Shown here one piece after another: positions 1 to 64,000 of a stretch of DNA of 64,000 nucleotides. The notes under the pieces are model-generated. The model searched no databases and was not told the DNA's origin. It worked only from the letters and a program-made list of their open reading frames with translations. Origin of the DNA: a virus (Duplodnaviria; Caudoviricetes). Numbering within the stretch: the stretch's first letter is position 1; every line of letters starts with the position of its first letter. The stretch is taken from positions 2,185 through 66,184 of the IMG/VR virus record IMGVR_UViG_2974753385_000001; one strand, 5' to 3'. The position numbers and the translations under genes are program-made.

Positions 1-2
1 AC

Positions 3-473
3 GACGCCGCCGACCGGGTCGAGCCCGAAGCCGACGAGGACGCGATCAGGGATCTGGACGACGAGGACGGGGACGACTGGGTGCCGCCGACCGATCTGAT
101 CCCGCCGACCCCGCAGCGCATGACCGCGGCCGAGAACGAGATCCACCGGCTGAAGGAGACGGTACTCGGCGACGAGGACAACAGCGTGGAGAGCCGCCTG
201 AGCAACCTCGAAGATCTGGTCCAGGGGATCGAGAGCCGCCTGAAGCGGGCCGAGGCGAACATCACCGACCTGGCCGACACCTGGGTCGCATCGCTGCCGA
301 AGTCGACCAGCACCCCGAGAGTGATCAACGATCGGATCGAGATCTCGGTCGGCGAGCTCAAGGATCGGGCTAAGGCGGCCTACCTGGAGGTGCATGAGAC
401 CAGCGGGCTGTCCCTGATCAAGGCCGAGGAGTTCTGGGCCGCATTCTCCGCGCAGCTTAGGAAGTACAGTTGA
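3..473 (+). CDS. 5'-truncated hypothetical protein with coiled-coil segment
   Basis: The ORF-track frame 81..473 is open back to position 3 (DAADRVEPEADED...). Heptad-like RLSNLEDLVQGIESRLKRAEANI. Confidence 0.75.
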   Translation, partial: DAADRVEPEADEDAIRDLDDEDGDDWVPPTDLIPPTPQRMTAAENEIHRLKETVLGDEDNSVESRLSNLEDLVQGIESRLKRAEANITDLADTWVASLPKSTSTPRVINDRIEISVGELKDRAKAAYLEVHETSGLSLIKAEEFWAAFSAQLRKYS

Positions 474-499
474 CGTCAACCTAGAAACTGCGGTAGGGT
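469..499 (+). promoter_or_regulatory. SigA-like promoter TTGACG-N18-TAGGGT overlapped by perfect palindrome GTTGACGTCAAC; leaderless start at ATG 506
   Basis: Palindrome 469-480, -35 at 470-475, -10 at 494-499, ATG 6 nt later with no SD. Confidence 0.65.
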
Positions 500-505
500 G
501 TGGGT

Positions 506-832
506 ATGAACACAGAGGACATACCCACACCCCCGCCGCCGCTGCCGCCGAACGTCGAGGTCGGCCACCGGATGCACGAGCTGGCCGAGGAGATGCGCGA
601 GAAGCTGGCCCCGGCGCTGCGAGAGCTCGGCCTGGCGGCCCGCGGGGTGTTCCAGACCATCGAGGCGGCGTGGCCGACGGCGCAGAAGCTCGCCGAAGAG
701 GCGCAGCGCGAGGTCGACGAGCGCAACCCGCCGGACCCCAACAGCCTGCGCGACGGGCGGGGCATCAAGCGGCCCGCGTCGGTGCCGCCGATGTGGGCCA
801 ACAACCCGACCCGCAAACGGCGTCGCCGGTGA
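506..832 (+). CDS. hypothetical protein
   Basis: ORF track 500..832; ATG 506 preferred because of the leaderless promoter geometry. Confidence 0.75.
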   Translation: MNTEDIPTPPPPLPPNVEVGHRMHELAEEMREKLAPALRELGLAARGVFQTIEAAWPTAQKLAEEAQREVDERNPPDPNSLRDGRGIKRPASVPPMWANNPTRKRRRR

Positions 833-948
833 GACCATTCGCCATCACGAGCTGGGTACTCACTCGGCTCATCGACGCGGCGATGCGCGCCGTGAACCCC
901 CTTCCGAACATGTACCCCGACCCCGAGGAGAGCCCCGACGATGAGTGA
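829..948 (+). CDS. 39-aa hypothetical protein
   Basis: GTGA overlap with the upstream stop; fills the gap to the 941 gene. Confidence 0.5.
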   Translation: MRPFAITSWVLTRLIDAAMRAVNPLPNMYPDPEESPDDE

Positions 949-1378
949 GCCTTCAGGCATCGAGCAGTTCAAGACAGCCGCCGAGCAGTACCTCGGAACG
1001 GTGACCACCGGCGAGCGGTGGGGGTTCGGCCAGCCCGCCCCCGAACCGTCCGACGCGCCGAGCGCCCACGACCTGGTCATCGGCGACATGGCGAGGCGCA
1101 AGGAGTTCGGGCTGGCGAAGTACGGCACCCCGCTCCAGCACGACAACGGCCGCGACCACCTGGTCGACGCCTACAAAGAGGTGCTCGACCTCGCGGTGTA
1201 TCTGCGCAACGAGATCGAGGCTCGCCACGAGCGGGGCCTGCCAATCATCGACCCGAAGAACCCCGACCACTGCGAGTTCGTCGCGGCGATGCTCTGTCAG
1301 CCCGACATCCCCGACGACCCGGCGAACCCGACGGCCTGGTTCCGGCAGGCCAGACAGCTCCGCGAGCGGGGCGAGTGA
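941..1378 (+). CDS. putative all-alpha nucleotide pyrophosphohydrolase-like protein
   Basis: Motif RKEFGLAKYGTPL..NGRDHLVDAYKEVLDLAVYL resembles MazG/dUTPase-superfamily phage proteins. Confidence 0.45.
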   Translation: MSEPSGIEQFKTAAEQYLGTVTTGERWGFGQPAPEPSDAPSAHDLVIGDMARRKEFGLAKYGTPLQHDNGRDHLVDAYKEVLDLAVYLRNEIEARHERGLPIIDPKNPDHCEFVAAMLCQPDIPDDPANPTAWFRQARQLRERGE

Positions 1379-1623
1379 TGCCACTGACGAGACCCTCGCC
1401 AGGCTCGAAAGCCTCGACCTACCGCGGCAAGAAGGACTTCCGCGTGCTGGTCAAAACCATCCGAAAGGCCGGGGGCGAGGTGAGGATGCCCCGCCACACC
1501 GGCGGCCACCCGCAAGTGTTCTACCAGGGCAAACACGTCACTTCAGTGCCGCTGACGCCCTCCGATAATCGTTCCTACAAGAACGTCCTCGCGGCCTGCC
1601 GCCGTGTGGGAATGCAAGTCTGA
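1378..1623 (+). CDS. hicA: HicA-like toxin / RNase (dsRBD-like fold)
   Basis: 81-aa basic protein, ATG overlapping the upstream TGA; pattern G-G-H-x-x-V...VTSVPLTPSD.RSYKN typical of HicA-like phage proteins. Confidence 0.65.
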   Translation: MPLTRPSPGSKASTYRGKKDFRVLVKTIRKAGGEVRMPRHTGGHPQVFYQGKHVTSVPLTPSDNRSYKNVLAACRRVGMQV

Positions 1624-1634
1624 GAAGAGGATTC

Positions 1635-2096
1635 ATGAAGCACACAGTGAAAGACCTGATGAGGCAGTCCGAAGAGGTCATCGCGAAGGCGAACGAGCGC
1701 GCCGAGGTCGAAGAGAAGCGGTGGGTCGAGCTCAACGAGGCTCGCTACCGCGCGCTGCGCGACCGGATGACGCTGCGCCTGCGCCGCGGTGAGGCGATCA
1801 CCGAGACCGACTTCCGCGAGACCGTCGGATCGCCGGACCTCGGGTACGGCAAGGCGCGCGCATTCTCCGATCCGCGCAAGAGCCCGATCACCGCGCTGCG
1901 CTCGACCAGGCCTCGCCAGCACGTCAGCGTCTACTACGACGACATCATCGCGTTCCGCAACGCACTGTCGAAGTTCGACGAGAACTCCCAGGTCAGCGAC
2001 CGCGACCTGGCCGATCTCGGGTTCGCGCGGTTCCCGGCGGTCCTGCATCGCCTCCAGAACCCCGACCGCTACTGGGGAAGTCAGGTGATCTGGTGA
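1635..2096 (+). CDS. hypothetical protein
   Basis: SD GAGGA upstream; phage-like codon usage. Confidence 0.8.
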   Translation: MKHTVKDLMRQSEEVIAKANERAEVEEKRWVELNEARYRALRDRMTLRLRRGEAITETDFRETVGSPDLGYGKARAFSDPRKSPITALRSTRPRQHVSVYYDDIIAFRNALSKFDENSQVSDRDLADLGFARFPAVLHRLQNPDRYWGSQVIW

Positions 2097-2560
2097 GCGC
2101 CAAGAAGGACCCGACCTACCTGGACGCGAAGATCGGCGACGAGCTGATCGTCATCGAGCGTCGCCGTGACTTCGACGCCGAGCAGCTCCGGCGGAGAAAG
2201 TCCGAGGAGACCGGCCGAAGCCTCAGCTGCGAGAGGCTGTTCAAGAACGTGCAGCACACCGCGGTGGTGACCAAGGTCGGCACGAAGTACGTCTACGCGA
2301 CCGAGCAGGGCAAGTACTTCGTCGAGCTGAAGATCGCGAAGGACACCGGGTGGGCCATCAACACCCGGCACGGGGTCGGGACTGGCAAGCGGGCTTTCAC
2401 TCCGGCCAGTTACGAGGCGCACCAGCGCCGACAGAAGGCGCGGGAGACCGTGCGAGAGGTCGTGCAGAAGGGGTCGGGCTACTCGTGGCCCGACGACCTG
2501 ACCACCGAGGCGCTCGAAGACATCGCGCGCATTCTGTCGAACAAGGAGAGCCGACTGTGA
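2093..2560 (+). CDS. hypothetical protein
   Basis: GTGA coupling; ORF track. Confidence 0.8.
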   Translation: MSAKKDPTYLDAKIGDELIVIERRRDFDAEQLRRRKSEETGRSLSCERLFKNVQHTAVVTKVGTKYVYATEQGKYFVELKIAKDTGWAINTRHGVGTGKRAFTPASYEAHQRRQKARETVREVVQKGSGYSWPDDLTTEALEDIARILSNKESRL

Positions 2561-2901
2561 GCACCAAGGAACCGGCCGTCGCGCTGAAGGCCTACGCCGA
2601 GCAGGTCGTCCGCCTAAGGACGGGGGAGCTGCGACATCACCCGGCCACCCGTGGCCGGATCGACATGCTGACCGAGCACTTCCTGAACACCTGGCACGTC
2701 GCGCCGGTGACCGAGGTGGCGCAGCAGCGCGAGGCGACCGCGGAGTGGCAGCAGGAGGCGAAGCTGGTGATCGCGCTGCTCCTGACGGCGATGAACAACG
2801 TCGCGCCGCAGCTCGGCGACACGGTGCTGGCCGAGGCCGAGAGGATCGTCGTCGCGAGAGGCCTTGATCCCGAGGAGGTTCTGGCAAGGTTCACTCCATG
2901 A
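2557..2901 (+). CDS. hypothetical protein
   Basis: GTG 2557 overlaps the upstream stop, SD AAGGAG; 3' part of track ORF 2350..2901. Confidence 0.75.
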   Translation: MSTKEPAVALKAYAEQVVRLRTGELRHHPATRGRIDMLTEHFLNTWHVAPVTEVAQQREATAEWQQEAKLVIALLLTAMNNVAPQLGDTVLAEAERIVVARGLDPEEVLARFTP

Positions 2902-3206
2902 CGATGAGGATGAGGTTTGTCGAGGAGTACGCGGTGGAGTGGCTCCGCGCCGACGGCACCACGATCCAGTCGGAGCCGACGCGCTCCTTCGAGGTCGCCG
3001 CCAGCGCCGCGGAGTGGCTCCCGCGCCAGAAGGGCATCCACATGGCGCGGGTCCTCAACCGGACGATCCGGCAGGAGAAGAAGTGGTGGCAGGTGTTCTG
3101 GCTGGACACCGGCATGACCCGCTGGTTCGACGCCGAGGAACGCTTCGAGAACCCTCTCGTCCCCATCGAGGAGGACGGTCGGTTTGACGCTGTCGACGTC
3201 AACTGA
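2898..3206 (+). CDS. hypothetical protein
   Basis: ATGA coupling; Trp-rich. Confidence 0.75.
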   Translation: MTMRMRFVEEYAVEWLRADGTTIQSEPTRSFEVAASAAEWLPRQKGIHMARVLNRTIRQEKKWWQVFWLDTGMTRWFDAEERFENPLVPIEEDGRFDAVDVN

Positions 3207-3212
3207 TACAGT
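3184..3212 (+). promoter_or_regulatory. SigA-like promoter TTGACG-N17-TACAGT with GTCGACGTCAAC in the spacer; leaderless ATG 3219
   Basis: -35 at 3184-3189, palindrome variant 3192-3203, -10 at 3207-3212. Confidence 0.75.
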
Positions 3213-3218
3213 GAGGGA

Positions 3219-3680
3219 ATGAGCACATTCCCACCCGATCAAGATCCATCCCTGGTCCACGTCAGCTTCACCGAGGACGGGACACAGATGGTCAACCTGC
3301 ACATGACGCCGAGCGCCGCCCGGCACATGGCGGTCGACCTCTACGACGAGGCCGACCGCACGGAGGCACGACCGACCTTCCGAGAGCAGATCAAGGCTCG
3401 CTGGCGGCCCGGCGGCAGCCGCGACTGGACCCAGGCCATCGCGGTCTCCGCCATCTGCGTCGCCCTCCTCTCGGCGTTCGACGGCTCGCTGTACGACTCG
3501 GTCACCAGCCGAGTGCTCGGCTACGGCATGTTCGTGCTCGGCATCGGCCTGGTGATCTACCGAGCCTGGCGCGATCGCCGGGACCTGAGTGAGGAGGCCC
3601 GCGAGCGCCGGTACAGCGGCGAAGTCGGCGACCAGCTCGACGCCGAAACCGGCCGTCTACCCTGGAGGATCGTCCGATGA
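3219..3680 (+). CDS. membrane protein (2 TM)
   Basis: Hydrophobic AIAVSAICVALLSAF and VLGYGMFVLGIGLVIY segments. Confidence 0.75.
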   Translation: MSTFPPDQDPSLVHVSFTEDGTQMVNLHMTPSAARHMAVDLYDEADRTEARPTFREQIKARWRPGGSRDWTQAIAVSAICVALLSAFDGSLYDSVTSRVLGYGMFVLGIGLVIYRAWRDRRDLSEEARERRYSGEVGDQLDAETGRLPWRIVR

Positions 3681-3982
3681 GCATCGCCGTCGGCCACCGG
3701 CCGGGAGCACAGTCCGGCGGGATGCTCGCACCGCGGGCCACGCTGGTCGGATGCGACTACCCGCTCTGCGACAAGGCGATCCACTTCCCGGTGAACCTCC
3801 AGTCGTCGAAGGCGCAATGCATCCGCGACACGATCCGTTTCATGAAGGCCCACGACCGGCAGAAGGAGATCGCCGGGTGGACGGTGGACACCACCGTGGA
3901 TCCGCCGAAGTTCTTCTGCTCCAACCACGCCGACAAGCCCAAGGTCGGCACCATCACCCTCAACCCGAATCGAGGCTCATGA
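3677..3982 (+). CDS. hypothetical Cys-containing protein
   Basis: ATGA coupling; CDYPLC...FFCSNH. Confidence 0.7.
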   Translation: MSIAVGHRPGAQSGGMLAPRATLVGCDYPLCDKAIHFPVNLQSSKAQCIRDTIRFMKAHDRQKEIAGWTVDTTVDPPKFFCSNHADKPKVGTITLNPNRGS

Positions 3983-4344
3983 GCAACACCGAAGAGCGCG
4001 AGCTCACCGTGCAGGACCAGTTCGACGCCGCGCAGGCGCTCGGCGAGGTCCGCCGCAAGATCGACGCCGGAGAAGACCTGACCGAGGCCGAGAAGGCGCT
4101 GCTGGTCTACTCGGCCAACTGGGTGGCGGCCAGCGAGATGGCCGGATTCTGGAAGCAGGTAGCCCTGTCCCGGCCGACCGGCAACACCGACAAGGACATC
4201 GTCTCCCACCTCCGCAGCTTCGGCACCCTGCTCGACCGCGGGCTCACCGCCGCGAAGCGGGGCCTGCTGGTCGGCGAGGTGACCGTACTGGAAGCCCTGC
4301 GGTCGGACTTCCGCGAGTGCTTCATGAAGGAGCTGGAGAAGTGA
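3979..4344 (+). CDS. hypothetical protein
   Basis: ATG 3979 overlaps the upstream stop; 3' part of track ORF 3589..4344. Confidence 0.75.
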   Translation: MSNTEERELTVQDQFDAAQALGEVRRKIDAGEDLTEAEKALLVYSANWVAASEMAGFWKQVALSRPTGNTDKDIVSHLRSFGTLLDRGLTAAKRGLLVGEVTVLEALRSDFRECFMKELEK

Positions 4345-4478
4345 GCGACATCCTGACCTGGGGGAACATCCTCAAAATCGCCATTCTCGCAATTCTGTTC
4401 GCGATCACCTTCGGGGTCTGCGCGAAGGTCTATTGGGAGGCGAAGGGCTGGGCCCTGTACGGGAGGCCGAAGCGATGA
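4341..4478 (+). CDS. 45-aa single-TM membrane protein (below ORF-track cutoff)
   Basis: MSDILTWGNILKIAILAILFAITFGVCAKVYWEAKGWALYGRPKR; coupled at both ends. Confidence 0.65.
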   Translation: MSDILTWGNILKIAILAILFAITFGVCAKVYWEAKGWALYGRPKR

Positions 4479-4732
4479 GCGAGCGCATCAACGAGCTGAA
4501 GGTCACCAAGCGCATCGACCCCGAGCGGGTCGGCCGGGTGCTGAAGCAGGACCGCGACTCGATGAACGAGATGCCGTCCCAGGAGCTCCAGTCGCTCATC
4601 AAGCAGGCCGAGGTCGACATGGGCCGATGCGCCGACGCCTCGGAGACGCTGCGACTGGTGTCGCGGGAACTGGCCGAGGTCATGCTCATCGGGCTGGAGG
4701 TGGCCGCTGCGAGGAACGTGAGGCTCCTATGA
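4475..4732 (+). CDS. hypothetical protein
   Basis: ATG 4475 overlaps the upstream TGA. Confidence 0.7.
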   Translation: MSERINELKVTKRIDPERVGRVLKQDRDSMNEMPSQELQSLIKQAEVDMGRCADASETLRLVSRELAEVMLIGLEVAAARNVRLL

Positions 4733-5085
4733 CTCTCGCGGAGCGGGTTGGGCTCGGCGCGGCAGCGTGGTTCGTCTTCGCCGCCCTGCTCAACTCGACC
4801 GACCGGCATTGGCTTGCGACGCTCACCTGCCTGTTGTTCGCGTCGGCGATCCTCGCATGGGCTTTCGGCCGGTCTTCCGACCGCGCCGCCGCGAAAGCCG
4901 ACCGTGAGCAGCGGAACCTGTTGGCCCGCCTGGAGAGCGACATGAGGTACGAACGCACCGGCGGGTGGGTGCTCAACGAGGAGGGATTCTATGTCCGAAG
5001 AGATGAGCGTGGAGGAGATCTCCCAGGCAGCCCTGGAGACGATCAAGAACGCGGTGAACGTGGAGATCAAGGCGCGGTACGGTGA
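4729..5085 (+). CDS. membrane protein (2 TM)
   Basis: ATGA coupling; two hydrophobic helices; 3' end overlaps the next gene by 95 nt. Confidence 0.6.
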   Translation: MTLAERVGLGAAAWFVFAALLNSTDRHWLATLTCLLFASAILAWAFGRSSDRAAAKADREQRNLLARLESDMRYERTGGWVLNEEGFYVRRDERGGDLPGSPGDDQERGERGDQGAVR

Positions 5086-5284
5086 CGAGTTCTTCGTCGC
5101 GAACGCGATGGTGATCGCCTTGGTCGAGCGACCCCGAGGCGACCTGGAGAAGCCGGACGCGAAGCGGTTCCGGTTGTTCCTGAAGACGCTCGGCTCGATC
5201 CCGGCACACGTCGGGATCGGAATGATGAGGGAGGCCGCGGCGATCTTCCAGGCTCGCCGCGCACAGAACGGAGAGTCGAATTGA
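4991..5284 (+). CDS. hypothetical protein
   Basis: SD GAGG upstream; ORF track. Confidence 0.7.
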   Translation: MSEEMSVEEISQAALETIKNAVNVEIKARYGDEFFVANAMVIALVERPRGDLEKPDAKRFRLFLKTLGSIPAHVGIGMMREAAAIFQARRAQNGESN

Positions 5285-5505
5285 GCGAGAGAGCAGAGGA
5301 GGTCAGGGTGTCGGTCGCCGAAATCCTGGCCTCGGTGGGAATGGCGCAAGTGGTCCTGTCCGTGGAGGAGATGAAGATGGTCAGAGACCTGCTCCGGCAG
5401 GCCGAAACCGAGAGCCTCCTCGGCTGGCCGAAGCCCGACCAAGCGGAGACAATCGCGCGCGTGGCTGACAGGATCGACAACCTGATCGAGAGGATGGAGG
5501 AGTGA
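5281..5505 (+). CDS. hypothetical protein
   Basis: TTGA coupling. Confidence 0.6.
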   Translation: MSERAEEVRVSVAEILASVGMAQVVLSVEEMKMVRDLLRQAETESLLGWPKPDQAETIARVADRIDNLIERMEE

Positions 5506-6296
5506 CGCGAGAGATCGCCATCCGGTCGCTGCGGGGCACCGGGGAGCCGTTCCAGGGGTACACCGGGGCCTACGGCGCGCAGCCGCGCAGCGGATGGGGC
5601 ATCAACGAGCCGAACATGATGGACGACATCGTGAAGGCTGGTCGAGAGCTGGAGGTCGGGCACTACCCGGTCCCCTACCACGCCTCGATCGCCCCGGCCG
5701 GTGGCACGAAGATGTTCCACGAGAGCTACCACGACGGCTGGCAGAAGGTCACCAAGACCGATGCCACGAGCGGGACGGCGAACATCTGGATCGGCTACTC
5801 CCTCGGCGCGCTGATCCTCGGCGACGTCGCGGCCGCAGGCGAACTGAACAACTGCATCGGCATGATCCTGCTCTCGGACCCGGCGATGCCCAAGGGTGGC
5901 GCGCACCCCGCCTGCAAGGTGCCGTCGGAACGGTACGGATGTACCGGGGGCCGGGCCATCTCGGGGCCGTTCCCGAAGTACTGGATCTCGGCCGCCGACG
6001 ACCCGATCTCGGCGCTGCCGCAGGGGAACGGGTTCCGAGGCATCGCCTCGGTGGTCACCGGGAAGCCGCAGCCGCTCGCCCCCGGCTACCTCAACGTCCC
6101 GGCGATCATCGACGCGGCCCGGCGTTACCTCGGTACCCCGCCGATCGAGGCCGGGGGTCGGCGGATTCGGGAGGCGGTGCCGAGTCGGCACGTCATCTAC
6201 GCCTCGGAACGGATGCCCGGATCCACCCAGACCTACACAGGCTTCGCCGGGACCCTGGCGAAGGCAATGATCGACCAGTACAAGGAGAATCAGTGA
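5502..6296 (+). CDS. lysB: lysin B (cutinase-like alpha/beta hydrolase)
   Basis: Nucleophile elbow WIGYSLGA followed by ILLSDP, and a late His (SRHVIY). Confidence 0.75.
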   Translation: MTREIAIRSLRGTGEPFQGYTGAYGAQPRSGWGINEPNMMDDIVKAGRELEVGHYPVPYHASIAPAGGTKMFHESYHDGWQKVTKTDATSGTANIWIGYSLGALILGDVAAAGELNNCIGMILLSDPAMPKGGAHPACKVPSERYGCTGGRAISGPFPKYWISAADDPISALPQGNGFRGIASVVTGKPQPLAPGYLNVPAIIDAARRYLGTPPIEAGGRRIREAVPSRHVIYASERMPGSTQTYTGFAGTLAKAMIDQYKENQ

Positions 6297-6751
6297 CCGA
6301 CATCCTCGATACCCCCGATCTCGTCCAGGCGCTCGACGGCGTGCCGCCGCGCAGCCTCATGGACAACGATGGGGTGCTCACCCCGGCCGGGGAGCGACTC
6401 ATCGAGATGGGACTGAAGGCGCTCGTCCTCGCCGCACACCTCCAGGCCGAGAAGGCGGGGTGGAACGAGAACCGCAACAGCGTGATCGAGGAGTTGGCGC
6501 TGGTCACCACCGAGGTCGCCGAGGCCATCGAGGAGGCCCGCGACGGGTGCCCCGGCGTCGAGGGGCTCTACTTCGACATCGAGACCCAGAAGCCGGAGGG
6601 GATCGCGTCCGAGATCGGCGATGTGATCATCCGGTCGGCGCACCTGTCGACCAACCCGCAGTACGGCTCGATCGACGTCGTCGAGGGAACCCTGGCGAAG
6701 CTGCGATACAACCCGACGCGGGGGCATCGCCACGGCGGCCGACTGGCATGA
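6293..6751 (+). CDS. mazG: MazG-like nucleotide pyrophosphohydrolase
   Basis: LALVTTEVAEAIEE...SEIGDVIIR...KLRYNPTRGHRHGG; start GTG 6293 coupled to lysB. Confidence 0.75.
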   Translation: MTDILDTPDLVQALDGVPPRSLMDNDGVLTPAGERLIEMGLKALVLAAHLQAEKAGWNENRNSVIEELALVTTEVAEAIEEARDGCPGVEGLYFDIETQKPEGIASEIGDVIIRSAHLSTNPQYGSIDVVEGTLAKLRYNPTRGHRHGGRLA

Positions 6752-6903
6752 TGCTCTACCTGTTCGGTATCTCGGCAGGGATTCTCCTGAGTGGGCTCGT
6801 TGTCGACATTCCGTTGTGGTGGACCATGATCGGGATGCTGCTGCCGACCTGGCACCTGGCGGGAGTGATCACTCGTCTGGTACTCCCCGACGAGAAGCCC
6901 TGA
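6748..6903 (+). CDS. 51-aa membrane protein
   Basis: ATGA coupling; almost wholly hydrophobic. Confidence 0.6.
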   Translation: MMLYLFGISAGILLSGLVVDIPLWWTMIGMLLPTWHLAGVITRLVLPDEKP

Positions 6904-6977
6904 TAGGCTGTGCTCCAACGCCTACCTTAGGGTGTTCGTTTCGCGGGGCACATACGTGAAGCGGCGTTGTCACCGGA

Positions 6978-7020
6978 GAACCCCGGCCCTCGTTTTGCAC
7001 GAGAGGTCGGGGTTTCTTCG
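6978..7020 (+). terminator. intrinsic terminator-like hairpin closing the left accessory operon
   Basis: GAACCCCGGCCCTCG / CGAGAGGTCGGGGTTTC stem followed by TTCGTGTT. Confidence 0.55.
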
Positions 7021-7024
7021 TGTT

Positions 7025-7035
7025 CGGGGTAGCAT
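7025..7035 (+). promoter_or_regulatory. putative late extended -10 (CGGGGTAGCAT), leaderless ATG 7043
   Basis: Near-identical to 9118-9128; both sit 7 nt upstream of an ATG with no SD. Confidence 0.5.
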
Positions 7036-7042
7036 CGCGGCT

Positions 7043-7300
7043 ATGTCCTCCTCGTCGTCGAGCTATGCCAAGGGAAAGGCGTCCGGCGGCGCGCAACTGA
7101 AGGTGTACTGGACCACCGGTGAGGGCGGGGTCAAGAAGATCCGCTGGAACACCCCCGGCGATTTCACTCGCTGCGTCCGGTACATGCGCAAGTACGCGGC
7201 GCGAGAGGGCTTCTCGGCCGAGGGGTACTGTGCCCGGCTCCACAAGGCGGCCACCGGCGTTTACCCTGGTGACAAACGGAATGTGGGCAAGAGGGGCTGA
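7043..7300 (+). CDS. small basic protein with W..PGDF.RC...GYCA.LH..ATG..PG motif
   Basis: ATG 7043 in track ORF 6932..7300; coupled (TGATG) to the 7300 gene. Confidence 0.75.
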   Translation: MSSSSSSYAKGKASGGAQLKVYWTTGEGGVKKIRWNTPGDFTRCVRYMRKYAAREGFSAEGYCARLHKAATGVYPGDKRNVGKRG

Positions 7301-9117
7301 TGGCGAACTACCTGGGGACGGTCTTTCCGACTCGGACGCACGCGGAGTGGATGGCGCTGAACCCACTCGTCGCGAAGGGCCAGGGTGTCTACGAGTCCGA
7401 CACCGGCGCGCTGAAGATCGGGAATGGTACGGACGTCTATGCCAACCTCCCGTACTTCGTCGGCGCTATCCAGGGGATCTCCGAGGGGCAGGTGGCCGAC
7501 CTCGGATTGATCACCGAGGATGCGGCCCGGCAGGAGTTCGCCCCGGTGGTGGACTCGCGGGTACCGGCGAGCAATCTGCCCCCGGCCTTCCGCACCACGG
7601 ACAGCCAGCCGTTTTCCGCCGACTCCCACTGGAACACCCCGATCGGCGTCGACGCGACCTTCGAGTCGGCCAGCGCCCCAGCGACGGCGAGCCTGCTCGC
7701 CGCCACCCCGGCGATCAACGACGGGACGGCCTACGGGTTCACCAATAACATCGCCAGCCCGACCGACCCTCTCTGCACCGCGGTGTGGAAGGACAGCGGC
7801 GGCGTGGTCCGCGGGACTTTCCAGTTCAAGTGCCCCTACGATCCGGTGATCTCGTCCGGCACGGACCTGTCGATGCGAGTGATCGACGGCCGATGGGCCA
7901 TCGACTTGTGGAAGACCACGCGCACCGGCCTGTACACCTTCGAGGCGCAGTTCATCACGAAGACCGACCTCCTAGGGAACGGCCGGAACGCTGGCACTCG
8001 CGCGGCTCGATGGCCGTCGGCAGGCGGACTGATCCGCGCTCACGAGCTGACGTACATCCCGCACGCCATCGCCATGTCGATCCCCGGCACCAGCCTGAAG
8101 CGGGGATTCGTTTGGCCCGCAGCGGCAGAGGACGCCGAGAGCGTCGTCTACTCCGGCGAGGTACCGATGGGGTCGTTCTTCGCGATCCCTCCGAGCGTGA
8201 ATATCGGCTCTCTGGGGCTGTCGATCGAGGGGTACGCGCTCGCCGAGGCGATGCAGAACTACGGCGTCTACATCGGTGATCAGTCCGGCACCGCGGCGAT
8301 TTCGGTCGACGGGGAGGCTTACACCTCGGCGCGTCCGGCGCTGGAGCGTATGCGCGCGGATTGGACGACGAAGATCTTCTCGCAGTTGCGTCGGGTCACG
8401 AACTTGGCCTCTCCGCAGCCGGGAGGGCCTGGGGCACGCAAGGTTCCGCCGACCGGCCCGGTTACCGTCCGCGCCGATGCGCGCGACTTCGTCGTGGACA
8501 ACATGGCACTGAAGTTGCAGCAGCTCCTCGGCAAGGTGCTGACATCGGAGAACTTCGCCGTTGACGCCTCCCCGTTGACTTCGACGTCGGCGGCCATGGG
8601 AGGCAAGCCCGCCAACTGGACGAGCTATCAGACTCAGTACCGCTACGTGAACGGCGCGGTACAGCGCGTTGCCTCGCCGGACGGACAGACCCGAATCCTT
8701 CTGCTGAACGTCGGCGTCCGAGACGTGCGAGTCAAGTTCCGCGTCAAGACTATGCACGCCTCGGGGTTTGCCTACATGGCCGTCGCCGCAGTGGGGTCGG
8801 GTGAGAATTATCGCCTGGCGATCACTTCGCAGGGGTCGTGCCACCTCCAGCGCGTGATGCCGGGCGAGGACGCCGTCTCCATCACCACCGGCACGCCGAA
8901 CTACACCGTCGGAGCCAACAAGGACATCGAGATCTCGATCCGCGGGAATCGCCTGGAGTACAAGGTCGACGGGGACATCATGGGCGAGGTGTTCGACAAC
9001 GCGGAGGTCAAGGGCACCTCGATCGGGATCTGGTTCCCCAGCGACACGAACATCGCCTGGACCAACCTCGTCGTGGAGTCGATCCCGCGGCTCACGCGCA
9101 AGATCAGTGCAGGATAG
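7300..9117 (+). CDS. putative minor tail / receptor-binding protein: Mtd_N-like N-terminus, central unknown domain, C-terminal beta-sandwich
   Basis: N-term THAEWMALNPLVAKGQGVYESDTGALKIGNG...LPY matches the Mtd_N/hyaluronidase-N anchor pattern. Confidence 0.6.
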   Translation: MANYLGTVFPTRTHAEWMALNPLVAKGQGVYESDTGALKIGNGTDVYANLPYFVGAIQGISEGQVADLGLITEDAARQEFAPVVDSRVPASNLPPAFRTTDSQPFSADSHWNTPIGVDATFESASAPATASLLAATPAINDGTAYGFTNNIASPTDPLCTAVWKDSGGVVRGTFQFKCPYDPVISSGTDLSMRVIDGRWAIDLWKTTRTGLYTFEAQFITKTDLLGNGRNAGTRAARWPSAGGLIRAHELTYIPHAIAMSIPGTSLKRGFVWPAAAEDAESVVYSGEVPMGSFFAIPPSVNIGSLGLSIEGYALAEAMQNYGVYIGDQSGTAAISVDGEAYTSARPALERMRADWTTKIFSQLRRVTNLASPQPGGPGARKVPPTGPVTVRADARDFVVDNMALKLQQLLGKVLTSENFAVDASPLTSTSAAMGGKPANWTSYQTQYRYVNGAVQRVASPDGQTRILLLNVGVRDVRVKFRVKTMHASGFAYMAVAAVGSGENYRLAITSQGSCHLQRVMPGEDAVSITTGTPNYTVGANKDIEISIRGNRLEYKVDGDIMGEVFDNAEVKGTSIGIWFPSDTNIAWTNLVVESIPRLTRKISAG

Positions 9118-9128
9118 CGGGGTATCAT
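9118..9128 (+). promoter_or_regulatory. putative late extended -10 (CGGGGTATCAT), leaderless ATG 9136
   Basis: Matches 7025-7035 at 10 of 11 positions. Confidence 0.5.
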
Positions 9129-9135
9129 TCCGGTT

Positions 9136-9318
9136 ATGGCACAACGGCGGCGCAGGGGTGGCGCGCTCAACACCCGCAAGAAGGGCAAGGCGAAGAACGG
9201 GGCCAAGTGGGGCCACGGCTTCGTTCCGAAGAACGCCGCCGCGCGCAAGCTGAAGAAGAAGCTCGACCGTAACGGGAAGCGCCGCAAGCGAACCGCCCAG
9301 GGGTACCCGAAGCGATGA
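9136..9318 (+). CDS. 60-aa very basic protein
   Basis: 24 of 60 residues are K/R and one is acidic; ATGA-coupled to HNH. Confidence 0.7.
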   Translation: MAQRRRRGGALNTRKKGKAKNGAKWGHGFVPKNAAARKLKKKLDRNGKRRKRTAQGYPKR

Positions 9319-9746
9319 CCGGTCGCGCGCCGAAGACGTGCTCGTGGCGCGACCCCGAAGATGCCTCCCGCGGATGCTCGCGTCGCGCCGAGGAGGCCCC
9401 GAACGGCGACGACTTCCGGTGCCGCGCACACTGGCGGAATACCCTGGCGGGGAAGGGCCCTCGCCGTGTCCGGCCGCTGACGATCGCCGAGAAGGAGTTC
9501 ATCCGCGAGCGCGACCACCACGTCTGCCGAGAGTGCGGGGAGCCCGCTCACGAGGTCGATCACATCGTCGAAGTCGCCGACGGCGGCGGCAACGAGCCGA
9601 GCAACCTCCAGCTCCTCTGCGACCAGCACCACGCGGCCAAGACGCGAGCCAGCCAGGAGGCATGGAACCCTGGTGTCCGGCGGGGCACCTCGGCACGAGC
9701 ACAGGCGAAGCGCAAGGCCCGCGCCGCGGGTCTCTACATTCAGTAG
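9315..9746 (+). CDS. HNH endonuclease (terminase-associated)
   Basis: RDHHVCRECG...EVDHIV..ADGG.NEPSNLQLLCDQHHAAKT. Confidence 0.9.
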   Translation: MTGRAPKTCSWRDPEDASRGCSRRAEEAPNGDDFRCRAHWRNTLAGKGPRRVRPLTIAEKEFIRERDHHVCRECGEPAHEVDHIVEVADGGGNEPSNLQLLCDQHHAAKTRASQEAWNPGVRRGTSARAQAKRKARAAGLYIQ

Positions 9747-9772
9747 GGGGATGACCGGGGAGGGTCAGGAAA

Positions 9773-11500
9773 ATGAGGGTCGAGTACCCAGCGGTCGAGG
9801 ACGATGACGTCACCTACCCAACGCTTGGGCCGCAGGTCGCGGCGTTCATCGAGGACCGGTTCACCTACGGACCCGGCTCACTTCAGGGCCTCCCGGCGAA
9901 GCTGACCGACGACCAGCGCCGGGTGCTGTACCGCGCCTACGAGCACTTCCCCAAGGGGTACAAGCTCTACGGGATGGACAAGACCGGACACCGCCGCTTC
10001 CAGCGGGTTTCGTGGTCGGTACGCAAGGGCTCGGCCAAGACCGAGTTCATGGCCTGGGTGACCGCGTGCGAGCTGCACCCCGAGTCACCGGTCCGGTTCT
10101 GCGGGTACATCGAGGACATCACCGATGAGCAGCGCGAGAAGTGGACCGACGAGGAATACGAGCAGTTCAAGAAGTACGGCATGGCCCCTGGTCGGCCGGT
10201 GAACAACCCCTACATCCCGCTGCTGGCCTACACGAAGGACCAGACCGAGGAGCTCGCGTTCGGCGCGCTACGGTCGATCCTCGAAACCTCGCCGGACGCC
10301 GACCTGTTCGACATCGGCAAGCAGCGCATCATCCGCAAGAACGAGTTCGGCGCGGAGGACGGCAAGTGCCATGCGCTGGCCGGTAACCCGAACTCGGCCG
10401 ACGGTGCGCGCACCACGTTTCAGGGCCTCGACGAGACGCACCGCCTCTACACCCCGACGCACCGGGACGCGATCGAGACGATGATCCAGAACCTCCCGAA
10501 GCGACCGATGGAAGACCCGTGGCAGCTCGCGATCACCACCGCGGGTGAGCCGGGGCAGGGGTCCTACGCCGAGGACGAGTACCGCGAGGGGATCGCCTGC
10601 GCAGAGGGCAAGAAGGTCTCGAAGGGGTTCTACTTCCTGCACCGGCAGGCACCGGACGGCTCGAAGTTCGACACCATGCAGCAGCGCATGGCGGCGATCT
10701 GGGAGGCCACCAGCCCCGACGTCCGCAAGTGGACGCGGTTCGACTCGATCGCGGCCAACTGGGACCGCGATGGCGCAGACACCCAGTACCTAGAGCGGGT
10801 GTGGTGCAACCGCTGGACGCAGACCGCCGCGCAGGCCTTCGACAAGGAGGAGTTCGAGGCGCTCGGCGATCCGCGGTTCAAGATCCCCGACGGCGCGTTC
10901 GTCACGGTCGGGTTCGACGGCGCGAAGTTCCAGGACTCAACGGGATTCGTCGTCACCGACATCAAGACCGGCACCCAGAACGTGCTCGGTTTCTGGGAGC
11001 GGCCCGACGACGACAAGATCGCGCGGGACGCCGACGGCAAGAAGGTCAAGTGGCAGGTCCCTGAGGTCGAGGTCAACCACGCCTTCGCCGAGATCATGCG
11101 CCGGTTCAAGGTGTGGCGGGTCTATGCGGATCCGCCGCACTGGGTGGAGACCGTCGGTGCGTGGCACGCGGCCTACCCCGACCAGGTCTTCGAGTTCTGG
11201 ACGAAGGACCCGACCCGCATGTACTACGCGGCGAAGTCGTACCGGAGTGCCATTTCCAGCGGGTCACTGTCGCACGACGGCGATCCCGATTTCATCAAGC
11301 ACATCGGCAACGCGGGCAAGCGCACCACTCGCGGTGAGGACGAGGACGGCGAGCCCCGGTTCGTGCTCACGAAGATCGCCTACGACCGCAAGTTCGACCT
11401 GACGATGGCTGGAATCCTATCCTGGCAGGCGCGCATGGACGCGATCAACGAGGGCGCGCAGCCGCCGGTCGACGCGATGGAGATCATCCGAGTCCGGTGA
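9773..11500 (+). CDS. terL: terminase large subunit
   Basis: Walker A-like VRKGSAKT, Walker B GLDETH, coupling motif ITTAG, nuclease VGFDGA; directly upstream of portal. Confidence 0.92.
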   Translation: MRVEYPAVEDDDVTYPTLGPQVAAFIEDRFTYGPGSLQGLPAKLTDDQRRVLYRAYEHFPKGYKLYGMDKTGHRRFQRVSWSVRKGSAKTEFMAWVTACELHPESPVRFCGYIEDITDEQREKWTDEEYEQFKKYGMAPGRPVNNPYIPLLAYTKDQTEELAFGALRSILETSPDADLFDIGKQRIIRKNEFGAEDGKCHALAGNPNSADGARTTFQGLDETHRLYTPTHRDAIETMIQNLPKRPMEDPWQLAITTAGEPGQGSYAEDEYREGIACAEGKKVSKGFYFLHRQAPDGSKFDTMQQRMAAIWEATSPDVRKWTRFDSIAANWDRDGADTQYLERVWCNRWTQTAAQAFDKEEFEALGDPRFKIPDGAFVTVGFDGAKFQDSTGFVVTDIKTGTQNVLGFWERPDDDKIARDADGKKVKWQVPEVEVNHAFAEIMRRFKVWRVYADPPHWVETVGAWHAAYPDQVFEFWTKDPTRMYYAAKSYRSAISSGSLSHDGDPDFIKHIGNAGKRTTRGEDEDGEPRFVLTKIAYDRKFDLTMAGILSWQARMDAINEGAQPPVDAMEIIRVR

Positions 11501-13119
11501 GTCTAGCTGTTACAGTTGACGAAACCGATGAGGGAGATGGTGTGGGGGTTATCTACGGCCAGGCCGTGAAGGCGGTGTCGCCGGTCGGTGACATCGAGCC
11601 GACACCCGACTGGTTCCTCATCTACTCGCTGAAGGAGATCCTCGCACAGAAGGATCGGCACGAACGCCTGCGCAAGTACGTTGAGGGGGACCCGCCGAAG
11701 CCCCAGACGCCCGGCAACACCAGCGAGGACTCCTGGAAGGAGTTCGAGGCCTTCCGCAAGAAGTCCCGCACCAACTACGCCGGACAGATCATCGGCGCGT
11801 GTGTCGACCGGACCACCGTCCAGGGGTTCCGCACCGCGAAGGATCACGACACCGACGGCGACAAGGAAGCCCGCAAGCTCTGGGACGACAACGACCTGGA
11901 CATCAAGGGCGACAAGGCGATCTCCGAGGCCTACACCTACGGCAAGGGGTATCTGCTCGCCGACCCGCTGACCAAGAAGGCGAAGCATTTCAAGCCGTGG
12001 CAGGCGGTCATCATCAAGGACACTGCCGACGAACCGCGAGCGGGGCTGTGCATCGAGCACAACCCGACCGAGGGGCGCGACTACGCCTACCTCTACCTGC
12101 GCGACATCGACACCTACGGCCAGGCGACCGGCAAGGTCTCGGTCCACATTGCGGTCCGAGATCGGGACAACCGTGCCAATGTGCGCGGCGGGATCTTCAC
12201 CCGAGAGGTCCCCATCACCACCGCAATGACCCGATCGTGGGCCTGGTGGAAGACCGTCGAGACCGGCCTGGAAATCATCCCCCTCGTCGCCTTCGAGAAC
12301 CGCGACGAGTGCGGCGAGTTCGAGAACGATACGGACGTACTAGACCGGATCAACCACATGCTGCTCCAGCGCGTCGTCATCGCGACGATGCAGGCGTTCA
12401 AGCAGCGCGGCATCAAGGGCACCTTCGCGAAGCACGACGCGAAGGGCAACGTCATCGACTACAACGAGATGTTCCCGGCGGACCCGAACGCGCTGTGGCT
12501 GCTGCCTGCCGACGCCGAGATCTGGGAGTCCGGCCAGACCTCGATCCAGGACATCCTGTCCGCGGTGAAGGACGACGTCCGCGACCTCGCGTCGGTGACC
12601 CGCACGCCGATGAACTACTTCAGCTCGGACGCGGCGAACCAGTCGGCGACCGGCTCCGAGCTCCAGAACGACTCCTACCTGCTGAAGATCCGAGATCGCA
12701 AGGCGCGGTTCCGTTCCCGTTGGGTCCGGTTCATGCACCTGATGTTCACGATCAACGGCGACACCGAGCGCGCAGACATGTCGAAGCTCGCGGTCATCTG
12801 GATGCCGAGCGACAACGTCTCGATCACCGACCGCTACTCCGCTGCGTCGCAGGCGAAGAGCCTCGGGTTGTCGCTGCGCACGATCATGCGCGAGGTGCTC
12901 AACTACGCGCCGGAGGACATCGAGGTCGCCGAGCTGGAGATGATCTCGGAGACGCTGAAGAACGCGATCCGAGTCACCGAGCCCGGCCAGACCACCGGCG
13001 CGAATCCGGCGGCGCAGACGCCGCTTCAGCAGCGCGCCGCGTCGGCGGCCGCGCTGACGTCGAGCAACGGGGCCACCAGCCGGGCCACCGGCGCGACGGC
13101 GGGTAGGTCCGGCCAGTGA
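11497..13119 (+). CDS. portal protein (alternative start GTG 11542 with SD GAGGGAG)
   Basis: SPP1 gp6-like actinophage portal features (RTNYAGQII, IDRINH...QR, ASVTRTP); synteny. Confidence 0.9.
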   Translation: MSLAVTVDETDEGDGVGVIYGQAVKAVSPVGDIEPTPDWFLIYSLKEILAQKDRHERLRKYVEGDPPKPQTPGNTSEDSWKEFEAFRKKSRTNYAGQIIGACVDRTTVQGFRTAKDHDTDGDKEARKLWDDNDLDIKGDKAISEAYTYGKGYLLADPLTKKAKHFKPWQAVIIKDTADEPRAGLCIEHNPTEGRDYAYLYLRDIDTYGQATGKVSVHIAVRDRDNRANVRGGIFTREVPITTAMTRSWAWWKTVETGLEIIPLVAFENRDECGEFENDTDVLDRINHMLLQRVVIATMQAFKQRGIKGTFAKHDAKGNVIDYNEMFPADPNALWLLPADAEIWESGQTSIQDILSAVKDDVRDLASVTRTPMNYFSSDAANQSATGSELQNDSYLLKIRDRKARFRSRWVRFMHLMFTINGDTERADMSKLAVIWMPSDNVSITDRYSAASQAKSLGLSLRTIMREVLNYAPEDIEVAELEMISETLKNAIRVTEPGQTTGANPAAQTPLQQRAASAAALTSSNGATSRATGATAGRSGQ

Positions 13120-14465
13120 CCACGCCCGGCTCCCTCGCGCCACGACCGAGCCTCCTCGACGTCCCGGCCGTCCCGCCGGAGGAGATGACGGCCGAGGAGC
13201 AGGAGCAGTGGACCGTCGCGCAGGTCGCCGCGATCACGCTGGCGGCCGCGTCGGCGCGCGAGCAGGTCGCCACGAACACCACTCTCGCGCTGGTTCCCTT
13301 GCTGCGCCTGATCAATCCCTACAACGAGGAGGCCGTGACGCGCTTCGCCAAGGAGGCGGCGCAGCTCGTCACCGCGGGGATCGACCAGGTCGGCCAGGTC
13401 GCTTGGGCCGCGGTGTCATCGCGCCTGTCGGTACAGGGGTATACCCTGTCCACCCGGTACCAGCCTCCCACAGACGGCCGGACCACCGATCTCGAAGTGG
13501 CCTACAAGCGCGTCGCCGCAGACTACCGACGTCGCGTCGCCGCCGGGCCGGACTCGATCCGCGGCACCATCGCGCAGGCCGAGGAAGAGCGGTTCCAGGC
13601 GATCGGCGGGGCCGTCGTCGCCGAGGGCCGTCGAGGGGAGAGCAATGCCGAAATCGAAGGTACGAAGCGGACACCGGCAAAGAGTGCAGGCTCGTCGGGA
13701 TCGTCAGACCGCGCGAAGGATTCGAGCAAAGCAGCGGGAGGCGGCGGTTCGGAACGGGCTGGAGAGTCCGACCCCAAGCCTCGCCCTGCCCCCTCTGACC
13801 GAGCCGTCAACGACACCCGCGAAGATCGCGACGGTGCCGCTGCGGCAGGAGAACTCCCTTCGGGTGCCAGCGCGGCTGACGCAGCCGCCGAGGACGCCGC
13901 TCGCGTCGAGGCCGAGCTTCGCCGTGAAGCAGCCCTGAGCGATGCCGAGAAGCAGCGGCTACTCGAACAGGTCGCACAGCAGGAGATGGAGATCCGCCTG
14001 GAGCGGATGGTCAACGACGACCTCTCGATGGCGAACCGATCCGCGTTCCGCAATGCGATCAACGCGGCACCGAAGGGGGTAATCACCGGCTACCGGCGGG
14101 TGTTGCACCCCGAGCTGTCGCAGTCCGGCCAGTCCTGCGGGCTCTGCGTGGCGGCCTCGACGCGGATCTACAAGAAGAAGGATCTGCTACCGATCCACAA
14201 CCTCTGCAACTGCGAACCGATCGAGATCGTCAAGGGTCGCGATGTAGGGAACCAGATCAACGAGGAAGACCTCGATACTCTGTACGGCGAGGCGGGTTTC
14301 AGCACCCACCGCACGGATCTGTCGAACACGAAGTACACCGTGTTCAACCACCCAGAGCTCGGGCCGGTCCTCCGGTCTGTGCCGAGGAGCAAGAAGCGAA
14401 AGCCCGTGGACATCCAGTTCGGCCCGCGGGAATCGTCAACCGACCGGGGAGGTCAACAGCAATGA
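13116..14465 (+). CDS. capsid maturation protease / MuF-like head protein with low-complexity insertion
   Basis: C-term GYRRVLHPELS..GQSCGLC.AASTR.Y...PIH..CNC; lies between portal and scaffold. Confidence 0.75.
   Translation: MTTPGSLAPRPSLLDVPAVPPEEMTAEEQEQWTVAQVAAITLAAASAREQVATNTTLALVPLLRLINPYNEEAVTRFAKEAAQLVTAGIDQVGQVAWAAVSSRLSVQGYTLSTRYQPPTDGRTTDLEVAYKRVAADYRRRVAAGPDSIRGTIAQAEEERFQAIGGAVVAEGRRGESNAEIEGTKRTPAKSAGSSGSSDRAKDSSKAAGGGGSERAGESDPKPRPAPSDRAVNDTREDRDGAAAAGELPSGASAADAAAEDAARVEAELRREAALSDAEKQRLLEQVAQQEMEIRLERMVNDDLSMANRSAFRNAINAAPKGVITGYRRVLHPELSQSGQSCGLCVAASTRIYKKKDLLPIHNLCNCEPIEIVKGRDVGNQINEEDLDTLYGEAGFSTHRTDLSNTKYTVFNHPELGPVLRSVPRSKKRKPVDIQFGPRESSTDRGGQQQ
13645..13938 (+). CDS. 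candidate overprinted (+1 frame) basic protein
   Basis: Own SD GAGGGGAG at 13633-13640; the host frame loses its GC3 bias in this interval. Confidence 0.4.
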   Translation: MPKSKVRSGHRQRVQARRDRQTARRIRAKQREAAVRNGLESPTPSLALPPLTEPSTTPAKIATVPLRQENSLRVPARLTQPPRTPLASRPSFAVKQP

Positions 14466-15136
14466 TGAAGTCGTTCAACAAGAGCCGCGTGATCGCGGCC
14501 GCCATGCCGCTCGACGGGGACCTGCCGTTCACCGGTCGGCCGGTGCGCGCGGCCCGAGCGATCCCGCGCCGCGACCCCAATGGTCACGGCGACGGCAACG
14601 GCAACGGTGACGGCAACGGTGACGACGACGATGACGGCAACGGCGAGCCGACGCCGGTCGACGTCAAGGGATCTCCCGAGTACAAGGCCCTCGCCACCGA
14701 GGCGCAGAAGCACAAGGACGACCTCGCCACTCTGCGCGCCGAGCTCGAAGAGCTGAAGAACAAGGATCTCCCCGAGGACGAGCGCCAGCGCGCCGCCGAG
14801 GTGGCGACCAAGGTCTCGGAGGCGGTGTCGGCCAAGGAGGTCGAGCTGACCGACCTCTACGAGACTCGAATCGCCAAGCTGCACGACGAAATCATCGACT
14901 CCACGATCGACAGCGTCTTCGCCGGTGGGTCGCTGGACAAGAAGGATTTCGTCGACATCATCGCGACTTTGGACAAGGCCCAGTTCGTCACCGATGATGG
15001 CACTGTCGATCGGGAGAAGATCAAGCGGGTTCTGACTCCGATTACCAAGGCGGCGACCTCACGGCCTCCCCGTACTTCTGGGGTCGCGCGGGTGGCGCAG
15101 AACAACGGCTTTGGTCGATACCTGAAGCAGGACTGA
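14462..15136 (+). CDS. scaffolding protein
   Basis: Acidic, coiled-coil, G/N/D-repeat N-terminus; synteny. Confidence 0.8.
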   Translation: MMKSFNKSRVIAAAMPLDGDLPFTGRPVRAARAIPRRDPNGHGDGNGNGDGNGDDDDDGNGEPTPVDVKGSPEYKALATEAQKHKDDLATLRAELEELKNKDLPEDERQRAAEVATKVSEAVSAKEVELTDLYETRIAKLHDEIIDSTIDSVFAGGSLDKKDFVDIIATLDKAQFVTDDGTVDREKIKRVLTPITKAATSRPPRTSGVARVAQNNGFGRYLKQD

Positions 15137-15153
15137 GAGAAGGAGAAGGCTCG

Positions 15154-15600
15154 ATGGCCGGATTGACCCCCACGCGGAGCACCAACAAGAACGTCCGCGA
15201 CAACACCTGGCTGGCCTCGGCCGACGGGCTGGAATACGCAGGCAGCGCAACGCTGCACGCGACCAGCCTCTCCGCCGCGGGCAACCACAAGCTCGACAAC
15301 TGGCTCCGCAGCGGCACTCCGCTCGGCAAGGTCACCGCAGCCGGTGCGACGCAGGGCCAGTACGGCCTCTACGACCCCGCTGCGACCGACGGCCGTCAGC
15401 ACCACGTCGCGTTCCTCGTCGACTCGGTGCAGCTCGTCGATCCCGTGTCGGGCGTGGCGAACACGCCGATCACCGGAGCGATCATCGAGCGGGGCCAGAT
15501 CCTCGTCGGCCGTCTCCCGGTGGCCTTCACCCCGGCGGACACCGTCGACGTCGATGGCGACGTCACCGCGTCGGTGTCGAAGCACTTCATCTACCGGTAG
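15154..15600 (+). CDS. capsid decoration protein
   Basis: SGTPLGKVTA..QYGLYD..ATDGRQ...FL pattern of lambda gpD-like actinophage decoration proteins. Confidence 0.75.
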   Translation: MAGLTPTRSTNKNVRDNTWLASADGLEYAGSATLHATSLSAAGNHKLDNWLRSGTPLGKVTAAGATQGQYGLYDPAATDGRQHHVAFLVDSVQLVDPVSGVANTPITGAIIERGQILVGRLPVAFTPADTVDVDGDVTASVSKHFIYR

Positions 15601-15640
15601 ACCTCGGGCTCGACAGAGACCAGAAGACAGGAGAGGGTAA

Positions 15641-16708
15641 ATGCCCATCAATCGCGATTTCGTCGATCCCGCGGAGTTGACTTCGCAGGTTCGCGTGGCG
15701 CTGGCCGACATGGACATCAACGGTCCGAACACGCTTGCGCCATACCTGCCGTCGGAGACCATCGACGACATCGAGTACAACGCCGAGACCGGTCAGGGTG
15801 GCCTGGTCGAGGCGGCCATGTACCGCGCGTTCGACGCCGAGCTGCCGCTGGCGAACGACGAGGCGCTTGGCAACATGCGCGGTCGTATCCACCCGCTCGG
15901 CCAGAAGATCCCTCTCCTGGAGGAGGATCGCATTCGCCTGCGCAACGGTGCCGAGAGTGGGCTCACCGCCTACATCGAGCGCACCTCCAAGCGCATCGCG
16001 AAGGCCGTTGCGCTCCAGATCAACCTGAAGCGCGCGGAGGCTCTGTCCACCGGCAAGCTGAAGTTCGTCGGCAACCGCCAGAACTTCGAGGTCGACTTCG
16101 GCCGCCGCGCCGACTTCACCGCGACGGCGACCGACCTCTTCAGCGATCCCGACGTCGATCCGTTCGGCGTCCTGGAGGATCTGAACGAGGAGTACTACGA
16201 CGAGAACGGTTTCGAGATCGGAACCTTCCTCGCGCCGAAGGAGGTCAAGAACGCCTTCTACCGGCACCCGCTGGTCACCGCGCTCGCGTTCGGACGCAAG
16301 CCGACCGACGTGCCGGACGGTGCAGTGGCACCCCCGTCGGCGATCGACGCTCTCTTCGGCGAGCGCAACCTGCCGGGCTTCACCAAGGTCGGCGGCCGCA
16401 TCAAGGTGCGCAACCTCGACGAGTCGGTGACGATCAAGGATCTGCTCCCGCGGGACACCCTGATCGCTCTTCCCGGCGCGGGTGACGCTTCGGTGGCGGG
16501 TTCGTCCGAGCTCGGATCGACCTTCTGGGGCAAGACCATCGAGGCCGACAAGCCCGAGTGGGGCCTGTCCGCCGAGGATGGTGCCGGTATCGTCGCCGCC
16601 GTCCACGACAACGACGACGTCCCGGCTCGCATGTGGGTCTCGGCCCACGCGATCGCCATGCCGGTCCTGGTCAACCCGAACTACTCGGCCGCGCTGAAGG
16701 TTCTCTGA
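15641..16708 (+). CDS. major capsid protein (gpE-like)
   Basis: 355 aa with strong SD; AMYRAFDAE, C-term AIAMPVL.NP; synteny. Confidence 0.88.
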   Translation: MPINRDFVDPAELTSQVRVALADMDINGPNTLAPYLPSETIDDIEYNAETGQGGLVEAAMYRAFDAELPLANDEALGNMRGRIHPLGQKIPLLEEDRIRLRNGAESGLTAYIERTSKRIAKAVALQINLKRAEALSTGKLKFVGNRQNFEVDFGRRADFTATATDLFSDPDVDPFGVLEDLNEEYYDENGFEIGTFLAPKEVKNAFYRHPLVTALAFGRKPTDVPDGAVAPPSAIDALFGERNLPGFTKVGGRIKVRNLDESVTIKDLLPRDTLIALPGAGDASVAGSSELGSTFWGKTIEADKPEWGLSAEDGAGIVAAVHDNDDVPARMWVSAHAIAMPVLVNPNYSAALKVL

Positions 16709-16709
16709 C

Positions 16710-17153
16710 ATGGCGGCGCGCAAGCTGAAGACCCACGTGTTCCTGCGTGAGCCCGGCGCGCTGTCCCTGACGTCCTTCGGACCGGATGACACCCTCCCCG
16801 ACTGGGCTGTGAAGCTCACCGAGGGAAAGGATCACCTGTTCGTGGAGCAGGAGCCCGACCGCGACCCGGTCGATCTCCCGCTTCCGAAGGATCAGGACCC
16901 GCAGGCCGACCTCGACTACGCCGACACCGGCGAAGCGGTCGGCAAGGAGCCCGCGGCGAGCGAGCAGGGTGACACCCAGCTCGTCGACCGGGCCGCGGAG
17001 GACGAGGACGACGAGCCGGAGCAGCCCAAGGGCAACGCTTCTCGCGAGGCCTGGGCTCGGTTCGCCGACGAGAGCGGCGTTCCGGTCACCGACGAGATGA
17101 GCCGCGACGACATCAGGGCCGCTTGTGCCGATGCCGGAGTGCTCGACGACTAG
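16710..17153 (+). CDS. hypothetical head-associated protein
   Basis: C-term PKGNASREAWARFA...SRDDI small helical motif common after MCP genes. Confidence 0.75.
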   Translation: MAARKLKTHVFLREPGALSLTSFGPDDTLPDWAVKLTEGKDHLFVEQEPDRDPVDLPLPKDQDPQADLDYADTGEAVGKEPAASEQGDTQLVDRAAEDEDDEPEQPKGNASREAWARFADESGVPVTDEMSRDDIRAACADAGVLDD

Positions 17154-17197
17154 CTAGACAGCGAGAGGTCCGCAACAGGAAAAGGGAGGCGATCGTA

Positions 17198-17653
17198 ATG
17201 GCAGTACTGGCAACGTTTGACGACGTCCAGCGCGGATACGAGAAGCCCATCCCCCAATCTCTGAAGCCGAAGGTGGAAGAGTTCCTGCGGCGGGCCTCTC
17301 GTCGTCTGCGCCTGAAGGTGCCGAAGCTCCAGGCGACCATCGACAAGGTGCTCGCGGAGAGCTCCTACGACCCGGCCCTGCCGGAGTCGGAAACCAACGA
17401 GATCCCCGACGTCGTCGGTTACGCACGAGACATGATCGTGCAGGCGGCCGAGGTCAAGCTCCGCAACTTCGGTGGGTTCTCTTCGGAGAGCGCCGGTGTC
17501 TTCTCGGTGACCCGCGAGGACTACTGGTCCACCGGCCGAATTGACTTCTCTCCGGCCGATCTGGAGCTCCTCCAGGAGTCGATCGACGACACCTTCGGGG
17601 AGCTGCTGACCGGACCGATCCGGTCCCCGATCCCCTGCACGAGGTGGCCGTGA
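17198..17653 (+). CDS. head-to-tail adaptor
   Basis: ATG 17198 with SD GGGAGG; LRNFGGFSSESAG.FS pattern; synteny. Confidence 0.75.
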   Translation: MAVLATFDDVQRGYEKPIPQSLKPKVEEFLRRASRRLRLKVPKLQATIDKVLAESSYDPALPESETNEIPDVVGYARDMIVQAAEVKLRNFGGFSSESAGVFSVTREDYWSTGRIDFSPADLELLQESIDDTFGELLTGPIRSPIPCTRWP

Positions 17654-18051
17654 TCGGCGTCAACACCCTCGCGGGCTCGGTCGACATCGAGGTCTGGCGA
17701 GAGGCCGAACAGGACTCGTGGGGCGACAAGCCGAAGAGCAACCTGGCGAAGGCCTTCGTCCTCGAATGCGTGGCCTTGGTGCCGCGCACCACGACCATCG
17801 CGACCAACGACTCCTTCCGCGAGAGAATCGAATCCGGCTACACGATGTGGCTGTCGAGCGAGGACATCGCGCGCCTGCGGGAGACCGACGAGTTCCGCGT
17901 GACCTTCCCGACGGGCCAGGCCGTCGCGTTCGCGCTCGACGGCAGCCTCGAAGGCCTTCTCTGGGACATGAACCCCCTCTCCAGCTTCGACCTCGGGAAC
18001 GAGGTCAACCTGAAGTTCCTCCGGCGCATCGGCTCTCGATCCGATGGCTGA
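17650..18051 (+). CDS. head-to-tail stopper
   Basis: GTGA coupling; beta-rich; synteny. Confidence 0.65.
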   Translation: MIGVNTLAGSVDIEVWREAEQDSWGDKPKSNLAKAFVLECVALVPRTTTIATNDSFRERIESGYTMWLSSEDIARLRETDEFRVTFPTGQAVAFALDGSLEGLLWDMNPLSSFDLGNEVNLKFLRRIGSRSDG

Positions 18052-18388
18052 CGACAAGATGCGCGGCGGGTACCGGCAGAACACCCGCGGGTTCGGCCAG
18101 CTCCTCCGGCGCTCGAAGCCGCTGGACCGCGCGCTGCGCTACGAGGCCGTCCAGATCGCCTGGTACTTCCGCAACAAGCACCCCCGCGACGGCAAGACCC
18201 CGGCGTCGGCCGACATGGTCAAGGTGGTCAAGCGGGTGCCCGGCGGCCGCCGCAAGGACCGCATGGAGATGCGCGTGGTCGCCTACGACCAGCGCAACAT
18301 GAAGGAAGCAGTGAAGACGCTGAAGGCGGGACTGCGGCATACGTCCGGCGGCCGCAAGATCTCGGCCAGGGGGAGGATCTCGAATTGA
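18044..18388 (+). CDS. hypothetical neck/tail completion protein
   Basis: Basic 114 aa; synteny. Confidence 0.6.
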   Translation: MADDKMRGGYRQNTRGFGQLLRRSKPLDRALRYEAVQIAWYFRNKHPRDGKTPASADMVKVVKRVPGGRRKDRMEMRVVAYDQRNMKEAVKTLKAGLRHTSGGRKISARGRISN

Positions 18389-18900
18389 CTTGGACGCAGC
18401 CAGAACTGGGCGAGCTCGTCGCGGAGGCGGCGGAGCTGTACGACGGGTTCAACAGCGACTTCCCCGAAGGCGCTGTCTACCCCGACATCGAGAAGCTGCT
18501 CGCGAAGGTGCTCCGGCCACTGGTCGAGAAGGACAGCCACATCGGCAATTTCGTGGTCTCCGACTACGACCAGGACAGCATCGACGAGGACACCGGTGAG
18601 GAGGTCGAAGGACCCTTCATCGAGATCCACCGGCGGGGTGGGGAGTACGACCCCGACGACTTTAGCTACTACCCGAACGTAGAGGTACTGTTCTGGGGTA
18701 AGTCGAGGCCGGTGGCGAACGACACGGCACACAAGGGGACGATCCTTCTCCTCGGGTGCAGTGGAGCCGTCATCGACGGCGTCCAGATCGACCTGCTGGA
18801 AGACGCGACGGGAGACGAGGAAGTTCGTCAGAACAACTTCGACGATCGTTGCGTGACACGGCAGTTCCGAGTTGGATACCGACCCACCTACCCCGACTGA
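18385..18900 (+). CDS. tail terminator
   Basis: IEIHRRGG...VEVLFWG..R; immediately before major tail. Confidence 0.7.
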   Translation: MTWTQPELGELVAEAAELYDGFNSDFPEGAVYPDIEKLLAKVLRPLVEKDSHIGNFVVSDYDQDSIDEDTGEEVEGPFIEIHRRGGEYDPDDFSYYPNVEVLFWGKSRPVANDTAHKGTILLLGCSGAVIDGVQIDLLEDATGDEEVRQNNFDDRCVTRQFRVGYRPTYPD

Positions 18901-18931
18901 GCTCGGGACCTAACAGAAGGAGACAGGCAAG

Positions 18932-19612
18932 ATGCCTTCGTTCGCCGCTCTGGCAAAGCGCCAGGGAGAACTCATCCGCAAGCCCCTGGCGGGCATCATC
19001 GGCGTCGCACCTGAAGACACCGAGATCGACGCCGATTTCAAGCTCACCGTACTGACCGGCGGAGCGATCGAGCTCGCCGATCTCAGCGACTTCGACCAGC
19101 TCGGTTGGGTCTCGAAGTCCGACGGCGTGGTCTTCTCGGCCGACACCGAGACCAGCGACGTCGAGTCGTGGGGTGCCCTGGAGCCGACCCGCTCCGACAT
19201 CACCAAGGACGTGACCTCCGCGCAGTTCACCTGCCAGGAGACCAACAAGACCGTCCTGGAGATGTTCTACAACGTCGACCTCGACGGTGTCCTCGGCGAG
19301 TTCGAGACCGGCGAGATCGCGTTCAACCAGTCGATCGAGCCGACGACCACCTACCGCCGCATGATCTTCCTGTCGAAGGACGGCAGCGGGACCAAGGAGG
19401 TCTTCATCGGCAAGCTGATGCCGCGTGCATCGGTCACCGCGAAGTCCGACCAGAACTGGAACTCCGAGGACGCCCTCGTCCACGGCATGACCATCGTCGC
19501 CAAGGTCGACGACGAGCTCGGTTACGCCGTCCGGCACATGTTCGGTGGCGCGGGCTGGAAGTCGCAGCTCACCAAGATGGGCTTCACCCTGGCACCGGCC
19601 CCGACGCCGTAG
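18932..19612 (+). CDS. major tail protein
   Basis: LGWVSKSDGV.FS...DVESWG..EPTRSDI, typical actinophage MTP. Confidence 0.88.
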   Translation: MPSFAALAKRQGELIRKPLAGIIGVAPEDTEIDADFKLTVLTGGAIELADLSDFDQLGWVSKSDGVVFSADTETSDVESWGALEPTRSDITKDVTSAQFTCQETNKTVLEMFYNVDLDGVLGEFETGEIAFNQSIEPTTTYRRMIFLSKDGSGTKEVFIGKLMPRASVTAKSDQNWNSEDALVHGMTIVAKVDDELGYAVRHMFGGAGWKSQLTKMGFTLAPAPTP

Positions 19613-19617
19613 CAGAC

Positions 19618-19660
19618 CCAGTCCGGCCCACTCTTCCTCCCCGGTAGTGGGCCGGACTGG
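19618..19660 (+). terminator. 15-bp perfect-stem hairpin after major tail gene
   Basis: CCAGTCCGGCCCACT / AGTGGGCCGGACTGG; weak U-tract. Confidence 0.6.
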
Positions 19661-19699
19661 TCTCCACCGGGGAGAACCCTTCCACCAGAGGAGAATCCA

Positions 19700-20014
19700 A
19701 TGGCTTTCGAGCCCGTTCAGCTCGTCCACCCGAAGACCGGCGCAACCGTCACCGCGACGACCGCAGTCGACCTCACCACGTTCCGGTTCAACGACGGCTA
19801 CGTGCCGGTCGACTCCGCCGAGGCGCTGCTCCGCGTCGAGGGCAACGACAAGAAGTACCCGAAGCTGGCCGAAGGCCTAAAGGCCCTGAAGGCCGAGAAG
19901 GATTCGGCTCCCGATGACGTCAAGGAGGTATCCTCGACGAAGACGGGGAAGCCGTCCGGTCAGACCGTGAAGAGCGGGACCGACGCCAGCGGCAAGGACG
20001 TCGGCGTTTCCTGA
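19700..20014 (+). CDS. hypothetical protein
   Basis: SD GAGGAG; ORF track. Confidence 0.8.
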   Translation: MAFEPVQLVHPKTGATVTATTAVDLTTFRFNDGYVPVDSAEALLRVEGNDKKYPKLAEGLKALKAEKDSAPDDVKEVSSTKTGKPSGQTVKSGTDASGKDVGVS

Positions 20015-20043
20015 CCGACCACCGACCGGGGAGATAGACACAC

Positions 20044-20361
20044 ATGGCAAGCGTTTCGTTCGAGGATCTCGAAAAGCGGGCAGCGCGACGGATCAAGGGC
20101 CGCAACCGGTCCCCCTACGTGCTGAAGGTCGAGGGTGATGACGACATCGTCATCAAGTACCCCGACGCCGTCACGTCGATGGAGTACGAGGCCGCCACCG
20201 GGATCATGGAGCAGCTCCGTATCCTGTCGGGCTCGGAGTACCCGCGACTGATCGACCTCTTCCGCGGCAAGGACATCGCCGTCGTCCAGCTCTTCATCAC
20301 CGACATGTGGGAGACCTGGAACGACGACAGTCATGAGGTCCCTGGGGGAAAAGAGGCCTGA
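20044..20361 (+). CDS. tail assembly chaperone (short form)
   Basis: Position before TMP; slippery GGGGGAAAA near the 3' end. Confidence 0.85.
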   Translation: MASVSFEDLEKRAARRIKGRNRSPYVLKVEGDDDIVIKYPDAVTSMEYEAATGIMEQLRILSGSEYPRLIDLFRGKDIAVVQLFITDMWETWNDDSHEVPGGKEA

Positions 20362-20852
20362 TCCAGCTCTTCGACCAGTACGGCCGCGATCTTCTTCTTG
20401 ACTTTCGCGACTACTGGTCGGGGCTGGATGTCATCGAGTACTTCTCGGGAGAGCGTTCCTGGTTCGAGTTCTACGAGTACATGAACGCTCTCCCTCCCCA
20501 CTCGCGGTTCAAGGCCAAGCTGGCACTGGACCCCGACCTCGCCGAGCAACTGCACGCGCAGCGCAAGGCCGCGGGGGAGACCGACGAGGAGATCGAGGAC
20601 GACAACTCCGAGGGTTGGAAGCCGGAAACCCGTTCGCAAGAGGGCTTCACCCCGATCATCGCGATCATGTACTCGATGCTCGAAGCCCTCAACGAGATCT
20701 CGCGCACGACTGTCGCCGTCAACGGCGGGAAGCCTCCGCAGCAGCAGAAGCTCCCGCGGCCCTTCTCGGCACTGGAGATGCTGGAGCTCCAGGACGAGCG
20801 GGACGACATGATGGACCTCGGCGCGAGGTTTGGCATGAAGCAGCCGGACTGA
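20044..20852 (+). CDS. tail assembly chaperone, -1 frameshift form
   Basis: GGGGGAAAA at 20344-20352; the -1 frame is open to 20852 and joins track ORF 20481..20852. Confidence 0.85.
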
Positions 20853-20877
20853 GATAGGATTTCAGCAGGCCTACCGG

Positions 20878-20915
20878 AAGGGCACCAGGGAACGGAAACC
20901 CCTGGTGCCCTTTCC
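20878..20915 (+). terminator. terminator-like hairpin just upstream of tape measure start
   Basis: AAGGGCACCAGGG / CCCTGGTGCCCTT 13-bp stem then TCC; -10-like TAGGAT at 20855. Confidence 0.55.
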
Positions 20916-20939
20916 TATATCCAAGAGGAGTGAGACACC

Positions 20940-23900
20940 GTGGCGAAGACCTTCCTGGTCGGAGAAGGCGCTGTACGGCTCATTCCCAACGCCGCCGGGT
21001 TTCACCTCAAGGCTCGCGCCGAGCTGAAGAAGGAGCCGCTCAACGTCAAGGTGGACCTGAAGCCGAACATGTCGGGCTTCACCACCCAGGCGAAGGGGAT
21101 GCTGAAGAGCGTCACCACCCTGAAGGTCGGCGTCGAGTTGCGGCCGGACGCTACGGGTTTCAGCCAGAAGGCGCAGGCCAAGCTCGACGCGACCAAGAAG
21201 CTGCGGGTCAAGGCCGACATCATCGGGAAGCTCGACGCGGGGTCGATCGCTCGCGCCCATGCCGCAGCGCAGATGCAGCTCACCGCGATGGGCCCGCTGA
21301 AGATCAGCATCCATTCCGACATCGACGACGCTAGCCTGCGGCGTGCGCTGGAGATCCTGAAGGCGAGGGTCGAGGCTACGCGGATCACCGCGAACATCAA
21401 CTCGCGGAACGGACGCGATCGGGGAATGCCCGGCGGCGGGTCCGGCGGAGGCCGCGGCGGAAACGGACCCCTCGGCCGCCGACCGGTGCGCAACGCCGCC
21501 ATCGGTTCCGCGGTGGTCATGGCCCCCATCGTCACCAAGGCTGCCGTCGGTGGCCTCACCGCGCTCATCGGTGCCGCCAGCCAGGCCGCCGGTGCGCTGG
21601 GCCTTCTCCCGGCCGCCGCCACGGCCGCCGGTGCCGGTCTGGCCGCGATCGCCATCGGCGCAGCGGGGATCGGGGGCGCGTTCTCCGCGCTGTCGAAGGA
21701 GTCCAAGAGCGCCGGAGCCGACGTCGCCAGCAGCGCCAGCCAGCAGGCCGCCGCGCAGCGAGCATTGGCCGGGGCCGACCGGGGGCTCCAGACCGCGCAC
21801 CGCGGGGTGACTCGCGCTCTCGAAGATCTGAATGATGCGCGCAAGGAAGCGGTCCGCCGCCTGCGCGACATGAACGACGAGATGAAGATGGCCCCGCTCA
21901 ACGAGCGGGAGGCCGCCCTCGCGATCAAGGAGGCGCAGCGTTCGCTCCAGGAGGCCTATGCCTCCGGCGACTCGCTGGAGATCGAAGGCGCGCAGATCAA
22001 CCTGGAGAAGTCGAAGCTCCAGTACGACCAGCTCCGCAAGCAGAACGACGACCTCGCAACCGATGTCGCCGAGGCGAACCGCAAGGGTGTCGAGGGCGAC
22101 AAGGAGGTCATCTCCGCGAAGGACGGCGTCACCGACGCCTACAACTCGCTCGCCGACGCGCAGGACGCGATGGCCGCTGCGCTCGACGGACTGGCACAGG
22201 CCTCGAAGTCCGCCGCCGCGGGGGTCGACCAGCTCCAGCAGGCGATGGACAAGCTCTCGCCGAAGGCGCAGCAGTTCGTCCGGCAGGTCCACGCGCTCGG
22301 CCCGGCCTGGACCGAGACCCGAAAGTTCATCCAGGACGCGCTGTTCGATCACATGGGTGACTCGGTCACCAAGCTGGCAAACGTCCAGCTCCCGGTGCTG
22401 AAGACCGGCCTGGCGGGGATCGCGACCGAGATCAACTCCGGCGTCCGCGGGGCCCTGGCAGCGTTCTCGACCGACATGGCGGCGGCTGACTTCACGACCA
22501 CCCTGGAGAACTCGCGCCAGATGTGGGCCGGGATCGGCCAGAGCTTCGCCCCGTTCTCGGTCGCCTTCATGAACCTCGCGACCGTCGGCTCGTCTTTCAT
22601 GCCGCGTCTCGGCACGGCGATCTCCAACATGGCCTCGTCGTTCAAGGAGTTCACCGACCGCACGCGCGCCGACGGCTCGATGGAGGAGTTCTTCAACAAC
22701 TCGATCGAGATGGCGAAGCAGCTCGGTCGCATCCTGTCCAACGTCGGGCACATCCTCGGCTCGATCTTCTCCGCGGGTGCCGAGACCGGCGCAGGCTTCC
22801 TCAACACCATCGAGACCGCCACCGCGGAGCTGCGTGAGTTCCTCGCCTCGGCCGAGGGCCAGGAGGGCCTGAAGACGTTCTTCGAGGGCGTGAAGGTGGC
22901 GGTGCAGACGCTCGCCCCGATCATCCAGATCGTCGCCTCGACGCTGCTCACCGCGCTCGGCCCGGCCCTGACCGACCTCGTCATCGGCCTCGGCCCTGGC
23001 CTGGTCGCAATGTTCGAGGGCCTCTCCAGCGGGCTTCACGCGATCCAGCCGGTCATGCAGGTGGTCGGCGGAGCCATCGGCTCCATCGGATTCGAGCTCG
23101 GCAAGGTCTTCGAGGTTCTCGGCCCGGTCATCGCGCAGACTCTCACCGCGTTGGCTCCGGCGGTCGCACCGCTGGCCGAGCTGCTCGGCCACATCATCAC
23201 CGGCCTCGCGCCGATCCTGCCGCTCGTGGCGCAGTTCGTCGGACTGCTGATCTCCGCTCTCGCACCGGCACTGACGAAGATCGTCGACGCGCTCACCCCG
23301 GTGATCCAGCAGCTCGTCGACGCGCTGATGCCGATCCTGCCGCCCATCATGGACGTCCTCGGCCAGGTGGCCTCGGCGATCGCGGACGCGCTCGTGCTCG
23401 CGATCGAGAGCCTCCTGCCGTTCCTGCCGCAGCTCGTCGAGCTGTGGGGTGGCCTGATCCAGTCGCTCCTGCCGCTGGTCCCGATCCTGGTCAACCTCGC
23501 GCTGTCGGTCGTGCCGCCGCTGGTGCGCGCGCTCGAAGGCATCCTGCCGGTCGTCATGCGAGTGATCCAGATCCTCGCCGACATGATCGCGTTCGTCGTG
23601 CCGATCCTGATCCCGGTGCTGAAGCTGCTCTCGGCCGTTGTGACCGAGGTGTTCTCGTGGATCGGCTCGCTGATCGGCGCGATCTTCCGCAACGTCCTCG
23701 ACCCGATCTTCTCGGCCCTCGGCCGGGTGATCGGCTGGCTCGGCGACCTCTTCCACTGGTTGTGGGAGGAGGCGATCAAGCCCGCATGGGATGGCATCGC
23801 TGCCGCCTCGAAGTGGGCCTGGGAGAACGTGATCCAGCCCGCCTTCGAGGGGATCAAGACCGGCATCTCGAAGGTCGGCGACTTCTTCTCCGCGGTGGTC

Positions 23901-26345
23901 GATGGAATCGGCAAGGCCTGGGGCAAGCTCGGCGAGATCGCCTCGAAGCCGATCAACTGGGTCATCAACCACGTCGTCAACGGCGGCATCGGCAAGGCCT
24001 GGTCGGCGGTCGACAACTTCCTCGGCGGACACCTGCCGGACTGGAAGGACGTCCCGCAGATCGCGATGGCGACCGGTGGCGAGGTCCCGCTCACGAAGGA
24101 CGCCGAGCGGGGGAAGGACTCGGTCCGCGTTCTCGCCATGCCCGGCGAGCACATGTGGGATGTCACCAACGTCGAGCGCGCCGGTGGTCAGAAGGCCATG
24201 TACCGGATGCGCGACATGGTCGACCGCGGCCAGCCGTTCACCTGGACCCCCGCGGGGATCGCCGCGGCGAAGGGTGACGGTGCGCTGCCGCGCTACGCCA
24301 AGGGTGGCGAGATCAGCGCCGGTGATCGCCTGGCCCCGTTGCCGGGTGAGGGTGGTCTCCAGCCGATCGCGCAGCTCATGGCGCGCATCATCAAGGCCAC
24401 GTGGCCCAACACCGTGACGTCCATCGGCGGCTACCGTCCGCCGGACGGCTACAACGAGCACTCGTCGGGGCGCGCGCTCGACGTCATGGTGTCCGAGCTC
24501 GGCGGAAAGACCGGCGACGAGGTCACCGAGTTCTCGATGGCGAACCACAAGAACTACCCAGTGAACTGGACCATCTGGAAGCAGATGATGCACTACCCGC
24601 CGGATGGTCGGACCTCTCAGATGGAGGACCGCGGGTCGCCGACGCAGAACCACATGGACCACCCGCACATCTTCTACTCGGAGAACCAGAAGGGGCCGAT
24701 CAACCCCAACGTGATGCCCGACAACATCGCGTTCGGCGGGGTCACCGATGCCGCTGTGCGCAAGGGCATCACGGCCTGGGCCGAGAAGGCGTTCAACACT
24801 GCGCTCGCCCCGGTGAAGAAGCTGGTGAACAGCGACGCCTTCGCGCCGCCGCCGCAGATCAAGGCGACCCCGAAGCACATGTACGACGGGATCGTGGAGC
24901 CTGCCAAGGAGAAGCTCCTCGACAAGGTCTCCGAGCTCACCTCGATGAAGGGGTGGAAGAACATGCTCGGGGGTGCCGTCGACAAGGTGAAGTCGGCCGG
25001 TGGCAACCTGGTCGGCGGGGCCGTGAGCCTCGGCAAGAAGATCCTGTTCGACACCGGCGGTGTCGTCCGGCCGGGCACCACCGTGGTGCAGAACAACACC
25101 GGCAAGGACGAGTACATGCTCGACCCCTTCGAGACCATGCTGCTGCGCGGCCTCGTCGAGGGCCTGCGCGGGCTCGGGATCAAGCCGACCCTGCCGAGCG
25201 ACACCGGGCCGCAGACCTCGACGCCGGAGACGCAGGACGTCAACATCGCTGGCGTCGGCGGAAAGTCGACCAGCCCCGGCGAGCTGCCGGTCCCCGAGTC
25301 GAAGGACATCGAGGCACCGACGCCGGAGGAGCTCGGCGAGGGCGAGGTGCCCGACGGCGGCACCATCGAGCTCGTCCAGAACGCCGACGGCACCTGGTCG
25401 GCCAAGGACCCCGAGTGGAACAAGCTGATCCAGCGGGAGTCCGGCGGCCGCGCCGACGTGGTCCAGGGAGTCTCGGACGCCAACAGCGGCGGCAACGAGG
25501 CCTCGGGCCTCTTCCAGATCGCCAAGGGCACCTGGGCCAGCTACGGCGGCACCAAGTTTGCGCCGACCGCCGGTGAGGCGACGCCGGAGCAGCAGGCCGA
25601 GATCGCGGCGAAGATTTTCAACGCCGAGGGTGGGTCCCCGTGGGGCTCCGGCGCGGGCCAGAACCTCGGCCGCGAGGACGAGGCCGCTCTGCGCGCCGGG
25701 ATCAAGCGCGGCCCGAGCGGGGCCAAGGGCGACCCGGTCAACGTCACGTCGAAGGACTGGCCGACGACCGCCGACGACGTCAAGCCCGGCGACACCACCG
25801 GTTCGGCCTACGGCCAGAACCTCCAGGGTGCCGCGATCGGTCAGGACGGCAGCTACAAGCCGGACAACAACGTCACCGCGGCTGACAAGGGCGGGAACGC
25901 GGCTGCTGACAAGCCGATGTTCAGCAACCCATTCGAGACCACCGCGGGCAAGTTCGCGATGAAGTTCGCCGAGAACACGCCGCTGGGAATTGGTGGGCCG
26001 CAGGCGAAGAAGCTCCAGGAGAAGGCCCCGGCCGTCACCGAGCTCGCCAACGGTATCGCCAAGGCCGCCCCGGCCTGGGGTGCCGCGCTCGCCGGTGACC
26101 CGACGCAGCTCATCGCCAACGTCGGGCAGGCGACCGGACAGTGGGCCACCAAGACCGCCAGCGACTTCGCGCAGTACCTCCCCGAAGCCGCACCGGGAAT
26201 GCTGGAGAGCGCACTGTCGGCGATCGGCGGGCCTCTCATCGGTACCGTTAACACCGGAGTGAGTGAAGAGCAGCTCATGTCGACGATGGAAGACGCACAG
26301 AACCGGCAGATCCGCCGGTCGAAGACCGGCCGACGGAGGTACTGA
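20940..26345 (+). CDS. tape measure protein with C-terminal peptidase-like and Rpf-like transglycosylase domains
   Basis: 1801 aa, amphipathic repeats; HSSGRALDV and QRESGG...GLFQ...TW...GG motifs. Confidence 0.95.
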   Translation: MAKTFLVGEGAVRLIPNAAGFHLKARAELKKEPLNVKVDLKPNMSGFTTQAKGMLKSVTTLKVGVELRPDATGFSQKAQAKLDATKKLRVKADIIGKLDAGSIARAHAAAQMQLTAMGPLKISIHSDIDDASLRRALEILKARVEATRITANINSRNGRDRGMPGGGSGGGRGGNGPLGRRPVRNAAIGSAVVMAPIVTKAAVGGLTALIGAASQAAGALGLLPAAATAAGAGLAAIAIGAAGIGGAFSALSKESKSAGADVASSASQQAAAQRALAGADRGLQTAHRGVTRALEDLNDARKEAVRRLRDMNDEMKMAPLNEREAALAIKEAQRSLQEAYASGDSLEIEGAQINLEKSKLQYDQLRKQNDDLATDVAEANRKGVEGDKEVISAKDGVTDAYNSLADAQDAMAAALDGLAQASKSAAAGVDQLQQAMDKLSPKAQQFVRQVHALGPAWTETRKFIQDALFDHMGDSVTKLANVQLPVLKTGLAGIATEINSGVRGALAAFSTDMAAADFTTTLENSRQMWAGIGQSFAPFSVAFMNLATVGSSFMPRLGTAISNMASSFKEFTDRTRADGSMEEFFNNSIEMAKQLGRILSNVGHILGSIFSAGAETGAGFLNTIETATAELREFLASAEGQEGLKTFFEGVKVAVQTLAPIIQIVASTLLTALGPALTDLVIGLGPGLVAMFEGLSSGLHAIQPVMQVVGGAIGSIGFELGKVFEVLGPVIAQTLTALAPAVAPLAELLGHIITGLAPILPLVAQFVGLLISALAPALTKIVDALTPVIQQLVDALMPILPPIMDVLGQVASAIADALVLAIESLLPFLPQLVELWGGLIQSLLPLVPILVNLALSVVPPLVRALEGILPVVMRVIQILADMIAFVVPILIPVLKLLSAVVTEVFSWIGSLIGAIFRNVLDPIFSALGRVIGWLGDLFHWLWEEAIKPAWDGIAAASKWAWENVIQPAFEGIKTGISKVGDFFSAVVDGIGKAWGKLGEIASKPINWVINHVVNGGIGKAWSAVDNFLGGHLPDWKDVPQIAMATGGEVPLTKDAERGKDSVRVLAMPGEHMWDVTNVERAGGQKAMYRMRDMVDRGQPFTWTPAGIAAAKGDGALPRYAKGGEISAGDRLAPLPGEGGLQPIAQLMARIIKATWPNTVTSIGGYRPPDGYNEHSSGRALDVMVSELGGKTGDEVTEFSMANHKNYPVNWTIWKQMMHYPPDGRTSQMEDRGSPTQNHMDHPHIFYSENQKGPINPNVMPDNIAFGGVTDAAVRKGITAWAEKAFNTALAPVKKLVNSDAFAPPPQIKATPKHMYDGIVEPAKEKLLDKVSELTSMKGWKNMLGGAVDKVKSAGGNLVGGAVSLGKKILFDTGGVVRPGTTVVQNNTGKDEYMLDPFETMLLRGLVEGLRGLGIKPTLPSDTGPQTSTPETQDVNIAGVGGKSTSPGELPVPESKDIEAPTPEELGEGEVPDGGTIELVQNADGTWSAKDPEWNKLIQRESGGRADVVQGVSDANSGGNEASGLFQIAKGTWASYGGTKFAPTAGEATPEQQAEIAAKIFNAEGGSPWGSGAGQNLGREDEAALRAGIKRGPSGAKGDPVNVTSKDWPTTADDVKPGDTTGSAYGQNLQGAAIGQDGSYKPDNNVTAADKGGNAAADKPMFSNPFETTAGKFAMKFAENTPLGIGGPQAKKLQEKAPAVTELANGIAKAAPAWGAALAGDPTQLIANVGQATGQWATKTASDFAQYLPEAAPGMLESALSAIGGPLIGTVNTGVSEEQLMSTMEDAQNRQIRRSKTGRRRY

Positions 26346-26347
26346 GT

Positions 26348-27268
26348 GTGAGCGGGGGACTCAGCCACGGGGACAAGACCTGGATCATCTTTCGGGGCCC
26401 CAACGGCGGCCGGTTCTGGCTCTCGGGGATGCGCGGCCGAGGCAAGCAGGGGGTCGAGCTCTCGAACGGCCTTGTGGGACTGGACCGGCCGCCGACCGAG
26501 CTCATCTGGCTCCAGGAGGCCCGCCAGAACGGCGCGGACCTCGTGGGCTCGAACATCGACATCCGCACGGTCAAGGGTGCGGTCAACATCCTCGGCCGGA
26601 CGCCGCGCGAGGTCCGCGCCCGCTACGACGACTGGCAGCGCAACAACTTCCACGACCGGTACTCGCGGCTGTTCTTCATCAACAGCTACAGCGGGGTCCG
26701 GTTCCTCGACGTGCTCCTGGGAGAGACGCCGAACGGGTCGCTCGACAAGGACCCGGCGCTGCTGAAGCGCATCATCGACTACCCGTGGACGTGGGTGTCG
26801 CCGAACCCCTACTACAAGGGCTATACCGAGACCTTCGAGACGAAGATGCCAACCGGCAACGGCATCACCGAAGTTCGGGTGCGCAACCTCGGTAACGCAC
26901 CGCGGACGTATCCGCGCATCTACCTGCCCGGCCCCGGCACCTGGCACATCCCCCGCGGCACGCGCAACCCGAACTGGCGGGGCGAGGAGAACCTCGGCCC
27001 GCTCGTCGAGGACGACACGATCCCTCTGCCGAAGCTGAAGACCGGCGAGGGTATCTGGCTCAACCCCGACCCGCGCGTGGAGACGATCACGAAGGTGCGC
27101 AACGGGTCCAAGGAGGAGAAGAACCTCTGGGCACAGATGAACGGCCAGCGGCCGAAGCTGTGGCTCAACCCCGACTCCCAGGAGATCTGGAAGTTCCGAT
27201 GCGAGGGTGGCCTCGACCAGCAGAAGGTGAAGATGATCGTCCAGCCTCTCTACATGACGTTCTGGTGA
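26348..27268 (+). CDS. minor tail protein (distal tail, Dit-like)
   Basis: First gene after TMP. Confidence 0.8.
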   Translation: MSGGLSHGDKTWIIFRGPNGGRFWLSGMRGRGKQGVELSNGLVGLDRPPTELIWLQEARQNGADLVGSNIDIRTVKGAVNILGRTPREVRARYDDWQRNNFHDRYSRLFFINSYSGVRFLDVLLGETPNGSLDKDPALLKRIIDYPWTWVSPNPYYKGYTETFETKMPTGNGITEVRVRNLGNAPRTYPRIYLPGPGTWHIPRGTRNPNWRGEENLGPLVEDDTIPLPKLKTGEGIWLNPDPRVETITKVRNGSKEEKNLWAQMNGQRPKLWLNPDSQEIWKFRCEGGLDQQKVKMIVQPLYMTFW

Positions 27269-27272
27269 GCCG

Positions 27273-28889
27273 ATGCCCCCGTTGATGACTGACGCTCCCC
27301 CGATCCCGATGGACGACCGCGGGATCGTTTCGTCGTTCCGCACCGAGTCCGAGATCGAGATCCGCCGGTGGATCGGCGACGACCCGATGGCGCTCGAAGG
27401 CTACTGCAACGACTACATCGAGACCGAGGTCGAGTTCACCGAGAACGAGACCGGCACCGGACATATCGAGGTCCCTCCCAACTCGAAGTGGGCCCCGATC
27501 TTCGCCAACTGCGACAACGAGAACGTCTTCGTCCACGCGAAGATCAACGGCGAGTGGTGGACCGGCCGGGTGGACAAGTGCCGCAAGGTCCGCAAGGGCA
27601 AGAAGCGCACCATCATCGCCGAGCTGGTGAGCGACTACGTGTGGCTCGAAGCGATGTTCTGCTGGCCGAACAACTTTGCGCCGCTGGGAATCCAGTGGCC
27701 GAAGAAGAACGTCAAGCTCATGCCGACGAAGAGCATGATCGAGAGCTACCTGTTCGAGGTGATCTTCCGGCTCCAGGCTTTCGGCCCCGGCCTGTACCGG
27801 TTCCCCATCGGGTTTTTCAACAACCCTGGGGAGAACTGGTGGTCGATGAAGGTGAAGGACTGGGCACAGCCGTGCGTGGTCATCCCCGGCAATATCCTCT
27901 ACGACACGACCCGCTGGAACTCGCTCCTCGCGCGCATGACACCGCTCGACGAGCTGTTCAAGGACGTGCTCTACGACGAGCACTGCGTGCTGGAGGCGAA
28001 GGCCTTCGTCCCCGGCCGCGACCCGCAGCCGTCGAGCAAGATCACGCTCGAAAAGCCCTGCATCTACTTCCAGGTCAAGGACAAGCGGGGCGTGGTCGGC
28101 CGGACCGGCACCGTGCTCGACGGCCTGTTCAACACGGTCATCGACACGATCGACCCGTTCCTGACCAACATCGTCGGCGCGTTCACCGAGAGCAGCGAGA
28201 TGTACTCGCTGTCGAAGTTCTTCGGTACCGACCCGAAGGACCCGTGGGTGGTCATCCGCGAGGACGACATCGACGACGACATCGAAGAGTCCGAAGTCGT
28301 CATCAACTCGCCGCAGGCACATACCGCGATCGTCGGCGGCCAGTCGCCGGAGTGGCTGAACAAGGGCATCGAGATGATCGCCAACGCGGCGATCTCGGGA
28401 GTCCTCGCGATGGCGGGGGTCTCGTTCCTGTCTGACCTGATCAGCGGGGAACTCTCCGACATCGCCCTGGCCTTCCAGAGCCAGACCGACGAGCGCCGCC
28501 GCGCGAAGTTCGGCCTCTTCTGCCTGCCGGAGGCCTACCCTGGCAGCGGGACCACGGCCTACACCTACGAATCGGTGCAGGCGCTTCGCAAGGTGCTCTA
28601 CGAGACTCGGCCGCACCGCACGTTCTCGGTGACGATCAACGACGGGAAGCCGTTCATCCCGTTCGTCCACTTCGGCATCGGCGACCCGATCGGCTGGGAG
28701 GACGACGGCGAGATCCACGTCGACTACGTTCGCCGGATCACCGTCACGCTCAACCGGGCCAAGCGAACCAAGCTCCAGATCCAGGTCGGCGACAACGGCG
28801 GCATGAAGGACCCGATGGAGCTGGCGATCAAGCGGATCCAGGGGGTCAAGCAGGCCTTCGACTTCTGGACTTTGTCGGATAGCGGATAG
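27273..28889 (+). CDS. minor tail protein (hub/Tal-like)
   Basis: Typical ~540-aa actinophage second minor tail. Confidence 0.8.
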   Translation: MPPLMTDAPPIPMDDRGIVSSFRTESEIEIRRWIGDDPMALEGYCNDYIETEVEFTENETGTGHIEVPPNSKWAPIFANCDNENVFVHAKINGEWWTGRVDKCRKVRKGKKRTIIAELVSDYVWLEAMFCWPNNFAPLGIQWPKKNVKLMPTKSMIESYLFEVIFRLQAFGPGLYRFPIGFFNNPGENWWSMKVKDWAQPCVVIPGNILYDTTRWNSLLARMTPLDELFKDVLYDEHCVLEAKAFVPGRDPQPSSKITLEKPCIYFQVKDKRGVVGRTGTVLDGLFNTVIDTIDPFLTNIVGAFTESSEMYSLSKFFGTDPKDPWVVIREDDIDDDIEESEVVINSPQAHTAIVGGQSPEWLNKGIEMIANAAISGVLAMAGVSFLSDLISGELSDIALAFQSQTDERRRAKFGLFCLPEAYPGSGTTAYTYESVQALRKVLYETRPHRTFSVTINDGKPFIPFVHFGIGDPIGWEDDGEIHVDYVRRITVTLNRAKRTKLQIQVGDNGGMKDPMELAIKRIQGVKQAFDFWTLSDSG

Positions 28890-28929
28890 CCACCGATAGA
28901 CTGACTGCGACCGAGGGAGAGCACTTCAC

Positions 28930-30045
28930 ATGACCACACCCAACACCGTCCGCGAGGCCATCGCGCAGCTCGTGCTGCGTTGGGACGGCGACGCGATGGA
29001 CTACGAGTCCGAGCGTCGCGCGTTCATCGAGGTGACCAACGGCCAAGGCGAGCTGCAACTCCCGCGGGGACGGCAGGGTGTGCCCGGCCAGGACGGCGAG
29101 CCGGGCCCGAAGCTCGCGCCGGATCTCGTGCTCGAAGAGGACGACGACGCCGACATTCCCTCGCAGCTTCCGACCGGACTGGCCGAAGGCGACCGCGGGT
29201 ACGTCGTCATCAACGACACCACCAACACCGCGTGGTTCTGGTCCGGCACCCAGTGGAAGGTCGTCCACGACGTCGTCGGTATGCGCGGCGAGATCGGGCC
29301 CTCGGTCGGCTTCCAGATCGGCACGGTCACCACCTCGCCGTCCGGCGGGGCCGCGTCGGTCTCGATCGACCCCGGCTCGACCTCGACCAACAAGATCCTG
29401 AACTTCACCCTCCCTCGCGGCAACCAGGGTGCGGTCGGCGTCGGCCAGAAGGGCGACCCCGGCGATGCGCTCGCGTCGGCCGCCGACGTGCTCATGCCCG
29501 ACGGCGGGCCCGACGACGGCGACGTGCTGGTCTTCGACGCGCCGACCCAGAAGTGGATCCCGACCACCTTCGCCTCGGGCCCTGTCGGCCCGTATGGCTT
29601 GGGGTCCAACGATTTCAATGCGATCAACGACAGCGCGTGGCCGCAGACCTACAAGGTCGTCGCGCAGATCACCGTGGAGCCGCAAGGATTCGCCTGGCAC
29701 CCGCGGGTGTTCGCGCAGTGCGACGTCCGGCTCACCGGCGTGCAGGCGCGCGTGGACCTCGAAGCGCGCCTCGGCTCGCCGACTGGGCCAGTCATCGGCC
29801 GTGGACCCGGCAACACGGTCACCGCGATCATCGACAACTACTACCCGCGCGACCTGTCGCCAACCTTCGAGAGCTCCCCGATCAGCCCCGAGTCGACGGC
29901 GTGCTCGGTGCCGAAGGGCGAACCCGGCACCATCTACCTCGTCATCAGTCGAATCGACACGTTGGCGACGTTCGGTGTGCAGACGCGCAAGGACCGCGCG
30001 TCGATGGTCGTCTACTGCGACCCGATCCCTGGCTCCGAGGGGTAG
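28930..30045 (+). CDS. minor tail protein with short collagen-like G-X-Y runs
   Basis: GRQGVPGQDGEPGP, GNQGAVGVGQKGDPG. Confidence 0.8.
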   Translation: MTTPNTVREAIAQLVLRWDGDAMDYESERRAFIEVTNGQGELQLPRGRQGVPGQDGEPGPKLAPDLVLEEDDDADIPSQLPTGLAEGDRGYVVINDTTNTAWFWSGTQWKVVHDVVGMRGEIGPSVGFQIGTVTTSPSGGAASVSIDPGSTSTNKILNFTLPRGNQGAVGVGQKGDPGDALASAADVLMPDGGPDDGDVLVFDAPTQKWIPTTFASGPVGPYGLGSNDFNAINDSAWPQTYKVVAQITVEPQGFAWHPRVFAQCDVRLTGVQARVDLEARLGSPTGPVIGRGPGNTVTAIIDNYYPRDLSPTFESSPISPESTACSVPKGEPGTIYLVISRIDTLATFGVQTRKDRASMVVYCDPIPGSEG

Positions 30046-30048
30046 CCG

Positions 30049-32424
30049 GTGACCGACGCTATCGAGCTCAACCGGCGGACGCCGGAGGAGCTGCTCCGCG
30101 CTGGCGAACAGCTCGCGCTGAAGGCCGACATCTGGGACCCGGCGTCGGTCAGCGAGATCGTCGCGAAGATCTTCGACCTGTTCGGGCTCGACATCCCGAA
30201 CTGGCAGGACGCGCTGGCGAACTTCGAGCACCTGAAGGACGCGATCGCGGGCAACTACGTCGGTAGTGACCTGGCGCTCAACGCGATCCAGAACATCATT
30301 GGGTCCATCCGCAAGCTCGCGACGGGCCTGATCAACCCCTCGCGGCTGCCGCTGATCCCGTTCTCGCACATCGGGGAGAGCTACCCGAACCTGCTGGAGA
30401 ACGGCGGTTTCGACGGGGCTGACTCCCTCGACGGCGAGGACGTCTGGACGTGGGACGCCGCCGAAGGGCGCACCACCCCCGGTTCGGCACGCACCTACGG
30501 TGACGGCACCCGAAAGGTGCTGCTGTCCAACCTCGTCGAGGCCACGCCGGGACAGAAGTTCCAGCTCGCCGGATGGGTGAAGTGGTCCGGCCTGACCGGC
30601 GGGGCCAACGCGCTGCGGGTGTCGGCGGTGGCCTACAACGGGGACGCGGTCCTCGTCGAGACCCCGCTGGTGGGTCAGAGCGACCCGCCGTCGAGCAACG
30701 GGTGGACGCAGTTCTCGGGGACCTACGAGATGCCCGAGGGCTCCACCGGGATTCGCGTGCAGGTCGAGGTCGGCGCAACCGTCACCACCGGCACGATCTG
30801 GTGGGACGACATCAAGCTCTCGAAGTACGGCAGCCTCCCTCAACGCTTCATCAGCGGGTTGGTCGACGCGCTGGGGGATCTCGGCGCAGGCATCGTGGCC
30901 GTGGTCAGCCAGATCGGCGATTTCTTCGACCGGGTCACCGGCCGGGTCGGAGCGACCATCGCCGACATCCAGGAATGGGTCATCCAGCTCAAGACGATCC
31001 TGTCCGGCGGGGTCGTCGGCTCCGGCCTGCTCCCGACGCTGTCCGAGGCGCTGCGTACCGGCGTGAACAACCTCCAGACCTTCGTCCAGAACATCATCGA
31101 CACCATCCTCTCGGCGCTCCGCAAGGTGCCGGTCATCGGTGGCATCCTCGGCGACGTCGAGGAGGACATGGGCCGCCTGGCGACCACCGCGGAGTCGGCG
31201 AACTCGGTCGCTATCACCAGCCGGACTTTGGCGCAGTCGACGATCTACAACATCGCGACCAACCGCCCGCTGTGGTCCGGCCTGGACCCCACCGCGGAGG
31301 TGTCGTTCCCGTGGGCCGAGTTGGGATACTCCAGCACGCAGGTTCTTTCGACGCAGACCCTCACCAACACCATCTCGCGGATCGCGAAGGTGCGCTGCCA
31401 GGTCGACCAGGTCATGAACACGGTGGCGATCCTCGCCTCCCGGTCGTCGACGCAGCAGCTCAACCTGAACATCTACCAGTTCAACAAGGACGACGCGAAG
31501 TGGGTTCGCATCTACACGTCCCCGTCACCGGGGTTCGGTGCGCTGATCGGACCCGCGCTCAACCGCGTGACGATGAAGATCTCCGAGGATGGGATCGCGG
31601 TCAACGCCGGGGAGATGTACGCCTTCGAGTTCATCGCTTCGGGAGGCTCGATCACCATCGCGTCCAAGAACTTCCCGGTCGCCCCGATCCCTGGGGTGGC
31701 ACCCGGCGCGATCGGCGGCTCCCGAAACCCAACCACCGTCGGCGATTTCACCGAGATCAGCAACGCCCTGATGGAGAGCTACAACGACACGAACACGCCC
31801 TACGTCGAGTTCGGGTCCGACCTCGGCCAGCTCGAAATCCCACGTCACTACTTCGTCTCGTTCGATAACAGCTCGTGGCAGAACTGGATTCGCAACACTC
31901 AGCACGACTCGCAGCTCGCGATCGCCAACGGGCGAGTCGTCTACGGCGACGCCGGGACCTTCGACGCAGGCCTGAAGATCGCCGTCTTCGGCTCCCAGAC
32001 CAAGGGCGACGTGGTGGCGGTTCAGGCCGACCTCTTCGATCTGAAGAACTCCGCCTTCGTCGCACTGGCGCTGGCGCAGACCAACGAGACGGTGACGACC
32101 CTCGAAAACAACTGCGTGCTCGCGATCTACGGCAACAAGGCCGAGATCATGACCGGTGGAACGGTTCGCGCAACGCACGCCTGGACCCTGAGCTCTGGGA
32201 CCTACCGCCTGCGCCGTGACATCGACGAGGTGACCGGGATCAGCACGTTCTACGGCGAGTTCTGGAACGGCACCCGGTGGGTGGAGCTGGTGAACTGGCC
32301 GGACAGCGGCAGCATCGTCGCAGAGGGACCTGGCCGCCGGTTCGGCGCGATCGGCATTCGTCGCGCGCTGGTCAACAACGGCGGCGAGATCGACAACTTC
32401 CACCTCTACGACATCGAGGAGTAG
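30049..32424 (+). CDS. minor tail protein with carbohydrate-binding-like domain
   Basis: NLLENGGFDG...WTQFSGTY CBM4/9-like pattern; C-terminal beta-sandwich. Confidence 0.8.
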   Translation: MTDAIELNRRTPEELLRAGEQLALKADIWDPASVSEIVAKIFDLFGLDIPNWQDALANFEHLKDAIAGNYVGSDLALNAIQNIIGSIRKLATGLINPSRLPLIPFSHIGESYPNLLENGGFDGADSLDGEDVWTWDAAEGRTTPGSARTYGDGTRKVLLSNLVEATPGQKFQLAGWVKWSGLTGGANALRVSAVAYNGDAVLVETPLVGQSDPPSSNGWTQFSGTYEMPEGSTGIRVQVEVGATVTTGTIWWDDIKLSKYGSLPQRFISGLVDALGDLGAGIVAVVSQIGDFFDRVTGRVGATIADIQEWVIQLKTILSGGVVGSGLLPTLSEALRTGVNNLQTFVQNIIDTILSALRKVPVIGGILGDVEEDMGRLATTAESANSVAITSRTLAQSTIYNIATNRPLWSGLDPTAEVSFPWAELGYSSTQVLSTQTLTNTISRIAKVRCQVDQVMNTVAILASRSSTQQLNLNIYQFNKDDAKWVRIYTSPSPGFGALIGPALNRVTMKISEDGIAVNAGEMYAFEFIASGGSITIASKNFPVAPIPGVAPGAIGGSRNPTTVGDFTEISNALMESYNDTNTPYVEFGSDLGQLEIPRHYFVSFDNSSWQNWIRNTQHDSQLAIANGRVVYGDAGTFDAGLKIAVFGSQTKGDVVAVQADLFDLKNSAFVALALAQTNETVTTLENNCVLAIYGNKAEIMTGGTVRATHAWTLSSGTYRLRRDIDEVTGISTFYGEFWNGTRWVELVNWPDSGSIVAEGPGRRFGAIGIRRALVNNGGEIDNFHLYDIEE

Positions 32425-32427
32425 CCC

Positions 32428-33519
32428 GTGTGGACTCCGACGCCGGAGCCGATCCCCGATGTGAACCCAGGCCTCGGGTGGTCCCTCGACGGCGTCAACG
32501 CCCCCGCAATCGACCCGGTCCAGGGGTGGTTCGTCAAGAAGCAGCTCCTCGCGCTCATGGAGAGCTCAGCGGAGTTCCGCGCCGGGATCAAGGCGATCCT
32601 CACCGGCCAGCACACCGCGCAGGCCTACTCGACCGCGGCGATCGTCGCCCACCTCGTCGGCCTTGCGCCGAGCAGCAGCCTCGGCAGCGGGGAGGGAGAG
32701 GAGCTCGACGCGCTGGTCAAGGCCTACCTCACCGGCTGGGTGAACACGCTCGGGACCTTCACCGCGCGAGGGGCATTCTCCCCCAAGGGCACCTACCCTG
32801 CCGCCGCGGTGTTCACCGGCGGCCTGCACGTCAGCCTCGGGGGCACTGCGTTCGGTCAGTACTCGTCGGCGGCGGAGGCGTTCGCGCACCTGGCGGGATC
32901 GGCCACGGCCACAGCCAGCTTCAGCGCGGCGGCCGCCTACGGCGTCATGGACCCGGTCGTGGTGCACTACACCGCCGTCGGGATCTACAACTACACCGTC
33001 CCCTCGTGGTCTCGGTACGTCGACGTCGTCGGGATCGGCGGCGGCGGCGGCGGCGGTGCCGGTAACGGCGGCGCGAACATCCCCGGCGAAGGCGGTGGCG
33101 CAGGGACCTGGCTCGCGGCGACTTGGTACACCGGCGGGTCGGGCGTTGTCGTCATCGACGTCGGGGCCGGAGGGACTGGCGGCCAAAGCGGGTCCAGCAG
33201 CGGTACCGCGGGGGCCCGAACCCTTATCGGAGTCGGCATCAACGAGCTCCCCTGCCCTGGCGGCGCAGCGGGTCGTGGCAGCAACGCCTCGGGGCGAGAC
33301 GGCAAGAGCCCCGGCAACTTCACCGCCTACGGGGAGACTTTCGTCGGGGGTATCGGAGCCCCTGGAGGAGGCTCCGCGAGCATCGGTGGTTCACAGCCCG
33401 CCAACACCGCGACTGCGCCCGGCGCGGGTGGCCCCGGCGGATGGGGTGGCATCTTCACCAGCTATCAGCGCGGCGGTCCTGGCTCCCGCGGTGAGGCGTG
33501 GATCAGGATCAGGCAATAG
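32428..33519 (+). CDS. minor tail protein, glycine-rich C-terminus
   Basis: VGIGGGGGGGAG...GGAAG glycine-rich domain. Confidence 0.8.
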   Translation: MWTPTPEPIPDVNPGLGWSLDGVNAPAIDPVQGWFVKKQLLALMESSAEFRAGIKAILTGQHTAQAYSTAAIVAHLVGLAPSSSLGSGEGEELDALVKAYLTGWVNTLGTFTARGAFSPKGTYPAAAVFTGGLHVSLGGTAFGQYSSAAEAFAHLAGSATATASFSAAAAYGVMDPVVVHYTAVGIYNYTVPSWSRYVDVVGIGGGGGGGAGNGGANIPGEGGGAGTWLAATWYTGGSGVVVIDVGAGGTGGQSGSSSGTAGARTLIGVGINELPCPGGAAGRGSNASGRDGKSPGNFTAYGETFVGGIGAPGGGSASIGGSQPANTATAPGAGGPGGWGGIFTSYQRGGPGSRGEAWIRIRQ

Positions 33520-33532
33520 GAGAATAGAGCTC

Positions 33533-33877
33533 ATGGCAGCAACCAACGCAGACAAGCAGGACATCGCGAACTACATCGCGTCGACGGGAGCAAAGATCAC
33601 CGCCCACAGTGGCGACCCCGGCACCACCGGAGCCAACCAGATCGGCTCCAGCTCGGGCAACACCACGTGGGGATCGGCGGCGATCGTCGGCAGTGATGCC
33701 GTCGTGACTGGTTCGGCCGTACCATTTACCATTCCCGCCAACACGACGGTGAGCCACTTCGGCATCTGGAACGGGTCGACGTTCCGCCGCGGATATGCCC
33801 TTGACGCCTCGATCTCGGTCGGGGCCAGCGGATCTGCCCCGGTCGACATCACCCCGAAGATCAAGTACTCGGGATAG
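33533..33877 (+). CDS. small minor tail protein
   Basis: ATG 33533 with SD AGGAG; HSGDPGTTGAN...TVSHFGIW pattern. Confidence 0.75.
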   Translation: MAATNADKQDIANYIASTGAKITAHSGDPGTTGANQIGSSSGNTTWGSAAIVGSDAVVTGSAVPFTIPANTTVSHFGIWNGSTFRRGYALDASISVGASGSAPVDITPKIKYSG

Positions 33878-33936
33878 GGACTTTCGTGCCACTCCGGCCC
33901 TCGGTGATACCGTCGGGGGACCGGAGAGGGGTGAGC

Positions 33937-34569
33937 ATGGCCGACGGCGACGTCATTCTGAAGTTCGACCACGTCATCATTCCCCAGGAGACCTACTACT
34001 GGTGCGGACCTGCGACGATGCAGGTTCTACTGTCGATTCGCGGCATCCATGTGACCGAGAAGTACATGGCTGATCAGCTCGGCACGACCGTCAACGGGAC
34101 TGACACGATCCTGTACCTGACGCGCGAGCTGAACGAGCGCCTCGGTGACATTTATCGCACCGTCCAGGTCCCAGGGAAGGGTGACCTCGAAGCGTTCCGG
34201 CGTCATGTCCGGCACTCGATCGACAGCGGCTACGGCGTCGCGGGCAACATCATGGTGCCGCCGTCGAATTACCCACGGCCGCAGCGGGGTGAGCGCGCCG
34301 CCTACAGCGGGGGCTGGGTCTACCACTACTGGTCGATCGTCGCCTACAACGCGCGACTGGACCAGGTCGCCATCGCCGACAGCGGCTTCCCTGACTACTT
34401 CTACTGGGTGACCACCGCGCAGGCGCTCTCGATGATCGAGGGCAAGGGCTACTCGTGGGCCGCCAACGCCGAGCCGGTCGACGACTTGTTCGGCTCCTTC
34501 ACCGACGCCGAGCTCGCGCTTATCCTGGCCGCCGCTCGTCAGGTCGGCGAGCCACACAAGGGGGCATGA
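33937..34569 (+). CDS. lysA: lysin A, C39-like peptidase subunit
   Basis: QETYYWCGPA (Cys), HYWSIVAY (His), IADS (Asp). Confidence 0.85.
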   Translation: MADGDVILKFDHVIIPQETYYWCGPATMQVLLSIRGIHVTEKYMADQLGTTVNGTDTILYLTRELNERLGDIYRTVQVPGKGDLEAFRRHVRHSIDSGYGVAGNIMVPPSNYPRPQRGERAAYSGGWVYHYWSIVAYNARLDQVAIADSGFPDYFYWVTTAQALSMIEGKGYSWAANAEPVDDLFGSFTDAELALILAAARQVGEPHKGA

Positions 34570-35588
34570 TGGACGGCGAGATTCTCCGGCGCGCACTGTC
34601 GCCGACGACCAAGACCGCCGGGCAGATGGAACCCTTCGTCGCCCCGGTCGTGTCCGCGATGGAGATCGCCGGGATCACCACCGTCCGGCGCGCTGCGGCG
34701 TGGTTCGCCACCCTCGGCGAGGAGACCGGAGGGTTCGCCAACTTCGTCGAGATCTGGGGGCCTACCGCGCAGCAACGCGGCTACGAGGGGCGACTAGACC
34801 TCGGAAACACCGTCGCCGGGGACGGTTACCGCTTCCGCGGCCGCGGGGCCATCCAGACCACCGGCCGGAACAACTACCGGGAACTCGGGAAGTGGTGCAA
34901 GGCAAGGGGGCTCGTAGACGACCCCGAGCACTTTGTGAAGAACCCCGACCTCGTCGCCACCCCGCGGTGGGCCTTCGTCTCCGCGGCGATGTACTGGTCG
35001 ACGACTTCTCGCCGCGGGAAGACCATCAACGAGTGGGCCGACGCGGGAGACATTCTCGCGGTCAGCCGATGCGTGAATGGATGGATCGACGGGGCCTACC
35101 CCTGGGGGTGGCCCAACCGCCAGTCACGTTGGAACAACTGCCTCGCACTCGGCGAGGAACTTCTACCGGGAGGGATCGACAGCATGAACGACGCAGACAA
35201 GACCGCCGTGGTCGGCGCGGCAATTCAGATGGGCCAGGCGCACGTCAGTGACGCCAAGAAGGGCGTCATCGGACCGCGGCCGCAGCGGCACACCGAGTTC
35301 TACAACGTGGACGGGAACCCCTCGTTCGCGGCGAAGGGGCAGAAGCTCGCCTACGTGCGCGCGATGCTCATGGACCTGTGGAATGAACTCGTCTTCGACG
35401 GGTATAAGGGTGAGGTCGAGGACCCCAATCTCGATGGCGGCCAGTACGGTTCGCCGGTGCGATTCATCATCGCCACCCACAAGAACGCGCGCCAGACCTT
35501 CCTCCTCGTGAAGGCGATCGCCGAGAAGAACGGCATCGACGTCGAGAAGGTTCTGGAGCCCGCGCCGAGCACGAAGGAGCTGAAGTGA
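34566..35588 (+). CDS. lysA: lysin A, GH19-like glycoside hydrolase subunit with C-terminal domain
   Basis: ATLGEETGG, FRGRGAIQTTGRNNY, INEWAD..D...VSRCVNG. Confidence 0.88.
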   Translation: MMDGEILRRALSPTTKTAGQMEPFVAPVVSAMEIAGITTVRRAAAWFATLGEETGGFANFVEIWGPTAQQRGYEGRLDLGNTVAGDGYRFRGRGAIQTTGRNNYRELGKWCKARGLVDDPEHFVKNPDLVATPRWAFVSAAMYWSTTSRRGKTINEWADAGDILAVSRCVNGWIDGAYPWGWPNRQSRWNNCLALGEELLPGGIDSMNDADKTAVVGAAIQMGQAHVSDAKKGVIGPRPQRHTEFYNVDGNPSFAAKGQKLAYVRAMLMDLWNELVFDGYKGEVEDPNLDGGQYGSPVRFIIATHKNARQTFLLVKAIAEKNGIDVEKVLEPAPSTKELK

Positions 35589-35905
35589 CCAACCCGAACA
35601 TCCCCAACCTGCCGCCGCCGGTCCCGACGGAGGCGGTTGTCGAGGAGCTGCGGTCACAGCTCGAAGCGCAGCCCTGGTACCGGCGGTTCGCCAACACGGT
35701 GACCGCGGCGGCGGGCCTGCTTTCCCTGCTGATCTGGACGCTGGTCGCGAACGGGGTCGAGATCCCCGGCGAGATCGGCACCGCGATCGGCTCGGCCCTC
35801 GGCGTGCTCACTCTGCTCGGCCTGCTGAAGACCCCGAACGGCATCACGCCGCGAGGTGTCGAGCGGGTTGAGGATGCGGCCTCGAAGGTCGCCGAGCGAT
35901 ACTGA
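35585..35905 (+). CDS. holin
   Basis: QPWYRRFANTVTA followed by two TM helices, directly after lysin A. Confidence 0.75.
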   Translation: MTNPNIPNLPPPVPTEAVVEELRSQLEAQPWYRRFANTVTAAAGLLSLLIWTLVANGVEIPGEIGTAIGSALGVLTLLGLLKTPNGITPRGVERVEDAASKVAERY

Positions 35906-35909
35906 TCAG

Positions 35910-36413
35910 ATGATCAACTTCCTCAGATCTCGCCTGCCTCGGATGGGGGACTGGACGCCGACGATCCCGTTCCCCCTCCGAGCAGCGATCCTCGCGCTGT
36001 GGGCATTCGAGCCGGTCTCGCGCGGCGTCGACTACCTGACCGGAGCAGACCTCAAGAACACCACCACCCTCTCGGAGGTCGAAAAGGCCTTCCCCCTTCC
36101 TGTCTGGGGGTTGTTCTGTCTGGTCTCGGGAATAATGATCCTTGTGGGCTTCGCTGGCCGCTGGCGGCGGGTGTCGATTCTGGGGCTCTACTTCGCTGGG
36201 GCAACTTATCTCGCGCTGGCCGTGGGGTTTGCGAGCGCAGTGTGGGACCGGGGAGGTGACGGTTTCCGTACCCCGGTCATGTTCCTGGTCTTCGGGCTCA
36301 CATATTGGCTGGCGGCAATCGGATACGTCGTGAACAACAAGCCACGGCTTGTTGTGGTCGATGACGACGAACTCCCAGACGCAAAGGTTCCCGATGGAAG
36401 TCCCACTCCCTAA
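35910..36413 (+). CDS. multi-pass membrane protein (lysis cassette)
   Basis: Four hydrophobic helices; ATG 35910. Confidence 0.75.
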   Translation: MINFLRSRLPRMGDWTPTIPFPLRAAILALWAFEPVSRGVDYLTGADLKNTTTLSEVEKAFPLPVWGLFCLVSGIMILVGFAGRWRRVSILGLYFAGATYLALAVGFASAVWDRGGDGFRTPVMFLVFGLTYWLAAIGYVVNNKPRLVVVDDDELPDAKVPDGSPTP

Positions 36414-36822
36414 CTCGGACAACTTCTGGCTGACCCTTCTCGTCTTCATCCTCTTCGGGTCCCCGGCACTGTTCTCAAAGGCCGCCGCGAAGCTCCCAGG
36501 GTTCCTGGGAGCCGCAGGCCGCTGGTGGCAGCGTCGCTCCGAGAACAGCTCCGCCACCTCGAAGGTGATCACCGCAGCCAACCTCGATCGCATCATCAGC
36601 GAGCGGGTGAGTGAGAAGGTCGGCCACATCGAGAAGGAGGTCGACGAACTCCGCGAGGACGTCGACGACTACTCGGAATACCTGACCTACGACGCAGGAT
36701 GGCACCGCGAGACCAACATCTACGCGGCGCAGGTGGGGTTCGAGTTCCCGCCCCCGATGCACCTGACGTTCACCCAGTGGCGCGAGCGCAAGCGTGCAGC
36801 GGAGGCGGGGCTGACACCCTAG
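36394..36822 (+). CDS. single-TM membrane protein with coiled coil (lysis cassette)
   Basis: FWLTLLVFILFG then coiled coil; RBS AAAGG; stop overlaps the convergent primase stop (CTAG). Confidence 0.7.
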   Translation: MEVPLPNSDNFWLTLLVFILFGSPALFSKAAAKLPGFLGAAGRWWQRRSENSSATSKVITAANLDRIISERVSEKVGHIEKEVDELREDVDDYSEYLTYDAGWHRETNIYAAQVGFEFPPPMHLTFTQWRERKRAAEAGLTP

Positions 36823-39371
36823 TCCTTCGCGACCCTGATGCCCTTGTAGATCAGGGTCGAGGTGACCTTGCCGTCCCGGCGGACAGAGGCCTTCTTGCCC
36901 TCGTATCCGTTGTCCCGCATCCGGCCGAAGAAATCCCGCTTGCTCAGCACCTCACGGATCTCCTCGCGAGCGGCCCACTGCCGGTAGAGCTCGAAGAGCA
37001 CGAGGGTCTGGACGCGGCCGCTCTCGTCCTCCTCGACCATTTCGTCGAGGAACATCTGGAACGTCGAGGTGCCCGCGATGAACGACTTCTGGCGCTTCTT
37101 GACCGACACGGGCGTATTGACGTCGAGCCCCTCCATTAGGTAGTCGAGCAAGCCATCGACAAGCCAGGAGAGGACCGCCTTCAGCGCCTCGGGGTTGTTC
37201 TTGATCGGCTCGGTTTCCACCGTGCTCGGCGGGACCTGCCGGTCGAAGGGGAGCACCAGAAGACGCCGCCACAACGCCGCGTCGCCGTCCTCGATCGTCG
37301 GCATGGAGTTCGTCGCGACGATCGGGGTGAACATCGGGGTGCGCTGCACCATGACGTTCGAGTAGAGCGCGCGAGCGATGACCGAGTCGCCACCGGTGAG
37401 CCGCTTGATCACGTCGGCGTGCAGGCGGTTTCGCTGGCCGATCTCGGAGGCGAACACCACCCGGCGGGGAAGGGCAGACAGCATCTCGGGCATCGGCCCC
37501 GAGTCCCGCTTCTGGCGGAACAGCCCGTTCATGTCGATCACGGCCCCGTAGTCGCCCAGGCACGCCTGCACCGATTCGAGAATCGTCGTCTTACCGGTCG
37601 AGGTGCCGCCCTGGATGAAGATGATGCGGCGCTGCGGGTTTCCGCCGAGGAAGGCGTAGCCGAACACCTTGCGCACGTACCGCCGGTAGTCGGCGTCGGG
37701 GAGGAAGGTGTTGAGGTAGCTCTCCCACTTCGGGTGAGTGAAGTTGGGCTCGTAGGGGATCGGGGTGTGCTGAAGGATCAGATCCTCGGGACGGCCCTTG
37801 CGGCAGAGGGAGTCGTAGTCGACGTCGACCCCGCCGTTCTTCGCGGCCGCGGTGAGGTCGAGCACGCCGTTCCCGACGCCCCAGGTGGTCGGGTTGGTGT
37901 CGAACTCAGCCGGGTCGATCGCGTTGCCGGAGAGCACGTGCGCCATCGACATTGAGTGCTCGATGATCGTGCGGTTGCCCGCGGTGATCGCCCTCTTGGA
38001 GTAGGCCTTGGCGAGCTTCTCGGTGTCCTCGGCCTCGGCGCTGCCCTGCTCTTCGAGGATCTCGGCCTGGCGGAACAGCCGGTTGGCGGTGGCCTGAAGA
38101 GAGGCGACGACCGACTGGTTCCAGAGCAGACCGTAGGTCTCGGACTTGGAGAGCTTGACCAGGCGTCCGATGCTTTCATCCCACCAGGCCCAGTCGTCGG
38201 TGCCGGAGCGGATCGGCCGGATGGAGTCGCCGAGCGCGTCGAGGAACATGCGAGCGCGGCCGGAGTCGTTGTCGTCGTACTCCTCGGCGTCGACGATCGT
38301 GTTCCGGCGCTCCACCCACTGCCGCAGCATCTTCTCGCGGAACAGGTCGAGGTCGATGTTGCCGTCCTCGGCGGTGTACCCGCCGACGGGGGAGATGCGG
38401 ATCAGGTCGTTGGCAATGTCGTCGCGCAGCTTCGAGACCTCGCCGCACAGTGCGCGTCGCCACTCCGCCTTGGCCGCTGAGATGTCGCGCCGGGCCTCTT
38501 CGGCCTCCGCCCCGCCGAGGACTTCGGCCAGGAACGCCTGCCGGACACGGTTGATCGCGATCTTCAGGCCGTGGTGCCCCTCGGCGGCGAGCTGGACAAC
38601 CTCGTGCAGACGGCCGAGCATCATGTCGTGTGCGCCGGTCGACATCTCCTCGCGCAGCTTCTCCGGCTCGGTGACGCGGTTCATCTGGCCCGAGGGATCG
38701 TTGTCGTAACCGGGGATCTCGGCCTGGAGCCAGCCGAAGGCCTCTTCGACGTCGTCGATCTCCTCGATCTTCCGAGCCTCTCCGGCCTCCCCCTTGAACA
38801 GGTGGTCGACCCACTCCTCGGGGAGGTCGGGGAACTCGGCGACGTGCGGAGGCTCGTCGAGGGGCTGGTCGTTCGCGTCGTACCACTGGTACGCACGTCC
38901 GTCTGTCTCCGAGGGCCACGCGACGGCATAGCGGTGGGTGCGCTGGATGATCTCGATGTCGGGGCCGGGCTTGCCGCGCCACTTCGCGTTGGCGGTGACG
39001 CGGAAGAACCGGATGCCCGAGGGGTTTTCGGGGTCGCGGGAGGTCGACCGGAAGGTGCGGGGCAGCGGACCGAGCTGCTCGATCAGGTCGGTGAGCGTCT
39101 CGCCGCCGTGCTTCTCGTCGTAGTCGTCCACGTCGATACCGAGGAGCTCGTAGAGCATCCCGTCGACGGTGAACTGCGGCATCCGCAGGCCCAGGTTCGA
39201 CCCGGTGGGCATCTCTTCGCACCAGGTGTAGACCCGGTTGACGTCGGGGTAGGGCTTGTTCCCGGTGGTGTCGTCCGGCGGCGGATACTTCATCCCTACC
39301 GGAAGCGGGAGTGGGCTGTTCCATCCGCGCTGGAGGTAGATCGAAGCATGATCGCCGTAGATGTCGGACAA
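36819..39371 (-). CDS. DNA primase/helicase (Prim-Pol N-terminus + D5/P4-type SF3 helicase)
   Basis: LGIDVDDY, Walker A GGTSTGKTT, FASE..., KRLTGGD; TTG start 39371 after AGGAG. Confidence 0.9.
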   Translation of the reverse strand: MSDIYGDHASIYLQRGWNSPLPLPVGMKYPPPDDTTGNKPYPDVNRVYTWCEEMPTGSNLGLRMPQFTVDGMLYELLGIDVDDYDEKHGGETLTDLIEQLGPLPRTFRSTSRDPENPSGIRFFRVTANAKWRGKPGPDIEIIQRTHRYAVAWPSETDGRAYQWYDANDQPLDEPPHVAEFPDLPEEWVDHLFKGEAGEARKIEEIDDVEEAFGWLQAEIPGYDNDPSGQMNRVTEPEKLREEMSTGAHDMMLGRLHEVVQLAAEGHHGLKIAINRVRQAFLAEVLGGAEAEEARRDISAAKAEWRRALCGEVSKLRDDIANDLIRISPVGGYTAEDGNIDLDLFREKMLRQWVERRNTIVDAEEYDDNDSGRARMFLDALGDSIRPIRSGTDDWAWWDESIGRLVKLSKSETYGLLWNQSVVASLQATANRLFRQAEILEEQGSAEAEDTEKLAKAYSKRAITAGNRTIIEHSMSMAHVLSGNAIDPAEFDTNPTTWGVGNGVLDLTAAAKNGGVDVDYDSLCRKGRPEDLILQHTPIPYEPNFTHPKWESYLNTFLPDADYRRYVRKVFGYAFLGGNPQRRIIFIQGGTSTGKTTILESVQACLGDYGAVIDMNGLFRQKRDSGPMPEMLSALPRRVVFASEIGQRNRLHADVIKRLTGGDSVIARALYSNVMVQRTPMFTPIVATNSMPTIEDGDAALWRRLLVLPFDRQVPPSTVETEPIKNNPEALKAVLSWLVDGLLDYLMEGLDVNTPVSVKKRQKSFIAGTSTFQMFLDEMVEEDESGRVQTLVLFELYRQWAAREEIREVLSKRDFFGRMRDNGYEGKKASVRRDGKVTSTLIYKGIRVAKD

Positions 39372-39381
39372 GGGGTGTCTC

Positions 39382-39765
39382 CTAGAGGACTTGTTCGTTG
39401 AGAAGAATCTCGTCAACGGAGTCGAAGTGGACTCCGCAACCGGGGCACAACAGAGGGTACTTCAGATACTCGCGAAAGTATTGGATGTGGTCGTCACAGA
39501 GTGTCGCGGCGATCGTGAGAAGGCCTGCGACGTAGTTGTATTCGGACCAGTCCTTGCCGAGTAGGGCGAACTGCCGAGGATCGGACCAGCAGGGGCACAG
39601 TCGCATCTGGTACGCACGTACGGACTGGTTCTGGCAGCCGTCGGGGTGATGCTCGGCGGGGTGATCGAATGGAGGCTTATGGGGGTGGATCCAGAGCATT
39701 CGTTTGCAGGTGCAGACTACGTCAGGCTGGAAATCGAGACTCTCCAGAGTCTTGTCGAAGTCCAT
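39382..39765 (-). CDS. Cys/His-rich hypothetical protein
   Basis: CTC, CPC, CDDH, CPGC. Confidence 0.75.
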   Translation of the reverse strand: MDFDKTLESLDFQPDVVCTCKRMLWIHPHKPPFDHPAEHHPDGCQNQSVRAYQMRLCPCWSDPRQFALLGKDWSEYNYVAGLLTIAATLCDDHIQYFREYLKYPLLCPGCGVHFDSVDEILLNEQVL

Positions 39766-40066
39766 CTGGCGGGGCCTCCTGCGTTCGATTCATGATGAGC
39801 TCGCCGCCGTAGATGCCTTCGGCGAGCGGGTCGGTTAGCGCCGCGGCGAGGCAGACCTCGCGTTGCGAGCAGGCGCGGCAGACCTGTTTGGCACCTTCGT
39901 GCCGGTTTCGTCGGGCGACGGCGCTCTCGCCCTTCGCGTTCTTCTTCCCTCCCCCGTCGAGCTCGGCATCCCAGAGCCAGGACCCCACGAATCGCTCCTG
40001 GCAGCAGAGCGCCTCGTGGCGATCCACCGCCCGCTGAGCGGGGGAGATCAGGCTGAGTGGGATCAC
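39722..40066 (-). CDS. whiB: WhiB family transcription factor
   Basis: C...AKQVCRACSQREVCL...GIYGG; GTG 40066 coupled to the upstream stop. Confidence 0.8.
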   Translation of the reverse strand: MIPLSLISPAQRAVDRHEALCCQERFVGSWLWDAELDGGGKKNAKGESAVARRNRHEGAKQVCRACSQREVCLAAALTDPLAEGIYGGELIMNRTQEAPPDGLRQDSGESRFPA

Positions 40067-40344
40067 TGCGGGGGCTTCACCGCTCGGGCCGCGTTCATGA
40101 TGTTCTGACGCGCGGTCTCGGGGTCGAAGTAGATGAGGATGCCTTGCGCGTGCATCCGCTCGGCGACCATCCGCATCATGTTCTCGTTGCTGATGCCCGT
40201 CTCGGGGTCCCATTCGTCGTCGAGCCTCTTGATCGGATGGGTGTCGCTCCCGGTGCGTAGCTTGCCCTGCTCGTAGTCGTTGAGGACCGACTCGATACAG
40301 GCCGTCAGCCGGTCGGCCGTGGCCGCGGGGTCGAGCTTCCTCAC
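40063..40344 (-). CDS. hypothetical protein
   Basis: GTG 40344 coupled; 3' part of track ORF 40063..40734. Confidence 0.7.
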   Translation of the reverse strand: MRKLDPAATADRLTACIESVLNDYEQGKLRTGSDTHPIKRLDDEWDPETGISNENMMRMVAERMHAQGILIYFDPETARQNIMNAARAVKPPQ

Positions 40345-40802
40345 ATCGACCCCGCTTCCACGAGCGCCTCGATGGACTCGCGGCTGTACCGGACCTGCTT
40401 GGGCCCGAGTGGCCGGAACCCGATGATCTTGCCTTCTCGCTCCCACCGGCGCAGGGTCGGACGGGAGACGCCGAGCAGGGTGGCCGCGGTGTTCGCGTCC
40501 ATCGTCTCCTTCATCTGCTTGCGCAGCGCGGTGATCCCCTCGGGGGTGCCCTTGCGCGGCAGGTTGCGGGAGTCCGCCCGGCGCGCGGTGTCCATGCGCC
40601 ACTGACGAATCTCCTCGACGATGTCCTCGGCGTGGTCGAGCAGTGCGCTCACGGGTATGCGCATGTGCGACCCGGCGGTGCGACTCATCGGAAGGGTCTT
40701 CATTCCGTTGCGGAGGCAGCGTCGGAGCACCCATGAAGGCACGCCGAGCAGCGTGGCCGCCTGGTCAACACTCACGAGGGTGTCGATGTCTGGGGTATCC
40801 AT
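40341..40802 (-). CDS. double helix-turn-helix (excisionase/MerR-like) DNA-binding protein
   Basis: SVDQAATLLGVPSWVLRR and DANTAATLLGVSRPTLRRWEREG. Confidence 0.82.
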   Translation of the reverse strand: MDTPDIDTLVSVDQAATLLGVPSWVLRRCLRNGMKTLPMSRTAGSHMRIPVSALLDHAEDIVEEIRQWRMDTARRADSRNLPRKGTPEGITALRKQMKETMDANTAATLLGVSRPTLRRWEREGKIIGFRPLGPKQVRYSRESIEALVEAGSM

Positions 40803-40832
40803 TGCTCTCTCATCTCTCTTTGTTCGGGTTGT

Positions 40833-41573
40833 CTACAACTCTATCAGACCTCGCTCCACAGCGGCCTTCAGGATCGGCCACGCCCGGTAGACGTCGGAGC
40901 GGGCCTGGCGCACCTTGCGCAGGAACAGGATCGCGTGCCGGTCGGCGTCGCGTGCATGTCGGCTCCCCGAGGCCCAGAAACCCCACTGTTTGAGCCGCTC
41001 GTCGGTGATCGAGGACTTCGCCTCACTCGGTTGCTGCCGCTTCGGGGTGGGGTATCCAGGACGCTCCCAGACCATCTGCTCGAAGGCCGCGGTGAGCCGG
41101 ACTGGTGAGAGCGCGTCGCGCTTCTGGGTCTGCGTCCGCAGAATGAAGTCCTCGATCACCAGCGCGGTGCGGAACCGGCCTCCGGCCCGATCCACGAGCT
41201 GATCCATCATGTAGGCCCCGGCGTGCTCGCCGGACAGGGAGCCACCGAGGTCGATCTCGTCGCCGAGCTGGGTGATCGCGGCGTCGTTGACCGAGCCGGA
41301 CATCGCTCCGCAGTCGATCTCCCCATGCCACCAGTGAGTGATGACGTCGCGCCAGCTCGCCGTCTTGTCGAGCAGCTTCGCGGGGTCGAGACGCATGACC
41401 GACCAGCCCGTGGTGCCGCCGGGGTCGAAGGCGATGACCCGCAGCCCGCGGCCGAGGAGGATCCTGATGTCGACCTCGGAGAGCCCGGCGACCAGCTCCT
41501 CGACTGGCCGCGGGATCTCCGCGGCCATGTCCTGTCGGTCGAGCCAGTCCTTCGGGGTGGACTCGGGGATCAC
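40833..41573 (-). CDS. ruvC: RuvC-like Holliday junction resolvase
   Basis: VIAFDPGGTTGWS, LVIEDF, RHARDADRH. Confidence 0.82.
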   Translation of the reverse strand: MIPESTPKDWLDRQDMAAEIPRPVEELVAGLSEVDIRILLGRGLRVIAFDPGGTTGWSVMRLDPAKLLDKTASWRDVITHWWHGEIDCGAMSGSVNDAAITQLGDEIDLGGSLSGEHAGAYMMDQLVDRAGGRFRTALVIEDFILRTQTQKRDALSPVRLTAAFEQMVWERPGYPTPKRQQPSEAKSSITDERLKQWGFWASGSRHARDADRHAILFLRKVRQARSDVYRAWPILKAAVERGLIEL

Positions 41574-41797
41574 AGATCGACCTCCTTGGCGGTGACGAAG
41601 ACCTCCTGAGAGGTGGCCGGGCCGTCGAGATCCCAAGTCACCCCGGTCACGCGGTACTTCCGCCCGCGGGAGACGAGGCACTCGCCGATGGCGGGGACGC
41701 GCCACCCCTCAGAGACGTGGGTGTAGGTGGCGACCAGGGTGCGACCGCCGGTCGGGTTGTTGAGCCAGTACGTCACGCGAACAACGGGGTCGGTCAT
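41570..41797 (-). CDS. hypothetical protein
   Basis: ATG 41797 overlaps the dnaE stop. Confidence 0.7.
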   Translation of the reverse strand: MTDPVVRVTYWLNNPTGGRTLVATYTHVSEGWRVPAIGECLVSRGRKYRVTGVTWDLDGPATSQEVFVTAKEVDL

Positions 41798-44700
41798 GGT
41801 TCCTCCAATTCGATGATCTCGACGGTCTCTGCCTGGATGCTGGGGCCGTGGCCGTCGCGCGAGATGCCGACGACATGGACGGCGGTGTTGCCGTCGACGG
41901 CCGCGAGCTCGTCGGCCAGAGCGGGGTACATCCACCGGCTGACGTAGAGGTGAACCTCGATCCCCTCGGCGTCCTCGGCGATGACGGTGGCCTTCGTCGA
42001 CAGCTCCGGCCGCTCGGTCTTGGCCTTCAGCGCCTCGATCGACTCGCCGGTGCGCTTACGCAAGCCCTCGAAGTGGTCCTTGACCTTGACCTCGCGGATC
42101 AGGCCGATGAACACCACCTTCTCGTCGACGCATTCGAGGAGCAGGCTCGACGGGGTGTTGCCGCCGAGCAGTCCGATCTCCCCGTTCTCGATCGCCTGTT
42201 CGATGGTCTGCACGGCGCGCGCGGCCTTGTTGATGCCGAACGGGTCGGCCGAGGCGGTCAGCGCCTTGATCCGTTCGACGGTCTTCGCGCCGAGGCCCGG
42301 CACCCCGCGGGACGGCTCGTCCGGTTTGGTCTTGCGACCCTTCTTCGGGGCCACGTAACGCATGTCGTCCCAGTCGTGAAGGAGCGCCTTGAAATTGACG
42401 CCCTTCTCCGGCGGAGGTCCGATCTCGCGATCGCGCCACTCGACCATCTTCTGTCCGACCTTCTCGGCGACGCCGTCGATCTGGGTGAACCCCGCTCGGA
42501 TGGAGGGGCCGCTGGTGACCGGCTCCCAGGTCAGGCCGGACATGGCAAGGTCCGGCGCGAGGATCGAGAACCCGTGCGCGGCGGCGTCCTTCAGCAACGA
42601 GAGCTGCTGGTCCTTGTCGGCCCCGCGCAGCGCCGCAGCGTAGAAGTACTTCGGGTGGTAGTGCTTCAGCCATGCCAGCCAGTACCCGACGACGGCGTAG
42701 CAGACCGCGTGCGCGATGTTGAACAGGTAGCTCGACGAGGCGGCCATGTAGTCCCAGAGCTCCCGAGCATCGTCCTCGGGCATCCCGATCTCGCTCTTCA
42801 TGCCGTCGCGGAACTCCTCCCAGAACGCCTCGAAGGCCCCGCCCTGCTTCTTCTTTCCGATGATGCGCCGGAGCTGGCTGACCCGGTCGCCGGGCATTCC
42901 GGCCACGCGACCCATGCCCATCACCTGCTCCTGGTAGACCAGGCAACCGTTGGTCGACTGCAACACCGCGTTGACCGCGGGGTAGCCCCAGTCGCGAGGC
43001 TCCTCCTGGCCGAGCTCGACGGCCTCGTAGTGCGAGGTCTGGCCGGAGATGAGCGCGCCAGGACGCGAGAGGGCGTTGATGTCGGCGAGATGGCGGAACT
43101 CGAAGTCGGTCTGTCCGGCGAGCTTGTTCACGATCCCGCGGGTGGTCCGACCGTCGAACTGGAAGATGCCGGTCAGGTCGCCGGTACCGAACACGCTTTC
43201 GAGCACCTCGACGTCGTCGAGCGGGAGCGCGTAGAGCTCCTCGAAGGTCATGCCGATCCAGTCGAGGCAGTCGTGGATGAGCCTCATCGTCTTCAGCCCG
43301 AGGATGTCGAGCTTCAGCATTCCGAGGTACTCGGCGTCGCGCTTGTCGTAGGAGATCCCGCGGCGGGTGACGCCGTCCTTGGCTACGGTGTAGACCGCGC
43401 AGGTGTCGGCGATCGGCTGGGTCGAGATGACCAGCCCCGCGGCGTGGATGCCCATGCCGCGGTAGTCGCCCTCGATCGCCATCGCCATCTTCAGGTCGGG
43501 ATACTTCTCGACGATCTGGCGGGCCCGCTCGAAGGTGCCGATCGCATCAGCGACCGAGTAGTTCTCGCGGGGGTCGCCGTCGTCGCGGTCGACGATGAGC
43601 TCCTTCAGCTCGTAGACCTCGCTGAAGTCGGCGAGCTCGTGCGCGCGAGCAGTGTCCTGGACCGCAGTGCGGCCGCGGTAGCGCATGTAGTTGGCGATGT
43701 GCGCGGTCTTATCGGCCCCGTACTTGCCCTGCGCGTAGGCAAAGACGGCCTTCGGGTCCTCGAAGTCGATGTCAATGTCGGGGTCGTCCGGCCGCGACGG
43801 GTCGATGAACCGCTCGAACTGCATGAGCGGGAACTGCATCGGGTCGATCTCGGTGATCCGCAGGAGGTAGCAGAGCAGCGATCCGGCGGCCGAGCCGCGG
43901 CCGGGGCCGACACCCATCTTCGCGACGTCCTTGGCCCACCGCACCAGGTCGGCGGTGACCAGGAAGTAGTCGCAGAACCCCTTCGGCTCGATGATGGAGA
44001 ACTCGTAGTGGATCCGCTCCAAGTAGGCGTCGGTGTCGATGTCCCACCGCTGCGCGAAGCCAGGGTTGGTCTCGGCGCGGAACTCGATCCCCTCGTTGAT
44101 CCACTTCTTCAGCCGGTCGGCCGCCGACATCTGCGGGCCCCGCTCGATGTAGATGACCCGCTCCGACTTCGGCAGCTCGACGTTGCAGCGATCGGCGATC
44201 TCGCGCGCACCGCGGACGGCGGCGTCCCCCTCCGCGTCGCTGAGCAGGCAGTCGGCCAGCTTGCGCAGGCACTCCTCGTCGGACTCGGGGTAGGTCAGCC
44301 GGACGTCGTACTCCCAGTCGGCGTCCTGCGTCGCCACGGTGCCTCCGCGGTGCGCCGCGTGCAGCATTCGTTGGACGACGTTCTGGTCGGGGTGCGGGTA
44401 GTGGACGTCGGCGGTCGCCACCAGCGGGATGCCCTCGGCGGCCGACACGTCGGCGAAGAACTGGTTGAGCAGGACCGCGCGATCGAGCTCGGGGAACATC
44501 TGCGCTTCGAGGTAGAACCGGTCGCCGTAGCACTTCTGGAACTTCGCGATCAGCGCGCGGGTCTCGTCGACGCTTTCGTCGGTCCAGTCTTCGCGCCGGT
44601 CGCCGAGGCTCTTGCCGCCCAACAGCGTGCAGGAGATCCACGAGTCCGCGCACCCACTGGTGACGATGAGGCCTTCGGTGAGCTCGGGGTCGAGGATCTG

Positions 44701-45045
44701 GTTCAGGTGCAGGCGAGGGACGTACTTGGTCTGCTCCCAGGCGAGGGTGACCAGCCGGTTGAGGTTGCGGTAGCCGACTTCGTTCATCGCCAGCACCGTC
44801 TGGTGGAAGTGCCGTCGGCGGGGCTCGTCGGCCGGGGCGATGTCGAACTCGCAGCCGAAGATCGGCTTGATCCCGGCCTCCTTGGCGGCGATTTCGAGCT
44901 GCACGTGCGAGCTGACGTTGCGGTGCTCGGTGAGCGCCAGCGCGTCCATGCCGAGCTCGGCCACGCGAGCGACGTGCTCGGCGGGCTTGCGGTACCCGTC
45001 GCCGTGGGAGAACGAGCTGTGTGTGTGGAGCGAGACCCACTTCAT
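41794..45045 (-). CDS. dnaE: DnaE-like DNA polymerase III alpha subunit
   Basis: PHP motif SLHTHSSFSHGDG, GRGSAAGS, PDIDIDF, KLDILG, FNIAHA. Confidence 0.97.
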   Translation of the reverse strand: MKWVSLHTHSSFSHGDGYRKPAEHVARVAELGMDALALTEHRNVSSHVQLEIAAKEAGIKPIFGCEFDIAPADEPRRRHFHQTVLAMNEVGYRNLNRLVTLAWEQTKYVPRLHLNQILDPELTEGLIVTSGCADSWISCTLLGGKSLGDRREDWTDESVDETRALIAKFQKCYGDRFYLEAQMFPELDRAVLLNQFFADVSAAEGIPLVATADVHYPHPDQNVVQRMLHAAHRGGTVATQDADWEYDVRLTYPESDEECLRKLADCLLSDAEGDAAVRGAREIADRCNVELPKSERVIYIERGPQMSAADRLKKWINEGIEFRAETNPGFAQRWDIDTDAYLERIHYEFSIIEPKGFCDYFLVTADLVRWAKDVAKMGVGPGRGSAAGSLLCYLLRITEIDPMQFPLMQFERFIDPSRPDDPDIDIDFEDPKAVFAYAQGKYGADKTAHIANYMRYRGRTAVQDTARAHELADFSEVYELKELIVDRDDGDPRENYSVADAIGTFERARQIVEKYPDLKMAMAIEGDYRGMGIHAAGLVISTQPIADTCAVYTVAKDGVTRRGISYDKRDAEYLGMLKLDILGLKTMRLIHDCLDWIGMTFEELYALPLDDVEVLESVFGTGDLTGIFQFDGRTTRGIVNKLAGQTDFEFRHLADINALSRPGALISGQTSHYEAVELGQEEPRDWGYPAVNAVLQSTNGCLVYQEQVMGMGRVAGMPGDRVSQLRRIIGKKKQGGAFEAFWEEFRDGMKSEIGMPEDDARELWDYMAASSSYLFNIAHAVCYAVVGYWLAWLKHYHPKYFYAAALRGADKDQQLSLLKDAAAHGFSILAPDLAMSGLTWEPVTSGPSIRAGFTQIDGVAEKVGQKMVEWRDREIGPPPEKGVNFKALLHDWDDMRYVAPKKGRKTKPDEPSRGVPGLGAKTVERIKALTASADPFGINKAARAVQTIEQAIENGEIGLLGGNTPSSLLLECVDEKVVFIGLIREVKVKDHFEGLRKRTGESIEALKAKTERPELSTKATVIAEDAEGIEVHLYVSRWMYPALADELAAVDGNTAVHVVGISRDGHGPSIQAETVEIIELEEP

Positions 45046-45323
45046 CGGCGAAACCCCATCTCCGACTTCCGCTTGAACTCCTCGGTTGTCTTCAGGTGGT
45101 CGGCATACGCGGTGTCTCGATCGTGGTCGGTCCATCGGTCGGACCACACGATGTTGACCATGTCGCGATTCGTCCACCAGTGAAACAGGCCGTCATCCTC
45201 ATGCCCGGCGTAGAGCGCGCAGGCCACCTCGACGCCGCGGTAGCTGACCTTCGTGTGCGGGCATCGCCCTTTGCGCCAACGGCGGGGGCGGGCCTTCAGC
45301 GTAGGAACTCGATTGACTATCAT
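45042..45323 (-). CDS. hypothetical protein
   Basis: Coupled at both ends; C..C...H..H. Confidence 0.65.
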   Translation of the reverse strand: MIVNRVPTLKARPRRWRKGRCPHTKVSYRGVEVACALYAGHEDDGLFHWWTNRDMVNIVWSDRWTDHDRDTAYADHLKTTEEFKRKSEMGFRR

Positions 45324-45505
45324 CCGCGCAGCACCCGCAGCTTCGATCGGGCCGCGGCGGCCTGCGACTCGCGCAGGAAGGCGTCGGGGTCATTCGTGTA
45401 CGCCGTGATCTCCGGCTTCCGGTGGCGGCCGGAGCGGGGCCCTCCGTGCCGGAGGACGTGGACGGTCACCTCTCCGACTCGGCCGGTTCGTTCGTGTTGT
45501 GCCAT
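45320..45505 (-). CDS. hypothetical protein
   Basis: SD GGAGG upstream. Confidence 0.7.
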   Translation of the reverse strand: MAQHERTGRVGEVTVHVLRHGGPRSGRHRKPEITAYTNDPDAFLRESQAAAARSKLRVLRG

Positions 45506-45553
45506 GTGGCCCTCCAGGATTTTGCTCGAAAATTGGCGGAACTCTCCCCACCG

Positions 45554-45582
45554 ACTTTACGAGTTGACGTCAAAGAAGTCAA
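45554..45582 (-). promoter_or_regulatory. SigA-like promoter TTGACT-N17-TAAAGT with TTTGACGTCAAC in the spacer
   Basis: -35 at 45577-45582, -10 at 45554-45559 on the minus strand, upstream of the dnaE operon. Confidence 0.75.
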
Positions 45583-45787
45583 CCCGGTTCCTCCCGGCTG
45601 ATCCAATCAGCCAGACCTTGAACGTGATCATCGCGGGCCGGTCGTGGTCCTCACGCGACCAGTGCCCGGCGTTCTCCTGCTCGATCTCCTGGCGGTACCG
45701 CTCCTCGCGGTATTCGCTCACGAGCCGGGCGTGATCGGCCGAGCACTGGACGTGGTTGGGTTGGCACCGCTGGTGCCGGGGGATCAA
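45557..45787 (-). CDS. hypothetical protein
   Basis: Coupled to the upstream stop; ends inside the promoter. Confidence 0.65.
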   Translation of the reverse strand: MIPRHQRCQPNHVQCSADHARLVSEYREERYRQEIEQENAGHWSREDHDRPAMITFKVWLIGSAGRNRVDFFDVNS

Positions 45788-46356
45788 TCGGTGCAGTCGG
45801 GGCAGCCACCACCGTCGCAGGTCGCGCAGCTCGACGGCGGGACCGGGTCGGGCACCGGCACGTCAGAGGCCTTCATGAAGATCGGCTGGCCCTTCGGCGA
45901 GACGCCGATCTGGACGAACTCCTCTTGGGGGTCCGGCGGCAGCACCCACACCCGATTGGGGTCCTCCATCTCGGCCATCGCCGCGGCCAGCCGGTCCTCG
46001 GTGTTCTCCTCGCAGAGGGTCTCGATCGCCGCCTTCAGGCGCTCGTGCGGGATCGCGCCGGAGATGGTTGCCTCGACCGAGCCCCGCTTCACGAGCAGCA
46101 GTGACGGGGTCGAGATGACGCAGGCCACCTCGACGAACCGGCGGACCTTCTGCCCCAGCTCGGACTCGTCGCCCCAGTCCATCGTGAGGGCGTGCGAGAG
46201 GTTGCGCTTGAGCGGCATCTCTTCGAGCGCCTGCACCATGTAGTCGTACAGCGGCTCCATCGGCGAGCCGACGAGGACAGCCCAGCGGGTGTTGCCGGTG
46301 GTCGAGGTGACCTTGTCGATGACGTTCAAGAGATCGTAAAAGGCAATGGTAGGCAT
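45784..46356 (-). CDS. thioredoxin-like fold protein lacking CxxC
   Basis: VISTPSLLLVKRGSVEATISGAIPHERLKAAI resembles the thioredoxin C-terminal half; ATG 46356. Confidence 0.45.
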   Translation of the reverse strand: MPTIAFYDLLNVIDKVTSTTGNTRWAVLVGSPMEPLYDYMVQALEEMPLKRNLSHALTMDWGDESELGQKVRRFVEVACVISTPSLLLVKRGSVEATISGAIPHERLKAAIETLCEENTEDRLAAAMAEMEDPNRVWVLPPDPQEEFVQIGVSPKGQPIFMKASDVPVPDPVPPSSCATCDGGGCPDCTD

Positions 46357-46374
46357 GGTAAAGCTCCCTGGATA

Positions 46375-46418
46375 CGAGAAGAGCGGGTGGACCGACCCCT
46401 CAATCGGCCCACCCGCTC
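46375..46418 (-). terminator. terminator-like hairpin after SSB
   Basis: GAGCGGGTGG / CCACCCGCTC stem followed by TTCT on the minus strand. Confidence 0.55.
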
Positions 46419-46429
46419 GGGTGGTTGGG

Positions 46430-47278
46430 TCAGAGGGCGCTGCGGCGCTTCCGGCCCGTGGTCTTCTTGGGCTCCGGCTCGGGCTCGGGCTCCGGCTCGT
46501 CGTCGTCGTCGTCTTCGGCGACGTAGCCGTCCTCGTCCGAGTCCTCGTCGACGTAGTCGACCCCATCGTCGTCGTCGTCGTCCGAGTCGTCCGAGTCGTC
46601 CGAGTCGTCCGAGTCGTCGTCGGGCTCGACGGCGGCCGCCTCGTCGTCCTCGACGATGATGTCGTCGGTATCGACGTCGTCGTCCTCGATGATCTCGTCA
46701 TCAGCTCCCGACGCGGGAACCTCGTGGTCCGACGGGTAGATGTCGTTGATGCGGAGCTGGCGGACGGTCTTCTTCTCGATCTTGCCGTCGACCTTCTCCT
46801 TCACGACATAGCTGTCGTTCTTGGTAGAGACGACGACGGGGATGCCCTTGAAACCCTTCCCGGCCAGGGAGAACTTGCCGAGCTTGGTGATCTTGTCGCC
46901 CTTGTCGTCGAGAACGGCGCTGCCACCCCAGAAGACGCTGCGGAGCTTGTCGTCGCCGGAGATCGCGTCGAGCAAGCGGTTGATCTGGCCGACCTGGAGG
47001 TCGACGTACTCGTCCTCCATGCTCTCGGGGATCACGAGGCGATGGAAGATCGCGTAGCCGTTGTACTTCGCGTTCTCGTGCCCCTTCGGCGCGTCGAACT
47101 CGACGACGGCGACCAGCATCGTCTTGTCGCCAGCCTTCGTCGGCTTGATCTGGAGCTGCTTGATCACAGCGCCGTAGACCCCCACCGGCGGGGTCGGGCC
47201 GGTGTAGTTCTTGAATCCGGTGACAGCCTCGACCTTGGCGGCCTCGGCACCGATGTTGAGCTTCAGCTTGATGCCCAT
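46430..47278 (-). CDS. putative single-stranded DNA-binding protein with long acidic tail
   Basis: OB-like N-half, D/E-rich C-tail; adjacent to AAA ATPase and Cas4-like nuclease. Confidence 0.7.
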   Translation of the reverse strand: MGIKLKLNIGAEAAKVEAVTGFKNYTGPTPPVGVYGAVIKQLQIKPTKAGDKTMLVAVVEFDAPKGHENAKYNGYAIFHRLVIPESMEDEYVDLQVGQINRLLDAISGDDKLRSVFWGGSAVLDDKGDKITKLGKFSLAGKGFKGIPVVVSTKNDSYVVKEKVDGKIEKKTVRQLRINDIYPSDHEVPASGADDEIIEDDDVDTDDIIVEDDEAAAVEPDDDSDDSDDSDDSDDDDDDGVDYVDEDSDEDGYVAEDDDDDEPEPEPEPEPKKTTGRKRRSAL

Positions 47279-47293
47279 GTGGGTGTTGTTCTC

Positions 47294-48091
47294 CTACTTC
47301 TGCGAGGGATTCGCGTCGTCCTCGACGGCGTTTGCCGCCAAGATCTTCTCGGTGATCTGCGCCAGATTCTTGTTGACGGTCTGGCGGCCGAGGCAGTCGA
47401 AACGGTCCTTGGCGATCACGTCGTCGGTCCCGTGCCACTGGATGACGCGGGCCTTGGTGGTTTTCTGGGTCTTCGCGTTGGTGACGTTGGTGAAGTGCAT
47501 GTAGCCGACACAGTGCATCTGCGCGGCCACCCAGTTCGCGACCTTGTAACCCTGGCCGTGCATGTTGGGGAGCCGGAACTCCTCCCCCTTCTCGTTCTCT
47601 ACCAGCATCGAGTGCGCGGTCCAGAGCTTGTTCACGTTCGGCAGGTCGTTGACCAGGGTCACGAAGCGCATCAGGCGCATCTGGTCCTCGCCGTACTCTT
47701 CGAGCTGCACCTTGTCGAGCGATCCGCCCTTCAGCTCGAAGCGTTCCTCGACGATCGACCGGCGGATGTTGAGCTGAAGCTGCGTGACGGTGTCGACGCA
47801 GATCCAGTCGAACGGGAAGCCGTCCTTGGCGGTGTTGTCCACCAGCCACTCGTAGGCCTGCTCGAACTTCTCCCACGAGTTGACGCAGTCCCAGACCTTC
47901 GACTGGCCGCCCGCCTTGCGCGCGGAGATCGTGCCGTTCTCGGTGGCGAGAAAGAGGGTCTTGGCCGCACCAGCGAAGCGGGTCTTGCCGATGCCGGGGT
48001 CGCCGTAGACGAGCATCGAGATGCTCTCGGTGTAGTCCTCGATGCCGACGATGTCATCGGGGAGCTCGAAGGCGTCTTCAGGGTTACTCAT
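47294..48091 (-). CDS. AAA ATPase (Sak4/RadA-like annealing protein)
   Basis: YGDPGIGKT, CVDTVT, AKDR; ATG 48091 after GAGGAG. Confidence 0.85.
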   Translation of the reverse strand: MSNPEDAFELPDDIVGIEDYTESISMLVYGDPGIGKTRFAGAAKTLFLATENGTISARKAGGQSKVWDCVNSWEKFEQAYEWLVDNTAKDGFPFDWICVDTVTQLQLNIRRSIVEERFELKGGSLDKVQLEEYGEDQMRLMRFVTLVNDLPNVNKLWTAHSMLVENEKGEEFRLPNMHGQGYKVANWVAAQMHCVGYMHFTNVTNAKTQKTTKARVIQWHGTDDVIAKDRFDCLGRQTVNKNLAQITEKILAANAVEDDANPSQK

Positions 48092-48107
48092 GGTCTCCTC
48101 TGTCTGT

Positions 48108-48147
48108 GTTGACGTCAACTGTATCAGAACTTTCCCGCCGAGTCTAG
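48108..48147 (-). promoter_or_regulatory. promoter TAGACT-N17-TACAGT with perfect GTTGACGTCAAC overlapping the transcription start
   Basis: Palindrome 48108-48119 immediately downstream of the -10. Confidence 0.7.
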
Positions 48148-49343
48148 AAGTCGCCCTTGCGCTCCTCGCGGTGCGCCTCGTAGGGGTCACGTACGTGGTA
48201 GGCGACCGACTTCAGCATCTCCACGTCCCCGCCGTTCTCGTCGGCCAGGCAGAGGTTGTAGAAGTCGCAGTCCCAGGTGCAGTCCGACGTCGGGGTCTTG
48301 TACAGCGGGAGCAGCCCGTCGCGCATCGCGTTCATCGACGCGACCTCGTCGGCGATCCGCTGGATCTGCTGGCGGCGCTCCTTCGAGGTGCGATACACCG
48401 GTTCCCGGTGGAACCGCGGCGAGGGCTGCTTGTTGGACACGTCCCCGAGCACCACTAGGTCCAGCTCGTCGGCCTCTTCCTCCAACGCGGCGAGAGCCAT
48501 CTTCTTGAGCTCGGCCTCCCGCTTCGGGCCGACCTCGTCGACCCAGAGCTGCGAGAGGCCGTCGTCGGCGTACTTCTTCGCCTCGACCTCCAACAGCGCC
48601 TCGACGAAGTGGCTCTTCTTGGGCTTGTTCGTCGCGAGACCCTGCTCGTTGACCGGTCGCTCGTCCGGCGGAGCCTTCATCAGGAAGTTGTAGAGGATCC
48701 CCGAGATCCGCTCGTTCTTCCCGATGGTGCCGTCGCGCCGGAGGACGTTGTCTGCCACCGCCCAGTAGCCGCCTGCCTGGTCGTCGAGCGGGAGGTGGTT
48801 GGTGCGGATCGAGCGCGCCGTCTTGTGGTCCCAGAGCCAGATCTTGCCGGTGGCCTGGTCCCGCGCGACGATGTCGAAGGTGCCGTGGAACTTGGCGACC
48901 GGGGTGGTGTCCTTCGGCCGCTCGGGGTCGATCCCGGTCGAGCGGGGGATGGTCACCCCGAAGGGCCGCTCCGGCGAGAGGATCTCCCACTGCTCGTCGT
49001 GTCCATAGGTCACCAGGTAGTTGTCGAGCATCGCCAGGCCGACGCCCTCGGCGTCCATCACCACCTGCTCCGGCTCGCCGGGGATGCCGCTGTCGCGCAT
49101 CTCGACGCGGATCAGCTCGCGCACCTCTTCGCAGTACTCCGACCAGGTCTCGCGCAGGTCTCGTCCCCGCTCGGTGCCGGGGATGTACCAGTGCTCGAAG
49201 GCCAGGTGAATGCCGGTGCCGAACCACAGCGGGAGCTTGCGCTTGTTCGACTCCAGCCCATCGCGCCAAGCCCACCACCAACGCTGCGGGCACCGCTTGA
49301 AATCCTTGCGCTCCGACCCGCGGAGCAGAGGGAGGTCAGTCAT
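48144..49343 (-). CDS. Cas4/RecB-like PD-(D/E)XK exonuclease
   Basis: CPQRWWW, FGTGIH.A.E, GTFDIV...DHKT, C.W.CDF..LC. Confidence 0.88.
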   Translation of the reverse strand: MTDLPLLRGSERKDFKRCPQRWWWAWRDGLESNKRKLPLWFGTGIHLAFEHWYIPGTERGRDLRETWSEYCEEVRELIRVEMRDSGIPGEPEQVVMDAEGVGLAMLDNYLVTYGHDEQWEILSPERPFGVTIPRSTGIDPERPKDTTPVAKFHGTFDIVARDQATGKIWLWDHKTARSIRTNHLPLDDQAGGYWAVADNVLRRDGTIGKNERISGILYNFLMKAPPDERPVNEQGLATNKPKKSHFVEALLEVEAKKYADDGLSQLWVDEVGPKREAELKKMALAALEEEADELDLVVLGDVSNKQPSPRFHREPVYRTSKERRQQIQRIADEVASMNAMRDGLLPLYKTPTSDCTWDCDFYNLCLADENGGDVEMLKSVAYHVRDPYEAHREERKGDF

Positions 49344-49641
49344 CGCTGGCGAGCATGATCTCGCTCGCGAGACTGATCACGTGCCGACGACTGATTTCCA
49401 GCATCGTCACGTGGTTCTCGCCGTTCATCTTCGAGGCCTTCGGGTTCCCCGCCTCGCGGATCGGTAGGTAGGTGAGCATGTGGTCGTCATCGTTCTCGAC
49501 GACGTAGCCGACGAACTCGCGGATCATGCCGCCGTCGCCGACCTGGTAGCGCAGGGTCGACAGCATCTCGGACAGCAGGCCGTAGCGACCCTCGACCCAT
49601 TCCTGGATCTTCTGGTCGACGTGGGGTCGATGGGTGGTCAT
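49336..49641 (-). CDS. hypothetical protein
   Basis: RBS GAAAGGAA then ATG 49641. Confidence 0.75.
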   Translation of the reverse strand: MTTHRPHVDQKIQEWVEGRYGLLSEMLSTLRYQVGDGGMIREFVGYVVENDDDHMLTYLPIREAGNPKASKMNGENHVTMLEISRRHVISLASEIMLASDD

Positions 49642-49672
49642 GGTGTTCCTTTCGCGGGGCAGATGGACGCTA

Positions 49673-49852
49673 TCAGGGCAGTCGGACAGGGGTCTGGTTG
49701 ACTGCGCCGCAGTCGAGGCAGACGGTCTGGCCGAGCCGGACCACACCGACCGGGACGCCGTCCTGGGTGGCCGGTCGGGTCATCCAGTCCTTGACCGTCG
49801 TGCGCTTGTGCTTGCACCGCTTCTCGGCGCGGCGCGTGGCGCGGTTAGACAT
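49673..49852 (-). CDS. 59-aa Cys-containing protein
   Basis: CKH...CLDCG; SD AAGGAG. Confidence 0.6.
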   Translation of the reverse strand: MSNRATRRAEKRCKHKRTTVKDWMTRPATQDGVPVGVVRLGQTVCLDCGAVNQTPVRLP

Positions 49853-50138
49853 CCGCGTTCTCCTTCGCGTAGTGGCGGCGGCAGAGGCCGTCGGTGACGA
49901 CCGGCGCGGTGCAATCGGGGTCGCCGAGACACTCTGGCATCCGGCGGGTGGGGGTGCTGACGATCGGCGGGAGCCCAAGGTCGTCCTCGCGCCGGGTGCC
50001 GATCTTCTTGCGGATCTCTCGCTCGCGGGTCCACTTTTCGGCGGACTCGTTGGTGGCGCAGCGCGCCGAGCAGAACCGCTGCGCTACGCGATACTTCGTC
50101 GGGGTGAACTCGGCCCCGCAGCGGCGGCACTTCTTCAT
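49845..50138 (-). CDS. putative zinc-finger protein
   Basis: CRRC...FCSARC and C..C...LCRRH; ATG 50138 coupled to the helicase stop. Confidence 0.7.
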   Translation of the reverse strand: MKKCRRCGAEFTPTKYRVAQRFCSARCATNESAEKWTREREIRKKIGTRREDDLGLPPIVSTPTRRMPECLGDPDCTAPVVTDGLCRRHYAKENADV

Positions 50139-52216
50139 GCGGCCTTCCTCTTCTCTCGGGTGATCGGGGTGAGCAGCGAGCGAGCGAAGTTGACCCCGCG
50201 CTGCCCGTCGATGAGCATCTTCGTGAGCCGCTCGCGGCTGCCGGTGGTGAACGCGATGTTCTCCTCGACGGTGCCGAGCGACCGCAGGTAGTGGATGGTC
50301 ACCTGGTGGATCCGCGACACGCGGTGGATGCGGTCCTCGACCTGCTCCTGCTCGTCGGGAATCCACGTCTCGTCGAGGAACACCAGGTCGTCGGCGGCGT
50401 CAAGGGTGAGCGAGACACCACCGGCGGCGGTGTTCAGCAGGAACACCCGCGGTCCGCCGGGCTGCTGCCAGCGGTCCTTGTTCGCCTTGCGCTGCGCTTG
50501 GCTGACCTTGCCGGTGACCTTCAGGCACTCGATCCCTAGCTTCGCCAGCTCAGCCTCGTACATGTCGAGGATCGAGGTGAACTGCGAGGCCACAACCACC
50601 TTGCGCTCCTCCCCCTCCTCGTCGAGCTCGGTCGACATGTTCTTGTTGATCCCCAGCCCGTCGAGGAACTCGACCAGCCAGTTGAACTTGTTCGACGGCA
50701 TCTGCGGCAGGAAGCGGTAGGCCTCCTCCCCGTCCTTCATGAACGTCTCGATGTCGCCGTGGCAGATCGCGAACTGCTTCAGGCGGGTGAGCTCGGCGAG
50801 GAACGTCGAGGCGACCAGCACGCCGGAGTCGAGCATGGTCTCGGCCTGCTCGGCGATCTCGCGGTAGGCCTTGGCCTGCTTGGGCTCCATGTCCAGCCAG
50901 TGCCCGACCGGCGAGTGCTCGTCGACGAACCCGGTGTCGGGGTTGGGCAGCGGGGTTCCGGCGTAGAGCTTGTCCGGCAGCTCCGGCCGCACCTCGCGCT
51001 TGGTCCGGCGCAGCATGATCGGCGCGATGTCCTCGTAGAACAGCTTCGCCTTGGTCTCGTCGAGACCGGCGATCTCGACGTTGCCCGCGCCACGGCCCTC
51101 GCTGTTGCGCGGGTCGCCGAGCACGTGGAACCACTGCTGCGCCCACGACCAGTAGGCGTGGTACTTGACCGGGTAGAGCCAGTTCAGGGTGCCCCAGAGG
51201 TTCTCCGGCTTCCCGCGGAACGGGGTGCCCGAGAGCGCGATCTTCAGGCCGTTCTCGGCGACCGGGATCATCCCGGCACCGGCGCGGACCTGCGTCTGGG
51301 ACTGTGGGGTGGCCGAGTGGCAGATCAGGCAGCGGTGGCTTTCGTCGATGACGAATGCCGCCCACTCCCGCTCGTGGAGCTGCGGGTACTTGTGGTCCCA
51401 CCAGCCCTTCTCCTCGAACCAGCCCATCTGGCCGGTGCGCTTGTGCGGTCGGCGGACCCGGCGCGGCTTGACCCACTCGGTGCGCATCATCTCCAGATTG
51501 ATGATGACCCAGCGGCGGCGGTCGGTCGGCGCGGGGCCGAGGCCTTCGAGGATCTTCTTGCGCTTCGGCCCGGTCCCCATCACCGGCACGACCTCGTCGT
51601 TGGGGACCCACGTCGCGAGCTCGTCCGGCCAGGTGGTCGCCACGGCGATCGACGGGGCCGCCACCAGGATGTCGCCGACGGTCTGGCTCTCGACCATCGC
51701 GCCGATGGTCTGGAGCGTCTTGCCGAGGCCGGGGTGATCGGCCAGCAGTGCCCGGCGGGTGTGGGTAAGGAAAGCGACCCCCGCCCGCTGGTAGGGGTGG
51801 ACGACGCGGTTGATTGCCGGGACCTCGCGAGCGAAGTGCTCGGACAGTTCGGCGTCGCTGCTCGCGCTGGCGAAGTTCTCGATCGCGCCGAGCCGCTCGA
51901 TCTCCTCCAGCGCCCACTCGTTGAGGCCCTCGGAGATCTCCAGCTTCTCGCCGAAAGTCTCGCGCAGCGCCTTGCAGTTGGTCAGCGACAACGGGAGCTG
52001 GCCGCCGCCGGAGGTGACCTTCAGCCCGCCAAGGCCTTTCAGCGCCTCCTGGTTGCGCTTGCGGTGGACGACCGGCAGGCCACTGGGCCACCAGACCTCG
52101 ATCCCGGTGGTGGCGGTGTCGTCGTCGGCTAGTTCTGCCCAGACACCGCCAGCTCGCAGGCACTCGATGCGTTCGAGAACGGATGGGTTGTCGGATTCGA
52201 GCTCGATGGCGGCCAA
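50135..52216 (-). CDS. SNF2/DEAD-like DNA helicase
   Basis: LLADHPGLGKT, IDESH, LSGTP, GGVSLTL..A, QVEDRIHR; TTG 52216 after GGAG. Confidence 0.92.
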   Translation of the reverse strand: MAAIELESDNPSVLERIECLRAGGVWAELADDDTATTGIEVWWPSGLPVVHRKRNQEALKGLGGLKVTSGGGQLPLSLTNCKALRETFGEKLEISEGLNEWALEEIERLGAIENFASASSDAELSEHFAREVPAINRVVHPYQRAGVAFLTHTRRALLADHPGLGKTLQTIGAMVESQTVGDILVAAPSIAVATTWPDELATWVPNDEVVPVMGTGPKRKKILEGLGPAPTDRRRWVIINLEMMRTEWVKPRRVRRPHKRTGQMGWFEEKGWWDHKYPQLHEREWAAFVIDESHRCLICHSATPQSQTQVRAGAGMIPVAENGLKIALSGTPFRGKPENLWGTLNWLYPVKYHAYWSWAQQWFHVLGDPRNSEGRGAGNVEIAGLDETKAKLFYEDIAPIMLRRTKREVRPELPDKLYAGTPLPNPDTGFVDEHSPVGHWLDMEPKQAKAYREIAEQAETMLDSGVLVASTFLAELTRLKQFAICHGDIETFMKDGEEAYRFLPQMPSNKFNWLVEFLDGLGINKNMSTELDEEGEERKVVVASQFTSILDMYEAELAKLGIECLKVTGKVSQAQRKANKDRWQQPGGPRVFLLNTAAGGVSLTLDAADDLVFLDETWIPDEQEQVEDRIHRVSRIHQVTIHYLRSLGTVEENIAFTTGSRERLTKMLIDGQRGVNFARSLLTPITREKRKAA

Positions 52217-52722
52217 GGGATGTTCTCTCCGTTGATGATCTGGTCGTGGAGGGTGGTCAATTTCTCGGTGTACTGTTCGGTGTTCTCGCGGCCGGTGAAG
52301 CTCACCCCGGCCCAAACCCCGGTCAGCCGCCCGTACTTGCCGTGGAGCTTGGCGAGATCCTGCGCAACCACCATCGCGTCCCGAGAGCATAGGTCGAGGA
52401 ACGGACACTCCTCGGTGCAGATCCGCGCGACGTCTTTCTGCCGCTGCTTCTCGCGGATGTGCCAGGACGTCGACCGGCGGTTCTTCTCGTGCTGTTCCTC
52501 GTCCTCGTCAGGGGTGATGAAGGTGTCCCAGTCGAAGTCGCATGGCTTCATCTCCATGCGCCAGTCGCGCTGCCTCTCGGGAACGTCGGGAACCACGAAG
52601 TGCATCACCGGATTCTTCTGCGGCGCAGGGCCGATGAACTTCTTGCGGTCGGGGTCTCGGAGACTGCTCTGGATGCGCTGGCCGGTGATGGAGATCGAGC
52701 TCGCGCGTGCGCCCTGCCTCAC
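52129..52722 (-). CDS. whiB: WhiB family transcription factor (extended)
   Basis: PC...RICTEECPFLDLC...GVWAG. Confidence 0.75.
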   Translation of the reverse strand: MRQGARASSISITGQRIQSSLRDPDRKKFIGPAPQKNPVMHFVVPDVPERQRDWRMEMKPCDFDWDTFITPDEDEEQHEKNRRSTSWHIREKQRQKDVARICTEECPFLDLCSRDAMVVAQDLAKLHGKYGRLTGVWAGVSFTGRENTEQYTEKLTTLHDQIINGENIPWPPSSSNPTTHPFSNASSACELAVSGQN

Positions 52723-52898
52723 TCTCCGGCGACCTTCTGTCCGCCGACCGACACGACCCGAGGGGTCGAGGTGTGGCTCTCGCTGTGGATGGCGACGCCG
52801 ATGTCGGCGTGGCGCTCGATGGCCTCGTTCTCATCGGTCGCCATGATGCTGAACGTGGTGGTCGTGATCTGCTCGACCTCGACGATGTACTCCTGCAT
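52719..52898 (-). CDS. 59-aa hypothetical protein (below ORF-track cutoff)
   Basis: MQEYIVEVEQITTTTFSIMATDENEAIERH...; SD AGGAG; coupled to whiB. Confidence 0.7.
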   Translation of the reverse strand: MQEYIVEVEQITTTTFSIMATDENEAIERHADIGVAIHSESHTSTPRVVSVGGQKVAGE

Positions 52899-52936
52899 TG
52901 GGGTTCTCCTGGAGGGGTAGGTAGTTGGACGTGCTA

Positions 52937-52965
52937 ATGATATGCGGTTGACGTCAATTCGTCAA
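52937..52965 (-). promoter_or_regulatory. SigA-like promoter TTGACG-N17-TATCAT with ATTGACGTCAAC in the spacer
   Basis: -35 at 52960-52965, -10 at 52937-52942. Confidence 0.8.
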
Positions 52966-52966
52966 G

Positions 52967-53092
52967 TCAGAGGTGGTAGAAGTGGTTCGGACTCACGAGG
53001 TAGTAGATGGACGGGATCCAGAACACGATCCATCCGAACAGCAGGTGCTTGGTCGCCGAGTGTCCGGTCTGGACACGGGTGTAGTTGCTCAC
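52967..53092 (-). CDS. 41-aa membrane microprotein
   Basis: MSNYTRVQTGHSATKHLLFGWIVFWIPSIYYLVSPNHFYHL; GTGA-coupled; strong GC3 bias. Confidence 0.7.
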   Translation of the reverse strand: MSNYTRVQTGHSATKHLLFGWIVFWIPSIYYLVSPNHFYHL

Positions 53093-53559
53093 CGGGGTAC
53101 CTCCGACTGCGTGCCGTGGTTCTGGTTGTCGACGAGCCGATCCTCGGTGACGAAGGTCTGGTCGAGGATCACGTCGCGACCGTAGATGGTGACCAGGTCG
53201 TAGTGCCGGAACGAGTACTCCTCGACCGCTCCCGCGCCGACATTCACGTGGATCTCGTTACCGTCCATGCTGATCTGACGCAGCTCGGCGATCACGATCT
53301 TCACCGACATCCCGTCGCCTCCGAACCTCTTCGGGAACCGGATGTATCGGCCGATGTCGCGGGCCATCAACTCACAGGCGTAGACCTGGACGGCGCTGTC
53401 GCCGAGTGAATGAGCGGGCTCCTCGCGAGCGACCCAGCCACTCTGAGACACCGTCGCCGCGGTGAAAGTGGCCGTGTCGTTCTTCGGCAGGTTATCCATC
53501 ATGTTGAGTTCGTCGGCCATCCGGTCGCGGTCGGCCTTCTTGGTAGCGGGCATGGTCAT
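53089..53559 (-). CDS. hypothetical protein
   Basis: ATGA coupling; ORF track. Confidence 0.75.
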   Translation of the reverse strand: MTMPATKKADRDRMADELNMMDNLPKNDTATFTAATVSQSGWVAREEPAHSLGDSAVQVYACELMARDIGRYIRFPKRFGGDGMSVKIVIAELRQISMDGNEIHVNVGAGAVEEYSFRHYDLVTIYGRDVILDQTFVTEDRLVDNQNHGTQSEVPR

Positions 53560-54506
53560 CCAATCTTCGTGACGCGGGCGAGGGCAACGGAACGGAAGCC
53601 GCCGCCGATTTCGAGGAAGTGCAGGATGCGGAGATCCTCGCCGAACTCGACGGGGTCGAACTCCGCGGGAGTGATGTGCGGCGGGTGCTTGCCGCCGTTG
53701 GCATCGACTACGGCGCGGTCGAGCGCGCCGGACAACGAGTTGCGCCAGACTACCTCGACCTTGCCCTTCGCCAGCTTGGTGAGGATCTCGGCGTTCGACA
53801 GTTCGCTGGCGACCTTCGACCAGTTGCGATCGGGGTTGGCCTGCTGGCCGCGGACCGCGGCATAGGTGCCCTGCTGCGACCAGGTCGCGTGCTCGGCGTC
53901 CTTCGGCTTGGCCTTCTCCGCGGCGGCCTTGTGCCCTAGCGCCTCGGCGGCCACCACCGCTTCGTCGGCCTTCGGCCCGGTGCCGTAGAACTCCGACACC
54001 GTCTGGTCGGCAGGATGGGCGGCACTATCGCTGCCCGTATGGGCGGCACTGTCGTCGCTGTCCGTATGGGCGGCACTGGTGGGCGGCACAGCGTCGCTCT
54101 CCTGCTGGTGGGCGGCACTATGGGCGGCACTGGTGGGCGGCACTGGGGGCGCGTCGGCGGCCCGCTCGCTGTCCTCGGCCCCGCTCGGCTGCGGCTTGAC
54201 GTGGAAGTCGTTCTCGATCGCCTCGCGCACGTCGCCGGACTCGGGGTCGAGCACCTTCTGCGCGCCGATGACGTCGACGTAGGTGACCTGGTCGCTGTCG
54301 GTGTCGGGGTCGATCGCATAGAACGCGCGGATCTCCTCTGCGCCCCACTCGTTGCCCAGGTCGCGCCGCAGCGTGACGAAGGCGAACTTCTTGTTGGCTC
54401 GGGGAGCCTTGGGGGCGACCCAGCCGTACTGCTCGGCGTGAGCAGTTATCTGCTTCGCCATGTCGAGGGCTTCGGCCTTCGCCTCTGCGAACTCTTCTGG
54501 TGTCAT
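53556..54506 (-). CDS. hypothetical protein with internal DNA repeats; first gene of the leftward arm
   Basis: SD GAGGAGG; SAAH/VPPT repeats. Confidence 0.85.
   Translation of the reverse strand: MTPEEFAEAKAEALDMAKQITAHAEQYGWVAPKAPRANKKFAFVTLRRDLGNEWGAEEIRAFYAIDPDTDSDQVTYVDVIGAQKVLDPESGDVREAIENDFHVKPQPSGAEDSERAADAPPVPPTSAAHSAAHQQESDAVPPTSAAHTDSDDSAAHTGSDSAAHPADQTVSEFYGTGPKADEAVVAAEALGHKAAAEKAKPKDAEHATWSQQGTYAAVRGQQANPDRNWSKVASELSNAEILTKLAKGKVEVVWRNSLSGALDRAVVDANGGKHPPHITPAEFDPVEFGEDLRILHFLEIGGGFRSVALARVTKIG
54016..54143. repeat. 7 copies of TGGGCGGCAC
   Basis: Starts at 54016, 54040, 54067, 54080, 54109, 54121, 54134. Confidence 0.9.
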
Positions 54507-54532
54507 GCTTCCTCCTCGGTTGAAACTCTCAA

Positions 54533-54578
54533 ATCCTAATCAGAACAACGGAACTGGTCATATTCGGCTTATTCGGCT
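54533..54578 (-). promoter_or_regulatory. leftward promoter ATGACC-N17-TAGGAT preceded by tandem TATTCGGCT x2
   Basis: -10 at 54533-54538, -35 at 54556-54561, direct repeats 54561-54578. Confidence 0.5.
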
Positions 54579-54593
54579 AGTACCCGCGTACCG

Positions 54594-54665
54594 CCCGGCT
54601 CCCGCGTCCGGCCCGGCCCCGGCCCCGGCTCCCGCGTCCGGCTCCGCGCTCGACCCCGGCTCCCG
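54594..54665 (+). repeat. GC-rich direct repeats CCCGGCTCCCGCGTCCGGC x2 plus a partial third copy
   Basis: Starts at 54594, 54624, 54655. Confidence 0.8.
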
Positions 54666-54674
54666 TGCGCGCCC

Positions 54675-54732
54675 TCGAACGCCCGTTCGACCGCCCTCGG
54701 TCGAACATCCGTTCGACCGAACCTCTGTTCGA
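54675..54732. promoter_or_regulatory. three LexA (SOS) box matches, TCGAAC-N4-GTTCGA
   Basis: Perfect at 54675-54690 and 54701-54716; one mismatch at 54717-54732. Confidence 0.7.
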
Positions 54733-55076
54733 TCCGGTGTCACTCTCGCCCGGCCGGTTGACCCGTTCGCGCTGTGCCGCGCGATCGCCGTGGTGACACC
54801 GTCGGCGCGCTCTCTCTCTGTCGCCGTGGTCGGCCGGGTGCCTTCACCCGGTGCGCGTAACCCTCGCGCTCTGACCGTGTCCCGCTGTTCTGTTCTCAAT
54901 CTGCATATGGCTTGCGCCGTTGCCAACACTGTACGGGTTGATCGCTAACCGATGCAAGTCCAATGTTGGGCGTGTCCCCCGCGGCCGGTCATCGGTGCCG
55001 GTCTCCCCCGCGAGGGGTGCGCGATCGCTCGCGCCGTTGCGGCCGACTGTACGCGACTCTCACGGTTGACGCCAAC

Positions 55077-55106
55077 TAGACAACTAGGCGAGATCTCGCC
55101 TACTGT
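55077..55106 (+). promoter_or_regulatory. promoter TAGACA-N18-TACTGT containing 18-bp palindrome TAGGCGAGATCTCGCCTA; GTTGACGCCAAC just upstream (55065-55076)
   Basis: Direct reading; precedes the RBS GAAAGGATC at 55143. Confidence 0.6.
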
Positions 55107-55156
55107 GACCCTCAACCGGCCGCACACGGCGACCGGCACACCGAAAGGATCTCCCC

Positions 55157-55948
55157 ATGACAACGACACCGTTCAACGTCCGCGAGCTCACCGGCGACGA
55201 TGCCGCGCAGTACCTCGACAACCGGCCGCGTATGCGCGCTTTCCACGTCGACGGCCGCGGAGTGTCGGGACCGTTCACCGCGCAGACGATGCTCACCCCG
55301 TACGGTGCGCCGGTTCATCGTCCGATCGACCCGGCGACCGGGACCAACTCCGACGCGGATCGACCGGTCGCGAGCTATCCCGGTTTCGTGTTCGAGTTTG
55401 GTCCGATGGTCGTCGGTACCTACGTCAACACACACGACGACGCGCAGCGGCACCCGTACCCGTTCACCGTGAACGGCCGCGAGTACCGACGTCTCACCGT
55501 GCGCGCCGACTTCCATCCGATCGACGTCGCCGAGTCGGCCGACTTTTACGGGGTCAAGCGCGCACACTCGGCGAACGGTTACACCCTCGCGCAAGCACGC
55601 ACTCACTGTGAGTACAGCGGCGAAGTGATCGCGTCGCCGGTCCCCGGCACCGACGGTGAAGGACACACCGGTATCTACGTCGTCGACGTGCGTGACTATG
55701 ACGTCACCGACGCGGCACGCCGGACGCTGCGCCGGTTGGTCTCGCACGTCATCGCGACGACGTACCTCGGCGACGCTGACCACCATGACGAGATGCTCGA
55801 CCTCATCGCCCGCGACATCCGCGCCGACATCGTCGTCGCTGATGAGATCTCGACCCGTTGGCAGCGTGAGTCGGCGCGTCTCCAGAACCTCGCCGTTGCT
55901 GCGCGCACCACGGCCGTTCGCAACCCGATTGCGTCGGTGATCGCATGA
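55157..55948 (+). CDS. early-array protein 1, unknown function
   Basis: GAAAGGATC RBS; 1 Lys in 263 aa. Confidence 0.85.
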   Translation: MTTTPFNVRELTGDDAAQYLDNRPRMRAFHVDGRGVSGPFTAQTMLTPYGAPVHRPIDPATGTNSDADRPVASYPGFVFEFGPMVVGTYVNTHDDAQRHPYPFTVNGREYRRLTVRADFHPIDVAESADFYGVKRAHSANGYTLAQARTHCEYSGEVIASPVPGTDGEGHTGIYVVDVRDYDVTDAARRTLRRLVSHVIATTYLGDADHHDEMLDLIARDIRADIVVADEISTRWQRESARLQNLAVAARTTAVRNPIASVIA

Positions 55949-56337
55949 CAACCGCTATCGCGACGCGCGTCGAGTCGGGCCCGCTGCGCGTCGACGTCGA
56001 GCGCGTCGCCGACACCGTCGCCACGCTCACCGCGGCCGGGTATGTCTGGCAAGTGATCACCGACGGCGACGACACCTCCCCGCGGGTGCGCGTCACGTGC
56101 CACGGCCGCAAGGTCTCGCGTCTGTTCGATCGCTGGCAGTACCCGCGCGCGGATGTTTGGCACGCCGTCGGTGTCGCCGGGGTGCGCCTGCTGACGCGCG
56201 CGGACGTCGTCGAGATCGACCACGAACCGGCCGGACCCGGCGCGGCGAGCTACGTCGGCCGACGGCCGTTGCCTGATCACGAACGGCACGCCGTCGAGTC
56301 GGCGACGCGGTTGTACGCCGTGCGAGATCTCGCCTAG
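55945..56337 (+). CDS. early-array protein 2
   Basis: ATGA coupling; 1 Lys. Confidence 0.75.
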   Translation: MTTAIATRVESGPLRVDVERVADTVATLTAAGYVWQVITDGDDTSPRVRVTCHGRKVSRLFDRWQYPRADVWHAVGVAGVRLLTRADVVEIDHEPAGPGAASYVGRRPLPDHERHAVESATRLYAVRDLA

Positions 56338-56341
56338 CTAG

Positions 56342-56425
56342 TTGTCACGATTGACGTCGACGGGTAATGTCGACGGCGCGGCCGCGCAGTCGGCCGCGCA
56401 ACCCTCACCACGAAAGGATCGAAAC
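56342..56425 (+). promoter_or_regulatory. cassette promoter TTGTCA-N17-TAATGT + spacer palindrome + leader hairpin + GAAAGGATCGAAAC RBS
   Basis: -35 at 56342, ATTGACGTCGAC at 56350, -10 at 56365, RBS at 56412. Confidence 0.85.
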
Positions 56426-57181
56426 ATGTTGATCAACACACCCGACGGCGTGACGGCGACCGTCGACGCTCGCACGACATACGCCTACGGTTCGCGCACG
56501 GCGACCGGCACGCTTCGCACGGCGACGGTGACCTACCGCAGCGGGTACGGACACCCGGTGCCGGTCGCGCTCGACGCGATCGCCGGGGACGAATGGACAC
56601 CGTCGGCGCATCCGGCCGCTTGGGATACTCCCCCGACGCACGTCGATACGTGCGAAGTCTCGCGCTACCTCACCCCGGCCGGTGCGCAGCGGGTGCGCAG
56701 CGAGCTACTCAACCGGGCCCGGCGCGCACAATCGGCCGGATGGGACCTCACCCCCGGCCGGATCTACACCGGGGCCCGTGTGACGTCGCTCACCGTGCGG
56801 ACGAACCGTGTGTGTGTCGTGTGGGACCGGCGAGACCTTGTGTGGTGGGAGGACGTATACCTCACCGACGCGCCGGTATACCTCACTCACCGCGACGGGG
56901 TGCGCGAGATCGCCGACGTTCGCGAGTACCTCGACAACCGTCGCGCCTGGATCCACGGCACCGACGACGCCGTCCTGCACGACGCTGACACCGATACCGG
57001 CACCGTGCGTCTGTTCGGTCGGACGGTCGCCGACGTCGTCCGATGCGGCGACTGCGGCCGCGCATGGGATGACGCGCACCCCTCCAGCTCGACCCCGACG
57101 CCCGCGGGCCGGTGCCCTTTTGAGTACGACCACGGTCGACCGGCCGCGCAGCGCGCTTACCCGTTTGGCGGCGAGCTGTGA
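56426..57181 (+). CDS. early-array protein 3 with C-terminal CxxC...C..H motif
   Basis: ATG 56426 after the RBS; CGDCGRAWDD...TP.P.GRCPFEYDH; 0 Lys. Confidence 0.85.
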   Translation: MLINTPDGVTATVDARTTYAYGSRTATGTLRTATVTYRSGYGHPVPVALDAIAGDEWTPSAHPAAWDTPPTHVDTCEVSRYLTPAGAQRVRSELLNRARRAQSAGWDLTPGRIYTGARVTSLTVRTNRVCVVWDRRDLVWWEDVYLTDAPVYLTHRDGVREIADVREYLDNRRAWIHGTDDAVLHDADTDTGTVRLFGRTVADVVRCGDCGRAWDDAHPSSSTPTPAGRCPFEYDHGRPAAQRAYPFGGEL

Positions 57182-57633
57182 GCGCGCCGGGTGCGCGTCT
57201 CGCGCAGCGTCTCACCGCGGCCGGATACCGACGCGCCGACGCGGCCGCATGGTCGGCCGACGGCGAGGTGTGGGAGACCGTCGCTAGTAGTCGATACGGG
57301 TACGCGATCACTACGCGCGTCGAGATCTCGCGAGACCGACGCGGCCGGGTGACGCGCGCGGCATATATCGACGGCGACGGCCGTCGATACCCGTTCGGGC
57401 CCCGGCGCGTCGTCGGCGAGCTGCTCGACTATCTCGCCGGGGTGCGGTTCGACGTCGCGACGTGGAACGGCGCATATCCGACGTTCGGTGTCGCGTATGG
57501 TCCGGCGAGCGTGACGACCGTCGCGACGCGCCGACATGCGCGCGCGTTGCGCGAGACTCGCGCAGCGAACGGCGACCAAGTCACCTTGCGCCGGGTCGAT
57601 CCGGCCGGATACCGGGCCCGCGTCACGCCGTGA
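57178..57633 (+). CDS. early-array protein 4
   Basis: GTGA coupling; 0 Lys. Confidence 0.75.
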   Translation: MSAPGARLAQRLTAAGYRRADAAAWSADGEVWETVASSRYGYAITTRVEISRDRRGRVTRAAYIDGDGRRYPFGPRRVVGELLDYLAGVRFDVATWNGAYPTFGVAYGPASVTTVATRRHARALRETRAANGDQVTLRRVDPAGYRARVTP

Positions 57634-57634
57634 C

Positions 57635-57707
57635 TTGTCACGGTTAACGTCATCCCGTAACGTATGCCTCACCGGGCCCGGCGGGCCCCACACGAAAGGA
57701 TCGAACC
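57635..57707 (+). promoter_or_regulatory. cassette promoter TTGTCA-N17-TAACGT + hairpin + RBS
   Basis: -35 at 57635, GTTAACGTCATC at 57643, -10 at 57658, RBS at 57694. Confidence 0.88.
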
Positions 57708-58481
57708 ATGACAACTCTCACCCCCGCGCAGATCGCCCGCATGACGGCAATGGGCACCCCCGCGCACCGTGAGCATCTCGGCGGCGACTGGACAGTCACC
57801 GACACCGTGCGAAGCGCGCACGTTCTCGCGGCCGTCGTCGCTAACGATGACTTCCACGGCGCGCTATCCAACGTCATCCGCGGCGCGGGTGCGCGTATCT
57901 GGGAAAACCTCGAATACGTCGGTGCCGACGACGTCGACCGGTTCGCTGCGCACGTGGAAGGATCGACCCGCTACGGCACCGACGCGGCCGACCGGGCCCG
58001 GATCGTCGGCGAACTGCGCGCGATCGCCGACTACATGCGCGAGTACGTCGACCCGTTCGCACCCGACCGTTGTGTGGTGTGCGGTGACGTCGTCGACTAC
58101 TGCCAGGGTCACGGGTCGATCGGTGACCCCGACGGCGCGGCCGTACTGCGCGCACACGACGACGAGGACCACACCCGGTGCCACCCGGCCGGGTGCGACG
58201 ACGCGCAGCGCGCGGCCGACGCGGCCGACGCGGCCGCACACAACCGCGGGGCCCGGCACACCCGCGGCGATCACACGGCGTGCTCTCCGTCGCTCTGCGA
58301 CGCGGCACACGCGGCCGCTGCGCGCCGGTACGTCGTGACCGGCGACCGGCGTGGGACCTACTTCGACGGGGTGCGCGCAACCTACGCGCGCAACGTCGCC
58401 GCGGCCGACGTCGACGCGACGGTGACCGCTGCGCAGCGCGCCGGTTGGTCGAACGTCGTCGCGACCGTCGAGAGTTTCTGA
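57708..58481 (+). CDS. early-array protein 5, Cys/His-rich metal-binding-like
   Basis: CVVC, CQGH, two H...DH..C.P..C repeats; 0 Lys. Confidence 0.85.
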   Translation: MTTLTPAQIARMTAMGTPAHREHLGGDWTVTDTVRSAHVLAAVVANDDFHGALSNVIRGAGARIWENLEYVGADDVDRFAAHVEGSTRYGTDAADRARIVGELRAIADYMREYVDPFAPDRCVVCGDVVDYCQGHGSIGDPDGAAVLRAHDDEDHTRCHPAGCDDAQRAADAADAAAHNRGARHTRGDHTACSPSLCDAAHAAAARRYVVTGDRRGTYFDGVRATYARNVAAADVDATVTAAQRAGWSNVVATVESF

Positions 58482-58498
58482 CACACCCCTCACCCCTC

Positions 58499-58528
58499 GC
58501 GGCCGGGTGCCGGGTGGCACCCGGCCGC
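58499..58528 (+). terminator. 13-bp perfect-stem hairpin between array genes
   Basis: GCGGCCGGGTGCC-GGGT-GGCACCCGGCCGC, directly before the RBS at 58536. Confidence 0.6.
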
Positions 58529-58549
58529 ACCCCTCGAAAGGATCGAATC

Positions 58550-59119
58550 ATGCGGATACACACAACTCTCACCGTCGCCGACGTCCGCGAGTGTCTCGCC
58601 GCGGTTAACGCGCTGACGGCCGAGATCTCGACGGACGTCGCTCCGCGCAGCGCGCGCGAGGATTACCGGCCGCACACCGTCACCCCGGCGCGGTTCGACG
58701 CTCTCGACGTCCACGGTTCGCGCACGCACCCCCGCGGGTTAGAGGTGAAACTCACCGGCGACGCAACGAACCGGCCGAACAGCGGGGCCCGCGGGGGCCG
58801 TTGGGGGAGTGACGAATACGCGGCGAGCTATGACCAATGGGGATTGTTCCTTGCTGAGATCTACGCGCGCGATGAGTCGGCGCGGGTGCCGCTGATCTAT
58901 CACAACGGCGACCATTTCCATTGGGCAACCGGCGACCGGTACCGGCGCGAGATCTGGACACCGTCGGACTATCACCGTCGGCACAAGTGGGAGGGTCATG
59001 GCACCGCGGCGACCGGTTCGTACTACGTCAGCGGGTGCGCGGCCGACGATTGCTCGGCGATCACGCGTCGCGTTGCGTACGGCCGCACGTGGGCTGAGAT
59101 CTCGGGGTGCGTGCTGTGA
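58550..59119 (+). CDS. early-array protein 6
   Basis: GAAAGGATCGAATC-ATG at 58536-58552. Confidence 0.85.
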   Translation: MRIHTTLTVADVRECLAAVNALTAEISTDVAPRSAREDYRPHTVTPARFDALDVHGSRTHPRGLEVKLTGDATNRPNSGARGGRWGSDEYAASYDQWGLFLAEIYARDESARVPLIYHNGDHFHWATGDRYRREIWTPSDYHRRHKWEGHGTAATGSYYVSGCAADDCSAITRRVAYGRTWAEISGCVL

Positions 59120-59280
59120 ACGTCCGCGAACGGCGCGCGCTGCGCGAGATCACCGCGGCCGCGCTGCGCGGCGTGGTCGCTATCCCGATCGACTCCCCCG
59201 CTTATTGGCAAGCTCTCGACGCCCTGCACACTGCGCGCGCTCACCGGCGCGCGCTCACCTCGAAAGGATCGACCAAATGA
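59116..59280 (+). CDS. early-array protein 7 (54 aa, below cutoff)
   Basis: MNVRERRALREITAAALRGVVAIP...; coupled at both ends. Confidence 0.6.
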   Translation: MNVRERRALREITAAALRGVVAIPIDSPAYWQALDALHTARAHRRALTSKGSTK

Positions 59281-59837
59281 CCAACCTCACCCCCGGCGAC
59301 GGTGTCGAGATCGACGACGCGACCGGCGAGATCTCCGACGCGCTGCGCGCAGCTTTCCCCGACACCGACGCGGCCGACGTCGTCGAGAACCTCGCCGCGA
59401 TGAGTCACGGGTACCTACTCTCGCTTCTCTGGACACAACGAACCGGCGACGGCGACGACCTCGACGACACGACGCTTCTCGACGCCGGTTACACCGTCGA
59501 CGACGTCGACGCGGCGACGCGCGAACGGGTCACCCGCGAGCTGCGCGACGTCGTCGAGACGCACCCGCTCGCCGTTCGTATGTACGGCGAGCAGCGGCGA
59601 CACAACGCGGCCGACGGTTCGGTGTGGGAACACTTCGGACATGACTTTTTGCTCACTCGCGATCGTCACGGCGCGGGATTCTGGGACCGCGGTCTAGGCG
59701 CGCTCGGCGACTACCTCACCGCGGTCGCCTACGGGTACGGCGAACACGATGAGCTGTTCACCCTCGACGGGGTGACGCTCACCGACGGCGAGGGCCCGGC
59801 CGCGCTCACCCTCACAGAACAGGACCCGGAAAAATGA
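59277..59837 (+). CDS. early-array protein 8, acidic, GHDFLLTRDRHGAGFWDRG motif
   Basis: RBS at 59262; ATG 59277. Confidence 0.85.
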   Translation: MTNLTPGDGVEIDDATGEISDALRAAFPDTDAADVVENLAAMSHGYLLSLLWTQRTGDGDDLDDTTLLDAGYTVDDVDAATRERVTRELRDVVETHPLAVRMYGEQRRHNAADGSVWEHFGHDFLLTRDRHGAGFWDRGLGALGDYLTAVAYGYGEHDELFTLDGVTLTDGEGPAALTLTEQDPEK

Positions 59838-60241
59838 CACTCGACACCCCTACTCCCGGCGCGCACCGGCGCAGCGACCCTTATCGCCGCGCAGATGGAC
59901 AACTCACCGCGTACGCGCTCGGGTGCGGGTACTGCCAGACGTTCGCGGTCGACGGCGCGACCGACTACTACGGGACGACGGCCGACGCTGTCACGCTGCG
60001 CCGTGATGGTTGTTATCACGTCCACGTGCGCGCCGGATCGCTCACTCATGACGAGCGCGGCGCCGCGCGCCGGGTCGACGGCGACCGGGTCGATTGGTAC
60101 ACGTTCGACGATCTCGCCGACGCTCGCCGGTTCTACGCTCGCGTACGTCGTGCGCTGCGCACCGGCGCACCCCTCACCCTCGACGCGCTGCGGAAACTCG
60201 CGCGGCCGGTCGACTTGTCACGGTTAACGTCAATCGGGTAA
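59834..60241 (+). CDS. early-array protein 9 (GQLTAYALGCGY motif)
   Basis: ATGA coupling; ends in the next promoter. Confidence 0.8.
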   Translation: MTLDTPTPGAHRRSDPYRRADGQLTAYALGCGYCQTFAVDGATDYYGTTADAVTLRRDGCYHVHVRAGSLTHDERGAARRVDGDRVDWYTFDDLADARRFYARVRRALRTGAPLTLDALRKLARPVDLSRLTSIG

Positions 60242-60291
60242 CGTCGTCGACACCGGGCCCGCACGGGGCCCGCAACCGAAAGGATCGAATC
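60215..60291 (+). promoter_or_regulatory. cassette promoter TTGTCA-N18-TAACGT + hairpin + RBS
   Basis: -35 at 60215, GTTAACGTCAAT at 60223, -10 at 60239, RBS at 60278. Confidence 0.88.
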
Positions 60292-60537
60292 ATGTCGAAC
60301 GTCACCCCTATCGCGGCCGTTGCAACCCTGCGCGTCGTCGACGTCGAGACCGGTGGTTACCGTTCGCGGTTCTCGTTCGCGAGTTTGTCGGCCGCGCTGA
60401 TGACGCTGCGCGAGCAGTACGGCCCCGGCGAAGCGGACGTACTCGACAACGCCACCGGCGAGGTCTATGACGTCGTGGCCGATGACGACGTCGACGCGCT
60501 CGACTGGACACCCCCGGCCGCGCCGGTCGCGCTCTGA
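60292..60537 (+). CDS. early-array protein 10 (81 aa, acidic)
   Basis: ATG 60292 after the RBS; 0 Lys. Confidence 0.85.
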   Translation: MSNVTPIAAVATLRVVDVETGGYRSRFSFASLSAALMTLREQYGPGEADVLDNATGEVYDVVADDDVDALDWTPPAAPVAL

Positions 60538-60542
60538 CACCG

Positions 60543-60575
60543 ACGGCCGGGCCCACACCGGGCCCGGCCGTTTTC
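60543..60575 (+). terminator. intrinsic terminator
   Basis: ACGGCCGGGCCC-ACACC-GGGCCCGGCCGT then TTTCCTT. Confidence 0.7.
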
Positions 60576-60605
60576 CTTCCCCTCCCCTCGAAAGGATCGA
60601 CCCCG

Positions 60606-61301
60606 ATGGACCTGCACACCCTCGACGGCCGCGCAGTCGGCCGCGCAACCCTCACCCCCGGCGAACTATCGGCGATAGCGCGAGAGGCCGCAACGCATAT
60701 CGGCGCAACGATCGACGCGCGCACCCGTGAGTTGATCGACGCGCAGCGCGCAGCGATCGCCGAGCGGGCCCGGCCGAGCGTCGACCCGGTCGACGGTGGC
60801 ACCGACGGCGCGGCACCCTCGCGCCGTCGCCGTTGGTGGCCGTGGGTTGCGGGTGTGCTGCTCGCGCTCGCGTTGATCGGCGCAGTCGCCGACGGCGACG
60901 ACGACGCACCGGCACCCGCGGCCGACGTCGTGCCGATCGGTGCGCCGACGGTCTCCCCGCAACCGGCCGACGCACCCCGCACGGTCCCGGCCGATGACGG
61001 TTCGATCATGGTCGGTGGCGTCGTGGTGGATAACGTGTTCGACGACGGTTCACCGCTGCGCTCGCGGTTTGCGGGTGTGCTCACCGCATACGGGGTGAGC
61101 GGCACTACCGGCCGATCGCTCGACGCGAACCTTTCCGACGGCGTGACGTTCTGCCAGAACCTCGCGATCGGCGACGCTCTCGCGCAGCGGCACACGGCCG
61201 TTGTCACCGGCACGGCCGACCGGTCGGCCGCATACGGTATCGGGAAACAACGGCGCGCGATTGTCACCGCAGCCCTCTCGACCCTCTGCCCTGCTCTCTA
61301 A
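60606..61301 (+). CDS. early-array protein 11: single-TM membrane protein with DUF732-like two-Cys C-terminal domain
   Basis: RRRRWWPWVAGVLLALALIGAVA TM; DGVTFCQNL..G...AALSTLCP. Confidence 0.75.
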   Translation: MDLHTLDGRAVGRATLTPGELSAIAREAATHIGATIDARTRELIDAQRAAIAERARPSVDPVDGGTDGAAPSRRRRWWPWVAGVLLALALIGAVADGDDDAPAPAADVVPIGAPTVSPQPADAPRTVPADDGSIMVGGVVVDNVFDDGSPLRSRFAGVLTAYGVSGTTGRSLDANLSDGVTFCQNLAIGDALAQRHTAVVTGTADRSAAYGIGKQRRAIVTAALSTLCPAL

Positions 61302-61328
61302 ACCCTCACTCACGTAAAGGATCTCGAC

Positions 61329-61850
61329 ATGCACACCTCACCGAACGGCACCCGTTACCTCACCCTCGACGACGTCACCGCGGTTCTGCCCAACGGCGAC
61401 GCACCCCGGCCGCGCAGCGCGAGCGGGTACGGCGAAATAGCCACGGCGCACCGGGTGCGCTGCGCCGTCGGCGACGACGCGCGGATACTCACCCGGCGCG
61501 TTTACGTTCTGGCCTATGGCAACTCTGGTAGTCCGTTCGTCTACGGCACGGTGTCCGGCGAGCGTCAGCGGTTCTACCTCGACACCGTCACCGAACACAC
61601 GGTGCAAGATCTCGCCGCGGCCGGTGTCACCTGGGCCCCGATTACCAACCTCGACGTGCGCAACGCGCGAGACCTCGACGCTCTCGCCGGGGGTGTCCAC
61701 GGTGGCGGGTACGCGCAGCGGTTGCGCTTCGACGGGTCACCGCGGGGGCCGCTGTGTGTCCACACGACGTCGCGGCCGGACGACCGCGGCCGACCGACGC
61801 GCGAGGGTCGACTCTTCATCGCTCGCCGCGCGTACGACGTCGGCGCGTAG
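61329..61850 (+). CDS. early-array protein 12
   Basis: RBS TAAAGGATC at 61315; GYG.I.T...RRVY..AYGNSGS; 0 Lys. Confidence 0.85.
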   Translation: MHTSPNGTRYLTLDDVTAVLPNGDAPRPRSASGYGEIATAHRVRCAVGDDARILTRRVYVLAYGNSGSPFVYGTVSGERQRFYLDTVTEHTVQDLAAAGVTWAPITNLDVRNARDLDALAGGVHGGGYAQRLRFDGSPRGPLCVHTTSRPDDRGRPTREGRLFIARRAYDVGA

Positions 61851-61859
61851 CTCACCCCG

Positions 61860-61891
61860 TAGGGCCCGGCGCGAGATCTCGCCGGGCCCTA
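61860..61891 (+). terminator. 12-bp stem hairpin enclosing the GAGATCTC palindrome
   Basis: TAGGGCCCGGCG / CGCCGGGCCCTA. Confidence 0.6.
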
Positions 61892-61892
61892 C

Positions 61893-61967
61893 TTGTGCCG
61901 GTTGGTGTCAACGGGTAACGTCGGTGCCAGCGGGTGAGAGGCACCCGCCCCACGAAAGGATCGACCC
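61893..61967 (+). promoter_or_regulatory. cassette promoter TTGTGC-N17-TAACGT + hairpin + RBS
   Basis: GTTGGTGTCAAC at 61901, -10 at 61916, RBS at 61954, ATG 61968. Confidence 0.75.
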
Positions 61968-62132
61968 ATGCCCTACCGAGCACAGAACCGAAACATGATC
62001 GCCGCTGTAAGGCACCCCGGTCACACGGCCGGGGTGCCTTGCTGTCTGCCTACTTGTCACGGTCGACGTCATCGCGTAACGTCGGTGTCGGCGCGGCACA
62101 CGGCCGCGCACGTCGAAAGGATCGAACCATGA
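61968..62132 (+). CDS. possible 54-aa ORF or vestigial cassette gene
   Basis: Perfect RBS and ATG, but the frame runs through a 12-bp hairpin (62009-62040) and the next promoter. Confidence 0.3.
   Translation: MPYRAQNRNMIAAVRHPGHTAGVPCCLPTCHGRRHRVTSVSARHTAAHVERIEP
62054..62128 (+). promoter_or_regulatory. cassette promoter TTGTCA-N17-TAACGT + hairpin + RBS
   Basis: -35 at 62054, GTCGACGTCATC at 62062, -10 at 62077, RBS at 62115. Confidence 0.88.
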
Positions 62133-62563
62133 CACACACCCTCACCCCCGGCACCGTCGCTACCGTCGTCGAGTCGCGCGAGCTGCGCGATCACGTCGTG
62201 CGCGTTGTCAGCGTCGACGTCGATAACGAGATCGCGCATGTCGAGATCGACCGGCCGACCGTCGCGCCGGGTCTGCTCACCGTCGCCGTGCGGTTTGCTG
62301 ATCTGGTCCCGGTGACCGGGTCGACCAAGATCACGAAACTCACCGCGGCGAACGTCCGCGCGTTGCGAGAGGCTGTCCAGCACGGTTTCCTATCCGGCGT
62401 CGAGACCGGCGAGACCGTTGCGACGTTCGTCGGCTCCCCGGCCGACGCGCTCGCGCGCGTCGACGCTGCGCGCGAGGGTCTCGCGGGTCTGTTCGGCACC
62501 CGCGGCCACCCGGTCGCGTCGATTCCGGCCGTGCGCCGTAAGTTGATCGCGGCCGGTCGCTGA
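62129..62563 (+). CDS. early-array protein 13
   Basis: ATG 62129 after GAAAGGATCGAACC. Confidence 0.85.
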   Translation: MTHTLTPGTVATVVESRELRDHVVRVVSVDVDNEIAHVEIDRPTVAPGLLTVAVRFADLVPVTGSTKITKLTAANVRALREAVQHGFLSGVETGETVATFVGSPADALARVDAAREGLAGLFGTRGHPVASIPAVRRKLIAAGR

Positions 62564-62570
62564 TCTCACC

Positions 62571-62608
62571 CGGCCGGGCCCGCGCGAGTAGCGGGCCCGG
62601 CCGTTCTG
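62571..62608 (+). terminator. intrinsic terminator-like hairpin
   Basis: CGGCCGGGCCCGC / GCGGGCCCGGCCG then TTCTG. Confidence 0.65.
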
Positions 62609-62635
62609 TATCCCACACACACAAAGGATGAACCG

Positions 62636-62914
62636 ATGACACTTGCAACAACTCTCGCCGCACTCGCGGCGATACTGTCCCCCGTACACGCACCGGCCGA
62701 CGTGACGGTGTACCCGGTCGACTCCCACGGCGTCACCGTCGTCGCGCCGCGGTTGTCCGGCACCGGCGAGCTACTGGAGGATGAGTCGCCGTGGTCCGGC
62801 GCGTACGGCGGCGAGCTGATCAACTTCGGCGCGGGTATCGCTTGCTACACCGACCACACGGCGACCGACGGCGCAGCGTGGCACATTGTCCAGACATGCG
62901 AGCGTCCGGCATGA
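62636..62914 (+). CDS. early-array protein 14, putative secreted protein
   Basis: N-terminal hydrophobic MTLATTLAALAAILSPVHA; two Cys; RBS AAAGGATG. Confidence 0.75.
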   Translation: MTLATTLAALAAILSPVHAPADVTVYPVDSHGVTVVAPRLSGTGELLEDESPWSGAYGGELINFGAGIACYTDHTATDGAAWHIVQTCERPA

Positions 62915-63054
62915 CGCGCGACGACGCGCAGCTCGCGCGCCGGACGTCCGCGAGTGCGACCGAGACTTTCCGGTGTCGCCGGTGCGGGGAGTCTCGACGC
63001 GAAGTGATGGGAGACATTCGCCCGGTGTGCGATCGCTGTGTAGCGCGCGCATAG
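62911..63054 (+). CDS. early-array protein 15, 47-aa CxxC-CxxC zinc ribbon
   Basis: ATGA coupling; CRRC...CDRC. Confidence 0.65.
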   Translation: MTRDDAQLARRTSASATETFRCRRCGESRREVMGDIRPVCDRCVARA

Positions 63055-63107
63055 CCTTATCCGGTCCCGGCGCGCGCCGGTCGACCTAGTCCCGGCCGTC
63101 GGTGAAT

Positions 63108-63150
63108 CTCACCCCCGATACCTCACGGTGTCGGGGGTGAGTTGCGTTCT
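63108..63150 (+). terminator. terminator closing the array
   Basis: CTCACCCCCGATA / TGTCGGGGGTGAG then TTGCGTTCT. Confidence 0.6.
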
Positions 63151-63370
63151 GGGCACCCCTCGCGGGGGAGGGGTGCCACGGGTAGGGGTGCCACACGGCC
63201 GCGGTGTGATCGGCGCGAGATCTCGCCACACGGCCGCGTGCTGCGCGCCGATTGCGCCGCGGGACCTCGCACCCGGTCGGGGACGTCCACCTCGTGAGGG
63301 GTGCCTACAGCGGGCCCTATGGGGTGCCCTAGTGGGTTGTTTTTCGAGCGGGTGTGGCGAGGGTACGGAG

Positions 63371-63600
63371 GAAAATTGAAAAACTCATAATTCCTCATGA
63401 GGAATCGCATTTTCTTCATATCGAATAATTGTTCGATATGTATAAACAATGGGATAGATATATGGCTATGGGTAGGGGTCCTATATAGGGGTGAATATGG
63501 CACATATACATATATATGTATATTGCATATTATTTATTGGAATAATTATTTGATATTTGAATTATCAATTTGTTTTTGTTTGTGTCAATCATGACAACTC
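63371..63600. other. AT-rich (~29% GC) palindrome-dense island near the right end
   Basis: 66 G+C in 230 nt by hand count; several perfect palindromes and a LexA-like box at 63421-63436. Confidence 0.9.
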
Positions 63601-63990
63601 ATGAGAGGAAAGCGAAGGGTGAGAGTGATCAGAGTTGCGGATATGCGCGGCGAGATCGAACGTCGTCGAGAGGCTGCGCGTCGTGTGAGTAGCGGCGAAG
63701 GGTGCGAAGGGTGCGAAGTGATCAGGTGCGCAGCGATCGACGCGGCCGCGGTGATCGGGTGCGCGGCGAGGTTTGCGAGGGTGCGCCGAACGGGGTGTGC
63801 GTTGCGGCCGCTGTACGCGCCGTGTGCGCGTCGAGATCTCGCCGGGTGTGCCGAGGTGCGAGCGTGCGTTATCGGGTGTGAGCAGCGAAAACAGCGGCAC
63901 GCATGGCCTCGCGGGTGGCGCAGGGACCCGCACGGCGCGAAGCGTCGGGTGGGGGGTGTCACCCCTCCCCCGGCCGTCCGGCCGGGGGCC

Positions 63991-64000
63991 CGCCGCGTAC
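63991..64000 (+). other. probable right genome end / 10-nt 3' cos overhang CGCCGCGTAC
   Basis: Window terminus after a long non-coding tract; HNH+TerL packaging; the sequence matches my recollection of Gordonia cluster CR overhangs. Confidence 0.6.

Follow-up and report, generated by a model that had tools for sequence, protein, structure and literature searches.

Three tandem 16-bp palindromes that match the LexA operator lie ahead of the replication genes of an actinophage of the lytic type, and a cluster of such boxes occurs at the equivalent position in every phage of the subfamily Emilbogenvirinae that we examined. The conservation of the boxes across genera with variable spacers, the presence of the same motif at lexA and recA of Gordonia, and the lack of a LexA-like protein in the phage bear out their identification as LexA/SOS boxes, which an earlier note had proposed from the DNA sequence. 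On this comparison, the reading of the phage boxes as operators for host LexA is well supported. We further lean, by a small balance, towards the view that these operators are kept by selection and would make the expression of the leftward replication genes SOS-dependent.

The window analyzed here is a stretch of 64,000 nucleotides, bases 2185–66184 of a phage genome of 66,184 bp with 99% completeness. The closest named relative is Gordonia phage Marietta (~93% identical), which is classified in the Zierdtviridae, Emilbogenvirinae, genus Sukkupivirus, and belongs to the SEA-PHAGES ‘Cluster CS’ group. A divergent region of 650 bp (54507–55156) houses the three-box cluster. The leftward operon starts with a gene for a 316-aa protein, followed by genes for a WhiB-like protein, an SNF2 helicase, a Cas4-type exonuclease and a Sak4-like annealing protein; it also encodes a DnaE-like polymerase, a RuvC-like resolvase and a primase/polymerase. 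Rightward of the divergent region runs a series of small genes without assigned function, the first at 55157–55948. The boxes and the gene that they precede are as follows.

54675–54690, no strand: SOS box 1, TCGAAC-gccc-GTTCGA, 0 mismatches, perfect consensus; kept in all relatives examined.

54701–54716, no strand: SOS box 2, TCGAAC-atcc-GTTCGA, 0 mismatches; core of a 22-bp palindrome at 54698–54719.

54717–54732, no strand: SOS box 3, CCGAAC-ctct-GTTCGA, 1 mismatch; abuts box 2.

53556–54506, minus strand: first gene of the leftward operon, encoding the 316-aa protein, function unassigned (phrog_12059).

The lack of an integrase and of an immunity repressor, which had been remarked on for the window, holds for the complete genome. 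No tyrosine or serine integrase was found across the whole 66,184 bp, a six-frame search of the same sequence gave no match to the LexA DNA-binding domain or to the S24 peptidase domain (Peptidase_S24), and the annotation of Marietta has neither integrase nor repressor among its entries. A relative, GTE8, has been described as obligately lytic (PMC4524720).

The three clustered boxes, and a fourth near the right end of the genome, were all found where the earlier note had placed them, box 2 within its palindrome. Each of the three is a 16-bp TCGAAC-N4-GTTCGA inverted repeat within the limit of one or two mismatches, and boxes 2 and 3 are spaced 16 bp from centre to centre, a distance that recurs in every relative with several boxes. 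The 8-base core GAAC-N4-GTTC alone is not significantly over-represented in the window, where 3 were found against 1.08 expected. For the full 12-base motif the expected numbers are 0.002 perfect sites and 0.08 sites with at most one mismatch, and five were seen. Three-site clusters are expected by chance at 1.25e-10, and none of 60 block shuffles brought two sites within 60 bp of each other. The three-box array is strongly non-random. Small ORFs that have been annotated over the boxes (IDyn 73, NadineRae 77 and others) were rejected on account of their inconsistent annotation among relatives and frequent indels.

Conservation in relatives had been named beforehand as a check, and it was found throughout the subfamily. 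We compared the same region in 14 GenBank relatives and in further IMG/VR copies, and the box cluster is present in every Emilbogenvirinae phage examined (at least 20 phages from at least six genera). Its position is constant, 135–230 bp upstream of the start codon of the first gene in the leftward operon. Three or four boxes each are found in Sukkupivirus, Foxborovirus, Kablunavirus, Skysandvirus and the GRU1/Flapper-like genus, and Pleakley has a single perfect box 186 bp upstream. No box occurs at the equivalent site in more distant Zierdtviridae, the Rhodococcus and Nocardia phages Polyyuki, NC1 and ChewyVIII, which retain GTAC repeats near the start codon.

Among the 44 distinct boxes collected from these genera (at least six), no variation is seen at positions 2–5, 12, 14 and 15, and next to none at positions 1, 11, 13 and 16. 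C, A and T all occur at position 6, T predominates at position 10, and the other positions of the N4 spacer are free. Fixed half-sites around a free spacer are the pattern that a protein-binding site under purifying selection would be predicted to leave. Some phages carry additional boxes inside the same operon. Patio has an extra perfect box some 25 bp before the SNF2 helicase gene starts (L013 778–793), and other Skysandvirus and GRU1-like phages have one at the equivalent junction of the helicase and WhiB-like genes (L176 3680; L170 1879; L175 2172). The extra perfect box of Marietta precedes the Sak4-like gene and lies at the 5' end of gene 67 (L001 3553–3566). Both kinds of operon-internal box are absent from the phage of the window.

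The motif had been equated with the mycobacterial LexA consensus, and this agrees with the literature: TCGAAC(N4)GTTCGA was defined as the consensus for the LexA protein of Mycobacterium tuberculosis, in which a three-box site is bound by LexA (PMC3381160). Host loci closer to the phage were reached through a conserved rpoB pattern, in Gordonia caeni and in Rhodococcus; a search of bacterial genomes with the phage DnaE-like protein as query had found no relative. The host-genus test genome was that of G. caeni (4 Mb), and the isolation host of the phages is G. terrae. The G. caeni genome contains 2 sites that are perfect and 27 with one mismatch, compared with 4 for the reversed control. One-mismatch boxes stand some 55 bp ahead of the lexA start codon and between the -35 and -10 elements of recA. 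The divergent region of lexA in Rhodococcus baikonurensis (L140 1167–1262) holds an abutting pair of boxes (16 bp) and, at a distance of 64 bp, a third; the geometry of the phage boxes thus has a host counterpart. In both hosts, G. caeni and R. baikonurensis, the SOS boxes overlap core promoter elements. We found no published account of LexA boxes, LexA binding or damage-inducible expression in these phages.

The surroundings of the phage boxes are different. A strict scan for promoters and terminators found nothing, and the promoter candidates among the elements below come from a relaxed scan combined with phylogenetic footprinting and are consensus matches only.

54533–54561, minus strand: proximal leftward promoter-like element, ATGACC-17-TAGGAT, 26 nt from the ATG; Sukkupivirus only.

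54580–54592, no strand: GTAC-N4-GTAC direct repeats, also present in relatives without boxes.

54596–54670, no strand: very GC-rich repeat spacer from the GTAC repeats to box 1, unalignable between genera.

54767–54784, no strand: conserved hairpin with a 6-bp stem and compensatory changes in Skysandvirus.

54928–54957, minus strand: distal leftward promoter-like element, TTGCAT-18-TACAGT, scored as TTGCGA-18-TACAGT in Foxborovirus.

55046–55075, minus strand: distal leftward promoter-like element, TTGGCG-18-TACAGT, in 11 of 15 phages and most genera.

55077–55106, plus strand: rightward early promoter-like element, TAGACA-18-TACTGT; the first rightward gene starts 50 nt downstream.

The boxes neither overlap a sigma-A-like promoter nor directly follow one. 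The nearest promoter-like elements on either side are at least 114 bp off, in keeping with the distance of more than 100 bp that had been given before. Measured from the predicted start of the element at 54928–54957, the boxes fall at about +197 to +239. Conserved leader blocks, including GC hairpins, occupy 54750–54900 between the distal elements and the boxes. These conserved blocks, and hairpins with compensatory changes, suggest that the box interval is part of a long transcribed leader. The compensatory base changes in the hairpin at 54767–54784 are seen in Patio, Float294 and Lollipop1437, and in Kablunavirus (Outis, Kabluna, Bonum) another leader hairpin is replaced by one of different sequence.

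Two further elements of the region can be described in their own right. The divergent promoter-like elements meet, at 55046–55106, in a palindromic TTGACGCCAA element (TTGACGTCAA in Kablunavirus), which provides the -35 of the leftward element at 55046–55075; both divergent elements have TAC(A/T)GT hexamers as their -10. The GTAC direct repeats upstream of the first leftward gene are a family-wide feature, with more than 15 copies in the box-less Rhodococcus phage ChewyVIII (L185 982–1609). They are probably sites for a phage protein; the C-terminal part of the 316-aa protein, a conserved domain, may be what binds them.

From the sites themselves, their conservation and their sequence identity to the SOS box of the host, together with the lack of a LexA-like phage protein, we infer the occupancy by LexA, the promoters, a roadblock mechanism and the direction of its effect as follows. 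The boxes would be high-affinity operators for the LexA of the host, Gordonia, within the untranslated stretch that controls the leftward early operon, downstream of predicted, conserved sigma-A-type leftward promoters (about +200 to +350) and some 150–200 bp upstream of both the proximal promoter and the first start codon. Without DNA damage, the array would carry three or four LexA dimers, and at the abutting 16-bp pair neighbours would lie on opposite sides of the helix. As a roadblock or barrier, LexA on the boxes would damp or block transcription into the operon. Once LexA is cleaved during the SOS response, or titrated by the multiplying phage genomes, the operon would be fully expressed, and the dosage and timing of the replication genes would then track the DNA-damage state of the host. 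These phages form plaques on undamaged hosts, so any repression would have to be partial or transient. We found no well-described precedent for a LexA elongation roadblock 200–350 nt into a leader. A more far-reaching version is speculative and rather unlikely: a virulent phage with a copy-number switch, in which LexA would curb the operon, leaky replication would titrate LexA, and positive feedback would produce a burst together with damage-free induction of the host SOS response. If it were true, the damage repressor of the host would serve as a timer of the lytic programme.

The earlier note had offered two functions, gating by the SOS state and titration of LexA, and either or both may apply. 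It had preferred a decoy or looping role for the boxes on the strength of their distance from promoters, a preference for which we found no specific support. The decoy idea can be put as a LexA sponge, in which replicating phage DNA soaks up LexA and derepresses the host SOS regulon without damage, any effect on phage genes being secondary. Each genome would contribute three or four perfect sites, and some hundred copies or more would let phage sites outnumber the roughly 30 mostly imperfect sites of the host; derepression would bring a division block, recombination and repair functions, and prophage induction. The quality of the sites is in line with such a role, those of the phage being perfect or near-perfect while the host lexA and recA boxes each have a mismatch and only 2 perfect sites occur in 4 Mb; so are the lack of a promoter overlapping the boxes and, in some genera, the presence of boxes elsewhere, in the AT island or the interior of the operon. 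A sponge, however, would leave unexplained why the place of the cluster with respect to the leftward operon is the same in every genus and why the additional boxes lie in or next to that same operon instead of being scattered. The lone box of Pleakley would make a poor sponge, and the gain from inducing the host SOS response is doubtful for a phage that has its own recombination and replication enzymes. We consider a sponge unlikely as the main role. The fixed position of the cluster, the leftward promoter-like elements upstream of it and the extra perfect boxes in the operon favour regulation in cis.

The palindromes might instead be bound by a phage-encoded regulator, initiator or LexA competitor, their likeness to SOS boxes being mimicry or coincidence. 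One candidate is the 316-aa protein, which is 52–61% identical between genera and lacks a recognisable fold: its N-terminal 200 residues are confined to box-carrying phages, and only its C-terminal ~110 residues are common to Rhodococcus and Nocardia phages. Its AlphaFold model is poor (pLDDT 41), and neither a PDB profile search nor the protein Atlas gave relatives. The centre of the protein is a VPPTSAAH/SAAH repeat array that is conserved at the protein level across genera, and the DNA decamer repeat at 54016–54143 is therefore also coding. A second candidate, a 153-aa protein with a helix–turn–helix (HTH) of the MerR/excisionase type, shows 41–72% identity among the phages that have boxes. 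It is encoded in Maselop too, whose relative Polyyuki was the one scanned and has no box. A neighbouring protein of 156 aa is absent from IDyn. Neither the HTH protein nor the 156-aa protein tracks the boxes in both presence and sequence, as a cognate phage DNA-binding protein should, and no LexA-type or other recognisable DNA-binding domain was found that correlates with the boxes. There is a model for a phage LexA homologue with a role of its own, gp6 of the Bacillus phage GIL01, which is reported to activate its late lytic promoter (PMC6182141). Yet the chance that an independent palindrome would match the LexA hexamer with N4 spacing is about 1 in 4096, and an unrelated viral contig of 49% GC shows a similar four-box array. 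The 316-aa and HTH proteins diverge to 41–58% identity whereas the half-sites are invariant, and a phage-encoded binder seems quite improbable. An operator that stays unchanged while the phage candidates diverge points to an external, conserved binder; host LexA would very probably be that binder, and the simplest account of the invariant boxes.

That the boxes act as nucleic-acid structures, either tandem 6-bp hairpins in a leader RNA or cruciforms near a replication origin, is highly improbable: every box can fold into a 6-bp stem with a 4-nt loop, the conserved hairpins with compensatory changes nearby indicate a leader that is probably structured, and the adjacent gene has repeats that had been read as iterons, but the box stems are invariant and show no covariation, the frequent changes to A or T at position 6, where position 11 is still G, weaken the pair without compensation, an Rfam search of 54300–55300 returned no family, and the identity with the host SOS box would be left unexplained.

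Host-LexA control of the leftward operon, as preferred here, can be compared with several known systems. One is the actinobacterial control region of the lexA/Rv2719c type, which like the phage has the 16-bp motif, several boxes within 100 bp and an abutting 16-bp pair. The host boxes are imperfect and overlap the core promoters of SOS genes. Those of the phage match the consensus perfectly or nearly so, keep a distance of over 100 bp from promoter-like elements and stand ahead of replication genes. Tandem or overlapping LexA boxes are also known from colicin operons and from lexA and recN of Escherichia coli, where adjacent dimers repress tightly and relief comes late. Those boxes overlap the promoter, use the proteobacterial motif and belong to plasmid or host genes, whereas the array of the window belongs to a lytic phage. 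Mobile elements that use host LexA directly as an SOS sensor include CTXphi, at its promoter PrstA, and coliphage 186, at tum. Unlike the conserved array of this lytic-type phage, they have single sites at promoters and are temperate phages or control antirepressor genes.

The tectivirus GIL01 of Bacillus thuringiensis provides a partial precedent. Its host LexA sites dinBox1 and dinBox1b lie downstream of the start of promoter P1, which drives the replication genes (PMC4551915). GIL01 has no CI-type repressor, and its host LexA sites are adjacent. In the phage of the window no repressor or integrase was found and the boxes stand ahead of the replication operon, but at a long distance from any promoter-like element, and the likeness may be only partial. 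The GIL01 system reads the SOS state (PMC4551915; PMC6182141), and the same is proposed for the phage of the window. GIL01 differs in being a temperate linear plasmid prophage that needs the co-factor gp7 and the LexA-like gp6, whereas the phage studied here has no lysogeny genes, three or four full consensus boxes and a far greater distance to the promoter. No counterpart of the LexA homologue gp6 was found in its six frames, and a small protein like gp7 has no searchable family.

Independent arrays were sought by scanning IMG/VR for tandem boxes, which recovered the subfamily as well as unrelated metagenomic contigs. In the viral contig of 49% GC mentioned above (L171 2000–2300, also L169), four SOS-type boxes with different spacers follow each other at 16-18-16 bp. 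Their order is three or four 24-bp direct repeats, the four boxes, a TATATT -10 and an early-like gene start, and the boxes are non-coding. This contig may represent an independent LexA-box array. A viral contig of 35% GC (L180 530–760) has a non-coding stretch full of CGAACATATGTTCG, the Firmicutes-type LexA consensus, along with GAACATATG repeats. A different class was set aside. In the high-GC contig L227 (3100–3280), boxes recur with a 21-bp period inside a long ORF and are read as EQLF/EHLF heptad repeats; L197, L204, L209 and L214, which like L227 have five to nine boxes at a 21-bp period, were discounted by this shared spacing. ORFs with heptad repeats would be a class of false positives for searches of LexA arrays.

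The fourth box of the window lies towards the right genome end, at the following place.

63421–63436, no strand: SOS-like box 4, TCGAAT-aatt-GTTCGA, 1 mismatch, at the edge of the AT-rich island of the right end.

As had been claimed, it falls inside an AT island (~38% GC); it is about 580 bp from the right genome end and next to a TATAAA hexamer. Its generality is another matter. The box is kept, with one mismatch, in two genera only, Sukkupivirus and the GRU1/Flapper-like genus. In Marietta the mismatch is the mirror image (position 11, not position 6), and in the GRU1-like genus a one-mismatch box sits at the edge of that genus's own AT island. None was found in the AT islands of four other phages. 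Box 4 may be a second LexA site, and on this distribution it is not a general part of the system in the subfamily. The AT-rich island (63371–63605), with about 29–38% GC in a genome of 66% GC, is itself a candidate for an origin or an end-proximal control region. It contains several palindromes, TAGGGGT repeats and the motif CCTATATAGG, and islands near the right end in other genera share the motifs TAGGGGTCCTATATAGGGGT and TTGAAACGTTTCAA. Two stray one-mismatch sites are probably incidental: one at 42188–42203 is coding sequence inside the DnaE-like gene (also in Marietta and Outis), and one at genome bases 6–21, at the extreme left end outside the window, has two mismatches in Marietta.

The direct use of host LexA by phages is known already, and has been documented for temperate elements as a trigger of induction. 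What is new here is a conserved, multi-operator LexA array of consensus grade in a subfamily of lytic-type actinophages that has no lysogeny apparatus. The hosts and many of the phages are in hand in the Gordonia terrae SEA-PHAGES collection, which makes the idea directly testable. If it is true, virulent phages would also read or manipulate the SOS state of their host, and this could bear on burst timing, on the synergy between antibiotics and phages, and on interactions between phages and prophages in Actinobacteria.

Follow-up and report, generated by a model that had tools for sequence, protein, structure and literature searches.

Probable tandem expression cassettes behind repeated promoter and ribosome-site motifs at the right end of a lytic Gordonia phage genome

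The final ~8 kb of a lytic Gordonia phage genome (66,184 bp) consist of a row of small genes without assigned function, preceded by promoters and ribosome-site motifs (SAS) whose copies are nearly identical. We studied it in a window of 64,000 nucleotides, the whole stretch of DNA analysed. The last base of the window is the right end of the genome, in agreement with the placement of the array at the genome end by an earlier note on this DNA; the genome ends are defined and carry no terminal repeat. Joining at cos would make the array continuous with the small genes of the left end. The sequence evidence presented below suggests that the right-end 8 kb probably form six tandem transcription units with ~15 small accessory genes, built from standardised parts (a promoter of the host SigA type, an SAS leader and a hairpin) and reshuffled by recombination between their headers (Table 1).

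Table 1 Features of the right-end array (positions are those of the window)
Feature	Position	Strand	Details
Divergent control region	55056..55106	both directions	conserved across five relatives
Candidate leftward promoter	55083 down to 55056	-	TTGTCT-N16-GAGAGT
Palindrome GTTGACGCCAAC	55065-55076		abuts P0 -35
P0, rightward	55077-55082 (TAGACA), N18, 55101-55106 (TACTGT)	+	GCGAGATCTCGC in spacer, 55088-55099
Unit 0	55143..56337	+	SAS 55143
g1	55157-55948	+	263 aa; Unit 0
g2	55945-56337	+	130 aa; ATGA overlap with g1; Unit 0
GCGAGATCTCGC copy	56322		just 5' of P1 -35
Unit 1	56342..57633	+	P1 TTGTCA-N17-TAATGT 56342-56370; SAS 56412
Leader hairpin	56376-56399	+	Unit 1
g3	56426-57181	+	Unit 1
g4	57178-57633	+	Unit 1
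Unit 2	57635..60241	+	P2 57635-57663; SAS 57694, 58536, 59262
g5	57708-58481	+	Unit 2; behind SAS 57694
Hairpin	58499-58528	+	Unit 2; between g5 and SAS 58536; without U tract
g6	58550-59119	+	Unit 2; behind SAS 58536
g7	59116-59280	+	Unit 2
SAS	59262	+	Unit 2; within end of g7; precedes g8
g8	59277-59837	+	Unit 2
g9	59834-60241	+	Unit 2; second start-motif type CACAGAACAGGA at 59813
Unit 3	60215..61892	+	P3 (N18) 60215-60244; SAS 60278, 60590; SAS-like 61315
g10	60292-60537	+	Unit 3; terminator 60542-60572, then UUUU
g11	60606-61301	+	membrane protein; Unit 3; behind SAS 60590
g12	61329-61850	+	Unit 3; behind SAS-like 61315
Palindromic hairpin	61859-61892	+	contains GCGAGATCTCGC; end of Unit 3
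Unit 4, emptied cassette	61893..62042	+	P4 61893-61921; SAS 61954
Unit 5	62054..63141	+	P5 62054-62082; SAS 62115; weaker SAS 62623 (CAAAGGATG)
g14	62129-62563	+	Unit 5; terminator 62571-62603
g15	62636-62914	+	Unit 5; behind SAS 62623
g16	62911-63054	+	Unit 5; follows g15
Final hairpin	63108-63141	+	Unit 5

The pattern TTGTSM-N17-TAAYGT has four exact matches in the window (56342, 57635, 61893 and 62054) against 0.00 expected from shuffles, and a regex search located an additional copy with an N18 spacer at 60215. Thus, all five near-identical promoters described in the earlier note were recovered. The relaxed pattern TTGNNN-N17/18-TAAYGT, searched on both strands of the 66,184-bp genome, returned only these five array copies (56342-62082). 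A sixth promoter reported at 55077 is indeed present, but it is far less similar to the other five and weaker. TTGTCA matches the SigA -35 consensus at five of six positions, and the distance between the -35 and -10 hexamers, 17-18 bp, is within the sigma-70 range of 17 ± 1. The -10 hexamer TAACGT fits the actinobacterial TANNNT (A at position 2, T at position 6) but matches TATAAT at three of six positions only, which is why a scan with an E. coli-type consensus omits the array promoters. The TAA stop codon of g9 falls within the -10 hexamer of P3. The units would be read by the host RNA polymerase in the early or middle phase of infection, at the same time as the remaining non-structural modules.

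The ribosome-site motif clusters in this region too. Eleven of the 12 AAAGGAT copies in the genome lie on the + strand within 8 kb (55144-62623), each 5-8 nt before an ATG, which confirms an earlier count of 11 whose coordinates name the preceding base. Likewise, GAAAGGATC has 10 matches versus 0.42 expected, 9 of them in the array region. The SAS consensus, (C)GAAAGGATCGA(A/C)C, ends a leader of 44-55 nt and stands 5-8 nt before the start codon. Five of the 11 copies are preceded by TTGTCA-N17/18-TAACGT with a 10/12 copy of the palindrome GTTGACGTCAAC in the spacer, P0 being a weaker form of this element; the motif is also found ahead of genes that have no promoter of their own and either come after a hairpin or overlap their upstream neighbour. 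ATG is the start codon of all 11 SAS genes, compared to 42 of 65 genes elsewhere, and ATGAC starts were found in 8 of 16 array genes versus 6 of 65 elsewhere. The SAS is restricted to the right-end module, and other modules have varied GGAG-type sites or leaderless starts. The same division is seen in the related phage IDyn: genes of its left arm and of replication have diverse GGAG/AGGAG sites or start leaderless (TANNNT-N6-7-ATG), and its right-end genes use CGAAAGGATCGA.

GAAAGGA is complementary to the last seven bases of 16S rRNA, with which it would pair. Taking the rRNA 3' end from established knowledge, conservation of the SAS reaches past the bases able to pair: the TCGA that follows GGA is nearly invariant. 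Through this flank, translation of all these genes may be initiated efficiently, and perhaps under regulation, by way of a shared handle.

The hairpins that the earlier note had placed between units were recovered: six strong stems of 13-16 bp follow genes, with z-scores between -3.8 and -6.4. Three hairpins are without a U tract. The short leader hairpins after the promoters were individually no better than shuffled sequence (z-scores +0.2 to -1.6). Terminator and promoter form composites at 61859-61921 and 62007-62082; in the former they abut directly, the hairpin ending at 61892 and the -35 hexamer of P4 beginning at 61893. The strong GC hairpins are predicted to end or attenuate the units.

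Comparison with five relatives showed that the array promoters recur at orthologous sites. The -35 and -10 hexamers and the SAS differ at 0.013, 0.007 and 0.022 per site, respectively, versus 0.078 for other intergenic DNA, i.e., they change 4-10 times less than their intergenic neighbourhood. Phages of the sister genera Kablunavirus and Foxborovirus possess the same promoter and ribosome-site types in fewer copies: 1-2 promoters and 2-4 SAS, compared to 5-6 promoters and 9-11 SAS in Sukkupivirus (11 SAS in the window).

The promoter spacers suggest another explanation, which we consider possible though unlikely: the headers would mainly be regulatory targets, where a phage DNA-binding protein on the spacer palindrome and/or on CGAGATCTCG switches the array off or on as a regulon, and a second factor (protein or RNA) on the SAS shuts off translation in the manner of T4 RegA/RegB. 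At up to two mismatches, GTTGACGTCAAC, a 12-bp palindrome, has 23 copies against 2.6 expected, and it occupies a fixed place in the promoters of three modules. Its layout (-35, 1-2 nt, palindrome, 3-4 nt, -10) is not limited to the array but recurs at 3192 (+), 45563 (-) and 52947 (-), in promoters of the left-end and replication modules. Seven of the 10 genomic copies of CGAGATCTCG lie within the last 9 kb; the spacer of P0 contains one copy, and another two are situated ~10 bp upstream of a -35 hexamer. Candidate regulators are encoded by the phage itself, namely an HTH_17/MerR-like protein (40341-40802, - strand) and two WhiB-like proteins, and the inverted repeats in the ESAS elements of phage Adephagia are suspected operators (PMC11373665). 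However, the array copies of the palindrome carry two mismatches each and differ among the five relatives at 0.108 per site. This is the rate of neutral drift, which makes an operator role in the array doubtful, and several of the CGAGATCTCG copies lie inside genes.

The gene content bears on a further alternative, which we regard as rather unlikely, that the array is a first-entering island for host takeover or anti-defence: the right end would enter the cell first, as in the first-step transfer of T5 or the early region of T7, and the products would disarm host defences. The location of the array at a defined genome end, the right one, and the many host-type promoters are consistent with this proposal. 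So are the genes, small and variable ones without assigned function on which purifying selection nevertheless acts (pooled dN/dS 0.23; 0.22 for g1 and 0.19 for g2), and the g8 family, which is acidic and widespread among actinophages. The ~15 small genes without recognisable enzymatic function in the earlier note correspond to 16 ORFs, of which 15 are genes and one is a remnant of 13 codons; none reached the cut-off in a Pfam search. Their PHROG matches are of unknown function, save for a ‘membrane protein’ and a weak match to a head maturation protease family. However, sequence comparison with Pfam, PHROGs, PDB sequences and Atlas linked no product to a known takeover or anti-defence protein, the predicted structure of g8, the sole product folded, matched no known fold, and the continuity with the left-end small genes after cos joining speaks against this proposal.

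On the reading that we favour, tandem cassettes with standardised headers, the headers of ~100 bp are direct repeats through which homologous recombination would add, delete and re-head cassettes. Comparison of the related genomes supports gene gain and loss through recombination between repeated promoters. IDyn has an extra unit of ~470 bp (promoter, gp86 and hairpin) between two promoter copies, and the single promoter at the corresponding site in the window is a hybrid of the left flank of one and the right flank of the other. In WhoseManz and Marietta, a P2-type header (94% identity over ~100 bp) precedes the g10 homologue; in NadineRae, a 29-mer identical to P5 precedes g9, and P3 and g10 are absent. 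Other breakpoints lie outside the repeats. Of a gene encoding 146 aa in all five relatives, Unit 4 keeps just the 13 initial codons (61968-62008); a 413-bp deletion inside the gene, at 62008, joins them to the gene's own terminator hairpin (62007-62042). Further breaks fall within g5 and the 3' end of g8. Moreover, the header-free module of small genes at the left end shows at least as many breaks relative to IDyn as the array does, so headers are not required for gene flux. The exchange at headers proposed in the earlier note is therefore borne out by the IDyn unit and the header swaps, but it is not peculiar to DNA with headers. Copying is evidently ongoing, as 75-80% identity over ~100 bp is shared by the headers of different units, some of which have been swapped between positions in relatives, and drift in the promoter spacer is as fast as expected for neutral DNA; that the repeats are nothing but ordinary sites kept alike by recent duplication or gene conversion, with no shared function, is nevertheless very unlikely, because the hexamers and the SAS are far more conserved than nearby intergenic DNA and are retained in three genera with differing flanking genes, and because the SAS occurs in coding overlaps and after terminators without a co-copied promoter and is used by no other module of the genome.

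The array of cassettes coincides with a sharp compositional domain on the + strand (54500..63000). The relative abundance of AG is 0.3-0.6 in this domain versus 0.8-1.2 elsewhere, and sense-strand AG in the array is 0.44 of expectation. Its proteins contain 12 lysines in 2,438 residues (0.49%), compared to 4.7% elsewhere in the genome, where lysine content is normal at nearly equal G+C. The bodies of the array mRNAs may have been purged of AG/AGG, which would leave the SAS as nearly the sole site per cistron complementary to the anti-Shine-Dalgarno sequence. A more speculative and quite doubtful extension is that the array is an insulated expression module, in which a uniform ribosome-loading motif serves ~15 proteins from mRNAs nearly free of AG/AGG and lysine codons, and translation and products persist when something directed at lysine or AG acts in the infected actinobacterial cell. 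Such an agent may be a defence system or toxin that cleaves tRNA-Lys or specific codons in mRNA, or the Pup-proteasome system, which requires lysine in its substrate. If this were true, the proposal that ‘lysine deserts’ of actinophages are adaptive would gain a control inside a single genome, since the remaining genome has normal lysine at nearly the same G+C. Should the purge be linked to the array, lysine deserts, so far a correlation across whole proteomes, could be tested in an individual module.

Similar arrays have been described before, both in other phages of actinobacteria and in T4-type phages. The nearest counterparts are SAS/ESAS elements, found in Cluster K mycobacteriophages and in Cluster EF Microbacterium phages, and the PeSLs of T4-type phages. 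In Cluster K, where the SAS was first described, and which includes Adephagia, the motif (2011, PMC3203893; PMC11373665) is likewise asymmetric, 11-13 bp long and located where a ribosome site would be, 3-9 nt ahead of the start, with 10-19 copies in a single orientation, confined to non-structural right-arm genes, with a preference for ATG and conservation past the 16S-pairing bases. About half of the copies follow an element of ~50 bp, the ESAS, a SigA-like promoter whose hexamers are separated by 17-18 bp and which contains an imperfect inverted repeat (PMC3203893, PMC11373665); a role of the SAS in translation initiation is putative there as well (PMC3203893, PMC12699233). The differences are the motif itself (CGAAAGGATCGA in the present phage versus GGGATAGGAGCCC in Cluster K), the lytic lifestyle and Gordonia host of our phage, and the purge of lysine and AG in its SAS genes, which Adephagia SAS genes do not share (K 4.2%, AG relative abundance 0.83). 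The Cluster EF motif, GGGAAAGGACCCC (Jacobs-Sera et al. 2020, PMC7302621), has the same GAAAGGA core, ~ten copies before start codons and a linked conserved upstream element, and these phages are lytic too. However, its flanks are GGG...CCCC instead of C...TCGA, the upstream element is centred on GTAGAG instead of TTGTCA-N17-TAACGT, and the genomes are unrelated to ours. With SAS/ESAS known since 2011, the Gordonia phage subfamily is a clean third example, and its graded copy number across genera makes comparative and mutational tests straightforward.

The promoter-early stem-loop cassettes (PeSLs) of T4-type phages (Arbiol et al. 2010, PMC2839356; PMC4122927) resemble the array in another respect: composite motifs, each combining a terminator hairpin with a strong promoter of the host type, recur between small non-essential ORFs of a variable region, and insertions, deletions and replacements among close relatives break in the repeats. 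The gp86 cassette of IDyn between two promoters and the terminator hairpin abutting P4 are the counterparts here. Host, phage lineage and sequence differ, and the present headers additionally carry a standardised ribosome-binding motif. Hendrix and colleagues reportedly described the morons of lambdoid phages as promoter-gene-terminator units inserted between genes. Self-contained units such as P3-g10-terminator or the IDyn promoter-gp86-hairpin, present or absent among close relatives, are similar, but morons are single, unrelated insertions, mostly in temperate phages, whereas the present units are arranged in tandem and share one header design. The present array shows, in actinophages, cassette shuffling at headers like that of the T4-type PeSLs, which is one concrete route of accessory-gene turnover.

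The 66,184-bp phage genome is linear and has no terminal repeat. The last base of the window is its right end, so the array of small genes indeed lies at a genome end, as had been supposed. The nearest records, with 90-93% identity over the region, are IDyn, NadineRae, HubbaBubba, WhoseManz and Marietta, all five of them phages of Gordonia terrae in the genus Sukkupivirus (Zierdtviridae, Emilbogenvirinae). The genome layout was taken from the annotation of IDyn. Because neither an integrase nor a repressor is annotated, the phage looks lytic. The non-coding right end of ~950 bp contains an AT-rich island (28.5% G+C in 63400-63599) that is ~93% conserved among the relatives and holds a near-consensus minus-strand promoter in an E. 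coli-type scan.

Coordinates of genome modules and of features in and around the small-gene array (g1-g16, array ORFs; P0-P5, array promoters)
Feature	Position	Strand or direction	Remarks
Small genes, terminase, structural and lysis genes	to ~37.5 kb	rightward	IDyn annotation
Replication block	to ~54.6 kb	leftward	primase, DnaE, helicase, HTH protein, two WhiB-like proteins; IDyn annotation
Small-gene block	to right end	rightward	IDyn annotation
P0 unit	55077	+	g1-g2
P1 unit	56342	+	g3-g4
P2 unit	57635	+	g5, hairpin, g6-g9
P3 unit	60215	+	g10, terminator, g11-g12, palindromic hairpin
P4 unit	61893	+	13-codon remnant alone, then terminator
P5 unit	62054	+	g14, terminator, g15-g16, final hairpin
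AAAGGAT, 11 copies	55144-62623	+	ATG 5-8 nt downstream of each
Strong hairpins	58499, 60542, 61859, 62007, 62571, 63108		60542 followed by UUUU, 62571 by UUCUGU
Emptied cassette	61968-62132		
g8	59277-59837	+	acidic, 186 aa, 21% D+E
g15	62636-62914	+	
GTTGACGTCAAC, best copies	3192, 45563, 52947	+, -, -	promoter-like
GTTGACGTCAAC, further copies	469, 48108, 55065		55065 in divergent region
CGAGATCTCG copies	338, 8928, 20693, 55089, 56323, 57321, 58621, 61872, 63216, 63832		
AT-rich island	63340-63600		
Promoter in AT-rich island	63588-63561	-	TTGACA-16-GATAAT

All five promoter-like 29/30-mers described in the earlier note were found at the positions it gave, and a search of both strands of the whole genome with the looser pattern TTGNNN-N17/18-TAAYGT returned these five only. 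The proposed sixth variant, P0, is present but far less similar than the others (TAGACA-N18-TACTGT, with GCGAGATCTCGC in the spacer). The 11 plus-strand copies of the ribosome-site motif AAAGGAT were confirmed, out of 12 in the genome. An E. coli-type promoter scan did not call the array promoters. All five relatives have these promoters at the orthologous positions. Kablunavirus (Buggaboo, Kabluna) and Foxborovirus (Emianna) phages share both the promoter type and the ribosome-site type, but have no more than 1-2 promoters and 2-4 motifs, and in IMG/VR the exact ribosome-site motif is multi-copy solely in contigs of the same subfamily, the Emilbogenvirinae. Compared with the five relatives, we counted 0.007 differences per site in the -10 hexamers, 0.013 in the -35 hexamers and 0.022 in the ribosome-site motif, versus 0.078 at other intergenic positions and 0.108 in the promoter spacers, which indicates that purifying selection acts on the hexamers and the ribosome-site motif and not on the spacer.

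The left-arm and replication genes of IDyn have varied GGAG/AGGAG sites, and in its right-end genes the ribosome site is a near-invariant CGAAAGGATCGA(A/C)C. Every motif-bearing gene starts with ATG, and the start ATGAC is found in half of the array genes versus 6 of 65 genes elsewhere. A third arrangement was observed in IDyn left-end small genes 1, 3, 5, 12, 21 and 23, where TANNNT lies 6-7 nt upstream of the ATG and a Shine-Dalgarno sequence is missing; their homologues in the window are near 469 and 3192. The mRNAs of these genes are likely leaderless, in which case the phage would use three translation-start modes in three modules. An Rfam search of 54000-64000 gave no match above noise.

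The units are delimited by hairpins, as the earlier note had seen: six strong ones follow genes, with 13-16 bp stems and z-scores of -3.8 to -6.4, and an E. coli-type terminator scan found only one terminator, that at 62571. The short leader hairpins after each promoter were dismissed as a conserved structure, since individually they are no better than shuffled sequence. The stop codon of g9 falls within the -10 of P3, the terminator hairpin at 61859-61892 directly adjoins the -35 of P4, and the ribosome-site motif before g8 is located within a coding overlap. The motif also stands upstream of g6, g11 and g15, which follow hairpins and have no promoter of their own. In the emptied cassette, P4 and the ribosome site are intact and the gene behind them is cut to 13 codons; the reading frame of this remnant reads on through P5 and ends at the ATGA of g14.

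The earlier note had proposed that the headers (promoter, leader and ribosome-site motif, ~100 bp) allow gain and loss of cassettes by recombination, and had named a fixed gene order in relatives, with no breakpoints at the headers, as an outcome that would speak against it. Comparison with the five relatives revealed several rearrangements, some at headers and others not. Only IDyn carries an additional unit of ~470 bp, consisting of promoter, leader, ribosome site, gp86 and hairpin and flanked by two promoter copies. The single P4 of the window resembles the first IDyn copy in its upstream flank (36 of 40 positions) and the second in its downstream flank (46 of 50), a hybrid that bears the signature of header-header recombination. 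The interval g8-g11 exists in four arrangements: g9-P3-g10 in the window; no g9 and a P2-type header (94% identity, ~100 bp) before g10 in WhoseManz and Marietta; a 29-mer identical to P5 before g9, with neither P3 nor g10, in NadineRae; and another gene instead of g9, with the junction ~25 bp upstream of P3, in IDyn and HubbaBubba. Other changes occurred away from headers. The 413-bp deletion behind P4, unique to the window's phage, lies within coding sequence and its ends carry no repeat, and internal variation is seen in g5 and the last array gene. The header-free left-end small-gene module, which served as a control, showed at least 7 alignment breaks against IDyn in ~10 kb, and the 24-kb structural block showed none. 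Since the header-free module also breaks, headers are not needed for flux. The proposal therefore holds in part: the alignments indicate that headers mediated some cassette events, but flux without them is equally seen.

With up to 2 mismatches allowed, the palindrome GTTGACGTCAAC occurs 23 times, versus 2.6 expected. Its best copies have the geometry of the array promoters (-35, 1-2 nt, palindrome, 3-4 nt, -10), and each array promoter contains a 10/12 copy. Most of the perfect and near-perfect copies have a TTGAC-type -35 on one side and a TANNNT -10 on the other, and these promoter-like settings belong to the left-end and replication modules. The placements suggest a genome-wide set of non-structural-gene promoters. 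Because of the 10/12 copies in the same geometry, one promoter design is common to the array and to the replication and left-end modules, from which we infer that it would belong to the early or middle expression class. Another palindrome, CGAGATCTCG, is present in 10 copies, 7 of them within the last 9 kb; one lies in the P0 spacer, two just upstream of P1 and P4, and others inside genes. The copies, intergenic and intragenic, are conserved among the relatives. Among the phage's own products, the HTH_17/MerR-like protein (40341-40802, minus strand) and both WhiB-like proteins are candidate regulators. We also considered direct repeats GTCAC/GTCAT, 11 bp apart, as a possible OmpR-type response-regulator site, e.g. 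for MtrA.

The earlier note saw no recognisable enzymatic function in the products, and our searches agree: none of the 16 array ORFs reached the Pfam cut-off (sub-threshold matches only, to Mu Gp27, DUF732 and a zinc ribbon), and PHROG matches were of unknown function. Against IDyn, the pooled dN/dS of the array was 0.23, which marks its ORFs as real genes; structural genes gave 0.17 and replication genes 0.12. The g15 product and its homologues (IDyn gp89, NadineRae gp91, Marietta gp91) are 92-aa proteins that some records label 'head maturation protease'. This label is probably annotation carry-over or mis-annotation, as the only basis seen for it is that the C-terminal 70 positions of an 861-position PHROG are weakly matched (E 3e-11). 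In the Protein Atlas, g8 had no named neighbours and g1 no match, and a PDB sequence search with g5, g6 and g8 gave no matches. The g8 protein carries an invariant HGAGFWDRG motif, and its 311 homologues come from phages of Gordonia and Mycobacterium and from some actinobacterial chromosomes. Its AlphaFold model, the sole one made for an array protein, is helical and confident (pLDDT 86.9), and had no Foldseek match at E <= 0.001 (best VIA Z 3.8) and no relative among solved structures. The model search lends no support to a DNA mimic or another known fold, nor does it prove a new fold.

The array proteome (55157-63054) contains 0.49% lysine (12 of 2,438 residues) versus 4.5-4.9% in the other modules. 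The array has 5 AAG and no AGG codons, compared with 143 and 26 in the left-end small genes of IDyn, 389 and 14 in its structural and lysis genes, and 188 and 6 in its replication genes. AAG is depleted ~20-fold per codon, and the remaining lysines use AAA and AAG equally often. The relative abundance of AG on the sense strand is 0.44 versus 0.90-0.95 in other modules, and NAG codons are followed by G in 16% versus 37% of cases. Amino-acid composition does not account for this last difference, since G at the first codon position is more frequent in the array. When the right ends of the window, IDyn, Buggaboo, Kabluna and Emianna were compared, right-end genes of all three genera had 0.37-0.68% lysine, versus 3.3-4.1% in the leftward genes next to them in Buggaboo and Emianna. 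The array residues are shifted from E, Q and K to D, H and R. The AG-depleted domain has sharp bounds on the plus strand, ~54.5 kb to ~63 kb. In this domain the relative abundance of CT is ~0.7 versus ~1 elsewhere, AGG occurs 2.8 times per kb on the sense and 8.6 on the antisense strand, and CTCACC 4.0 and 0.14 times, respectively. It is rich in ACGT, CGCG and TCGA, and its GC3 is lower (0.82 versus 0.89) though its G+C is higher.

A purely local origin of the lysine paucity does not hold for g8, since its homologues in unrelated mycobacteriophages are lysine-poor too. These homologues are not E-poor, and the E-to-D shift alone is local; therefore forces at both the protein and the nucleotide level seem to act. 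An obligate pairing of the lysine/AG purge with the start-associated sequence (SAS) was rejected, as the SAS genes of phage Adephagia show no such purge. Restriction-site avoidance fails as a cause of the AG depletion, which is strand-asymmetric and leaves no clear signal in 4-mer palindromes. An untested correlation has been published on the lysine deserts of actinophages, together with a Pup-proteasome hypothesis (PMC13696103); in this question the present genome can serve as its own control for G+C content.

A literature search found no paper on these elements in Gordonia phages. The description of SAS and the extended upstream element (ESAS) in Cluster K mycobacteriophages fits our motif and header pair feature by feature (PMC3203893), and work on Adephagia identified its ESAS as a SigA-like promoter that contains an inverted repeat (PMC11373665). 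The SAS of Cluster EF Microbacterium phages has an identical GAAAGGA core (PMC7302621). As late as 2025, the role of SAS was described as unverified (PMC12699233). In its shuffling, the array matches the promoter/stem-loop cassettes (PeSLs) of T4-type phages (PMC2839356, PMC4122927).
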